From: Octopus vulgaris
Taxonomy: Eukaryota
Direction of reading: 5' to 3'
Length of the DNA stretch: 64,000 nucleotides
NCBI GenBank assembly: GCA_951406725.2
Contig: OX597823.1
Span: 65,410,001-65,474,000 of the forward strand
Shown: positions 1-64,000 of the stretch, in pieces
Layout of the letters: every line of letters starts with the position of its first letter
Numbering within the stretch: the stretch's first letter is position 1
Position numbers and translations under genes: made by a program
Notes under the pieces: model-generated
Told to the model about the DNA's origin: nothing
The model's input: the letters and a program-made list of their open reading frames with translations, nothing else
The model's database searches: none

Positions 1-473
1 TTCCTTCGACCCCTCCACCCCAAGTATGTCAAGGCTCTCCTTGCAGTTGTAGATCATTGCAGCCACCATTCTTTCGGCATCAATCTCCGGTGGGACCCTG
101 CCCATTCGCATCCTCACTGCTCCCTCTCCACAGTAACTAGGAAGCAAAACCCATCTTTCCGATCTCAACACCGTCGCTGCGCTCCTCTTCGCCCCGTTCT
201 CATTCTCAAAACGAACGTCCACCGCAGCGTACTTTCTACCTCCATTGTAGAAGGTAGCTCCTCCTCCAATTTCCTGTAGACACTTCTCAGCCTCCTCCAC
301 CTGTGCTACTTCGATTCTCCTTGAGACCACATTCCATGTTTTGCATGTCATGATTCTCCTCTCCGCCTCCTTCACCTCATCCTCAGGTGGTGCAAACCCA
401 AAAAGTCACCCTCTCTTTTAAAGCTGTCGCAGTACTTCCTCAAACCTTCCCTCTCGACAATTACTTCCTCCAT
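1..473 (-). pseudogene. LINE ORF1 (RRM-like), one frameshift near 400-404
   Basis: MEEVIVEREGLRKYCDSFKREGDF/GFAPPEDEVKEAERRIMTCKTW...KYAAVDVRFENENGAKR...VRMRMGRVPPEIDAERMVAAM; resembles Tx1/L1 ORF1 RRM segments. Confidence 0.55.
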
Positions 474-670
474 CTGCAACTCGTTCGCAGCCAGGCCCCT
501 GCCCGCTGCTCCCGCACAAGCTTGGGCTTGCATACCCAACAAAAAATCCAACAATTCAACACGTCGCAACAGCTCTCGACAACAACAATGAACAAATCCA
601 AGTCAAAACCGCAAAACCGACAAACCGACACAAAAACGTGAGCCCTGCTAGCTGGGATACCTGTCTAGCC
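1..670 (-). mobile_element. 5' end (UTR + ORF1 start) of an L1/Tx1-like LINE, running off the window start
   Basis: GC-richer block with a long minus-strand open frame not in the ORF track (no stop before base 1). Confidence 0.6.
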
Positions 671-779
671 TTCGCAAATATATATATTTACAGTGAAATC
701 TATTCACTGGTCACCGTAATTAGAAATATTGAATTTGTAAATGTCTCAAAGAGACATGAGCGGTGGTGGAACGATAGAG

Positions 780-1103
780 TGGTAGTATACTGTCAACATA
801 ACGTGACAGTTCCGTAAGAAAATTACACCACCCTAAGAAAGCATCGATGCTTCCTGTCGGCTTTGACACATTTCCTGTGTCCTTATATTTGCTATCCTGT
901 ATTGTTGACGGGTAAGACCCAGAAACATTCATGTCTTCAGGTGTGAATCCTATTTGGTGGGGGCGCTTGCCTCCCCTTCGCAAATATAAGGACACAGGAT
1001 ATGTGTCAAAGCCGACTGGAAGCGTCGATGCTTCCTCGGGCTAAATTGCGGTGGTGTAATTCCCTTACAGGACTGTCACGTTATGTTGACAGTATACAAC
1101 CAC
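780..1103. mobile_element. PLE-like unit with ~115-bp inverted repeat (780-892 / 980-1103)
   Basis: Arms are reverse complements (GCAAATATAAGGACACAGG...ACAGTATAC); similar to the 27149-27385 unit; spacer holds a degenerate hammerhead. Confidence 0.65.
896..941 (+). ncRNA. Degenerate minimal hammerhead ribozyme motif
   Basis: cctgta-TTGTTGA-C-GGGT aag ACCC-A-GAAA-CATtcATG-TC-ttcagg; core mutated at two positions. Confidence 0.55.
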
Positions 1104-1120
1104 ACACACACACACACACA

Positions 1121-1175
<55 letters not shown>

Positions 1176-2397
1176 ATTATTTAGTATTTTGTTTTTACTT
1201 TTTTGGTTTAAATATTTGTTCGTATTGTTAGAGTACACAGATACATACAACGACAGAAATGTAAGTAGAATATGACAGAAAGATAGATAGAAAGAAAGAT
1301 AGATAGATAATTCGATATGAAGTTAGGCAGATTTGTAAGTATGTATGTATGCATGTAGGTAGGTAGGCAGGTAGGTTTGTAGGTAAGTCGTTAGGTACAT
1401 AGCTAGACAGGTAGATTGATTTACTCTTTGATTGATAATTTTTTCTTCATTGCTACGTATGTGGACAATTACATCATCTCAAAAATCAAATGTTTCGGAA
1501 AGATATACAATTTAATCAAACAATATTAAAAATAATGCTAGTATTATTGTTATAATACATTATTTGCCACATGGCATCTTTAAAGATGTATGTAGCTCAA
1601 TTGATCTAGTATCCCCTGGTAGTTGCCTGGAAGTAATTGGCGCATTACCGCTCGTCACCAAAGCGAACGAATTAAAACTAAATTAGACGCCATTTATTTT
1701 GAATGCAGAATATAAATGACGTAACAATATAACTCAAGATTTTCCATCCTTAGTTCTTCAAATATTGCCATCACCTTCTTTCGAAGCTACAAAAACAAGA
1801 ACAGCAACAAAATCAGTGGTAGCAACCACCACCATCACCACCATCACCATCCTCACCACCACAACAACAGCAGTGTTATATTTGTTACATGTTTTGGTCA
1901 AAGTCTATTAATCTGTAAATCAATAATTAAAAATACTCTCGAATATGAAAGATCAAAACATATTTCTATTTATATTTCTAAATAAATCGGTTTGCAAGCA
2001 TCAAACAGAAGAATGCAAAATAATTTGTTTAAACAAAACACAGAATAATTGAAATAAGAAATAACTATAAAGCACAATCACTTTAAACTTATTTTCATAT
2101 AAATAGCAAAAGTTCTTAGGTTAGTGTCCGTTTGTTGTGTACTGATTTGAAATTCTGTAAATATTAAATGAGTACAGTGAATAGAACACTATTTCTACCT
2201 GTAGGTTTTGCTAGTGGAAAATAAATTAAAGTAGAGAAAAATTTATGAGCTCGCGCTGAAATAACATTCAACTGAGTGTAAGCGGACATGAAATTAATTT
2301 CCCTTTTCTTATCCCGACTTTTCGTTACCTTTCTCACAATCACGCTTTCTCTCACTTTCACTCTTTCTCGCTTGCTTTCTGTCTTTCTCATTCTGTA

Positions 2398-2471
<74 letters not shown>

Positions 2472-2905
2472 GTATTTATTTTCCTATTCGTTTCTCATTT
2501 TATTTTGTGACCTTACTTCTCGTTAACTATTATTTACAGACGTATAACTAATGTCAAAGCGACCTTCTTATGCACAAAAGTTCCCGAGCCTTCCTTTTAA
2601 CAAATGTATATACAGTAATTCAATAAGCAATGTTGTTCTCCGAATAGTTTTCGCTTGTGAATAAATCGGAAAAGAAGAAAAAGAATAAAAGAAAACACCT
2701 TTCACAAATTCTTTCTTGGACGCTTTCACAAAACATTTGCAAATATACTGTCTCAATAGAAATATAAAAACATTGACGCGTACAGCTCAAGATTTATAGG
2801 AATATAGTTTCATAAACAAATATATACGCCCGCACACTCACAACAAACCGTTGGAAAAAAATACACCAACACACTAACAAAAGTAAACATACAAAAGTAA
2901 ACATA

Positions 2906-3070
2906 GGCATAGGAGCGGTGTGTGGTAAGTAGCTTGTTTACGAACCACATGGATCCGGGTTCAGTCCCACTGCGTGGCACCTTGAGCAAGTGTCTTCTAC
3001 TATAGCCCACGGGCCGACCAAAGCCTTGTGAGTGGATTTGGTAGACGGAAACTGAAAGAAGCCCGACGTA

Positions 3071-3108
<38 letters not shown>

Positions 3109-3885
3109 TCTAGTTGTGTGAGTATCTGTCCCCTTCGATTTAGATTCCTAACTCCTCCCACATTTTGCGGTGCAGTTTAACCAAATTCGGGTATCTTATA
3201 GTCGTGATTCATATCGAGCCCGTCTGGCTATTAGCGCGCGTCAACGATGAGTCTACGATTTTAAAAATAATTTAACATCATTTTTTATTCCATTTTAATG
3301 CATAATTTTTCGTGTGTCGATGGCGGCGGAGTTGGCGTCCACGCTCACAGCTGCACCTGTTTGCTTCTCCCCCTTCCCTCCCTCGTGAAGCTGTGGGGAA
3401 GGGAGTGTAAAGAAATCGACGTCATAATGCGTTGTGAAGGAAACCAGCGTTCTTTTAGAACAACGACTTCATGGCTTGAAGACACCAAAACAAAAATGGC
3501 TAAGAAAGCCCGAATTTATAAGGGTAGTAACTCTCTAAAAATGCTTATATAGTTATTTCCCTTACAAACCCGAGCAACGCCGGGTGATACTGCTAGTATA
3601 TATATATATACAATACAATATATATATATATATATATATACAATACAATATATATATATATATATATATGTCTCTGTGTGTGTGTTTGTGTGTCTGTGTT
3701 TGTCCCCCCAACATGCTGGTGTGTTTACGTGCCTGTAACTTAGCGGTTCGGCAAAAGAGACCGATAGAATAAGGACTAGGCTTACAAAGAATAAGTCCTG
3801 GGGTCGATTTGCTCGACTAAAGGTGGTGCTCCAGCATGGCCACAGTCAAATGACTGAAACAAGTAAAAGAGTAAAGAGAAAAGAG
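2906..3885 (+). mobile_element. tRNA-headed SINE (family A) split by a Helitron in its internal (TA)n
   Basis: A/B-box-like head (GGTTCAGTCCC), CCTTGAGCAAGT, tail GACTGAAACAAGTAAAAGAG; near-identical to copies at 4061 and 47274. Confidence 0.85.
3095..3596 (+). mobile_element. Non-autonomous Helitron
   Basis: 3' hairpin ACCCG-agcaacg-CCGGGT (3568-3585) then CTAG|T at 3593-3597; 5' end merges into (TA)n. Confidence 0.75.
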
Positions 3886-4060
3886 TATACAACAAAATTT
3901 TCAAAACGGTCAGTATAAAGAGTCGTTCTCACTGGACGTATACATACTACATAACTTTGTGAAGTACAGATACACAATAAAAAGAACGCAAACAAAACGG
4001 GAATTTGAGAAAACGCCTGCGACAAAATTCAAATATAGTGAAAGTAATTTTGATTTTATT

Positions 4061-4435
4061 TGCTAACCAGCCACATGGTTCCGGGTTCAGTCCCACTGCG
4101 TGGCATCTTGGGCAAGTGTCTTCTGCTATAGCCCCGGGCCGACCAATGCCTTGTGAGTGGATTTGGTAGACGGAAACTGAAAGAAGCCCGTCGTATATAT
4201 GTATATATTTATATGCGTGTGTGTGTTTGTGTGTCTGTGTTTGGTCCCCTTAGCATCGCTTGACAACCGATGCTGGTGTGTTTCTGTCCCCGTTACTTAG
4301 CAGTTCGGCAAAAGAGACTGATAGAATAAGTACAGGGCTTACAAAGAATAAGTCCTGGGGTCGAGTTGCTCGACTAAAGGCGGTGCTCCAGCATGGCCGC
4401 AGTCAAATGACTGAAACAAGTAAAAGAGAAAGAGT
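4061..4435 (+). mobile_element. SINE family A, 5'-truncated
   Basis: Same body and tail as 2906-3885. Confidence 0.85.
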
Positions 4436-4938
4436 ATACAAAGCTAAGAATGAATATGCAATAAGAAAACATTATACGTGATGTCATGTTGTGGCGCAAT
4501 CAGGTGCTGAGATAACACAAAGGATTTGCTGCTCATAGGAAATATTTCAAATTCACTTTGGTGATTAAATGATATTAAGAATTTTTAAAAAAATGTTTTA
4601 TAGTTTTTATATGGCGTTCGGGCTGAATTTGACGGTATTTTACGTCTCCTTTTTATTGGAAGTGTTTGGTGTATTGGTGAACAGTGGAGGGCATATTCAT
4701 CGTTTCAGGGGATAATGATCAGAACTGAAGCTGAGAAAAAGTTAGCTTAGATGAAGGACTAGAAGCCATGTGAATACTGCAAAAGAGTTACCTGTTTATG
4801 ATGAATCGCGCTGGGTAACAAAATGATGCATCCTCTTGCAATAAGCCTTGTGATGATAAACTGCTCTTGTCATCAGCATCATCATCGTCATCAACGTCAT
4901 CGTCGTCGTCGTCGTCATCGTCATCATCATCATCATCA

Positions 4939-5270
4939 TTGAATGAAAAAACACCGAATGCTATCAAAGTGACACAAGCGTACAAATATACGAAGCCCAA
5001 TATGCCTATCATGACAACCCGTTTGACAATGGTGCACCATATACATTTTTCCTAACCATTTGTGCGCAACATACTGATCTCATATAAAAATAAACAACGC
5101 CTAAATTTGCAAGTGGGGCCCAGTTAGATTTTTCTTCAGACCGAGTTGTCTAACCCGTTCAAAAGGTACACAAATAAGGGTTGTTTAAGGATGACGGAGA
5201 GACCGCTGTTTCCAAGGATTAATTATTCAAGCACCAAAAGAATTCATCTCAACACATGTCTATGATGCAT
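4939..5270 (-). mobile_element. Old partial copy of the ~560-bp (TAA)n-associated element
   Basis: Diverged match to 5424-5750 (ATCAAAGTGACAC, GTGGGGCCCAGTTAGA). Confidence 0.75.
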
Positions 5271-5423
<153 letters not shown>

Positions 5424-5977
5424 GTGTGAGAGAGTAGTGCATGCCATCAAAGTGACACTGGGGTAAAATATACGAAGCCCAATATACCCATCATGACTAC
5501 CCGTCTGATAAGGGTACACTAGGCACATGCATCACAACCATATGTGCGCGACATGGTGATCTCATATCAAGATAAACAGCACATGACATTGCAGGTGGGG
5601 CCCAGTTAGAATTTTCTTCTGATCGAGTAACCCATCCCACTCAAAAGGTCCCTGAAGAAGGGTTGCTTAAGGATGTTGAACGAAACACCAATGTTTCCAG
5701 AGGTGAATTATTTAAACCCCAAAGAATTCCTCTCAACACATGGCTATGATGCTCCCCCACTACTTCTGCTCGTGATCAGAGATGCACATATTGTCAGCCA
5801 CCAAGGGACATGCTCAACTGGTTATGGTCAAACAACCGACAAGCAAATCTGTGGTATTGAGCAGAATATTTGCTGTAGCCCATCTTTTATACCAAGGCAA
5901 AACAATGTACACGATAACACTTCCAATCAGTTAAGATCAGAAGCCATGAAAGCCACTGCCTGGTACTGCATCAGGGC

Positions 5978-5981
<4 letters not shown>
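5424..5981 (-). mobile_element. ~560-bp non-coding element inserted in (TAA)n
   Basis: Full copy flanked by (TTA)n on both sides; near-identical to 6108-6664. Confidence 0.85.
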
Positions 5982-6026
<45 letters not shown>

Positions 6027-6030
6027 GTTG

Positions 6031-6107
<77 letters not shown>

Positions 6108-6664
6108 GAGTGAGAGAGCAGTTTATGCCATCAAAGTGACACTGGGGTAAAATATACGAAGCCCAATATACCCATCATGACTACCCGTCTGATAAAGGTA
6201 CACCAGGCACATGCATCACAACCATATGTGCGCGACATGGTGATCTCATATCAAGATAAACAGCACATGACCTTGCAGGTGGGGCCCAGTTAGAATTTTC
6301 TTCAGGTTGAGTAGCCCATCCCGCTCAAACGGTCCCTGAATAAGGGTCGTTTAAGGATGTTGAAAGAACCACCCATGTTTCCAGAGGTGAACCATTCAAA
6401 CCCCAAAGAATCCCTCTCAACACATGGCTATGATGCTCCCCACTACTTCTGCTCGTGATCAGAGATGCACATATTGTCAGCCACTAAGGGACATGCTCAA
6501 CTGGTTAAGGTCAAACAAATGACAAGCAAATCTGTGGTATTGAGCAAAATACTTGCTGTAGCCCATCTTTTATACCAAGGCAAAACAATGTATACGATAA
6601 CACTTCCAATCAGTTAAGATCAGAAGCCATGAAAGCCACTGCCTGGTACTGCATCAGGGCATTT
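6108..6664 (-). mobile_element. ~560-bp non-coding element inserted in (TAA)n
   Basis: Second full copy, same orientation, same ends. Confidence 0.85.
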
Positions 6665-6959
6665 ATTATTATTATTATTATTATTTTTATTATCATCATT
6701 ATTATTATTATTACTACTATTATTGCTGTTGTTGTTGTTATTTATTGTTATTATTCGATACCTGATACTTTCAGGAGAATTTCTGCTGCATCAATTACTA
6801 CATCCCCATGTTGCTGAAGTGAATGCAGAATTGTACATTCAATTGTTACTATTGGTGGGATTGTAGTGCATATGTTTGTTCTGTTATAGAATTTGGTTGC
6901 AGTCGTTTGCTGCATGAGCGTTTGTAATGTGTGTTGCGTTTGTAATGTGTGAGTTGTTA

Positions 6960-7252
<293 letters not shown>

Positions 7253-7259
7253 TGTGATT

Positions 7260-7705
7260 AAAACTCACAGCTTATTTTGCTGTGACACTTGTATACTCGT
7301 CATGCTTCAAGAACCTTGTGAAGAATTCTTGCAGTTCCAAGCAATGCTGAATTTTGTAAGTGTTCTACCTTCACACTTGTACCAATCTTTTTCAGCCATG
7401 CTGGTAGTTGAGTGCTGATACATACAAGTGCACCAAATTTTATTAGTAATCACGTCTACTCTCATCATTGACACACAAACTTCGTAATTCCCACTTCAAA
7501 TCGTCATAGTCTATTTTTCTTCTTTCACATGGATACTGTTGTCCCTGGGGCATGCTATGTATATTATCATGCATGTTCTTTCTTTTTTATTCACCACAAG
7601 ATTGTCACGTTTCCGATGTCTGGTTAGGTGATCACATATTCTGATCTCCGGTCAACTGCACACTTTGCGATGTCTGGTCAGGTGATCACAATTTCCGATG
7701 TCTGG
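7260..7705 (-). mobile_element. 3' fragment of an RLE (R4/Dong-like) LINE, degenerate
   Basis: Frameshifted ...RKRDNLVVNKKERTCMIIYIACP... endonuclease region. Confidence 0.65.
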
Positions 7706-7706
7706 T

Positions 7707-9788
<2,082 letters not shown>

Positions 9789-9805
9789 GTTATTATTATT
9801 ATTAT

Positions 9806-11706
9806 TCAGTAGTTTTATTTTTATAGCGTGCTTTCACTTCACTACCGAGCGCAGCTCTGTGTGCCTTGGGTATGTGCTGTGATTTGTTGTGATGCTCTGA
9901 TGGTTATTGTATGGAAAGTGTTCTGCGTAGGATGTGTGCAGTGCCTAGTAGTGCAATTTTCTGTATGCTATATGTGTTTGTAAGTCCTGGTGTTTTTGTT
10001 ATGTATTTGTCTGAATATTTTTTTATCATGCCTAATGCACCTACTATGATAGGAATTGTTTCTGTTTTCAGGTTCCACATTCTAGTTACCTCTATTTCCA
10101 GGTCTTTGTATTTTGAGAGTTTCTCCATTTCTTTTAGAGACACGTTGTCATCTGCCGGTATTGATACTTCAATTAGAAAGCATTTTTTTCTTCATGATCT
10201 CTGACAACTATATCTGGTGTGTTGGCCTTAATTTCTCTATCTGTGTGTATCGGCATATCCCAGAGTATGGTTGCTTTCTCGTTTTCTGTGACCTTTTCTG
10301 GTGTGTGCCTATACCATCTTTTTTCTGTTGTTATTCCATAATGTTGGCATAGCTTCCAATGTATGTAGGTTCCAACTCTGTCATGTCTGTGAATATATTC
10401 CTTCTTAGCCAGGACTGGGCAGCTAGAGATAATATGATTTATTGTTTCTTGTCCATCTCCACATATTCTGCAGTTACTTGTAATATTTCTTTTCATTACA
10501 TGTTTTTGGTAATTTCTGGTGGGGAGGCTTTGGTTTTGTGCTGCAATTAAAAATCCCTCTGTTTCTGCTTTGAGTCCTGAGCTTCTCAACCATTGCTGGG
10601 ATTTTTCTTTGTCTATTTCTTTTGCGTTTAGTTTAGTCCAGTATTTACCATGAAGGGGCTTTTCTTGCCATCGTTTATTCATGGTTCGTTGCTGTTCTAT
10701 TTTTAGTTTGGATTTCATTTGTTTTATAGCTTTTGTTGTTTCTTCATCATCTTCTTCTTCTTCTTCGTGTTTATTAGGTGGTATGGTCTCTTGTTTGTAT
10801 TTGTCAGCTTCCTTAAATACTGAGAACAGTTTTTTGTTTTGCTCGTGTTTTGCTGCTATCTGGATCAGTTTTCCTTCCTTCTGAAGTAGGTATTTTTGCA
10901 GTCCTATGGTGGTTATTTTATAGTAGTTTTCCAGCTGTATAAGGCCTCTACCACCTTCTATACGTTGTATATATAGTCTTTCAATGTCAGATTTTGGGTG
11001 ATGCATCCTAGATCCTGTCAGTATTTTTCTTGTTTTCCTATCTATTTTGGACAGTTCATTTCGTGTCTAGTTAAGGGTATTGTAGCTGTAACTTATAACT
11101 GGGACAGCTAAAGTGTTGATACCTATTATCTTGTTTTTAGCATTGAGCTCTGTTTTTAGTATTGATCTAACTTGTCTATAATATTCTTTTTTTATTTTCT
11201 CTTTCATTTGTGTGTGTTGTGTCTTATCTAGTTCATGGATTCCTAAGTATTTGTAACTTTGGCTTTGATCTAATTCTTTTATTTCATTGGTTTTATCTAG
11301 TGTGATGTTGTTACTCGTAACTAGTTTTCCTCTTTTCATGGTTACTTTGGTGCATTTTTCTAATCCACATTTCATATCTATTTCTTTGGTAAATCCATGA
11401 ACTGTCTTTAATAGTGTTTCCAGCTGTTTGTCATTTGCAGCGTATAGTTTTAGGTCATCCATATATAAAAGGTGGCTGATCGTTTTGCCGTAACATTTAT
11501 ATCCGCATCCAGTTCTATGTAGCATATCAGATAGAGGTAACAGTGCCAAGTAGAAAAGGAGTGGAGAGAGCGTGTCTCCCTGGAATATTCCTCTTCTAAT
11601 GGGGATGTCTTTGGTTTTCATGAGTCCCTGTTTTGTTTGGAGGTGTAGGACTGTTTGCCATTTATTCATAGAGTGCTCTATGAATTTTATGATTGTTGGT
11701 GCTACT
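9806..11706 (-). mobile_element. 5'-truncated R4/Dong-like LINE, youngest copy (ORF pieces 11067-11669, 10173-11006, 9904-10143)
   Basis: GIFQGDTLSPLLF, HLLYMDDLKLYA, CRICGDGQETINHIISSC, RHD, PDIVV, EKLSKY; few disablements; (TAA)n at 3' end. Confidence 0.9.
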
Positions 11707-11707
11707 T

Positions 11708-11807
<100 letters not shown>

Positions 11808-11835
11808 TATCACTGTTGCTGTTGTTATTGTTATT

Positions 11836-13340
11836 TTCTCTTTATCACAGGCTTTGTTGGAGCTCCTGGAATCTTGCCTGCGTAGCGGGTTTATTACCTG
11901 CCGCCTACGGTTCCATGCTATTCGTTCTTTTCAGCTATCTAATACTTTCCTGAGTATTCTGGTCGTACCAAGGAGGTAAATCTTCTGTAACAGTTCTAAG
12001 GGCGCTCTATTCCAATTTCTTTTATGTTCCTCTTGATTTCTTCTGATACTGTTCCCAAGAACCCAACAATATTTGCTACAACCTTCGCCTTCTTCATGTT
12101 TCATAGCCCGGCTTTTTCTCACTTAAAATGGTTGTATATATCTATCTTTCGCCTTCTTTCTTCACCATCTGTATTAGCACATGTGGTGCACCTTTTCCAC
12201 CACTACTAGATCCGGTCTGCTATGCTCCAGCACCTGATGTTTGGATTGGAAATCCAAAAGGATTTTGCTAGTCTTCGACTCTGCTACTCTCTGCAGATTG
12301 TGCTCATACCGCTTCTTGCCTCTGTCAAGCCTCCACTTTTCTTACACTTTCCAATGTAGCACTTTCGCTACCTGGTCGTGTCGCTACAACTTGTATTAGT
12401 TTTGGGGACGTCTAGGGCATTCGTTCGTAATACGGGCAATGATTCTTTCTACTCTATTGCAGGGGCGGCACAGCGGAGACACCTACTCATTACTCAAGTT
12501 GACTCTCCAGTCCGTGATCTAATTTTGGTCCTGCACTGCTAGTATTGTGCTCTTGGCCTCCTCTTTTAGGGTTCCTTTCATCGGCCAGTCCCACCATTTC
12601 CCGGCAACTTTTGTTGTGGCTACATGGAAGTGAATGTGTAGTTCCTTCTGATGTAATTCTTCTTCATGTCCTTTTCGTGCATCTTCCTTCGTTTTCCCTT
12701 TTTTCTCTGCCCTCAGTACTCCCTCGTTCCTAACTGTCACTAGCAAGGTTTCCTTACTTTAGGCTAGGTATCTCATTAAACTCTCGAGTTCGATACGTAC
12801 GCTGTCTTCCACACTTTCTTCCTCTGCTGCTTCATATACAAGCGATCAGTGTCTGGACGTGGATGATGGGATCCATGCATCTTTAGGAGCTTGCTTGACC
12901 TACTGTCCATCTCTTTTAGTAATCCACTTCAGGAGTCCAGCGCCATCTCGAACTACTGCGACTGTGCGCGAGTTTATCGTCGAAATGATATTTCTGGCAT
13001 TCAACTTTGAAGCCAATATTTTTCTCACTACCCGCAGGTACTCCCTTTTTCTATTTTCATTTATGTCGTAGTGTTTGAGTCCATCTGCCTCAAGTATACG
13101 CAGGTATTTATAGCGGGATTGAGGTTGAATAGCCTTTATAATTTTACTACTTGGCAGCGATATGGCTTCTGCCCCGGCAAGCTTTCCTTATCTCATCACC
13201 ATCGTAACACATTTTGAGAGTCCAAACTCCATCTTAATATCATTGGTAAAAATCCGTACACACTGGGCTGGGTTGCCCAGCTCTGCCTCAGTTTTTGTGA
13301 GGTTGTTCAGGTTGTTTTCCCTTACGTCTTTCCCAGATCA
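11836..13340 (-). mobile_element. Degenerate R4/Dong-like LINE, another family
   Basis: KWWDWPMKGTLKEEAKSTILAVQDQ and LLQKIYLLGTTRILRKVLDS; 3' end at degenerate (TAA/CAA)n. Confidence 0.75.
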
Positions 13341-13654
13341 TGCCCCAACTTTGTGTCGATAGTGTTTCACTCAAGATTAGTGGGGTCACACTGTTCCCAT
13401 GTAAGAATCCTCTCTTTATTTTCATCTCTCCTAGCACTTGCTTCTCTGCTGCCAATTCTGTTTTTCAGTATTTCATGCTATTCCATATAAGTCTTCTCCT
13501 ATTCTCTGCTATTATATAACCTAAACCATTTTACTAAGTTGTACTTCACCCACATCATCATCTTTGTTCTTATTCTTGCTTATATTATTTTTCTGCCCTT
13601 AAAAAAAAAGACAAACACACTGTACCTATTGTTAACTGTTTCTTATATATATGT

Positions 13655-13810
13655 ATTAGCCCACCCAACCACTTAGACACTCTAAAGAAGCCTTGAGACA
13701 CATTCATCATCCAAACTTTATCTACCCATCACTACAATATACTGAAGAGATACAGATGACATGGAGGATTTCATTGCCTCCTGGCAGAACGGCAGGAAGG
13801 AACTAGTTCC
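13655..13810 (+). pseudogene. Possible degenerate Penelope RT fragment
   Basis: PITTIY*RDTDDMEDFIASWQNGRKEL resembles the PLE RT motif WxRYIDDIFxxWxHGxEEL. Confidence 0.4.
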
Positions 13811-13991
13811 AAGTGACAATCTGATCTTTTGCCATTTTCTGTAATATAAGTACATGTGTATGTAATACATGGTTATTACATGTGTATGTACTCTTCTAAT
13901 ACATTCTAATACATTGGAATAAATAGACATACTAGAATGTTTACTGGCTGATGTATATCGTTTTTGTATCATCTACATTTTCTTATTGCCG

Positions 13992-14022
<31 letters not shown>

Positions 14023-14044
14023 ATATGTGTGTGTGTGTGTGTAT

Positions 14045-14086
<42 letters not shown>

Positions 14087-14087
<1 letters not shown>

Positions 14088-14873
14088 TAGCAGAGATACC
14101 CGGCGTTGCCCGTGTTACATATAATTGAAGAGTTAGACTTTTCTGTTATATTTTCTCTAATGAACTGGAATATCTATGTTTCGAATTTCATCAAAATTGA
14201 AGATCAGGGTTATTTCCCTCTTTACACCCCGCCCGAAACATTGTAATCGGGCCACATATATCCCATACTACTGATTTTTATGCGCACATTCCAAAATTTC
14301 AGTCTTATTGAACCTGTGACTCAATTACATGCATACATGCATAGGTCATGGAGCTCTAAAATGTGAGAGTTAAGGCCCCTGGTTTCTTTCGTTGTTCGCG
14401 GGAGTTTTTATGTTGCCTATCTTGTTTTTACATCTGATGTTTTCGTTGTTCGCAAAATAATTTCGTTTTCGATGTTATCCTTTTTCATGTTTTCGTTGCC
14501 TAAACCGCAATTGCATGGAGCCGAGCCGCAAATGCCATAGCGTCGACTGTGGGCTGCTAGCTGTGGACAGTCATACTGTACATATCATATGTACATGTAT
14601 ACATATATGGCTATACGTATACATACAATAGAGAGACGTTTTTATTTCACCTTTAACACGTAATACTGAAATAGTGGATAAGATTCGATATTGCTGTGGG
14701 CCTGCCCTAGGCAAGATGTTGAATATTTTTTTTGCCCATGACACTACATGGACCCTAAGTAAGGCATGTGTAAAAGTTGAATGAAATTGTTTGAGTAGTT
14801 TTGAGTAGTTTTCGGAAGTCACACAGAGAGACAGACAGACAGGCACACATTCTCAGTTTTACATATATATAGA
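14087..14873 (-). mobile_element. Non-autonomous Helitron
   Basis: A|TC 5' end at 14873; 3' hairpin (CGGGCAACGCCGGG) then CTAG|T at 14090-14086; inserted in TA-rich repeat. Confidence 0.8.
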
Positions 14874-15087
14874 TATAATGTTGTATTTAGGAATGATCAT
14901 TTATCTGTTTCAACACACGATTTCACATCAAAAATCTTGCAAAACAAATATATATATATACATATAATGGACGCAGTTTCGCGTGTCAAATAGCTAGCTT
15001 GAGGCGGTAGCCTCTTGGAGCTAATCAGCGACAGCTTTAGTCTTATATTTGTAAGACTGCCATATTAGTATGGCGATAACTATATAT

Positions 15088-15125
<38 letters not shown>

Positions 15126-15382
15126 GATAAATAGAAAGATACATGCATACGTAGTACATACATACATAACACCAGCCGGAGTGTGATATATTACAGCTGT
15201 TTCAACCTTTTTATTGATGAATTGAATTGTTACCTGATGAGAAAAACGTTTCGTTCCGGTGAATACATGTAAGAATTAAACATTTGAAAATTTCAAACAT
15301 CTCAATTCCAAAGAAAAATGTCATTTAGTTACCATTCACCTTACTCGGGACCTGCAATTTGCGTGGATCTAAACACATACTC

Positions 15383-15437
<55 letters not shown>

Positions 15438-15464
15438 GTATATATCCATCTATTTATCTATCTA

Positions 15465-15508
<44 letters not shown>

Positions 15509-17344
15509 GTGTGTGTATATATATATATGTATATACAGCACATGAATGCACATAAATGGCAACGTGAAACTATGAGTAGCAGTTTTGTGATGTTTTGCAG
15601 CTTTAATAAAAAAAAGTGCACATATGTGTGTGCATGAAGACATTGTTATTTGATGGTAAATTTGCTTTGAGGTTGTCGTGGTTTGCGCATTCATAATATT
15701 TTCGAGACAGGTGGTTGATCTTGATTTTTGTATCTAGCAACTTATTTCTCTCTGTTTCTACAAACATATGCATACTGATTAAGAATTAAAAAGTTAGAGA
15801 CATTTGAGAATTGAATTGTCAACGAGTTGTCAATTGTTAGCATAGCGTAGGTCAATGATCTAGTAGGTATATTGCGCAATGTGTTCTGTATTATGATTAT
15901 TATTGTTCATCTGAATTCTTATATGCTGTCCCTTTTTTCTTATTGTTTCATATTTCCTCAAATCGGTTAATATTCTGTTGCTGCAAAAACGTCTTTCAAT
16001 GCTATGTTGTTCCCGTATATTTTTGTTTTAAATATTCATATCACGGTAGAAATTTTTAGCATTTATTTGAAGTATACAATATGGTTGAAGAAGCGCAAGA
16101 ACAAAGAAATCAGCGAACTGGAGCCAGTAAAGTAACATGAAAGGAATAATTAAAACAGCATCACAGGAATAAGAAAAGCTGCAAATAGTATGAAATCACG
16201 AGAAAGAAGAATTTATACTCCATCTACAAAGAAATGTAAAGCTTCAAAGTAGCAGCAGAGTTGAAATGAATATTGAATGAACATGCTAAGCAAAACTGAC
16301 GTATGTATACTGGCAAAAAGTAATATTAACAAAAACACGAGCAGAAGCAGAAGAACAGTATGAAATAATTACGCTATGGAACATACCCTACATGAGTGAA
16401 ATATTATAACTCAAAAACTTGCAGATAGTAAGCTTTGGTTGACCAATATACATAAGATAATAGTGTTGGAACAAAATTTCGAGGGTTAATATTTCAAAGG
16501 TACGTTCCCAGAGGGTTCAGTTCATGGAATTTGCAAGCCTTCCGAGGTAAGAGGTATCGCTAAAATAAATTTTCTTCTTACACAAATGAATTTTAAATAT
16601 TACAAGGACTGGGACAGAGAGTGAGGGGGTTCAATTACATGCATAGCAGGGATTTTAGTTAGTGCCGAGTCTACATATTATGGCTGTATACACAATGTGT
16701 GTGACATGAAGCGTGAAACAGACACATGTGGATCACTTAGTTCCGGCCAGATGTAGCAATAGATCTACCAGCTCTCAGAAACTGAAGACACTGTAGTAGT
16801 GGTAGAAGGAGTTTGTGGACAGGAGTATGGAGTGAGATGGGTCTAACATCAGTAGGGTGGGCTTATTTTGGACGTAGTTTAGGATATCTGCGTGGTCTGT
16901 TGCAGTACTGTCTCTGATGTTGAAGTAGTTTGCATTATGATTCTCCAAATCATTAAGGTGTCTAAAGAGTTTTAAAAACTGTTGAGATGCTATATTTTTC
17001 ATACGAAAAAGGAATAGCAGCCTTTGTGATGCAGTTTCTTCTGAGTTTAGAACAAGATTTTGGATATAGGATTTTAGCACGTAGGTATATGTGATTATAG
17101 AGCGTTCTACTTATAATGTACGATCACTGTTTATTTTAAGCCATTTCAGACTAACGAGATACAGATTACCCAGTACTTGGTATGTAAGCTGGCTTTCAAG
17201 ACAAAGGATAAAATGAAGAAATGAAATGTCATACTTTGTCTCTAATCCAGTATTCACAGTCATCAAAAAGAACTACAACGATAATAATAACAGTTTGGAG
17301 GGGTGAAGCATAGTCCGCATCACCGATCCAAGTAATTATACAAC

Positions 17345-17478
17345 TTCTTTTTTATCGACCTCGAAAGGATAAGATGCAAAGATGACACCGGTTGGATTTC
17401 CATGCAGAATATAACAAATGGAAAATATCATATGACAATATTTCCGACGATCTAGCTATTGCATCAATGCACCGCCCT
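17345..17478 (-). mobile_element. Degenerate SINE family B
   Basis: ATCCTTTCGAGGTCGATAAAA matches 21538-21760. Confidence 0.55.
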
Positions 17479-17481
17479 ATG

Positions 17482-17541
<60 letters not shown>

Positions 17542-17543
17542 TT

Positions 17544-18078
17544 AAATGTGCTGATGCAGTGCCATGCAGCGGCTGTCATGGCCTCTGACCTTAACTGGTT
17601 GGAAGTGTTATCATGTACATTGTTTTCTCTTGGCATAAAAGATGGGTTACAGTAAATATTCTACTGAATACCACAGATTTACTTGTCAGTTGCTTGACCA
17701 TAACCAGTTGAGCATGTCCCTTAGTTGCTAACGTTATGTGCATCTCTGATAACGAGCAGAAGTAGTAGGGGAACGTTATAGCCGTGTGTTGAGAGGACTT
17801 TCTTGGGATTTGAATAATTCGCTTCTGGAAACATAGATATTTCGCTCAACATCCTTTAACCAGTCTTATTCAGGGACCTTTTGAGCGGCATGGACTACTC
17901 AACATGAAGAAAATTCTAACTGGGCCCCACCTGCAAGGTCATGTGCTCTATATCTCGATATGAGATCACCGTGTCACGCACACATAGTTGTGATGCATGT
18001 GTCTGGTATGTCCTTATTAGACAACTTTGTATATTTTACCCCAGTGTCATTTTGATGTTATGCACTGCACTCTCACTC
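17544..18078 (+). mobile_element. ~560-bp (TAA)n-associated element, diverged full copy
   Basis: Reverse complement of 6108-6664, flanked by (TAA)n on the + strand. Confidence 0.85.
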
Positions 18079-18118
18079 AATAACAATAGCAATAATAATA
18101 ATAATAATAATAATAATG

Positions 18119-18150
<32 letters not shown>

Positions 18151-18264
18151 TTCTATTATAGGCACAAAGCCTGAAATTTGATGGCTGGGAACTAGTTCGT
18201 ACCGCACATTAGCTTACTGTCTCCACCAAATCAACGTTGTCTGATCAGATACCAGGCGTACTCC

Positions 18265-18402
18265 ACGTCAAGTGTCGAAGTGAACGCAGAGCAACGTGAG
18301 ATGAAATATTTTGCTCAAGAACACAACGCACTACCAGGTCTAGGAATTGAAATCACATTCACCAGATCGTGAGTGCAACAACTTAACCACTAAGCCATGC
18401 GC
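18265..18402 (-). mobile_element. tRNA-derived SINE head related to 31384-31626
   Basis: TGGCTTAGTGG A box, TTTCAATTCC B-box-like, GTGTTCTTGAGCAA. Confidence 0.6.
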
Positions 18403-18775
18403 GATGATAATAATAATGATGATGATGAACATAAGAACGGCAGCAAGAACAAAAACAACATCAATAATAATGTATGTTGAGGAGGATGATGACGTTGATA
18501 ATGATGGTGGTAGTGGTGGTGGTGGTGGTGGTGGATGTGATGATGACGAAGACGATGGTTATGATGGTGATTATGAATAAACTGAAAATAATAGCTGAGG
18601 AAGAAACACAACATGACTACTCCTCAAAAATTTTTTTTTTTAAATGAACTTATAGAAATGGAAATCTAAAGGAGCTTAGAAACACATGTTCCAAGATTCA
18701 CTAATGCATACAGCTCAGGAAATAAGAGAGGAACATAGTCGTGTGGTAAAAACTTGCACGTAAATTATTTGAAAC

Positions 18776-18887
18776 GTGATGATGATGATGACGATGACGA
18801 GAAGGAGGAGGAGGAGGAAGAAGAAGAAGAAGAAGAAGAAGGAGGAGGAAGAAGAAGAAGAAGAAGAAGAAGAAGAAGAAGAAGAAG

Positions 18888-18918
<31 letters not shown>

Positions 18919-19067
18919 GAATGATGATGATGATGACAATGATGATATATTTTTTTTTTATTAATTTCTAACAATTACAAAAATAAATGGTAAATTGACA
19001 ACTCCATGCTTAGATGAAGTTGCTGACACATTATTATCTACTGCCGCTACTGCTACCCCACTTCCCC

Positions 19068-19102
<35 letters not shown>

Positions 19103-19120
19103 CTCCTCCTCCTCCTCCTC

Positions 19121-19203
<83 letters not shown>
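18776..19203. repeat. Compound (GAT)(GAG)(GAA)n ... (CCT)(CTA)n microsatellites
   Basis: Direct reading. Confidence 0.9.
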
Positions 19204-19204
<1 letters not shown>

Positions 19205-19623
19205 GGGGTAGCGGTATTGCCACGTCATTTAAGAATGAATAAGCATGCTCCTACGCTGCATATCTGGAAAATAAGTTTTAATGAATTCCCCCTCCAGATC
19301 TACTTTCAAATCTAGCAAAACTTCTATTTTGTATAAACAGTAGGTTTTGATCATGCTAGAAAAGGAAAATGTATTGATTGTGTTATGTTGTGAATCAAAA
19401 GATGTGAATAACGAAAGATAACGAAAGCTTAGAATAATAGGTTACTTTACAGGAAGTCTAAATTTGCAATAGCAAAATCGAGTGAAGTTGCGCTAGATGT
19501 ATATTGAAATTACTTGAAAAAGAAAACGTTGCATATGTATGTGTATGAGTGTGTGTATGCCGCTATGTGTGTCTGGATTTGTGTGTGTGTGTATGTATGT
19601 ATGTATGTATGTATGTATGTATG

Positions 19624-19659
<36 letters not shown>

Positions 19660-19836
19660 TATATATATATATGGGTGTGTGTGATTGTGTATAGAAGAAT
19701 ATATTAATAAAAAGAATTCCAACCTTGTCTGATTTTCACGTTTTATTTACAATCTTATAATGATATATTATAAGATAATATATTATAATTGAATAAAATA
19801 AAATGAAATAGTAGAATGTTAAATATTCATTCTGAT

Positions 19837-19881
19837 TGAACTAGTACTTTCATGCATTGAATTCTGCAATCTTCGGGTTCA
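19837..19881 (-). ncRNA. Minimal hammerhead ribozyme motif, CCGAAGA core variant
   Basis: TGAAC-CCGAAGA-T-TGCA gaattcaa TGCA-T-GAAA-GTAC-TA-GTTCA; perfect 5-bp stem I, palindromic stem III. Confidence 0.75.
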
Positions 19882-20375
19882 TGTAGTAGTGTTGACAGTC
19901 ATGCTTCACAATTTTTGACTGTAGCAAGATGAGTGATTCTGTGCTATAAATACAGCTGGGTAGGCTCCAGAGTGCTAGGTTTTGCAAACTGTATTCTGAC
20001 CAATCAGTGTGTAGTATCACTCAATTACTTAAGCTGATTGGTTGGTTGAGCTGATTGGTTTAGGCATCACGCTTTGTTGGACAGGTCAAGAGTCCTGTAT
20101 CTTGACCCTGGCCGAAGCAGCAATTGTTGGGTTATTTTTAGAAATGTTGTAAATATCCTTTGTCAGAGATTTTTATATTTTTATATTTCAATTGTCATCA
20201 TCATCATTGTCAGCACCTTAATTATTGTTGCTAGTGGTGATGGTGGTGGCAATAGAACTTTTAACCCTAAATAAGACAATTTTCCTGCTATCTTCGTCTT
20301 GATCACCTTTAGTATTGTTGTTGTTGTTAGTGGTCATGGTCATAGCAGTGGAAGTAATACCTCTAAGTATTATTA

Positions 20376-21035
20376 TTATTGCTTATTTAGCTTGGGTTCG
20401 AATTTATCAATAAAATTCTTTTCTCTGATTTTCCTCTCGATTTCACTTGGGCTGTGTAATTTGTAGAATGGAAATATTATATATATTTTCCGACCACATG
20501 TTGCTAGGTGGTTACTCAAAGGTATCTGACGGACCTCTGGGTCTCTAATCTGTTGACGGTGTACACGTGAGCGTTCTAATAGTGCGTTTCCCGTCTGACC
20601 TACATATATTTCTTCACAATTTGGGCATTTGATGCAGTAAATTAAATTTCTGCTTTTGCAGTTCATATTCGCGTTTGTGAATATTTTCCCGGTTTTTGTG
20701 TTTATATATTGACCGGTATGTATGAATTGGCATGTGCCACATCGGCTATCATTGCATTTAGATACCGTGAATGTTTGGTCTTTGTTGCTGAGGTCAAATT
20801 TTGCCTTTGTTAGTAATGTTTTCAAGTTTTTAGGCTGTCTTTTACTAAGCACCATAGCTCGATCCTTGATTATGTCTTTTAATTCATTACTTTGGGCAAT
20901 GATTGGTAGGTTTGCTTTGGCAATGTTGAAGATATTCTGGTGACATGGGTTGTGTGTCACTATGAATGGTATGACTTGTTCTTGTTTTCCTCTTCCTTGG
21001 GTTGTCCTAAGTTGTTGTAGCCCGCTGTATGCCAT
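20376..21035 (-). CDS. C-terminal PLE ORF fragment: Cys linker + GIY-YIG endonuclease
   Basis: KCNDSRCGTC, CKSRNLIYCIKCPNCEEIYVGQT, RVHRQQI, H...E.NFIDKFEPKLN; uninterrupted ~219 codons. Confidence 0.9.
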   Translation of the reverse strand: MAYSGLQQLRTTQGRGKQEQVIPFIVTHNPCHQNIFNIAKANLPIIAQSNELKDIIKDRAMVLSKRQPKNLKTLLTKAKFDLSNKDQTFTVSKCNDSRCGTCQFIHTGQYINTKTGKIFTNANMNCKSRNLIYCIKCPNCEEIYVGQTGNALLERSRVHRQQIRDPEVRQIPLSNHLATCGRKIYIIFPFYKLHSPSEIERKIREKNFIDKFEPKLNKQ

Positions 21036-21056
21036 TTTCTATAAATGTATGCCATT

Positions 21057-21101
<45 letters not shown>

Positions 21102-21537
21102 AACACAAACACACATACACAATAGAAAATATCTTCTTTACACGCTAAATTTGAAAACAAACATCAGGTAAGTTCTGACAGATTTAACGTTAGTCACTAT
21201 TATGCTCTATCATCATACGAAAACAGGTAATGTGTTTTGCATATGTGTTGTATGTTTTTTTTAAAGTTGTTATAGATATGTGTCATCAGTAATACGAATA
21301 TATATTACAATATGTTTAGATTATATATGCACGCACAAATATATGCACTTTACTGATGGGAATTTCATGAATGCTTCATACTTCACCTATATATATATTC
21401 TATGATATTGTGTCGGGAAAGAATTCGAATTCCTTGACGAGTGGTCAACATTGAAGAAGAATTTAAGCCAGGAGACTTTCGCATTATCACAAACACATAC
21501 GAACGTGCTCACGTTCGTATTATAAGGCTGCCTATAA

Positions 21538-21760
21538 AGGCGGCTAGCTGGTAGGATCTTTAACACACCGGGTAAACTACAAAAATACTTAACGGCATTT
21601 CGTCCGTTCTCACGTACTGAGTTCAAATTCCGCCGAGGTCGACTTTCCCTCTCATCCTTTCGGGGTCGATAAAATTTGTAAAATCAACACTAAGGTCGAT
21701 ATAATCGACATATAACAAACCCCCAAATTTGCTGCCCTTGTGGGAAAATTTGAAACCAAT
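21538..21760 (+). mobile_element. tRNA-headed SINE family B (Meta-domain-like core)
   Basis: B box GAGTTCAAATTCC then CTCATCCTTTCGGGGTCGATAAAA. Confidence 0.75.
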
Positions 21761-22081
21761 ATTAGGCTGCCTTGTATTTAAATTTCCATCATTCTGATAA
21801 ATGCTGTATCGAGACGAAAAAATATAATTCTATTGATGATGGACGTTCAAAGATACAAATATTCGAATTAAACAAATCGCAAAGAGTGAAAGTGTAATTT
21901 GTACCGTTTTTTTTTTATATATAGGAAAGTTACTGTGTGTTTCCGGATAGAAGCCACATATGTCTTCTCGTGTGAAGGGACAGCAAACTGTGAACGATAA
22001 GTTAGGAGACCACCATTTTTCTCTGTTGATCAAAAGCGTAGAGGCAACATTTAGATTGTTATTTATTCATAGTTGCATATT

Positions 22082-22183
<102 letters not shown>

Positions 22184-22222
22184 CAAAGCGGTAAAACGAA
22201 ACATTTATTAGGAGTTACACGC

Positions 22223-22384
22223 ATTATTCAAAATAGTCTGACTCGGATTCCGTGCTACCAAGTTTCGTAGGCCCCTGCCATAGCCTGTCTCCACAGGCTC
22301 GTGGATATTCAGGAGAGGGGGTGCGTTAGGGACATGCGAAACTTGGTATAGCATGGAATCCGAGTTAAACTGTTTTGAATAATA
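22223..22384. repeat. ~55-bp inverted repeat (fold-back), probably PLE-derived
   Basis: ACTCGGATTCCGTGCTACCAAGTTTCG / CGAAACTTGGTATAGCATGGAATCCGAGT. Confidence 0.75.
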
Positions 22385-22421
22385 ATTTCTGAAACAGATT
22401 TAAGATCACAATCCGTTTGAA

Positions 22422-22523
22422 AGCACGGTGATCTCATATCGAGATATAAAGCACGTGACCTTGCGGGTGGGGCCCAGTTAGAATTTTCTTCATGTCGAGT
22501 AGTCCATGCCGCACAAAAGGTCC

Positions 22524-22526
<3 letters not shown>
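22422..22526 (-). mobile_element. Internal fragment of the ~560-bp element
   Basis: GGTGATCTCATATC...GGGCCCAGTTAGAATTTTCTTC...AAAAGGTCCCTGA. Confidence 0.8.
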
Positions 22527-22579
<53 letters not shown>

Positions 22580-22580
<1 letters not shown>

Positions 22581-23720
22581 AATTTATTAATATACTATAC
22601 CTATTTCAGCAAGTTTCTGTTTTCCAATAGTAAATGAAAAGTGTTTAGAAGACGTTGAATGTACAAAAGAAAATGTGGAAAAACTTGCTCAAAATATCAA
22701 ATATCCATACATCTTCTAATATTCAATAAATTTTTAAGAGATAGGCAATAATAAAAGCTAAAACGTTCGTTGAATTTCATAGCAATCATAAATATTTGAA
22801 AGTTCATTACAATGAGTTATATCAAAAATTAGATACGAAGAAATTTCAAATAAGTTAACAAAAAGAAAAACAAGGAAGAGAACAGACATATTTAAATTTT
22901 CTGTCGTAGTGTATGAAGGAGCATTTTTTTTCACTGGTCTTGCTGCTGCGAGCTTGAACTGTGTTTTGGCTGAAATACCTTTGTAAATAGAGTTTTATAA
23001 GATATAAGTTCAAGTTCTGATTGGTTATATTCTTGATATCACCACTTATTTTTGTCCGCCTATGGTTGGCTGAGTGCCTGAATTTTGGTTACTTTTTATC
23101 AGATGTACTCATATATGTTGGTTTGGCAGTAGTCCAGCGCTCTGGTTGTTTGACTTCCCGGTGACGTAATTTGTTTATCGACTATTATTTTCCTGCATAC
23201 GTCATTTGTTTGACAAAGGCATTGCTAACTTGTTTTCGTCTGACAGTCATCAAGGGGTCTGGTTGTTTGATTCCTTTATGAAGTCAGTTGTCTCGGTCAG
23301 CTGATGTTTATTTTAATCCCGAATGTCCGATTTTTACCAGTAAGAAATCTAATTGGTTAAGCCTAGTGTGACGTCAACAAATAATGCTGAGAACGTGTTA
23401 GGTGTAATTATACAATAGTTTGATGTTAAGGCTTCGAATTCCCGAGGAAACCCATAAATTGAAATTTTTATTTCCTTTTTTTTTCTAGTCGTTCTTAGTG
23501 AGTGAATTGAATTTTCTCTTTCAAGTATGTTATAGAATATTTAGTCGTGGTTTATATTTCTTAATAAACCTATTTTCCGTTTCGGAATTGGTGTGAAGTG
23601 TTTCTAATGCATTGGTATATACGGAAATCTTGGTACATTTGTCGTTTTTTTCGGCAATCTTTACATACTAATATAACGTGCGTATATTCAAGAACGCCAC
23701 AATACTGCAGCATTCATCTT
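22580..23720 (-). mobile_element. Old PLE 3' end (GIY-YIG C-terminus + 3' region)
   Basis: Minus strand ...YQCIRN/ENRFIKKYKPRLNIL* at ~23620-23533, paralleling the end of the 20376-21035 ORF; CCAAT/TGACGT motifs downstream. Confidence 0.55.
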
Positions 23721-26700
23721 AGAAAAGCATCTAGTAGTAATATATATAGTGTTAAAAATCACAGAATTATCAACAGTGGACAAAATATATCCGACACCTG
23801 CAGTAAAGCTGTAAATTCATGAGATTTAAAAGCATATAAAGATCGCTGCTCCGAACTAATACCGTTTCCCGCTAATAACTAAGTTTTGCCTAGCAGGAGG
23901 CTATTATGTCATTAGTCACTGTTTTTATGTATACCAGATCGGATGAAGATTGAAGAGTATACTGTGAGAGTGGATACCAACAGATGATGAAGGGAAATCA
24001 CGCAAAAATCATTTGATTCAGCAATTCCCTCCCGCCGGGATGGGCATTGTTTGTTCGCGGCTAATAACAGCATTAAATGTACATCCGAGATACTTTACTT
24101 TATGAAGACGAATACTAAAATATTGCGGCGTTCTTGAGGTATACCTACGCAAAGTAGGATATAAGATTGCTATCTGTCACCAATATTGCTTCTGTTGCAA
24201 ATAACTAATATAAGCATACACTTCTACAAGATAAAGGTGGCGAGTGATTTTGAATTTTCGATCAGTCTGATTAAAACGAGCAAATCTGAACGTCAAAGTT
24301 AGTCTCCATCTTTTCCCCGCAAACATTAATACATATGTATTTTAAGTATTGCGTTATCCTTTAGTCAATTATGAAAACGTTTAGAATTTGACATGAAAAT
24401 CCAATGCTATCATAATGGTGCTTGAGTGTGTGTGTGTATGTGTGTATATCTTTTTATGCATGTAATTTAAACATATTTGTGCACATGCATATATTTAGGC
24501 ATATGTTTGATTGCGTGATTGTGTATAGGATTGTGCGCCTGTCATTTCATTTTTCCGTTGTAAAATGTTGATCAGTCTCCACTTGAATTCGTTTGTTGAG
24601 ACATCGAGTAAAATTGCTTCATTGACAAAAGATGTATTTCTATTATAAAGCTACCTAGAAATTTATTTGAAACAAGAGGAGATAAATACATGACATGAAA
24701 TAAGACAAATAAAACCAATAAAAAGTAGAACCTGAGAGGTTAATAGAGGTAAATAACAAAGTTGAATGATAGGTCAAACGACGATGGTACGTATTTAAAA
24801 ACCATCATATGGATGCTCAGAATGTGAGTGATTTTACCAGCAAGAAAAGGAAAAGGGGTAATAGATTAACTGTATTAGTTATTTTTGTGGAAAAGAACTC
24901 AAATTCATAATTGTTTACAATAAATCTTTTTAAGCGCTAGTGAATCCCATTTAGTTTTGTGTGTGTTTTGTTCAGTTTTAAGACAGGATATTGGTTTTTA
25001 CCAATTTACTGTAATTTTAATAGTCCGAAGACTGACAAGTCTTTTATTTTATAGTTCTATACCAAAAGTTAGAAAAATATCGATTTTACTTCATATAATG
25101 CTGTATCTGTGTTTTTCACAAAACGTTAGCTAAGTTTGTTAAATATACTTTTAATGGAACTTATCTCCTACTTAGGTATAACATTTGCTACATTACTTTG
25201 CTTTAGCACTGCAAAAGCGTAGAATATGCATTATGATAAAAATGCGATTCTGTTAATTCAATGAATATATACTCAGTGACTGCAATCTGACTATTTTAAG
25301 GAAACGATAAAAACCGTCGTGATTCATATCAAATATATTAGTTACCCACGTAGAATCTTAAATCAATATGTAGCAAAACGTAATTCAGAATACCTGAAAT
25401 TATGTGAATTATTTTGATAATTCCCTCGTTGTATATATGATAGCTTACGTTGACGATATTGCAAAAGATATGAAATAAATCTCGCATCCTCTTGAAGAGA
25501 AAAATAATTTAAATCATTTTATATTTCGAGTAAAATTGCCTCCTCATTGACAGAGATATATTTCTATTATAAAGCTACCTAGAAACTTGAACCTATGTTG
25601 TTATATATGACTGAAGTGTAACAAGGTATAACAATAACAACCGTTATTGGCTGGCTCGGTATGTATGTACTTCATTCGTAAACAGCAATTGGGGAATAAA
25701 TATATTTAAGTGAACTTTTATTCTTTTGAGACCACTTCTGCACCTTCTAGTTAATTTAGTTCTTGTCGAAATTAAATGTGGCTAAGTTAATTGAATATGA
25801 CTAGTGTTCCAATATTGTTTGAGATATAATAAAACATTTATTAGATAAATAAACTTACAATAAAGTATGTTTTCAAACACTGAAAGTTAATCAGATTCTA
25901 AGAAGTATGGCTCCCTTATTTCTTTATTAATTTTGTTCTAGAATACTTATTATAAGTTTTGCGAAAGAGTATTTTAATTATGCTAACCTAATAAATATCA
26001 TTGTGTTTTGGGAGCGTCATTACGCCAATGATGATAGTGCACGCATTGGTTTAATATCACTTATTTTTATTCTTAGTCAACTGATTAAATATCTAAGCAA
26101 CTAACTAATAGATCGTGTGGTTAATGTGCTGGTTGAAAAGTCAATCGGTTGTCTATGTGTAAAAGTCCATTCATCGCTATTCGCGAATTCATCAACTAAG
26201 TGCCGTCTCTCTTCACGACCTGCCTTCAGTCTATCTGAGAAATAGTCTTATACCTGTGTTTAAGTATGCCTGTATGTGTGTATGTAGATGTGTCGTTGCT
26301 TACAAGAAAACGTAACGTTGAGAGCAAAGGAAGAGCTTATATGTGTATGTGCGTGTGCATGCGCGTGCAGATTCGTGTGGCTGTGTATATACCCTCACGT
26401 GACTGCCTATATGCGTGTTTGTGCGTTTATACAAGTGTGCATTAGGCATACCTGACCTCTTTAAGGGTTTGGACTTTTGTTTGAGGTCAGCTCAATCTCA
26501 GATCTGCTGAGATTTGCCTGTCATCCCGGAAAGATTTATGGCTGTAGTGCTTTATAAGGAAGGGGAAAGGTGTGTGTGTGTGTGTGCGTGTGCACGCGCG
26601 TATGTGCATTTGTGTTATTGAGGTGATTCTTTGAGTGAGTGTCTATATTCATATGTGTGTCCATGTGTGAATATGTGAGCGTTTGCTGATGTGTGTGAAT

Positions 26701-27096
26701 TCCAGTGCGTGTATGTGTGCGTCTGTATGTCCGAATGATGTAGCAGGTTTTTTGAATAGGTAAGTGCCTGTGTGTAAGTATGTGTATTGGGCATGTGTCC
26801 CTGTGTACATGTGTGTATATTTGTTTGCATATATACGCGTGCGCTTGCACGTCTTCGTGTATGTATGTCTGGTGTGTGAGCGTGAATATGTCGGTAGTTG
26901 CGGGTTTTTTTTTGCGTTCCCTGTTATTTTAAATCAAAATGTACAGTTAAGGTGTTAAGGCTTCGTAAAACATCGAAAAGATAGAATTGTACTAACAGGA
27001 ATGCCATGAAAATGATTACGTGGAGTAAAAATAGTAAAATATTAAGCTTTGTGAGTGGATTTGGTAGAGGAGTTACTGAAACAAGCCTTTCGTGTG

Positions 27097-27138
<42 letters not shown>

Positions 27139-27148
27139 AGAGAGAGGT

Positions 27149-27385
27149 ATACTAGCCATCTCAATATAGCTAACCACTAAGGGTGAGTGTTACTGTAGAT
27201 TGTAGCCCCAGGAGAACATCGTCTAGCTGGCTTTAGGCACACTTTCTGTGCCCTTATGGTATTTGCAAAGGGAGGTCATCCCTCCTTCGTCAACCTAAGT
27301 GATACGCACGGACTGCAGTTTCTAGGTATTGACCTGTCGTCGGCGTACGACAATCACCGGTTTTCGATGAAGGGAAACGCAATAC
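27149..27385 (-). mobile_element. Short non-autonomous PLE-like / retrozyme-like unit
   Basis: ~235 bp between dinucleotide repeats; contains a well-paired hammerhead; similar to 900-1103. Confidence 0.7.
27299..27357 (-). ncRNA. Minimal hammerhead ribozyme motif, CCGACGA core variant, GUC site
   Basis: GTGAT.tgt.CGTACG-CCGACGA-C-AGGT caat ACCT-A-GAAA-CTGCAG-TC-CGTGCG.t.ATCAC. Confidence 0.8.
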
Positions 27386-27386
27386 A

Positions 27387-27457
<71 letters not shown>

Positions 27458-27458
27458 A

Positions 27459-27499
<41 letters not shown>

Positions 27500-27530
27500 C
27501 TATCTATCTATCTATCTATATCTATCTATC

Positions 27531-27605
<75 letters not shown>

Positions 27606-28939
27606 GTGTGTACGTGTGTGTATGCATGTCTGTGTGCATGTGCCTGTTTCCTCACCGCCACCAGCTGGCTATGGTGTGTTTACATGTGTAAAAAGAGACT
27701 GATAGGATAGATGCCAGGCTTTACAAATACAATTACGGGGTTGCAATTTGTTTGAATAAATCCCAGCATGGCCACAGTCCAATGACTGAAACTAGTAAAA
27801 TATAAAAGAAGATTTCCTTGATTCTTAGACTTAAAGTATAACCATACCAAATCATAGATTTGATCTCATATCACATTTTGCTTTTAATACAGAGTATATT
27901 TTTATATTTTGCAGCACAAAACCTCTTCTATGTTTATTTCCGTACCAAATACTAAAAATGTATCTATAATTGATAATTAAACTAAGAAATATATCTTACG
28001 AGGGCACCTAATTTAGGACTCTCATTTGATTAAGGGAAACATTAATCATATTAATAGAAATTGGAATTAAATATTTATCACTGCCAAATTTATTCTATAA
28101 AAGGTATGTACTCTTAAAATAAAATGTCTGGTTTTGGTAACGTGCTGGAACGTCTTTTATAAAACAGTTTACTGCTGTTTTTCTCTTTTTTTTTAAATAC
28201 TCTCTTCTTCTTAATCATCATGTGTGATGCAGCAAGAGCAGCAAAGAACGGTGTGATTAAGACACAGACGCCATCGCAAGATTCACGACGCTGGCTGTCT
28301 GATGCTTTAATTGTCATGGTGAGGTCAAACGCGCCTCGATCTGATCTATGAAGAGAATCTTACGGCGGCAACAAGGTGGACTTGGTTCACTTCTATAAAA
28401 TGATTTGTAGTGTGTTTAAGTTGTTTCTCGAGAATGTAAACATGATGTCATCTTTTTTGCGTCGAACTCTTCCACTCATATTTGTTACCCTGATCTGTGA
28501 CTGCCGCAATTCATTGAAACTAGTGCTACTTTATTGGAGTTTTGCTTATTTGTTTCGAGTTTCTCGTTTGCATTTTTAAATAATTTATATTCTGCCAACG
28601 TATAAATTTGAAAACAAATTAGCACATTTGGTTTCTATCAATTTCCCTTTTTAGTTTCCTTTCTATAACAATTATCATTTTGTCTATAAATAACGTTGCT
28701 TATAAATAGAATGGACACATGGGAAAAACGCAGGAAGAGATGAGTACTGATATTCTTCATTAATTTAGCAGAGTAAGTAGTACATGCTTAAAATATGCAA
28801 ATAAATTTGAACTTTAGAATTAAATAATCTTTGGGAGGTTGCGAGAGAAGAAAATATCTGGACTAAAATTTTAAAAGAAGACAAGGACGACTTTGGACAA
28901 CAAGTTATAACATACATTATTTACATTTTTTACAATTGA

Positions 28940-29109
28940 GGGATATTTGTCCTCGTCTCGTTTGTGTTAGCACAACGTTTCGGCTATTATACCCTCCAGG
29001 CTTCAGAAGGTGTTTTGGGGAAATTTCGAACTTGGGTTCTTATTCCTAAGGTATTTTTCGATGTTGTTGTTGTTATTATAATTATTATTATTATTATTAT
29101 TATTATCAA

Positions 29110-29142
<33 letters not shown>

Positions 29143-29230
29143 CATTCAGGTCACTGCCTGGAATCGAATCCGGAATCTTGGGGTTAGTAGCCCGCGCTCT
29201 TAAGCACTACGCTATATGCCCGTCGGCATA
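28940..29230 (-). mobile_element. tRNA-headed SINE-like unit with internal (TAA)n and a degenerate hammerhead
   Basis: Head GGGCATATAGCGTAGTGCTTAAGAGCGCGGGCTACTAACCCCAAGATTCCGGATTCGATTCC (29221-29160); cac-CTTCTGA-A-gcctg...tagcc-GAAA-CG-TT-gtg (29013-28971). Confidence 0.6.
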
Positions 29231-29282
29231 ATGTACGTAATTCCTCATCTCTTAAGTATAGAACTGTATGTTGGTTATATTC

Positions 29283-29545
29283 CTTTATTCTTTTACTGGT
29301 TTCAGTCATTTGACAGCAGCCATGCTGGAGCACTGTCTTTAGTCAAACAAATCGACCCCAGGACCTATTCATTGTAAGCCTAGTACTTATTCTATCGGTC
29401 TCTTTTGCCGAACCACTAAGTTATGGGACGTAAACACACCAACATATCAAGCAATGGTGGGTCACAAACACACATACATATATATATATATACGACGGAC
29501 TTCTTTAAGGCTTTGGTCGGTTCGAGGCTATAGCAGAAGAGACTT
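29283..29545 (-). mobile_element. SINE family A, partial
   Basis: Tail and body match 47274-47709. Confidence 0.8.
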
Positions 29546-29957
29546 GTGGCTGGGAAGTAAGAGGGGAAATTTTCCCTTCCACACAGAACGCTCTCATGTG
29601 AACAACTAATTGAGCTCATACGCTGTAGTGGATGGGGAGACGTGATTATCGAGTACGTTTGGGATACAAAAGGTGCATGAGCGTTAAATATTCCGTGCTT
29701 GATGAGCATAAATTCCGACCCATTTATCACTCGTGAACTAATGAACACAAAGTTTCATTTGGAATTCTAATAACTGTCACATCAATTTTCTCTGAATATT
29801 TCTGAGTTCGCGGGATACTACATCTCATGAGTCACTTAACATGAAAATTAAGGTGGATCCTAAGCACTTTTACCCAACTGATGTGACCACATTTGTCTGT
29901 AAGCTTCAATGTCTGCTTAACGTAAATTTTTTGAAAATGAAAAACAGATGACATCTC

Positions 29958-30876
29958 CAATAAATCCCATAAATAATGCTGTTTTTTCATACTTCTTTTG
30001 TTTTCCAAAATTAAGATAACTAAAATTCATTTTTAATCTGAAATATACTCGTCTTCATTTTCTACAAAGTAATTCCATCTATCTGGTAGATTTGCAAGGC
30101 TCCTCTTCCAAAATTCACTTGTCTATAACGAAAGATACTCCCCCAGTACTGTTCTGACATCGTCTATATAATTCATATTTTCTCCGTCCTAATGAGTTTG
30201 AAGATTGCGAAATAAACGATAATCAGATGGGACAATGTCCGGTGAATATGGTGGGTGGTGTATCGTTTCCCACTCAAATTACTCCAGCCTATGGAATGTC
30301 ATCTTCGCTGTATATGGCCGAGCATTATCCTCATGGAATAACAACTTTCCTCCTGAAATCAAAGATGGTCGTTTTTCTTCTAGCATTGACTTGAATGAAT
30401 GGTTGAATGACAAATCCAAGCTTCGCTGCTAGTTCAACAGTTATGATGGAATTTTGTTCCATCGGTGTTTGCAGGACATTCTGGCTGAGCTCTACAGATC
30501 TTCCAGCACGAGGCTCGTTTTCTAGGCTGTAGTTTCCGGTTCGAAGTTTCTGGAACAACCGTTGTCACTGGCTTACGCTTATTGTCCGATCACCATATAC
30601 TGCATTCATATTCCTCGTGCTTTCCCTTGCTTGGCTGCCTTTATTAAACTCATAAAGCAAAATATGTCGAATATGCTCCTTGTCACTTCCATTATAGCAT
30701 TGAAAAAATAACTGTTAAAATCGAGCTGCACTCTTCAAAACTTGCACTAAGAATAAGTAGAAGGTAGAATTACTACCTGCTTTTATAGCAAGCCGATGCA
30801 GGTAGTTTATCTTATCCCCTCCAAATTTTAGTTAATGCAATTGGAAAAACCGCATTATTTAAGGGATGAACTAATA
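29958..30876 (-). mobile_element. Internally deleted mariner transposon
   Basis: TIR pair (TCCCATAAATAATGCTGTTTTT / AAAAACCGCATTATTTAAGGGA); FQKLRTGNYSLENEPRAGR, DNARP, HPPYSPDIVPSDY. Confidence 0.85.
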
Positions 30877-31383
30877 TACGAGTGTGTTAGCTCCTTTCAA
30901 TCATTCTTAATATTTTAGGGAGTAACTACAGGGAATTTCGTATCGAATTTTTGTTGTTTTAGAGGAAGTTAGAATCTAAGATGGATATATATTTTTACAT
31001 TTTAAAGAAGCTAGAAATAATTATTTTTCGTAAAATTTCAGTTCCAATTTAGTTGCACAGTTATTATGCTTAAATGTTTCGTACCCAGTTATTTTGTCGG
31101 TTCAATTACCTAACCCATTAACGGTGCTACTGCAATACGTAGAATAGCATTTTCTGCAGCATGCATTGCTTCATTAGACTTGACATACTTCAACAAATGA
31201 CTGTTTCAAACATGGTATCCGTCAACACAAGATAGGTTCGCATATAATGCTGCTTTCTGCAAATAACGGTTATGAAATTTGCTGTGGATGTATCTGAATT
31301 TCGAAGTAAAAGTGTTAATATCATTTCACCTTTACCTGCACTGCATTTTCTTACTGGTATATGTATATATATGGTAAAATAAA

Positions 31384-31626
31384 TGCGCCCTTTTAAAGCC
31401 TAACCAGACTCATGGGCCCGGTTTCAGGGTTTCAATGGCGTATGTGTTCCCCAGATGGACGGGACGCCAGTCCATCGCAGTGTTACTCATTTTTTCAGCT
31501 GGGTGGATTGGGGCAACGTGAAACGAAATGTTATGCTCAAGAACACATCGCGTCGCCCGGTCCAGGAATCGAAACCACAATCTTACGATCATGATGCTGA
31601 CACCCTAGCCACTAAGCCACGCACCT
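31384..31626 (-). mobile_element. tRNA-headed SINE with V-domain-like core
   Basis: A box TGGCTTAGTGG, B box GTTTCGATTCC, core GCGATGGACTGGCGTCCCGTCCA...GAAACCGGG. Confidence 0.75.
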
Positions 31627-31789
31627 CAACACACGCATAAACACACACAGACATATATATGTATATATATGTATATATATATAGATAGATAGATATACAT
31701 ACATACACACACACACACATAGATAGATATATATATATAATATATATATACACACACAAACACACACACACATATATATATCTTATATA

Positions 31790-32530
31790 ATTATAATCTC
31801 GCAGAAACTGCATTCTTCTATAAGGGAGTAAATTATATTTCAATAAAAATAAATGGGTAAAATTAACAACTATTTCTAAATTCGTTGACTGGCGAAGCAA
31901 TTAGCTAACCTCCAATTATAATTATGTTCATAATTATAGAATATTTGAATAATTGTACCTAAAAAGGTTATTTTAACGTACCGAAATACTTGGTAAAATT
32001 AATAATTATTAATTAATTAATAAATTTTAACCTTTTATTATTATTGAAATATGAGTTACTCCCCGATCGAAATTTGCAGTTCTTGCAGGATTACTCGTAA
32101 CACGCACGTCTGTATTGAGGATAATTATGTGTTCACACTCAGCTGTATATTTTTGGAAGTGTTGGTTGAATATCGGTTATGCGATGACGCTTGATTGCGT
32201 ACATATTTAGTCCTAACACTTCCAAATTTATATCTCGAAATGCTGCACTGAAGATGATAAATAAGTAAATAAATATAACTTTACTTTAATCTCGAAACGC
32301 GTATGTAACTAATCTGAGTCGTGTGGATTCGTTACTTTTTCTATTTGCCTATGTGAAAAAGCGTGTTACTGTCTGGAAGAACGGTAGCAGAAAAGGCATT
32401 TTAACTCCTATTTTTAAATTCGGTGCGTGGCGAAGCAATTAGCTGATCCCTGATTAATTTTATGTTTATAGTTATAGAATAATTGTATAATTTTACATAA
32501 AAAAGTTACATAAACGTACCGCAAATTATA
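31790..32530 (+). mobile_element. PLE pLTR-like unit with ~110-bp direct repeats (31878-31988 / 32416-32527)
   Basis: TGGCGAAGCAATTAGCT...AACGTACCG repeated at ~540-bp spacing; hammerhead between the repeats. Confidence 0.7.
32242..32309 (+). ncRNA. Hammerhead ribozyme motif, canonical core, long stem II
   Basis: gcTGCA-CTGAAGA-T-GA..AAGTAAA..TTTACTT..TC-GAAA-CGCG-TA-TGTAac. Confidence 0.65.
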
Positions 32531-32583
32531 CATATAGACACACACGCGAACACACACACACACACACACGCACATATATATAT

Positions 32584-32753
32584 CTGGTTTGACTATGTAC
32601 TCTATCCCTAAATTTATGTTCCCCTTCCGTTATGAATTTTCTGGAAATACATATGATCTAAGTATACAGTGTATATAATGAGAGCATTATTTCCAGAAAA
32701 TATATAACTTAACGGGAAGAAGAATTTAGGGAAAGAGAACATAGTCAAACCAG
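32584..32753. repeat. ~65-bp inverted repeat (fold-back)
   Basis: CTGGTTTGACTATGT..CCCTAAATT..TTTTCTGGAAATA / TATTTCCAGAAAA..AATTTAGGG..ACATAGTCAAACCAG. Confidence 0.8.
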
Positions 32754-33625
32754 TATAAATGAGTGCAGGAGACTACAATGTTGCTAGAGTCCCTTTGATT
32801 AGAATCGCTTTTTCTATCTTTTATTTTTCCGATATTTTTTCGACAGCGTAGCTTATGAAAAAAAAATACGTAAACAAATATATTACAAAAAGCTAATTTA
32901 TTATCTTTGGAGATTCTCCAAATATTGACATATTATTTCTCTCTCGAATCATGCTAACTTTCGTGTATGCGATATTTGCGTGTATGTATGTATGTATGTA
33001 TGTATGTATGTATGTATGTATGTATGTATGAGGTGCCTGCTTGTATGCACGCATGCATCTATGCATATGGACGTGTATATATATATGTATATATATATAT
33101 ATATATATATACATATGTATATATATTTATTTATATGTAGTATATATAAGTACATATTTGTACACACACACACACACACACTCGCACATATATATGTATG
33201 TATACATACATACATATACATACATACATACATATATATATATATTAATATTAATATCAATATATGTGCTTAGTTGTATATTTGTATATATGAATGTGTG
33301 CTACTTTTTTCTCTTCAAGTGGCTTTCCCTTTGAAAATGCAGCTATAAAGACTTGATGCTCCAATATGTTTGCAAAGATATACTGATACTGCATTGTGCA
33401 TAAAAAAAGATGATTTCTTTGTCAACTTAGTCATTGTGAGTTGTCTCTTTTTCTATTTCTGTTTTTATGCTGTGTGATTTATATTGAATATAATGTACCA
33501 ATGTATTGTATTGAATATTTTTCTCGTGACATCCAGCCGTGAACCTGGCGTAATATTGTAATTTATTATGATTTATATTGGTGGGTCTAGAGAAAAATAG
33601 ATGAGGAACTGATACTGAATCTCAA

Positions 33626-33697
<72 letters not shown>

Positions 33698-34296
33698 AGA
33701 TAAAGATTTTCTACATTTTACTGCTGGGGTTCATGTTGTTGCTCTTTAACCATAGGTTAGCAGTTGATCATATTCAGCTAGCAACAAAAATATTTGAACA
33801 ATTAGCGGCTGAGGTTTTTTTCTGACCCAGTGAAGTACAATAATTGAGGGTGGGTTTAGCTTTAATTTCTCACTCACCGAGAACCGCATAGAATCTTTCT
33901 TGTATTATAGTCTTCATAGTTGGTGCTGTTTCGTGTAAGGTCACCCTTTATCAAACAGACCGTGTCCATCCACAAGATATCTTTTTCCGAATTTGTATAG
34001 TGCTCCATTATACATTCTATCGTTTCCTTTCTGAGGCAGTATGGTGTGAGCTTTGTTTGAGATTCGGCAGTTATTCCTAATAGGTCATGGTAATATATAG
34101 AAGTCCCTTTCCGTAGCCCATTGCATTTGAAGGCTTTCTGTGGTTAAATCATGGAAATATAAATAATGATATCACTACTTGGCACAATTCATGTTACATT
34201 TGAAAGCCACACACTGAGCTTAATTTATAGAGAGGCATAAAAGAAAATTTTGATATTTTGCAACGGAGATTAAAAACCTTCACCAATCTAAATGCC

Positions 34297-34374
<78 letters not shown>

Positions 34375-34877
34375 GAGTGAGAGAGCAGTGCATGCCATCA
34401 AAGTGACACTGGGGTAAAATATACGTAGCCCAATATACCCATCATGACTTCCCGTCTGATAAAGGTACACCAGGCACATGCATCACAACCATATGTGCGC
34501 GACATGGTGATCTCATATCAAGATAAACAGCACATGACCTTGCAGGTGGGGCCCAGTTAGAATTTTCTTCAGGTTGAGTAGCCCATCCCGCTCAAACGGT
34601 CCCTGAATAAGGGTTGTTTAAGGATGTTGAAAGAACCACCCATGTTTCCAGAGGTGAACTATTCAAACCCCAAAGAATCCCTCTCAACACATGGCTATGA
34701 TGCTCCCCCACTACTTCTGCTCGTGATCAGAGATGCACATATCGTCAGCCACTAAGGGACATGCTCAACTGGTTAAGGTCAAACAACTGACAAGCAAATC
34801 TGTGGTATTAAGCAGAATATTTGCTGTAGCCCATCTTTTATACCAAGACAAAACAATGTACATGATAACACTTCCAA
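34375..34877 (-). mobile_element. ~560-bp element, 5'-truncated, with long flanking duplication
   Basis: Matches 6108-6609; 34261-34300 is repeated at 34875-34914. Confidence 0.85.
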
Positions 34878-34910
34878 CGGAGATTAAAAACCTTCACCAA
34901 TCTAAATGCC

Positions 34911-35000
<90 letters not shown>

Positions 35001-36758
35001 TACAACGAATTTGTTTACCGTCCAATATTCATTTGAATATTCCATTGTGCTTATTTTGTCAACCAGTATTACCTGAACTTGCCTTAATATTTTGTAGCTT
35101 ATCTAGGATTTATTCATCACATTTATCTCTTCTCTAGGATAGATAGTATAATTTACAAAACCTTTTTCCCTGCGGGATGATATATGGATTTAACATTGAA
35201 ATTAGACAAATCCTTATCAATTATACATTTGAACTAGAGTTTTGTAACCATGTTAGAAATCATTTTTTTATCGACTAACGTTACATACTTTGAAAACAAA
35301 AGATATCTGTTTTTGATCTCCAAGGATATCATCCAGCTGCCCATATAAATTTTATAATTTATTGCATTTCATATGATTTCGTGTCTATATATAATCTTCA
35401 GTATTTTTACTCAAATTTGAGTATTATGTATGTTAAATAATTTCTGTAACCATCCAAGCAAGCGATATCTCATGAACAAAGTATCATCTGTTTTATACAC
35501 CTTTACATAAATGGAGTTCTATATTATTCATAGTTTGTTTTATTCTCGCTGTACGTTGAAAAGAACTGTCCTTGTACGAGAAATGGATATTGATAAATAT
35601 GTAAGGGGGTCTATATTCTCGACTAAAATCCTTCATTAATCCCACAATGCAATTACAAAGATGAGTAACTAAATGAGTAAAGGAATGTGTGTGCGTGTGT
35701 GTGTGTGTATGCAAATATAAAGGACATTTTTATAAATATTGATTTCTTAGATAGGCATGAAGTCACATGTGTGGGGATATCTAGAGCTGATTATATCGAA
35801 ACCCGTATTTGACTGTTAATTATTTTGTCATCGGAGTAATTTGAAATACGAATGTTTGAAATCATAGCTGCATCGAAATGCAGAAAGGGATTCTCTTCAC
35901 CCCACCACCCCAAGTTTTCGCAGTTGCTAATGCGTTAACATATTGAGAGATGAAATGTTGATTTTCAAATAGGCACGGTTGTATTTGAAAGGATTATTCT
36001 AGCGAAACTGTGTAAATTATTGAATTAATTTTCGAAGCAAATGCATAAACAACAACATATTAAAACAGAATATCTCTCCAAAATGGAAAAGAAAAAAAGA
36101 AAAGTAAAGAACATATAAAATTTTTATCAATTTTTAAGATTTTTAAGTTACCGAAGAACGAATATTATCTCGTGTTCTTAAACCCTGAAATGTCTTAGAA
36201 GACAGCTAAATAGCTTTATTTGAAAGACTACTTTCGAATATACTAAGATAACGAGACAATAATTCTGTCAAATTCATTGGGCAAGTATGTACTTGTAGTA
36301 AAATATATGAAGACATTGGTTTAAACAGGCAACAATAACTGTCATGGAACTAAATTAGATTTTACGGAACAGAACGTATCAAGTTTTAATGACCCGCTAT
36401 AGATAATATTTGTTTCATTTTGAGAAAGAAATTATAGATGGTTTCAGAGAAATGAAGGTGCGTAAGGTAAAGGAAGGTCGACAGCTTCCTTCAAAACTAA
36501 ATAAACAATGCCATACAAAAATTAATTAAACTCGAAAATATATCCTAAATGTATTGCTCAATATTTGTGGAGCTGTTTTAGATAGAATACAACATTTAGT
36601 CAGTGAATTATTGTCATACTGAAAAAAAATGAAAAAAAAATAAAGAATGGAAGCTGAAGCATTGTTTCGAATACAACGTGTATGAAATTTTAATGTCCTT
36701 ATCAAACACACGGAAGAAAATAAACAAACAAACACGCACACACACATACACACACACG

Positions 36759-36854
<96 letters not shown>

Positions 36855-37313
36855 AAAGTATGTAATTAGAAAATTATATATTTTTATAGATGTAAATATT
36901 TAGCATTCTCTACATTCTCACACATACATATATATATACATCTTCTATCATTTTATTTGTTTCCTTCATTAAACTGTGGACATGCTGGGCTCTTGGCTTG
37001 AAAAATTTTAGTGAAACGAATCGACACCAGTTCTTATCCTTTTTTAAAGCTTGGTACATAAATTCTCGGGCTCACTTTACCGAAGCGCTAGATTACCAGG
37101 TGTCGAGAGGTGAGGAACAAATCCAGACACACACATGGACGCAAGTACACATATCTGTATCACGGATTTATTTCGTTACGTATCCATCGAGACAAGACTT
37201 CATAAAATACAAAACAGATCAACAATCTGGACATCACTGGGTTTAAGTGACAAACGTTTGTATAACACGTTTACCACTCTCTCGGGCTCCATAGCAGATT
37301 CTAGTGACAGGCA

Positions 37314-37375
37314 TGCTAAGGTGAGAGGTACTGTTATGACTGCACGTTTTGAGTCAGAGTACCTTTCGCCTAGCA
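37314..37375 (+). other. 62-nt hairpin
   Basis: TGCTAAGGTGAGAGGTACT..TGACT / AGTCA.AGTACCTTTCGCCTAGCA. Confidence 0.6.
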
Positions 37376-37580
37376 GAGCTGACTTCGCCATGGTTTTGTC
37401 AAAAACAAATGGAACTTCTACTATTTAACCTTTAGATGAGACCCCGAGAGAACGACTCCATGAGTAATGGTAGCTAGTGGGTAATTCCACGGTCCCCATA
37501 ACTCCATATATATATATATATATGAGTGTCAGTGTGTGTATCAATGCAAGCATATGTATACACAGATAGTCAGAAATATA

Positions 37581-37627
<47 letters not shown>

Positions 37628-38857
37628 CGTATGTTTCTGATATGTATTTGTGTAGTGAGGTCGAGAGACAAAATTTGTACTGGTATGCGTCGGCATAACT
37701 TGTATTATTTAGGAACATTGTCAGAGAATCCAAAGACATGGTCAAGAGGAGAGGAAATCTAAGTTTCCGACAGAGTTCTTTTTCACGGAGAAGTTGACAG
37801 GAGGGTGATTGAAGAAATCAAATAGTCTGACATTGAAAAAATAACGACTACAACTGACGAGCAACGCTGAACCATATGAACTTCATACCTAGATAAAAAG
37901 AAAAAGGAGAGAGTATCATCGATAGATCGAAAAAAGAGAAAAGAAATGAGGAGGAGTGAAGGACCCGGCAATAGCGGGTGCAGGGCGTGCAAGCGCCTCC
38001 CCGCTAAAATTTTTAGCTGGTGCAAAATCAAAATTTGCACCCCAATATAATTTGCCAGATTTAGAGAATTGTGTCTAAATATTGATCTGTAAAAAGTTGC
38101 TTGAAATTAGGTTCCTTCACAAAACTAGAACAAAGTACAAAAATAAATAAATAAAAAGTCCAAAATGATTACTGGTGAAGCTGGTCATAAAATTCCCAAG
38201 TGAATTCTCTAAAAGGATATACTACTGAATTAAAGCATCATCAATATCAAAATTGAAAATATATAGATAGCAGCAGCAACAACAACAACAATAACAACAG
38301 CAGCGTGTCCAGCAGTACAGTCATTCCTCAAAACTAGCACAATAGATGATCTATTAAACTCTACAATGAAAAGCCTTTCACTCTCAAGCTAGCTGCATTT
38401 AACCTTTTCTCTGAATACAACAACTGACCCATCATCATCATTGCCATAATATTCTACTGATAGAACCATGACAACTATTACTGTCACACCTTTCTCCCCT
38501 CCCCACTGTCCACCTCAATTTGAATGTATACCTCAGAGTTACGTCGTAAATCTGCCAAATGTAATTAAAGTAAAATCTATATGTGCCAGTTTTCTCAATG
38601 CAAAGGACTATGCACACGCAGCAGCTGCAATTTCACTCATTTTCCTGGAACAAAGCTTACAATTCGTAAAAGCAGCACAAGTCAATGCAAAAACACACAT
38701 CTTACGGTGCCGCCGCTGTAGCAACTACCACCCTTCCCACCACTAGTATGTGATTTTTGAAATTGCTACCTTCTGTGTTACTTTTTAATCAATTTCTCTC
38801 GTTCACTGTGTGTGTGTGTATACATATATATGCATATATACATACATACATATATAT

Positions 38858-38961
38858 AGGGAGAGTTTACGAAAAAAAACAAAAGACGAAGACAGGTGGT
38901 GTACAAAACAAACAGATGTATTAGTATAACGCTCAGGAAGAGAAAAAGTATTTTACGTTGC

Positions 38962-39007
<46 letters not shown>

Positions 39008-39444
39008 GAACACTTGGAGTCAACAAGAATATGTCATAACTATATATATGTGTGTGTTTGTCTGTGTAATTGTATGCGTCTGTGTTTGTCCCCCCACCAT
39101 TGCATGATGACAACCGATGCTGGTATGTTCACGTCCTCCGTAACATAGCAGTTTGACAAAAGAGAATGATAGAATAATTACTAGGCTTCCAACGAATGTC
39201 CTCGGATCAAATTCTTCAATTAAAACCCGCTAAGACCGTGCTCCAGCATGGCCGCAGTCTAATGAATGAAACAAGTAAAAGAGTACAAGAATATATGTAG
39301 TATACGTATAATTAAATAAGGCAGTGGTTTAACAATGCATCACCAAAGAGGAAAACTATAATTGTTATTAGATATGACAGAGGCTGTCAGAACACCTACA
39401 ATGCTAGGTGTTCTATATAAACAAATAAATAAATAAATAAATAA

Positions 39445-39501
<57 letters not shown>

Positions 39502-39895
39502 CATACATATATACATACATATATATATATTCTCTACTTGGACTTTCTACTCTATTACACTCCAGCTTCACCTCTCCTACCCATGGATTACAATGGACTC
39601 TTTCGTTGATGAGAAATCGCTCCAATACACCAGCACCTTTGAAATTTTTGAACCTTTTGAATTTTTCTTAACTTTTTGTACTTTCCAAACATATTGTGGC
39701 ATTCGCCATGATAGATCACTAGCCACTAAACATTCTTTATTTTCTCTCCCTGTTTCTTTCTATGTTCCCCTTCTGTGGAAGAGCGTAGGCTCGAAACGTT
39801 AAAGACTTTTCACTTCCCGAGCGTTAAACTAAAACATATGTTTGTTGTGTACACCACCTGTCTTCATCTTTCGTTTTTATTCCGAATTCTCCCTG
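38858..39895. mobile_element. PLE 3' end (39530-39895, +) and an inverted copy of its last ~105 bp (38858-38962)
   Basis: GTACACCACCTGTCTTC in both orientations; hammerhead-like CTGTGGA-A-GAGC gtag GCTC-GAAA-CG at 39773-39798. Confidence 0.65.
39050..39286 (+). mobile_element. SINE family A 3' half
   Basis: GACAACCGATGCTGGT...CTCCAGCATGGCCGCAGTC..AAACAAGTAAAAGAG. Confidence 0.8.
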
Positions 39896-40017
39896 TATAT
39901 ATATTAATTAAAAACTTAGGGTAACAACAATGTTTATCGAATAATTCTTTTTTACCTGTGGTCTAGCGAGAAAAAATTAGTCAGTAGACTATATATTATT
40001 CAGAGAATAATACAGTG

Positions 40018-40215
40018 CACATTCAAACATAAAAGAGATACCGAAGAATAGGATATCTGACTTGCTAGAAAGGGTAGTTAAAAACTCCAAGCCACCAATT
40101 GTTGTAATTCCGAAAGTGATTGAAAATTAAACGTTTGGTGGCTTGGAGATTTTAACTACTCTTTCTAGCAAGTCAGATATCCTATTCTTCGGTATCGCTT
40201 TTATGTTTGAATGTG
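40018..40215. repeat. Near-perfect 81-bp inverted repeat, 36-bp loop
   Basis: 40018-40098 vs 40135-40215, about three mismatches by eye. Confidence 0.9.
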
Positions 40216-40217
40216 TG

Positions 40218-40265
<48 letters not shown>

Positions 40266-41004
40266 ACATTTTATGGTTATGAATCTAATGTCACACATCC
40301 CACATTTGTTCCCACTCAGTGGCACTCCACACAATGTTAAATATTTGATGCAAAATTTTCACTCTTTTCTATCGTTTCTCTACCCTTCTCCGTACTCCTA
40401 TAGTACACAAAAATTGCCCATCTATTTCTATCTGTCTCCCAACCTATCTGCTGCCTTTCTGTTTTTATTAACTTGCATTTCTTCCTCTGTCCATCTGTCA
40501 ACAACGTACTGTCTGTCTTTATTCCCTTTTTTCTCCGCACTCTTTCTTCCTACTTGTTCTGCCCCAACACTCTCTACTCCACCCTGTCTCTCTTTCTTCA
40601 CTTTTTGGTACTTTTTGGCAGTTTCAGCCATTTTGAAATATGACTATAGCGATTTCTAATATCTTCTCTCAAACAGTGGGACGGCTTTGTCGTCAATTCA
40701 CCTATGTTCTTTTGGTACTGCATTGTATTTATGGCTTATAATAATTCGTTAAGAATATGACCACGTACGTTAGTCACGTAGCCATTATAGCCATTATTAT
40801 TGCTTACAGTACTAAAAGACCATCCAGGTTGTTTTATCCCTAATCTTTTTTCTACTTGACCAGAACGTAGGTAAGACATATTATGTTTCATCTCCCGCCT
40901 CGCATTCACTTCGAGTATAGAACAAACGCCCACTAGAACAAATCCCTATAGTTAAGGTGCGAAAGTGGACAAAAGCACTACAGTTATATTTTTGTTTTTA
41001 CCTT

Positions 41005-41990
41005 TTACTTGTTTCAATCATTAGACTGTGGCCATGCTGGAGCACCGCCATGAAGAAGTTTCAGTTGAAAGTATCGACGCCAGAAGTTTTTAATTTTTTT
41101 ACTTTTGTAGTTATTAAACTGCAGCCATGCTGAGACAATGCCTTGAATAATTTTTAGCTGAACGTATCGACGCCAGAATTCTGTTATATATTTACTTGTT
41201 GCTGCAGTTATTAGACTACATGCATGCTGGGACAATGCTGCGAAGAATTTTTAGTTGCAGAAAGATCAGCATTTTAAAATTCAAATTTAAAGTCTTATGT
41301 TTTCTTCCCTCAGCACTTACAGATTAATGAGAATGAGCTGACCTTTTGAACTTGCTCCGGCCGTTGAAGGTCTAACAGAATTATGGCGCCGAATGTTAGT
41401 CATTCAGACATAATTCTTATCGCTTTTATGTTTCTACACATTTCTTTAAGTAAATGCTTTCCCTTTTGATAGAATTCAGACAATATGTACATTAAGTAGG
41501 AAAGAGTCTTTTGTTCTGTTATTCTATTCTACTTATTTATTTTCGATTGAACATATTTTGTTTATGTGAAATTATAGGAAAATTCTTTAAAGATTTGGCT
41601 GTTATTTGTAGCATGTGGAGAGACCTTCTAGGCTTAACTTGATCCGCTGGTTGAAAATCACCTAAAACAAATTCTGGAGTCGTTACATTCGACTAAAAAT
41701 TCCTCAAGGCGGTGCCCCAGTATGGCTGCAGTCCAATGATTGAAACAAGTAAAAAGATTTCTAGAAAATAAAAAAAAAATCTAAAAATAATCAAAAAATA
41801 TAATCGAGAGGTTATAAAAGTTTTTCAAGAGATTTGGCTGTTATTTCTAGCATGTGGAAAGATCTAGGCTTAACTTCATGCGCTGGTTGAAAATCATTAA
41901 AAAAAAAACAACTCTGGGATCAATACATTTGATTGAAAATTCCCCAAGGCGGTGCCACAGTCTAATGTCTGCAACAAGGAAAAAGAAAGA
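41005..41990. repeat. Local tandem duplications of SINE-tail sequence (3x ~80-90 bp, then 2x ~240 bp)
   Basis: CATGCTG..GTATCGACGCCAGAA repeats; AGATTTGGCTGTTATTT..CGCTGGTTGAAAATCA..AAGGCGGTGCC twice. Confidence 0.7.
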
Positions 41991-42228
41991 AAAGTAACTG
42001 AAAAATATATCGTGGGCATTTTGTCCACTTACACACTTTCAACTAAGGGGCTTTTGTCCGGATCCCTTCACTTCACTATATTCTTTCTTTTTTTGCTAGT
42101 TTTCGTCATGTAGTGTACCACATTTTGAAATCCTTGCAATTTGTATTTTATCTGCTTATGTTTACTTCAACTTTTTTTTCTCTAGTTTCAGCTCAGAACA
42201 GCGGCCATTATAATGCACTACCGTTAAG

Positions 42229-42233
42229 AAAAA
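42229..42233 (-). terminator. Pol III T5 terminator of tRNA-Phe
   Basis: TTTTT about 18 nt downstream of the tRNA 3' end. Confidence 0.65.
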
Positions 42234-42250
42234 TATTATTAGCCGCCGGA

Positions 42251-42323
42251 TGCCGAAACCCGGGATTGAACCGGGGACCTTTAGATATTCAGTCTAACGC
42301 TCTCCCAACTGAGCTATTTCGGC
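42251..42323 (-). tRNA. tRNA-Phe(GAA), 73 nt, with U at position 37
   Basis: GCCGAAATAGCTCAGTTGGGAGAGCGTTAGACTGAATATCTAAAGGTCCCCGGTTCAATCCCGGGTTTCGGCA; full cloverleaf, intact A/B boxes. Confidence 0.95.
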
Positions 42324-42364
42324 TGATGATTTTAATATACAAAATATACTTCACATTATTACGT

Positions 42365-42870
42365 ATACTACACATTCATGCCAAAAATATTGTTTATCAG
42401 CTATTTCAAAATGGTCACACTATCAATTTAAACTTCAATGTCAACTTGCTGAGGCAGTTACACAAAGCTATCAAGACCAAGCGCCCAGAAAAACTGATGA
42501 ATAGGGTATTGTTTCATTAGGACAATGCTTCTGCACACCAGTACTTGAATTCAATGGTTGCTGTATGTGACTGGCTTTGAACTGTTTGTTCACCCTCCCT
42601 ATTTTAATGATTTGGTTCCATCTAATTATCATCTGGTTCGCAACATGAAAAACACTCGGCTGGACACCAGTATCGCTGTAATGATGACGTCTTATCTGTT
42701 GACGATAACTATGTTGACCAACAAGATAGCTTCTTCCCCAATGCGATCCAAACACTGCAACTACTTATTAAAGTTAGTGGACAGTAAGAGGAACTATGTT
42801 AAAAAGAACTTCATTTGGTCCCATTCTATAAGAGTGTCTTGCTCCGTTTATGAACATTTCAGACGACCTT
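42365..42870 (+). mobile_element. Mariner transposase relic
   Basis: FQNGHTIN..LLRQLHKAIKTKRP..VLFH*DNA..HPPYFNDLVPSNYHL. Confidence 0.8.
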
Positions 42871-43818
42871 CATAATAATAACAATTATTATTATACTTGG
42901 ATTTGTTTTAGTGTTAACATTTAAAAAAGCACTTTCCCCGTAAAAAAATTTGGACCCGGGTTTGCACGCCCTAATCAAATTTTGTTCCTGGGCCAGTGGG
43001 AGGAGGAGGGCGTGTACAGGCGAGGATGAAGTACCAGGAAATTTGGAGACGTGAGTTGAGTTGACAGGTAAGAAGAGGATGTACTTTTAATGGAGAATTG
43101 CCTGCTATTTCTAATTATTTAATCTAGTTGTTCATACTATTTATTTGGAAGTTATATCTGGTTCCTTCGACATGTAAATAAAATATTATCAAGCAATTCT
43201 CTTTTCATGAAATTCTAGTTATATATCTCTTTTCAGATTTACAACAAAGGAGTACACGATTTGCGATAAGTTTGCTTAAGTTTTGAATGTAAAACTCTCT
43301 GAAAATATATTGTGGAAATCAGAACATGATTTGTGAAAGAGGTCATGCGCATGCTATTATCATACCATGAAGTGTATAATCACTGAACCCAGAAACTTTT
43401 AAAAACGCTAACAAGCAACTGAAAACAACTGTTTTTGTCTTTTATTTTATTTAAATAAAAGGGTTGGAAATTTCCATGAAAGCGTATGGTTTTTATTACT
43501 TTGAATTGCACTTGATTTTTAGAGGATATTGCTGTTATTAAGTACATTTAGCCGTACTTATTTTAAAATGAACTACAATTTTTTTTAGAATATTAAATAT
43601 GTAGGTATGTAGGTTATGGAAAACATATTTCATTTTAAAAAAAGGCAATAAATTATATATCAAAAATGTAACTCGTACACCTCATTTATATAATTATATA
43701 TCTATGAAGAACATAGAGTGTATGGGCTAACATCTATCGATTTTCTGCATACCAACGTTTATATATATATACATATCTGTGTGCTGTGTTTGAGTGTATG
43801 TCTGTGTGTGTCTGTGTC

Positions 43819-43867
<49 letters not shown>

Positions 43868-43888
43868 TACACACACATATGTATATAC

Positions 43889-43971
<83 letters not shown>

Positions 43972-44241
43972 CATACATTAGTATACAAGCAAACAATATA
44001 TATCTACACACATATATCAAGCCAGCCCATAAGTTCTGTCCGATTTTACCTTTTTTAAAATTTAATGAAATTGAATGAAAACACCACACTTATTTTTTTC
44101 TAATAAGTCACCATCCTTAAACCCAAACCCATTCCAATGCAATGGTAAATAACTAACTAAATAAAATGAATGGTGAATAGGATGGGAGATCCCCCTTCTC
44201 TCTCTCCCTCTGTCTGTCTGTCTGTCTATTTATCTATCTAC

Positions 44242-44322
<81 letters not shown>

Positions 44323-44589
44323 GACCTATATTTCTATTTATCTCTACGGTCATGGTACCTCATCCCCCAAAACAAAAACAATGTACTCTTCTTCTAAACA
44401 AAACCCCCACCAAACATGTCTTTTATATAAATGAATATGCTGTTTGTATATTCACAAAATTCTATTTGACAAGTTCGAGAAACGAACGAGAGCGCTTAAA
44501 ATAATGAAGAATTATAATATTATTTTCCAAAATTATGACGACACTTTTTCTTAATATATATATGTCTGTATATATATATATATATATAT

Positions 44590-44667
<78 letters not shown>

Positions 44668-45823
44668 GATAGATATATGTGTTCATATATCTATATTTTT
44701 ATGCACGTGATTGTGTGTTACTTGTTTCTATCTCTGATTGCAAGTACAAGTGTACCTTTTGGCTCAATGTATATTTGCATATATGGTTTGGTATGTGTGT
44801 ATATATACTTCGTACAGCGGTGAAGAGATACATGTATATTTTATGTGTGTATGGATTCTGTCTGTATACATATGGATAAATATTCATACATATATATGCG
44901 TACGTGCACAAACATAAATATAAATCTAAGCACACACAGACATATACACATAAGAATATATGCGTTTAAATGTGTATACTTTTGCGAGTAGCATGTTTTC
45001 CTTTGTACGTAATGTTGATAGTCTATGTAAACTCATACACATATGCATGTATATATACATAAGTGTGCGTCTGAGTTAGTATACGTATGCATTTTTGTAT
45101 GTTTTTATGTTTGTTCATTTGTAGGTAACCTATATTTATATGCATGGTTCTAAATTTATTATTGTCATTATTATGACTATAAATAGCTTTAACCTTCCCA
45201 TTTATTATATACGTATCATTATAACTTATATGTAAGATTTTCACAAAGCTTATATACATGAGAATATGTAAGTATTCTCTCTCTATATATATACATATAT
45301 ACATGAGAATATGTGTATATATATATATATACACATGAGAATGTGTACGTATTCTCTACAGTTCTCTCTATATATATGTGTGTCTGTTTTCTGCCTGTCT
45401 GTATGTGTTTTTTTTATTAGACTTTCATATGTAGGTTTATATATATGTACATATACAATATATATATATGTGGGTGTTGTCCTACAATGTGTGCTCTCAT
45501 GTATATAATGAGCATTGAGGGATTTCAACTGCTGATCCATCATCCTTGGACGGTTAATATAGCCATACATACATACATACACAGATATATACACACATAA
45601 TTGTATATATGTATGTATGTATATTAATTAAAAAAAGGCTGTTGGCAACGTTATACCATAAAGGAAAATTATAGTCAACTTATCTTCACTAAAGGGGTGA
45701 CAAACACATTTGCTAGAACTAGGAGCTAAAATGCTCTAATGCTGTTACAAAGCACATAACATACACTTTGATAGGGGCTGCAATCGCCCCGAACACCGAA
45801 CCGAGGATTCCTTAGAATGGCCG

Positions 45824-45887
<64 letters not shown>

Positions 45888-45889
<2 letters not shown>

Positions 45890-46450
45890 GGAAAATTTCT
45901 TTCCCTTGAGATGTTTCTTCAGTTGTGGAAAGAGATGATGGTCGAAGGGGGCCAAATCAGTGAGTAAGCTGAGTGGTGTGCCAGTTCGAAGTCAGCGTCG
46001 TGTATTTTCCGTAGTTTCATGTACTGTTTCTGTTCTTGCATTGTCCTGCAAAAACAGGACACCACAACTCAGCCTTCTACGGGGTTTTTGCTTCGAAGCT
46101 ACACACAGTTTGTCCAACAGAGACATGTAGTACACTGCATCGATAGTGCCACCCTTTAGCAGGTATTTTATGAGAAGTATTCGGTTTTTGTTCCAGAACA
46201 CTGATACCAAAATCTTTCCAGCTGATGTCTGTGCTCAAACCTTCGTGGGAAGCGGTGACCCGCTGTGACGCCACTCCATTGATTGCTGATTTGTTAAGTG
46301 ATCATAATAAAGAAGCCAAATTTCATCCATTGTGACTGAACGAGCCATAAAATCAGCTTCTCACGCTGCAAACCGATCCAAAATAGCCTTTAACGTCATT
46401 ACTCTTATGCGCTTCTGATCTGCGTTCAAGCATTTCGGCACCGAAACTCT
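45888..46450 (-). mobile_element. Mariner transposase relic
   Basis: VTMDEIW, VSVFWNKNRILLIKYLLKGGTIDAVYY, VLFLQDNAR, DHHLFPQLKKHLKG. Confidence 0.85.
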
Positions 46451-46494
46451 TATTAAAATATATATGTAAATATATGTATATATATATTTACATT

Positions 46495-47218
46495 AATGTG
46501 TGTTTAGTGGGATCCATTATCCGGGCGGATACCTTGGTAGCACTCAGTTATTTTCGAGATTACGGCTATGCACATCGATTAGAATTCGACGTTTATAGTA
46601 GTATGTTTTGCCACACTCGTCGTAAATTCCTGCGTTGCGTAATTCCGTTTTCACTTCACTTTTATATTTTTTAAGATATGTTATGTCTTATGACTTATTT
46701 ATGCATGCTAACCAGTGGTTATAAATCATTTTATTTACGATAGTAATATTTATAATTCAGAAGCTGTATAGGACACAGTTTTAAATTTATTTATTTTCTA
46801 CTGGACTATATATTTACACTCTCGCGCTAAGTTCGAATCCATAATGGATAAAGATGTAGCTGCCTTTCGCACGTGATTTCGGTACATATTTGCAACTACA
46901 TGATTATTCATTAATTAGTTTTCTCGCTGATGAGCTACAGATCACAAATTAATTTATTTGGGCAATTGATGGCAAAAATTGCGTCCGGGATTAACTAACT
47001 CATTTTTTGTTCGTCCTAGTGTTATATCGGCGTGCCTCATGAATTCTCTTTTTCGTGGTTTAGGTTTTAACTGGCGTTTTTAGTATGTAAGGAGTCAATG
47101 GAATCCTCTTTCTGTATAAAATATTTTATAAACTTTTATATTTTAAAAAATATGTTATGTCTTATGACTTATATTTATGCATCTTAGCCACTGGTATAAG
47201 TTATATATTTACGATAGG
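46495..47218 (+). mobile_element. PLE pLTR-like unit with ~90-bp direct repeats (46658-46743 / 47132-47217)
   Basis: ACTTTTATATTTT..TATGTTATGTCTTATGACTTA..TTTACGATAG twice; hammerhead remnant between them. Confidence 0.7.
46915..46998 (+). ncRNA. Degenerate hammerhead motif
   Basis: TTAGTT.TTCTCG-CTGATGA-GCTA...TGGC-AAAA-attgcg-TC-CGGGA.TTAACTAA; GAAA reads AAAA (CpG-type change). Confidence 0.55.
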
Positions 47219-47273
47219 TAAACACACACACACACGCACTTATATATACATACATATATATACATATACATAT

Positions 47274-47505
47274 ACTCTTTACTCTTTTACTCTTTTACTT
47301 GTTTCAGTCATTTGACTGCGGCCATGCTGGAGCACCGCCTTTAATCGAGCAACTCGACCCCGGGACTTATTCTTTTTTTTTGTAAGCCCAGTACTTATTC
47401 TATCGGTCTCTTTTGCCGAACCGCTAAGTAACGGGGACATAAACACACCAGCATCGGTTGTCAAGCAATGCTAGGGGGACAAACACAGACACACAAACAT
47501 ACACA

Positions 47506-47541
<36 letters not shown>

Positions 47542-47709
47542 TATATACGACGGGCTTCTTTCAGTTTCCGTCTACCAAATCCACTCACAAGGCATTGGTC
47601 GGCCCGAGGCTATAGCAGAAGACACTTGCCCAAGGTGCCACGGAGTGGGACTGAACCCAGAACCATGTGGTTGGTTAGCAAGCTACTTACCACACAGCCA
47701 CTCCTGCAC
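47274..47709 (-). mobile_element. Full-length SINE family A
   Basis: A box TGGCTGTGTGG, B box GGTTCAGTCCC, (AGTAAAAG)n tail. Confidence 0.9.
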
Positions 47710-47942
47710 GGCGTATAAAATATATTACACATACATATGCATGCACAAATATATGTGCAAGTACACCCCTTACACATATATACATGCAAATACTGATTAC
47801 TATTTCGGTCAATGTTGTTGTAATATATATTATACTGCAGCCTTAGTAATGGAAAATATAATCAAAAGGTTCTAATCAAATTCAGATTGAACGTTTCACA
47901 CAGAAACTACACAAGATAATAGGAATATTCATAGCATAATGT

Positions 47943-48027
<85 letters not shown>

Positions 48028-48028
48028 A

Positions 48029-48109
<81 letters not shown>

Positions 48110-48133
48110 GCTTGCCTGCCTGTCTGTCTGTCT

Positions 48134-48929
48134 CGAGCCGAGAAACACGGGGCCGACCTTCCCGAGATGCGGTCAGAGCGACGAAACCATTCTGCACGCA
48201 CTCGTGCAGTGTTCAACAATTTCCGATTTGTCGGCCTATGTCGACCAACTGCTGTCACATGTGGGACGAGTCGGTTTATCAGCCGAGTCTATCGTCAATA
48301 CTGTCACGCCTCCTTCCTTAAACGGGAAGGAAGAGCTATTTTCATCATCCTTGTGGCTATGGCGAAAGAATGTATCTGGTGGACGCGTCTGAAAGGATTG
48401 GAGACCAACACTTTCCTATCTCGTCAATCTCTCATCAACTTCTTCAAGTATCACTTGAAAAGGAAAGTGAGAGTAGAGAGGCAAGTTTTGTCTAGCGAAT
48501 GTTTTAAAAAAAGATTGGTGAATGTAGCAAGGATGGCACGTATGAATAGCGAAGCCACCTTGAGCATAATCCTATTAACCCGGAAATTTAAAACAGAGAG
48601 TTACCTACTTGCAAACAAATGTGGTAACATGTAACAATATTGACCGAGGTTGCCGTGGTCTTTCCCGTAGGCTTTTCTTCCCACGGATAAACCTTATCTG
48701 CTTCCCCCTTTACACCTTACATCATGACACTGTGATACACGATCCCTATTGATGGTTTTTTTCTTTTGTTTCTTTTCCTTTTTCCTTTTTTTTTCTTCTT
48801 CTTCTTTCCCTTTTACGATCCCTTTTGATCGAACCTACCCCACTTTTCTTTTCTTTCCCCCAAAAAGAAAAGCTCTACTTTCTTATCTGTCCCGTCTGTG
48901 TGCAGCCCTGTGTGGCTAATAAAGAAACG
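48134..48929 (+). mobile_element. 3' end of a Tx1/L1-like LINE (ORF2 zinc-finger region + 3' UTR) in (TATC)n
   Basis: PRCGQSDETILHALVQC..., AKECIWWTRLK; AATAAA then (TATC)n. Confidence 0.8.
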
Positions 48930-49014
<85 letters not shown>

Positions 49015-49045
49015 CTCTGCCTGTCTGTCCGACTGTCTGTCTATC

Positions 49046-49138
49046 ATACTTCTTTTTCCTTTTCCATATCCGAAAAGAAAAGCTCTACGTTCGTAATTGT
49101 CCCCTCTGTGTCCAGCCCTGAGTGGCCAATAAAGAAAG
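49046..49138 (+). mobile_element. Second short 3' end of the same Tx1-like family
   Basis: AAAAGAAAAGCTCTAC..CAGCCCTG.GTGGC.AATAAAGAAA then TATCTATC. Confidence 0.8.
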
Positions 49139-50678
49139 TTATCTATCATACTTTGCTTAATCCTTTATAAAGGCTATTCAGTACATATCACGTCAACTTT
49201 CTGATAAAAATTCATATAGCTTTGTTTTACATTCATATATATTTTTGGCACACTTCTTTTCGTTGTGTGAGTGCGTAAGTGTGCATGCGTGTGTGTGTGT
49301 GTGTACACTCATGTGCATGTGTATGCACGTGTGTGTACGGATGCATGTATAAGAGTATGTGTGTATAAATATATGTATCGGTATGTTTGTGGGTATGCGT
49401 GTGCATATTTTCATGAGCTTAAGCTTATGTGTATTGGTGTATAAAACCAAGATCGGTTAAACAGGGTAATTTAGCGATTATATAACTATATATGCACCAG
49501 AATAAAATATATACTAAGGTCAATAAGAACGATTAAATCCGTCGAATATGGTGCAATTGCATAGCAGCAATCCTGAGTTGGAAGCGATCAAAATAATAAA
49601 ACATGCATGATACATAAATCCTTGTGCGTGTTCATGTATATATATTTCTTTATGCGTATATTTATGTGCATGCGTGTGTGCGTGTGTTAGCGCGTGTGTG
49701 TATGCATGTGTGCGTATATTATATATATATATGTATGTATTAAGTACACATAACACTATGGGAATCATCTGAATGCATATAACTCAGAACTGTTTAAAAT
49801 TTCCGGCTTTATTCAAAAGACATATCGAATCAATGGCTAAGGAAATAGAATTGGTAAAAATGTGTTCCTATATAATATCCTGCGTGGAGATATAAGTAAA
49901 ATCACTGGCGTTTCTTTAGGAATTAATAATTAATGCAATTAGTTAGCAGTATTTTCAAAATTATGTGTACCACATCATAAAACATCCTGCGTAGTCTTAT
50001 ATGGCTTCATTTATGCTATTCTCTACTGCCTTTCTTTGATATTCCTGCTGCAGAAGAAATATAGCTATCGAGTTGTCGGTTAAATGTCACTTTATGCTGT
50101 TCTTATTTTTAAAGTATATTTCTCCCACTCTTTCGGTATCCCTAACTCTTATATATGTCGGCAATAAACATTAGTGCTCTTCAGGAAACGTTTACGGCTA
50201 TCGTTATTTTTACCTGTCATATAATGTGCTGATGTCTTGATTTAAATCTGGTGGCATATTTTGTTCTCAAAAATAATAATAAAAAAATATAATGGACGCT
50301 ATAATATTCAGAAAAAATGAATGTGATGTATGTTTATACATTAGCCTGCGGGTGCTCGAGTGTGTGAGTGTAAGCTTTTATTTCTTTGCATGTGAATGTA
50401 TTTCAGAGTAACTTGAAGTTGAACGCACTAAGCGAATGCAAAATAGTGAAACAAGAGTGCGAGAGAAGAATGAATGTAGTTGAAGATATAAAAATCATAG
50501 AAGAAAGAAAAATGGATTAAGTCAAATTAATGGCTGCTATGGAATTATTATGTAGTGAGTAGAATAAGAATAGTTTGAGAGAGCAGAACAAAAATGTGTA
50601 AAGAAATGACAGATAATGAGAAAGAAAATAAAAGCCATATTAAAGAAACAAGTGGTAGGAAGTGATTGAGAGAGGGAG

Positions 50679-50724
<46 letters not shown>

Positions 50725-50775
50725 CAAGTGAGTGCGTGAGAGAGAAAGAGAAAGAGTGAAGACAAGAGTGTGCGT

Positions 50776-50824
<49 letters not shown>

Positions 50825-51829
50825 AGAGCAAAAGAGAGATATATAAAAGGAAATAATATTGAAAGTCAACCGGAGAAATGAAAAGAATTTAAAATGGACA
50901 AAAAAGGAAGCAGGTGTATTACATATACCATTAAGACAATAAATGGAAAGATTGTACAAAGAAAAGAAAAGAAGAAAGACTGGGTTTATTCGTTTGTTTT
51001 TTGTCTGTGCATATATGTGCTTTATTTCGCAGTAGCACATCTAGATTTTAGCACTAATATAGTGAGATGTTCTCATTGGTGCAATTACTAGGTATTCTTG
51101 CTATTTATAACCACTGTATGGAATTTGGTATTGTTCGCCAAACAGAAAGCATAGTACTGAAGCCTGGTCTGTAGTCTAACAGCTGAATATGCTCACAGTT
51201 ATTTTAGCAGACATTGAAGAATTGTATTCGTAAAGGCATTGTCCAATTATACAAAAGAACATGGTTCAGTGCAAATTGCATGTGAAACAGTGTAAATGAC
51301 GATATTTAGTTGTATTAAGGCACTGTCTGGTAAAATATCATAACAAAAATAAAAGAAAAGATACCATTTTAAATATTTACAAACGATAGACATATTTGAG
51401 AGAAGAAAAAAAAAGCAGGTATCAGTATATTGATGCTCAAAATCAAGAATATTAAATATACGGTGAGAGAAATAAAAAAAAGAATGGTGTTAATGTCTTA
51501 TGCCACATACAGTTTAATTTTCATACTTAATTCGCATTCATTCTAGCTTCCTCAGCCATGAATGTATCGGGCCCAAATTTTGGAGTAGCTACAAAGAGAA
51601 TCACTGAATTACCCCAGCCATGTACATATGCATATATATAAATATATGTATATATCTATGTTTGCATATAGGTGTATATGTATGTAACTGTAGGGTCATT
51701 TCGACTAATAAACAATGTGTGTGTATGTGCTTGTGTTTGTTATATATAAAGTATATAATTACATGTATATAAAGTGTATATTGTATTCTATTATGCCTGT
51801 AACATAGTTGCGCTTTATTTCCAGTCATG

Positions 51830-52330
51830 CGGCACTAAACGTTTGATAATCTCGATTTAGATGTACACTTTCATACCAGTAGTGGCCGCTTCAGTTACCA
51901 GCATTCTAAAGCGAATTCTTGTCCGCTGATGATTCTGCTCTTGATGTTGAAACATCTGTAACATCTGTCAAAGAATCAGAGGAGTATGTTAATCGATTTT
52001 AAAATACTAGTAAGGCTTTCGGTTTCGCCATCAGCATTGAACGAACATGGCCACAAGTGAAGGCACATTTCCAAGCAAATGGGGTGATGGCGAAAAAAAA
52101 AAAACAACAACGACCAGTTCGTCGGTTCTTTACTAATGCAATTACTATCGATGAGAAAAACCGGCACTATGTAAAGATTTCCACATATCTGGGGAGCAGA
52201 GTCAACTCAAATGCCTTTCTTATCTATGAAACAACCAAACGTATTACCAAAGCTCCAAATGATTTCGGCAAGATTCACCATCGTCTATTGGAAACGAAAA
52301 TTAATATCTACCAAACTGTCGTTTGTTTTA
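51830..52330 (+). mobile_element. Degenerate RTE-clade LINE RT fragment
   Basis: LSADDSAL, AFGFAISIE, TYLGSRV..ETTKRITKA..FGKI. Confidence 0.65.
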
Positions 52331-52944
52331 CTCTCTCTTCTCATTTCTAATGACAGATAGGAAAGTAAGGTATCCTACACATCATGTATCAACCGGCGTC
52401 AGGCCTTTCATAAGCGATGTCTATGAACGGATTGTGAATATAACCAGAGTGAGAGAATTTCGAATATTAGACTGTTCTCTCAATGTAAAATTGGTGCTAC
52501 TTTCCCAATAAATAGTGATTGGCTATGCCGTCAGAATGAGTAACTATAGAATTCCACACGTTCGTATTTACAGCCGTGGAAGAATAGTGGGAAAACTTTG
52601 ACTGAGGCACAAGAACAAGATCAAAGATAATCCGAATGTAATAAAATATTTTCAAGGAACAATTGAAAAACAAAATAAAAAGCACAACTATATTGACTTG
52701 CAACGAATTCTATACAAAATGCAAGAATTAAGAGCAAAGGTTTTCCTCAATCTAGAAAGCCAGTAGCTTTTTATAACCACCCTGCCTTATTTGTAATTCA
52801 AATTGATAGCATTACTGTCTCGTATGACTTACAGCCATCAGAACTAAAAATATATTGCTGTGGAAACTCATTCGTTGAAATGTATGAGAGAATTCTTTAT
52901 ACGGGTGTGTCTAGAAGTATATACATTTGTATATGCCTTTAATG

Positions 52945-53100
52945 TACGAGGGGTGTATAGAAAGTTTTGAGCCTTCAAGGCCATTGACCCTTGAAGTCTT
53001 GTACCTTCATCAGAGGTCTTGTACCTTCATCAGAAGTCTTGTACCATGTTTTGTTTTGTTTTTGTTTTTGTGGCTCAAGATTTTTCATACACCCTTTGTA
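52945..53100. mobile_element. Mariner-type MITE
   Basis: ~29-bp TIRs TACGAGGGGTGTATAGAAAGTTTTGAGCC / GGCTCAAGATTTTTCATACACCCTTTGTA, TA ends, internal ~20-bp tandem repeat. Confidence 0.75.
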
Positions 53101-54424
53101 TATATGTGCGTGTGTGTTTGTATATGTGTTTCTGATATGTGAATATTTGTAGTTATAAAATTCCATATATGAAAACGAATATATTATAAGCGATTGTCTG
53201 GATAACCTGCAAATTATACAGAAAGGGACATGACATTGTCAAGAATAAAAGTATTGCTTCGGAAATCAAACTCTCGCTAAAAATGCAGTTATATCGACAA
53301 TCAGTATAAACATTTTTAATATAAAATTCGAGCCAAAATGAGAGCTTCTATGCTTTTATTGAACGTGCTATAAATATCATTCAAATGTCCTCTCAGTCAG
53401 GTCCTGCAATTTTGAAAACGAAAGAATGCAATAAGTACATGTGGTTCGAGATAAAGAAAAGACAGAATGTTCATTTATAGAACACGTATTGTCATTTAAC
53501 TTGCTCGATCAAGGCAGAACTGAGAGAAAACACCAACGAGGATGAGGATAACAATAAATCTCAAGGAACGTCTGCAATAAATGTTACATATTTGGTGACT
53601 TCAGGAAATTTTAAATCTCAGAAAAAAATGAAAAAAAAAACAGAAAAAAGAAAATATCAAATAAAGGATTCTAACATTAATAAGAAATCCAGTAAATAAG
53701 TATTTCGAATGAAGAAATTTGAATCAAATCATTGAAAATTGTATGTCGAAGACTGAGTGATAAGAAAGAGGGTTGCAAAAATATTTTCTTTAATTTGCTC
53801 TTCCTCCAAGAAACATCAGTCAACATCTGTTACAAGCTGTAAACTATCAATGTAATATTTGTATAATCATAATATATAATGTAGTCCTAGCAATGATTTG
53901 TACATCAGAATTAAGTACTTGACGATTATAACAAGAATATGTTTGATGGCTTGCTCGGCCATGACTGACCAAGGGTTGTATAAAGAAAATAATACAAATG
54001 TCAGAAACATAACAATGGAAGAAGCTTAGATAATATCATTTGGAAATTCAATAGAACTGGAAGCCTGCCAATGCAATAATTAAACGGAATTTACAAGAAG
54101 GAAGATGAAAAGAAAATTTTAAAAAAATTGGAAACTTATCTGAATTTCTAAAAATGAGACAGAGTTGTTGGGTCAAGCTTAAAATACACAGGTCAACATA
54201 TTAACAGCAGCAAGTGGTATTTTCTAAGGAGAACGTAGTTTTCATGGTATATCACAAAGCTGTTACCAAGGAGAACTTGTAGAGGATTGGACCAGACTGG
54301 AAGAGTTAATGTCTGAACTTATGGACAGTCCTTAGAAACATATGCTGTATAATTTATGCAAATATCATAAATGATGTTAACGACATTGCTGTACCACATT
54401 AATATAATTCAATCATTGATACAT

Positions 54425-54467
<43 letters not shown>

Positions 54468-55014
54468 CGTGTGTATGTATGTGTGTATGTGAGTCAGAAT
54501 ATGTGTGTGTGTGTATGAATTAATTATTAAAGGATTTATATTTTAAGTGGTGTAGATCTAAGAATAACAGATGATACTACTCATAGCATAATTCATTTTT
54601 CTTATATTACTTTTCGTTACACACAAAACAAGGTTCTTTTACTGCAAACCTAATGAGGAATTAATTCATGTCTATAAGAATTCCCATGACCCACCCATTG
54701 TTCTCAGAAAATTAATTTCTAATATTAGATAGGGACTTAATCTTCCCTATTCCCGGATGAAAGCACATTACTTAGAATCTCTAAGTAATATAAAGAGCCA
54801 TAACGTAATATATATGCATATGTATAATACACATACATATATAAATAATTAGCACATCAATGATTCCCGAAATAAGAAAAAGTATTGTATATGCATAATA
54901 GAGAGCCGGTGTAGATAAAAGACCAATGTCTCAGAAAGTACCAAAATAATATACCGTATTGTAACATGTATAAGGAACACTCTGCAGGATGCCACACGAG
55001 CAGGAGAACCTAGC

Positions 55015-55265
55015 CATGGGTGTTAGACAATTTCTGCGACCACATCACCCCTAACATCTGGCCACCTAACTCTCCAGACTCCAACCCCATCTATTATCTG
55101 TGGGGCGCAGTTCAGCGGGATACCAACGAAAGTCAAGTTTTATGGCAGCATTCGCCAACTTAAAAAAGGAGACTGTCCAGAAGAGTTGCAGGAGATTCAT
55201 AAGTCATCTGGAGGCCGTGGTTGAAGCCAATGGCAATTTCTTTGAATACATTTATTCTTCAGTTT
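55015..55265 (+). mobile_element. Tc1/maT-like transposase C-terminal relic
   Basis: IWPPNSPDSNPIY.LWGAV, CRRFISHLEAVVEANGNFFE. Confidence 0.8.
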
Positions 55266-55379
55266 TTCAAGATATTTTTACATAAGTATGGTAAATATAT
55301 CTCTTAAAATGAGATGTCAGCGTAATTTTTAAATTTTTATTCTGCATAATTTAACCAACTGTATATTCACCGTAGCCTG

Positions 55380-55461
<82 letters not shown>

Positions 55462-55514
55462 ATATATATATTTACATGTATATATTTATCTATCTATCTA
55501 TCTATCTATCTATG

Positions 55515-55553
<39 letters not shown>

Positions 55554-55616
55554 TTCTCCCTCTCTAGCTATTTACGTCCTTGGTTTTTTATCTTATTCTG
55601 TCTTATTTATCTTATT

Positions 55617-55668
<52 letters not shown>

Positions 55669-55901
55669 TATATAGAGAGAGAGAGAGGTAATAAGAGGTA
55701 ATGGTGTCATTGAGACCCAAAGATGTCAGGTAATGCTGAATAAGTGCTTTGGATAGACCATAGTTAAATTCCAGGTTCGGTGGTTATGCGAATAGGGGGT
55801 TCAACGTTGGTCATACGTCAGCGTGTGTATATAAAACTTGTTTTTCGTAATGACATAAAAGACCAAGGGCGTGAAATTTTTGAACTTTTAAAGATAGTAG
55901 G

Positions 55902-55947
55902 TCTTACGGCTGTTTCTAGTATATTTATTATATCCCTTCATCGGAGA
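55902..55947 (-). ncRNA. Hammerhead motif, CCGATGA core variant
   Basis: TCT-CCGATGA-A-GGGATAT aataa ATATACT-A-GAAA-CAGCCG-TA-AGA. Confidence 0.6.
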
Positions 55948-56099
55948 AGGTGTGAGAGGATGGTTAAGTAATAACTAATTTAGATAAGATACAAATTAGA
56001 GATTGAGGTAGAGGAAAGAAAATCTGTGTGATATTTTATATTTTCTGTCCTCTACCTCACTGTCTAAATTAACTATTACTTAACCATCCTCTCACATCT

Positions 56100-56145
56100 T
56101 CCCCGATGAAGAGGTATTATAAATATCCTGGAAACAGCTGTAGGA
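56100..56145 (+). ncRNA. Hammerhead motif, CCGATGA core variant
   Basis: TCC-CCGATGA-A-GAGGTAT tataa ATATCCT-G-GAAA-CAGCTG-TA-GGA. Confidence 0.65.
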
Positions 56146-56232
56146 CATATCTATAAATGTTCTAAAATCTTCACAGCCTTGGTTATTTATCTCATCACGA
56201 AAACATTTTTTATGTATATATATATATATATT

Positions 56233-56308
<76 letters not shown>

Positions 56309-56768
56309 CAAAAAAGCAACAAGAATGGATTAGTAGTTTAGTACAATTGTTTCATACTAAGAACAATTTTATTTGAAGCTGCAAATATTGCAGCAAATAC
56401 AAATAAAATATAGATATATATAGATATATAGATATATAGATATATAGATGAACTCAAAAGAGTTGTCTCCCCTTACTCACAACACAGGAACTGAAGAACC
56501 AGGACCACAATTACTACTACTTCCTGTCCTGCAACATGCTGTATTTAACAACACAACACATCACATGCTCTTAATCCCTTTGGATCTTAACACCTGAAGG
56601 TAATTTTTTGGTAAACAACCATCAAACTCAAGATACACAACGAACTCACAATGTATCGGAGAACATATTTTTTAATTTTTGTACATTTTTATCATTATTC
56701 TTTTACAAAAAACATTGCAATTTTCTTTTTTTCCCTTTCTAATTTTTAAAAAAACTTCTTAAAACATA

Positions 56769-56813
56769 AATATTCTTGACAAGTCATACATTGACGAAAA
56801 CCGGTTGAATATA
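56769..56813 (+). ncRNA. Degenerate hammerhead motif within a PLE-like segment (~56450-56905)
   Basis: ATATTC-TTGACAA-GTCA tacat TGAC-GAAA-aCCGG-TT-GAATAT. Confidence 0.55.
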
Positions 56814-56903
56814 TATATATTTATATATTTTATCATTTTCTCATTTTATTAAAATTTTCTTTCATTTGAGCATTCTGCATTTTTAAAAAATTTTTTCCTT
56901 ACT

Positions 56904-56962
<59 letters not shown>

Positions 56963-57124
56963 TAAAACAAAGTAGCAAGTTAACAAATTTCAGTAACAAG
57001 TTAACAACTATACTGAGAAGTATTGTTTTTCAAACCTCCACCTCAACATGGCTGTTCCTTAGGAACCAACATTACTACTGCTTTTAACACCAGGAGGACG
57101 CTTCCGGATGCATATATACATGCA

Positions 57125-57163
<39 letters not shown>

Positions 57164-58517
57164 GTACACGCACATACATGCATACATATATATATATATA
57201 CATATGTTACGATAAAATTTTATCTCTTGGACATAGAGTTACCCAAGTTATACATAACATTCGCAAGAAAACGTTTTAACAATTATTAAGTGTGAAACTT
57301 TCCTTGTGCTCAAATAAAATAAAATGTTTCTTGCAATTGTAAGTCTTAGAGTTTGGGTCTAAATTATATGGACTTTCCTTGAAGTGCCATGTCGTAAAAT
57401 GCTCACTTGCTGTATAAATTTGTTTCGACCAGATTAGATTCTTTCAAGCATAATTCCTCTTTTTGCGCGTGCCTAAAAATGTTTATTCCTGTAAGATCGA
57501 AGCTTGAAATTCTTCTCAGTCACTCTGGTTTAAGTATTAAATACATAGTCGAGTTTCTACACGGTAACACAAAATAAATAATGATTTCGAAAAGTAATTA
57601 CCGTTAAGTAGCTAGTTCTGCAGGGTGATACAGTTAAAGATTAGAAAATGTCTCTTCTGTATTGATTTTTGTTCCCTTTTTTTGGGGTGGGGGAAGCCTT
57701 ATTCGATTGCAGTGGTTAATGGAGCAAGTGAAATTGATACAGCAAGAATGGCTAATTCTGGTATTTCAATATAAATAGTTTGGCGGGTAGAGAGAATAAA
57801 TTAAATTAAGTAATTCTTCCACAATATATATTCTTAGACTTAAACTTTAAATTGGATTATATCAAAGAATAGAGCAATGTCTATTCTGATTCTTTGGGGA
57901 TTGTAGGGAGTGGAATATTGAATTTAGTTTACAAAGCTGCTATTAAGTAAAGCCTCATTATGTTACTGTAAGATTGTAAGAAATGTGCTTTCATCCGGGA
58001 ATAGTGAAGTTTGAGGCATTTCCAATATTAGAAATTAAATTTCTCACCACAATGGTGGTTCTGGTGGGGGTCATTGGAATTCTTATGGATAAGAATTAAT
58101 TTCTCACTAGGAATGCAATGAGAGCAACACTCATTCGTGTGCAACGAAAAGTAGCATAACAAAAATGGTTCTTTATTGTGATAAGTATCAGCTGTTATTC
58201 TTATATCTACATCATTTAAACATTATATACGTCATTTTATAAGTCATTGCTTATTACTTCTGCAAACGTTTTACATTCAAAGCAGAATTATTTACAGACT
58301 GATTTTCATATAATAGGGACTGATTTTAAAATGTATTAGTAGTATAGTAGTATACATATAGATATAGTAGTATAGATAGAGATATTAGTAGTATAGATAT
58401 AGATAATATTCTATTGTATTTGCTTTTGTTTTGTCCCCAAAGAGATATTCGTATACACACACACACTCACACGCACGGACACACACATATATTTATACAT
58501 ATATGTGTGTGCGTGTA

Positions 58518-58593
<76 letters not shown>

Positions 58594-58674
58594 TGTACAT
58601 TTATATATATGTATATATATATGATATAACATAATATTATATTACGTTATGTACACCTCAATTATTAGCAGATC

Positions 58675-59199
58675 CCTATGACTAGAAACCCGAAGGCATC
58701 ATCGAAAATGATAATGCTAAGATCCTGTGGGATGTTATGATTCAGTGCGACCATGAGGTAGAGAGAATAAGAAGCCAGACATAGTGTTAATTGAGAAAGT
58801 AAGTAAACTATGTTTGATCATAGATATAGCATGCCCACCTTGACAACAAAGTTTGCGATAAAGAAGGAAGAAAAGTCACTAGATATGACAGGTTAGCTTG
58901 AGAGTTTAAGCAGTTGTGTTTGATGAAAAACGTGGTAGTAGTACCAATAATTGTCGGAGCCCTGGGAACAGTGAGTAAAAATCTCGAGAAGTCCATGGAA
59001 CAAATAGGGGCTGCAATAAGGGTGGAGCACTTGTACAAAACAGCACTGCTTAGAACCACTCGAATACTCCGGGAGGTGCTCGAAAATAAGAGGTATTACC
59101 TGAGTTCACTGGTAGTGAACAGCCCTACACCGTAGTGCATCTGCAGTGTTAGAAGCTGTGGAAAGTGTCACTTTGATGCTGGGAGCTGCTGTGTCACTC
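58675..59199 (+). mobile_element. 3' end of an R4/Dong-like LINE (same family as 8128-9788), ending in (TAA)n
   Basis: KILWDVMIQCDH, KPDIVLIEK, LIIDIACP, VPIIVGALGTVSKNLEK. Confidence 0.85.
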
Positions 59200-59348
59200 A
59201 ATAATAATAATAATGATGATGATGATAATGATGATGATGATAATGATGATGATAAGATTAATAGTAATAATAATGATGATAATAAGATTAATTATAATAA
59301 TGATAATAATAATAAGATTAATAATAATAATGATAATAATAATAATAT

Positions 59349-59383
<35 letters not shown>

Positions 59384-59460
59384 TTAATAATAATAGTTAT
59401 AATAATGATGGTGATGATGATGATGATGATGATAACAACAACAACAATAATAATGACAAT
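59200..59460. repeat. Degenerate (TAA)/(TGA)n microsatellite
   Basis: Direct reading. Confidence 0.9.
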
Positions 59461-61679
59461 AGCAGGATTATCAAAATATTAATACTTATAGTTATTGTAA
59501 TTATAACGATTTGTTGTTTACGAGAAAACAAACATTACAGAGGGCGCAAAGGTGAAACAAGAGCGAAAACACCAGGCAAGTAAAAGAAGGTTGCATGAAG
59601 ATAAATGGTAACATTAATAAAAATAAGACACGGTAAGTAGCCCCCACCCAAAAAATAATAAATAATATAAAATAAAAATAAAATAAACCTGAAAATTGTG
59701 CCACAAAACTGGAAACGAATTTGTTATGCTTATTTCAAGGCACATAATCCTGGATACCATCTACCATCTCGCGCACAAATATATGCACATGAAAAGTACG
59801 TTTCTGTTTTAGTTGCATAGCTTTACGGTTTTCTGTTTTCACCCTCATTTCACCACATGCACCTTTCGTATATATTACCAAAACAAGGTACCTCATAACA
59901 CTTTCGTGTTGAAATGATGCTCGATGGATTCGATGAGATCGTGGTTTGAGAAGGAACGTAATTTTCTATAGTTATTGCAATGCAACTTACGTAACCTGCG
60001 GCATCAAGCAACATAAGACTGCACTGCCTTTAAAAGTTGTTGGTTGTTGCCCCCGATACACCCGTCTTTAACTAATAACGATACGTTTGCTTTAAATAGT
60101 AATGCACATATTAGGAGTACACCTAGATGATTTCGCATCTACATGTTTTTACATGTTACCTTCTTTTACTTGATCAGCAAGAGTATTTGATTTGTGTATC
60201 TAACGTATCAAATGACTACTAATATGATCTTATAAATGTCTCTAGTGTTCTTGTCAGATTCAAACGGGGATTTTAGCAGATATTTCTAACATATCAAGTG
60301 ATTATGTAGGCGATTACATAATGATTTCTTTTTCGATCCCAGTACGAGTGTTTGGTTGCTATTTCTGTATTGAATGCAAGGTGCTGATTTTTCACTAGCT
60401 GCACTTTTCAAGTGGTAGAGTGTACTCAATATATATATAGCAAAAGTCGATCCTCAGTTTGCGTTTTTCACCCAAGACTGCAATTCATTGAAAAAGATAA
60501 GCTGTACAAAGACACACGAACACGAAGAGTATTTACAAATATTGTCACCGTTGTTTAAGTATATCTGAAGATATGATAAGCTCACCACATCTTTATGTAT
60601 CACTGATCACGATATGCTCAGATTAGTTGTGAGTAGATGCTGAAAAAAGACAGCCAGAGCAGAAAAAAGCGCACGTCTTCTAAACATAGTGAACGATATA
60701 CTTTCTAAACTGATCAGATATTTCATGAGACAAGCAATTCGCTCAGGGGGTAATAGGTATAAAAGGGCTCATGAATACATTAAAAAGTATGTATGAGAAT
60801 AACCCCACTGCATAAGATAACCTCAAACTTTTTCACCCGTGTTTGTGGTTGGTAGCACAACAATATACAAATAATAAGTGGATTTGTATAAACAATATTA
60901 ATTTGAGATTCTTTTTGTAAGCTTTAAAATTCGCTGAGGTTATCCCAAATAGTGCCATTATTACTGAACAGACTTAAGGAAAAGTGACTACATTTCATTC
61001 GCGGTAACAACAACTTTAATAACTGTACACATTGCTTTATTGATATATTAAACAGGATTGGATGCAGATGTTATAGTAAGAATATGAAACACCTTTCGTC
61101 TTCTGAAGATGACAAACAGTGAAAAATTCTAAGGCAGAGAAAACCTATAGTAATATTTGTGAAATTTGCATTAGAAGAAAAAATAAATACGTCGGAATGT
61201 ACACAAACATAGTTACATAAACTCACACACATACTCTCATATGCACACATTCTATATATATTCTAGATGACAATATCATAGAGACATGGTCAAGTCACTA
61301 TTTTTGCTGACATACTTCTCACACTCTTCTCTCTTTGTTAAAAATTGATCGATGCCATATAATTCCAAAACGTATCCGTTTAATTCCATTTTCTCTTATT
61401 AACTTTTGTTTACAAATTTCGTGATCATCAACTTGCTGTTACAGAAGGGCCCATAAAAATCTACTGATAAACAAGTTGTATAGTTGCAGAAATATAGATA
61501 AAATAATAATGGGTCAGGTTCATCTCTGCACTAATTAAACTGGTGGACATCAAAATATACTGAAGCTTCTTAGTAAAATGAAATCTAAATCTTTTCTTCA
61601 TACGTAGAAAATATCTCATGGAGGATCTCTTTGAAGAGATGTACGTCTACACATAACCGTCAAAAGAATCAAATGATAT

Positions 61680-61970
61680 GGTTTCAAAGTTTGCCACAAG
61701 GGCAGAGATTTCGAGGGAGGAGATGAGTGGATTACATCGACGCAGTGCTCAACTGGTACTTATTTTATAGACACCGAAAGGACGAAACCAAAGTCGCCCT
61801 CGGAACGTAGCGACGGGTGAAATACGGCAAAGCATTTCCTCCGGTGTGCTAACGATTCTCTCATCAAATAATCATACAGGCAACCCAGACACATATATGT
61901 GGGAAGCAGCTACGAAAGCAGGGTCAGGAAAAGAAAAACGCCATTTCACTGATTCTGCCAATAGACCATC
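61680..61970 (-). mobile_element. SINE family B interrupted by a 91-bp insert
   Basis: Matches 21538-21760; GATTCT at 61854-61859 and 61951-61956 flanks the insert. Confidence 0.7.
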
Positions 61971-62785
61971 TTTTAATGATAATTATGGTAATGTTGACTT
62001 ATTTAACAATTTTACAAAATATAATTGATGATGCTGACCTCGAAAATGTCAACGATGATTACGACTGTTACGATAATGACGACGAGTATGATTATTATGA
62101 GGTACAATATTTCTAAATTTAACTATCTAAACAGTTTAAATTATATTTGGCATCCGAAATGATTTTAACAAACTATTTGAAGGATATGATTTGAATGCAA
62201 TATTTATTCTTGCAAGTTTCCTCTCATTTATCTCAATTTATTTGTTGTATGTTTTTCTTCTATTTTTTAATGAATTCCGCATCTGCAAAATTAATTGAAC
62301 ATTTCAAGTTGTCTGGAAGATTCAGGGATAACTGAAGATTTTTGCTTTTATCGAACAGGAATGTCTTTCCTTCTATTTCATACAAACACGAAAAGTCACA
62401 CATTAAAACGTTCTGACACGCACACAGACACATAATATTAGACACACAAATGTACATATAGTGGCGTCAATGTTCCTTCCTACATTCTTCTTCTTTGTTA
62501 TATATTATATGATTTCTACAAGAAGTAAAAACCAAAAAATTCTCGACAGAAGTTAAATTTTTTATAAGTCGATCGATTTTCTGTGCGTGATGCCAGAATT
62601 TAGTCGTAACTGTTCTCTTAACTGTTTGCACAAACACACACACTGTTAATAAATACACGTGCAGAAGCACGGTAAGAACATAGACATTCCTTATTAATTA
62701 CAGAAACACATACTCACACACACAAACGCATATTTATAAAATTCATAAAGATAGATAAACAGACAGACAGACAAACAGACAGACA

Positions 62786-62836
<51 letters not shown>

Positions 62837-63509
62837 TTTGTTGATAGTCACTTCAAAGTTCTGCCCGAGAAATTCTCTGAAAATTGAAATACATTGTCAA
62901 TAAAGATATAATAAAATCTAGACACCATGCAAGTATTGAGTTCTTTCGATAGTCATAATGAAAACACATGCAACATTGGGGGTGTTGTCGTGCATATGTG
63001 AGTAGGTTTATATATGTATACATACATGCATGTAAGTATATATATATATATATACATACATATAGATAGATATATATAAATATATATGTATATATATATG
63101 TTTGTATGTATATATGCATATATATCTGTGTGTGTTCCTTTTTCTCTCTTTCCTTTCTTTCGTTCCCCCTCCTTGCTCAGTATATGAGAATTGCTACATA
63201 GATGAATTTTAGCTTGCGTGCGAGACGGTTTGCGTGAATATATGTACACATGCTTTTATGTGTATATTTAGATTCATATTCATACGTATGTATATGTATG
63301 TATGGCGTTTACGCGCATCCTTTTGTGTATGTTGATATATATATGTGGATTTTAATATAAATATGTATTGCAGTATTTATAACAGGTTTAATTTCTATGC
63401 ATTAATTTGTACTGTCTTCATTAACGGCAATAAGTTTTTTCCTCGGTTTTTTCCTCGGATTTTATAATTTTTATAATTTTTATAAGTTTTTTTATATATA
63501 TATACATAT

Positions 63510-63788
63510 ATTTTTGACCTTTTTTTTATCGCTCGAAGATTGACCGTTTTTTCTAAAGGGCCAATCAAACAAGTCCATTTCTTTTTAAAGGTGTAGCGTT
63601 TGTAAGAGTATAGATTGAATTAATATATAAGTTCCATTCTAGCAAAAACTGTCTGATGAACGGCAACGAGAAACTCAGAGTAACAGATTTTGTTGAATTT
63701 TCTGCTGCTTAAAATAAAGCATATTACTCTACCACTGGTATTTGAGTACTCTTTTTTCCACCTTGTTTCACATTTATGTGTTTACTCC

Positions 63789-63790
<2 letters not shown>
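63510..63790 (+). mobile_element. Short non-autonomous PLE-like / retrozyme-like unit between (TA)n tracts
   Basis: ~280 bp, no ORF, contains a well-formed hammerhead. Confidence 0.65.
63641..63694 (+). ncRNA. Minimal type-I hammerhead ribozyme motif, canonical core, GUA site
   Basis: AGCAAAA.A.CTGT-CTGATGA-A-CG gcaa CG-A-GAAA-CTCaGAG-TA-ACAG.A.TTTTGTT. Confidence 0.8.
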
Positions 63791-63839
<49 letters not shown>

Positions 63840-64000
63840 CGGTTAATTTTCTGGCAATAGATTTAGTGTAATAATAGCTAAACAAATTACCTGACCGCGA
63901 GTTAAGATAAACAAGAACGGCTGGTAAGAAAAAAAAGATCTGTTTTCATAAACGTTATCGAAGCAATTTCTAGAGAAAGCAACACACAGTAACCATTCAT

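What the first reader, a model, noticed from the sequence alone, without database searches (positions are those of the whole stretch)
27299..27357. Best-preserved variant hammerhead, ready to test
Seen: 6-bp stem I with a further 5-bp extension past an internal loop, perfect 4-bp stem II with a CAAU loop, CUGCAG palindrome and GUC cleavage triplet. CpGs are intact, suggesting a young copy. Inference: the stem I internal loop could dock with loop II as in extended hammerheads.
Basis: partly seen in the sequence, partly recalled or inferred. Interest (0 to 1): 0.7.

Follow-up and report, generated by a model that had tools for sequence, protein, structure and literature searches.

The report
Variant hammerhead ribozyme in animal repeat
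This is a real hammerhead-ribozyme-shaped motif inside a short, highly repeated element of an animal genome, likely spread by Penelope-like retrotransposons; the whole family has one unusual mismatch beside the catalytic core, and this copy has an extra core change that would likely make it a slow cutter, so it is a modest variant of a known system.

Summary
The motif is real. It is a minus-strand type I hammerhead (2 descriptor hits in the window; 0 hits in 400 of 400 shuffles). It lies in a ~232-bp element (27147-27378) inserted in a (TA)n microsatellite. Contigs of four runs from three organisms show a high-copy family. A distant paralogue at 870-1097 keeps the fold through compensatory changes. 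(1) Stem II is better read as a C10.1·A11.1 mismatch, three pairs and an A-ending hexaloop, because the fourth pair is broken in 33-42% of family depth. That geometry, with unpaired U1.7, supports the docking idea. (2) This is not the best copy to test: 73-82% of family depth has canonical U4, while this copy has C4, a change known to lower activity. (3) CpG content equals background (0.76 against 0.76), so it does not show youth. Most likely a Penelope-mobilised non-autonomous repeat (pLTR or retrozyme monomer) with a slow, dimer-dependent ribozyme. Cleavage, transcription and the partner element are untested. The family-wide C·A mismatch was not found in my literature searches. Verdict: new variant of a known kind, modest interest.

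The parts
27147..27378 (-). Whole short repeat element (~232 bp) carrying the hammerhead; high-copy family
   Evidence: (stretch 27150-27385): 2135, 1435, 905 and 141 contigs laid in 4 of 4 runs; depth falls about 10-fold between bins 27366-73 and 27374-81. The 3' end motif AGTATAC at 27153-27147 is shared with the paralogue.
27344..27349 (-). Stem I, 5' strand (6 bp with 27305-27310)
   Evidence: Pair probabilities 0.93-0.98. Against the paralogue 896-901/936-941, read by hand: 3 of 6 pairs changed on both sides, 1 on one side, 1 same, 1 broken.
27337..27343 (-). Core C3-A9, CCGACGA: C4 instead of U4, C7
   Evidence: Family has U4 in 73-82% of depth, and position 7 takes all four letters.
27323..27336 (-). 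Helix II: C10.1(27336)·A11.1(27323) mismatch, three pairs 27335-27333 with 27324-27326, hexaloop 27332-27327 ending in A
   Evidence: C27336 kept in 81-99% and A27323 in 80-90% of family depth. First pair A-U has G at 27335 in 9-22% and C at 27324 in 7-17% and is G-C in the paralogue.
27319..27322 (-). Core G12-A15.1 (GAAA)
   Evidence: No variant row listed (40 rows shown, 9 hidden).
27312..27319 (-). Self-complementary helix III (8 nt including A15.1 and U16.1), predicted dimer interface
   Evidence: Intermolecular duplex -11.1 kcal/mol. The one listed variant, at 27314 (1-16% of depth), leaves a G·U pair.
27311..27311 (-). C17; predicted cleavage 3' of it (GUC triplet)
   Evidence: Hammerhead geometry; not tested.
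27299..27310 (-). Stem I 3' strand (27310-27305), unpaired U1.7 (27304), extension strand (27303-27299)
   Evidence: U at 1.7 also in the paralogue.
27350..27378 (-). 5' side of the internal loop (27352-27350) and 5' arm of a long imperfect hairpin that closes on about 27275
   Evidence: Folds (z = -3.05 for 27260-27390). Outer part not shown to be conserved.
27236..27252 (-). Conserved 6-bp hairpin in the 3' domain
   Evidence: 6 of 6 pairs kept and 1 of 6 changed on both sides against the paralogue (two sequences only, shuffle control not significant). The family variant at 27237 leaves G·U.
27386..27600 (.). (TA)n-type microsatellite at the 5' flank; a composite (TA)(TG)(GA) tract lies at about 27093-27146 on the other side
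   Evidence: Both tracts lie between two halves of an older repeat (27044-27093 and 27691-27813).
870..1097 (+). Distant paralogue of the element, with a decayed hammerhead core at 902-908 and an inverted partial copy at 782-905 (-)
   Evidence: Local alignment score 67.5 against 19.6 +/- 2.7 (max 33) in 500 shuffles; best non-self tile of 1110. Alignments.

Best explanation
This is a type I hammerhead motif in one copy of a ~230-bp high-copy repeat that is likely mobilised by Penelope-like retrotransposons (a pLTR-derived or retrozyme-like monomer), and it would likely cut slowly and mainly as a dimer, with this copy likely slower than the family majority. Shown: the anatomy; the family in several organisms; covariation with a paralogue; the family-wide C10.1·A11.1 mismatch; minority U4C; the (TA)n target; inverted partial copies. 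Inferred mechanism: a transcript folds stem I, and U1.7 docks on the last A of loop II. Two RNAs pair through the 8-nt palindrome to build helix III. G12 and G8 then catalyse cleavage after C27311, leaving a 2',3'-cyclic phosphate and a 5'-OH. The inserted unit contains sequence on both sides of the cut, so the RNA that a Penelope-type RT-GIY-YIG protein copies into (TA)n must be uncut or multimeric/circular. A damped ribozyme is therefore tolerable. My odds: true hammerhead homologue 0.95; Penelope-driven 0.75; family majority cleaves measurably 0.6; this copy cleaves measurably as a dimer 0.4.
For: Descriptor hits 2 against 0 in 400 of 400 shuffles. Family variation follows hammerhead rules: position 7 is free, while no variant row is listed for G5, A6, G8, A9, G12-A15.1, U16.1, C17 or stem I (40 rows shown, 9 hidden). 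The paralogue keeps stems I and II, C·A, U1.7, an A-ending loop II and a near-palindromic helix III. Penelope signs: (TA)n flanks; an inverted partial copy at 782-905; 4 of 4 listed joints are opposite-strand, one contig each; depth is higher at the 3' part than at the 5' part. A second hammerhead with the same two deviations lies about 500 nt behind a GIY-YIG ORF (PF01541, E 3.5e-6) whose homologues are RT-endonuclease polyproteins. Literature: palindromic helix III and dimer action in Penelope hammerheads (PMC4209133); uncut RNA is the main insertion substrate of a Poseidon element (PMC11167929); retrozymes derive from pLTRs (bioRxiv 10.64898/2026.07.22.740005).
Against: No RT or endonuclease ORF is attached to this element, and it has no BLAST match in 80 PLE-related loci, so the partner is unidentified. 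No head-to-tail joint is listed (0 of 4), so no tandem partner for dimerisation is shown, and no second close copy lies in the window. The monomer is predicted to misfold: hammerhead fold -9.5 against -18.2 kcal/mol; stem II pair probability 0.01 or less; the approximate dimer fold is -31.7 against -36.4. A mispair at 10.1·11.1 or a core change disqualified hits in Perreault et al. 2011. 8 of 9 Xenopus retrozyme dimers gave no cleavage. Family percentages come from contig depth laid on this copy, so they lean towards it and carry no haplotypes.
Confidence: 0.7

Rival explanations
1. Dead relic: the family descends from a canonical hammerhead, and C10.1·A11.1 plus U4C made it inactive. It spreads only because the Penelope protein recognises its 3' domain.
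For: Hammerhead cleavage is not needed for insertion in vitro. Naiads spread without hammerheads. The monomer is predicted to misfold. The paralogue has two core changes.
Against: Catalytic positions show no listed variation while position 7 and loop II vary widely. C·A, U1.7 and both stems are kept between two diverged families.
Confidence: 0.2
2. Fully active extended hammerhead: U1.7-loop II docking compensates for both deviations, so this copy cuts fast at about 1 mM Mg2+, possibly in a circular retrozyme cycle.
For: Canonical geometry of 6-bp helix I, four-position helix II and short palindromic helix III. Unpaired U1.7 and terminal loop A. Tertiary contacts are thought to offset core variants, U4C included.
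Against: U4C lowers activity considerably in vitro, and CUGA-turn mutants had low activity in a deep scan of a type III hammerhead (PMC9901934). Helix III is only 2 bp as a monomer. No tandem joints are listed.
Confidence: 0.08
3. Chance or mis-assigned structure: the motif is an apical part of a long hairpin made by inverted insertion and only resembles a hammerhead.
For: No Rfam hammerhead match. The predicted fold is a plain rod.
Against: 0 hits in 400 shuffles. Covariation with the paralogue. Rfam also gave 0 matches on 8 of 8 PLE loci that hold clear canonical-core hammerheads, so the blank is uninformative.
Confidence: 0.02

Closest known systems
Hammerheads in pLTRs of Penelope-like elements (Cervera and de la Pena 2014, PMC4209133; dimer cleavage in Lunse et al., cited in PMC6765202, paper itself not held)
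   Same: Type I topology, small palindromic helix III, mostly single dispersed motifs, opposite-strand neighbours. One unpaired letter on each side of helix II appears in my parse of the Hydra row of Fig. S3 (GAAA letters displaced in the text) and in PLE locus L001.
   Different: Their consensus keeps G10.1-C11.1 and U4 and lacks tertiary contacts. Here the family has C·A at 10.1·11.1, a 6-bp helix I with U1.7 and a hexaloop. No ORF is attached.
Canonical type I hammerheads of metazoan non-LTR retrozymes (PMC7229834; bioRxiv 10.64898/2026.07.22.740005; Schistosoma Sm-alpha type)
   Same: 6-bp helix I, four-position helix II, short palindromic helix III, unit length about 230 nt, no coding capacity. 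The family's alternative loop II letters (CAAAUA if the two listed changes co-occur) agree with letters in Fig. S1 of PMC4209133 (layout scrambled) and with my recollection of the S. mansoni loop.
   Different: No tandem array shown (0 of 4 joints head-to-tail). 10.1·11.1 is mispaired. No circular RNA or expression shown.
Natural core-variant hammerheads (Perreault et al. 2011, PMC3088659): viroid U4C; U10.1·U11.1
   Same: U4C and a 10.1·11.1 mismatch each occur in nature and keep some function.
   Different: The passage names U·U, not C·A, and calls such variants rare. Here the mismatch is the majority state of a high-copy family, and this copy combines it with U4C.

Membership tests
Hammerhead ribozyme, type I (strict consensus of Perreault 2011) | Three helices around the core, open ends in stem I | tested here: met
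   covariation with the paralogue.
Hammerhead ribozyme, type I (strict consensus of Perreault 2011) | Core C3 U4 G5 A6 N7 G8 A9 / G12 A13 A14 A15 / U16 H17 | tested here: not met
   This copy has C4; 73-82% of family depth has U4, so the family majority meets it.
Hammerhead ribozyme, type I (strict consensus of Perreault 2011) | Paired 10.1-11.1 next to the core | tested here: not met
   C·A in this copy, in about 80% or more of family depth and in the paralogue. It works like a hammerhead but is a variant of the strict class.
Hammerhead ribozyme, type I (strict consensus of Perreault 2011) | Site-specific self-cleavage | not testable with these tools
   Only contigs were available; they show no RNA ends.
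Extended (tertiary-stabilised) type I hammerhead | Unpaired U1.7 and terminal A of loop II | tested here: met
   U27304 and A27327; kept in the paralogue; contact described in PMC11875169. The contact itself is not shown.
Penelope-like element pLTR | Adjacent RT plus GIY-YIG ORF | tested here: not met
   No ORF in the element. The nearest GIY-YIG fragment is 6 kb away and has another 3' end. No match in 80 PLE-related loci.
Penelope-like element pLTR | (TA)n target, inverted partial copies, 3' bias | tested here: met
   Joints rest on one contig each.
Non-LTR retrozyme | Head-to-tail tandem units each with a hammerhead | tested here: inconclusive
   Single copy here; 0 of 4 listed joints head-to-tail, but contigs collapse arrays and the unit may be longer than the stretch laid.
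Non-LTR retrozyme | Abundant linear and circular monomer RNA | not testable with these tools
   No holder on record as RNA; all runs are contigs.

The most novel reading that the evidence does not exclude
A successful retroelement lineage, shared by several related animals, has fixed a C10.1·A11.1 mismatch in an otherwise canonical, docking-competent hammerhead and repeatedly tolerates U4C. U4C also appears in a second, unrelated Penelope 3' end and in an inverted pair in the same window. These would be deliberately damped ribozymes that let uncut RNA survive as the template for insertion, forming a large class that standard descriptors and Rfam miss and a natural mutant library for the 10.1·11.1 and U4 positions.
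Probability: 0.3. Interest if true: 0.55.

Novelty: new variant of a known kind. Interest (0 to 1): 0.3.

Why it matters
Hammerheads in Penelope-like elements and retrozymes are well known, so the system is not new. What could matter is that G10.1-C11.1 is called the most conserved pair after A15.1-U16.1, yet a high-copy family keeps C·A there together with the docking nucleotides. If it cleaves, it widens the hammerhead consensus and explains missed motifs in animal genomes. Comparing U4 and C4 subfamilies by copy number and rate would test the open question of whether Penelope hammerheads need to cut, or need to cut slowly.

Tried and rejected
No whole genome is held, so copies could not be aligned. 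Rfam: no hammerhead match among the 150 rows shown of 202 for the window, none among 3 matches for 27150-27385, and 0 matches on 8 control PLE loci; treated as uninformative. Exact 22-base pattern: 0 matches in metagenome contigs and viral contigs. PLE endonuclease alignment: no confirmed relative in genome contigs (0 of 38) or viral contigs (0 of 20). No RNA holder listed; run X13 is RNA only by guess and its 8 listed pieces differ from this copy at 7-25 letters, so expression is neither supported nor excluded. CpG decay as the cause of the U4/C4 split was rejected: it should give G5A as often, and no such row is listed. An extra base after A9 with a shifted helix II was considered: it gives A·A and only two further pairs in this copy; it may fit the minority with G at 27335 and C at 27323. 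U4C as a general trait of this PLE clade was not supported: 0 of 17 C3-G8 motifs among 20 hits in 18 of 80 loci have C4, and 1 of 3 U3-A8 motifs does; 0 of 12 motifs found behind the ORF in 31 loci have it. Host exons: 118 of 206 candidate frames scanned, only transposon domains passed or approached cut-off, so gene context is unknown. Earlier findings: none near, by sequence or by the first word search. Lunse et al. is not held; the supplement of PMC7229834 was too large; bioRxiv supplements are closed. Any of these could already show this variant.

Full report
Setting. The window is AT-rich animal-type DNA full of microsatellites and transposon remnants. It looks octopus-like to me, but that is recalled and was not tested; the organisms in the run search are coded. 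No whole genome is held.

Observation. On the minus strand, 27357-27299 reads: 5-bp extension, UGU, stem I (27349-27344), CCGACGA, C, AGGU-CAAU-ACCU, A, GAAA, CUGCAG, UC, stem I (27310-27305), U, extension. A descriptor with free position 4 and free 10.1·11.1 finds 2 motifs in the window and none in any of 400 shuffles. These probably explain the Rfam blank, but Rfam also missed clear canonical-core motifs in 8 of 8 PLE loci.

The element. The motif sits near the 5' end of a ~232-bp unit (27147-27378) between microsatellite tracts, which themselves lie between two halves of an older repeat. The stretch is held by 21 of 24 listed runs, from four coded organisms. Laying 4 of those runs gave 2135, 1435, 905 and 141 contigs; in run X2, 251 were 99% or more alike and 376 under 90%. 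Depth is no copy number, but this is plainly a high-copy family. Depth drops about 10-fold at 27374, and no common continuation appears among the 24 loose ends shown (314 hidden), so the 5' end is probably there. All 4 listed joints are opposite-strand, each from one contig; none is head-to-tail.

What the family says (percentages of depth for X2, X7, X8, X13; 40 rows shown, 9 hidden; no haplotypes; biased towards this copy). Position 4 is U in 73, 82, 75 and 78%, so C4 is a minority state, though too common to be a private error. Position 7 takes all four letters. C3 is U in 4-19%. No row is listed for G5, A6, G8, A9, G12-A15.1, U16.1, C17, stem I, U1.7 or the 5-bp extension. C27336 is kept in 98, 99, 96 and 81%, and A27323 in 85, 80, 90 and 80%, so the mismatch is the family norm. 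The first Watson-Crick pair shows G at 27335 (9-22%) and C at 27324 (7-17%), as a compensatory change would give. The one listed palindrome variant leaves a G·U pair.

A paralogue in the window. 870-1097 (+) is a distant relative: score 67.5 against 19.6 +/- 2.7 in 500 shuffles, and the best non-self tile of 1110. Its core is decayed (two changes), but read by hand its stem I has 3 of 6 pairs changed on both sides, 1 on one side, 1 unchanged and 1 broken. It keeps C·A, has G-C for the first A-U pair, U at 1.7, a loop II ending in A and a near-palindromic helix III. It shares a 3' hairpin (6 of 6 pairs kept, 1 compensatory; two sequences only, control not significant) and the 3' end motif before a microsatellite. 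An inverted partial copy abuts it at 782-905.

Re-reading the structure. Counting C·A as 10.1·11.1 gives a 6-bp helix I, a four-position helix II and a short palindromic helix III, which is the canonical metazoan type I layout (PMC4209133), plus a hexaloop ending in A and an unpaired U1.7. The U1.7 to terminal loop A Hoogsteen contact is described for the S. mansoni structure (PMC11875169). It remains a prediction.

Mechanism. Helix III is only 2 bp in a monomer, and the monomer hammerhead fold is 8.7 kcal/mol above the predicted minimum; the 8-nt palindrome gives -11.1 kcal/mol between two RNAs. Nearest-neighbour folding cannot score the core, so this is weak evidence, but it fits dimer-dependent cleavage as reported for Penelope hammerheads, whose in vitro activity is low (review PMC6765202). 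U4C lowers activity considerably in vitro yet allows viroid infectivity (PMC3088659). A U·U mismatch at 10.1·11.1 is natural and is the best-tolerated mispair; C·A is not named there. The inserted unit spans the cut, so its template must be uncut or multimeric. This agrees with PMC11167929, where uncut RNA was the main substrate and cleavage needed the element's protein. I infer a slow ribozyme in a non-autonomous repeat moved by a Penelope-type protein.

The Penelope link is indirect. A C-terminal GIY-YIG fragment at 20376-21038 (-) has 15 longer homologues, 11 of them with an RT domain on record, and a hammerhead about 500 nt downstream with C4 and U·U flanking helix II. That shows the architecture in a true PLE end of this genome, but its 3' region is not homologous to our element. 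Among 80 related loci, 20 motifs were found in 18; only L001 has the one-plus-one flank, and none of the 17 C3-G8 cores has C4. Our element matched none of the 80.

Age. CpG o/e is 0.76 in the element and 0.76 in the masked window, so CpG retention says nothing here. Three near-private substitutions and a two-letter loss point to a few percent divergence from the family: fairly recent, not pristine.

Novelty. Searches: hammerhead + Penelope-like + palindrom (9 papers); hammerhead ribozyme + octopus (5); hammerhead + Penelope-like + dimer + variant (21); hammerhead + U4C (1); G10.1 + C11.1 + mismatch (0); Penelope + Neptune + pLTR (4); hammerhead + ribozyme + cephalopod (7). What I saw of these showed no C10.1·A11.1 family. 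The 2026 Octopus vulgaris repeat annotation has no mention of hammerhead or ribozyme in text or supplement (PMC13282606); the giant squid paper counts 235 Rfam hammerhead-1 matches (PMC6962438). Lunse et al. (many PLE variants, by recall) could not be read and may cover this.

What I read. PMC4209133: parts 1-2 of 4 of the text and parts 1-2 of 3 of the supplement. bioRxiv 10.64898/2026.07.22.740005: parts 1-3 of 5. PMC3088659: section 8 and passages. Passages only: PMC8557442 (plus two supplement searches), PMC11167929, PMC6765202, PMC9901934, PMC7229834, PMC6155905, PMC11875169, PMC13282606, PMC6962438. Others: search listings only.

Verdict. A real hammerhead homologue in a high-copy, probably Penelope-driven repeat; a new variant of a known kind because of the family-wide C·A mismatch. 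This copy is a second-choice test subject; a U4 copy should be run beside it. Interest 0.3.

Noticed in passing
window 19842-19876 (-) and 20376-21038 (-): 5'-truncated Penelope-like fragment in (TA)n: C-terminal GIY-YIG with a CxxxxCxxC linker (Neptune/Nematis-like by Craig et al. 2021), followed by a hammerhead with C4 and U·U flanking helix II.
   Followed up: partly
window 782-1100: Inverted pair formed by a distant paralogue of the hammerhead element and its partial copy.
   Followed up: yes
window 55831-56213: Inverted pair, each arm with a decayed hammerhead-like motif with a CCGA core (55944 -, 56103 +) and a palindromic or near-palindromic helix III.
   Followed up: partly
window 40018-40215: Inverted pair with a CCGAAGA...GAAA motif in each arm (40041 +, 40192 -); no convincing stem I.
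   Followed up: partly
window 63653-63682 (+): Hammerhead-like motif with canonical CUGAUGA core, 2-bp helix II capped by GCAA and flanked by A·A, near-palindromic helix III and a 4-bp stem I.
   Followed up: partly
place 27169: A subset of family contigs in all four runs continues with a different sequence beyond 27169, that is an alternative 3' end of the element.
   Followed up: no
run X13, places 27336 and 27323: In the run guessed to be RNA, G at 10.1 is 19% and C at 11.1 20% of depth, against 1-4% G in the other three runs; it rests on 2 and 5 contigs only.
   Followed up: no
window 8675-11705 (-): Fragments of a non-LTR retrotransposon (RVT_1 and zf-RVT domains) near long (ATT)n tracts.
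   Followed up: no
window 42251-42323 (-): tRNA gene (Rfam 68.6 bits), Phe-like by recall, with an A in the anticodon loop position where the usual letter seems to differ.
   Followed up: no
window 5426-6662, 17551-18077, 34375-34878: A ~550-bp repeat family ending in (ATT)n, with tandem copies at 4958-6662.
   Followed up: no
L008 716, L015 2271, L036 572: PLE-associated hammerheads with the U3-A8 covariation; L036 also has C at position 4.
   Followed up: no
window 45995-46234 (-): Mariner-type transposase fragment (PF01359, E 2e-9).
   Followed up: no
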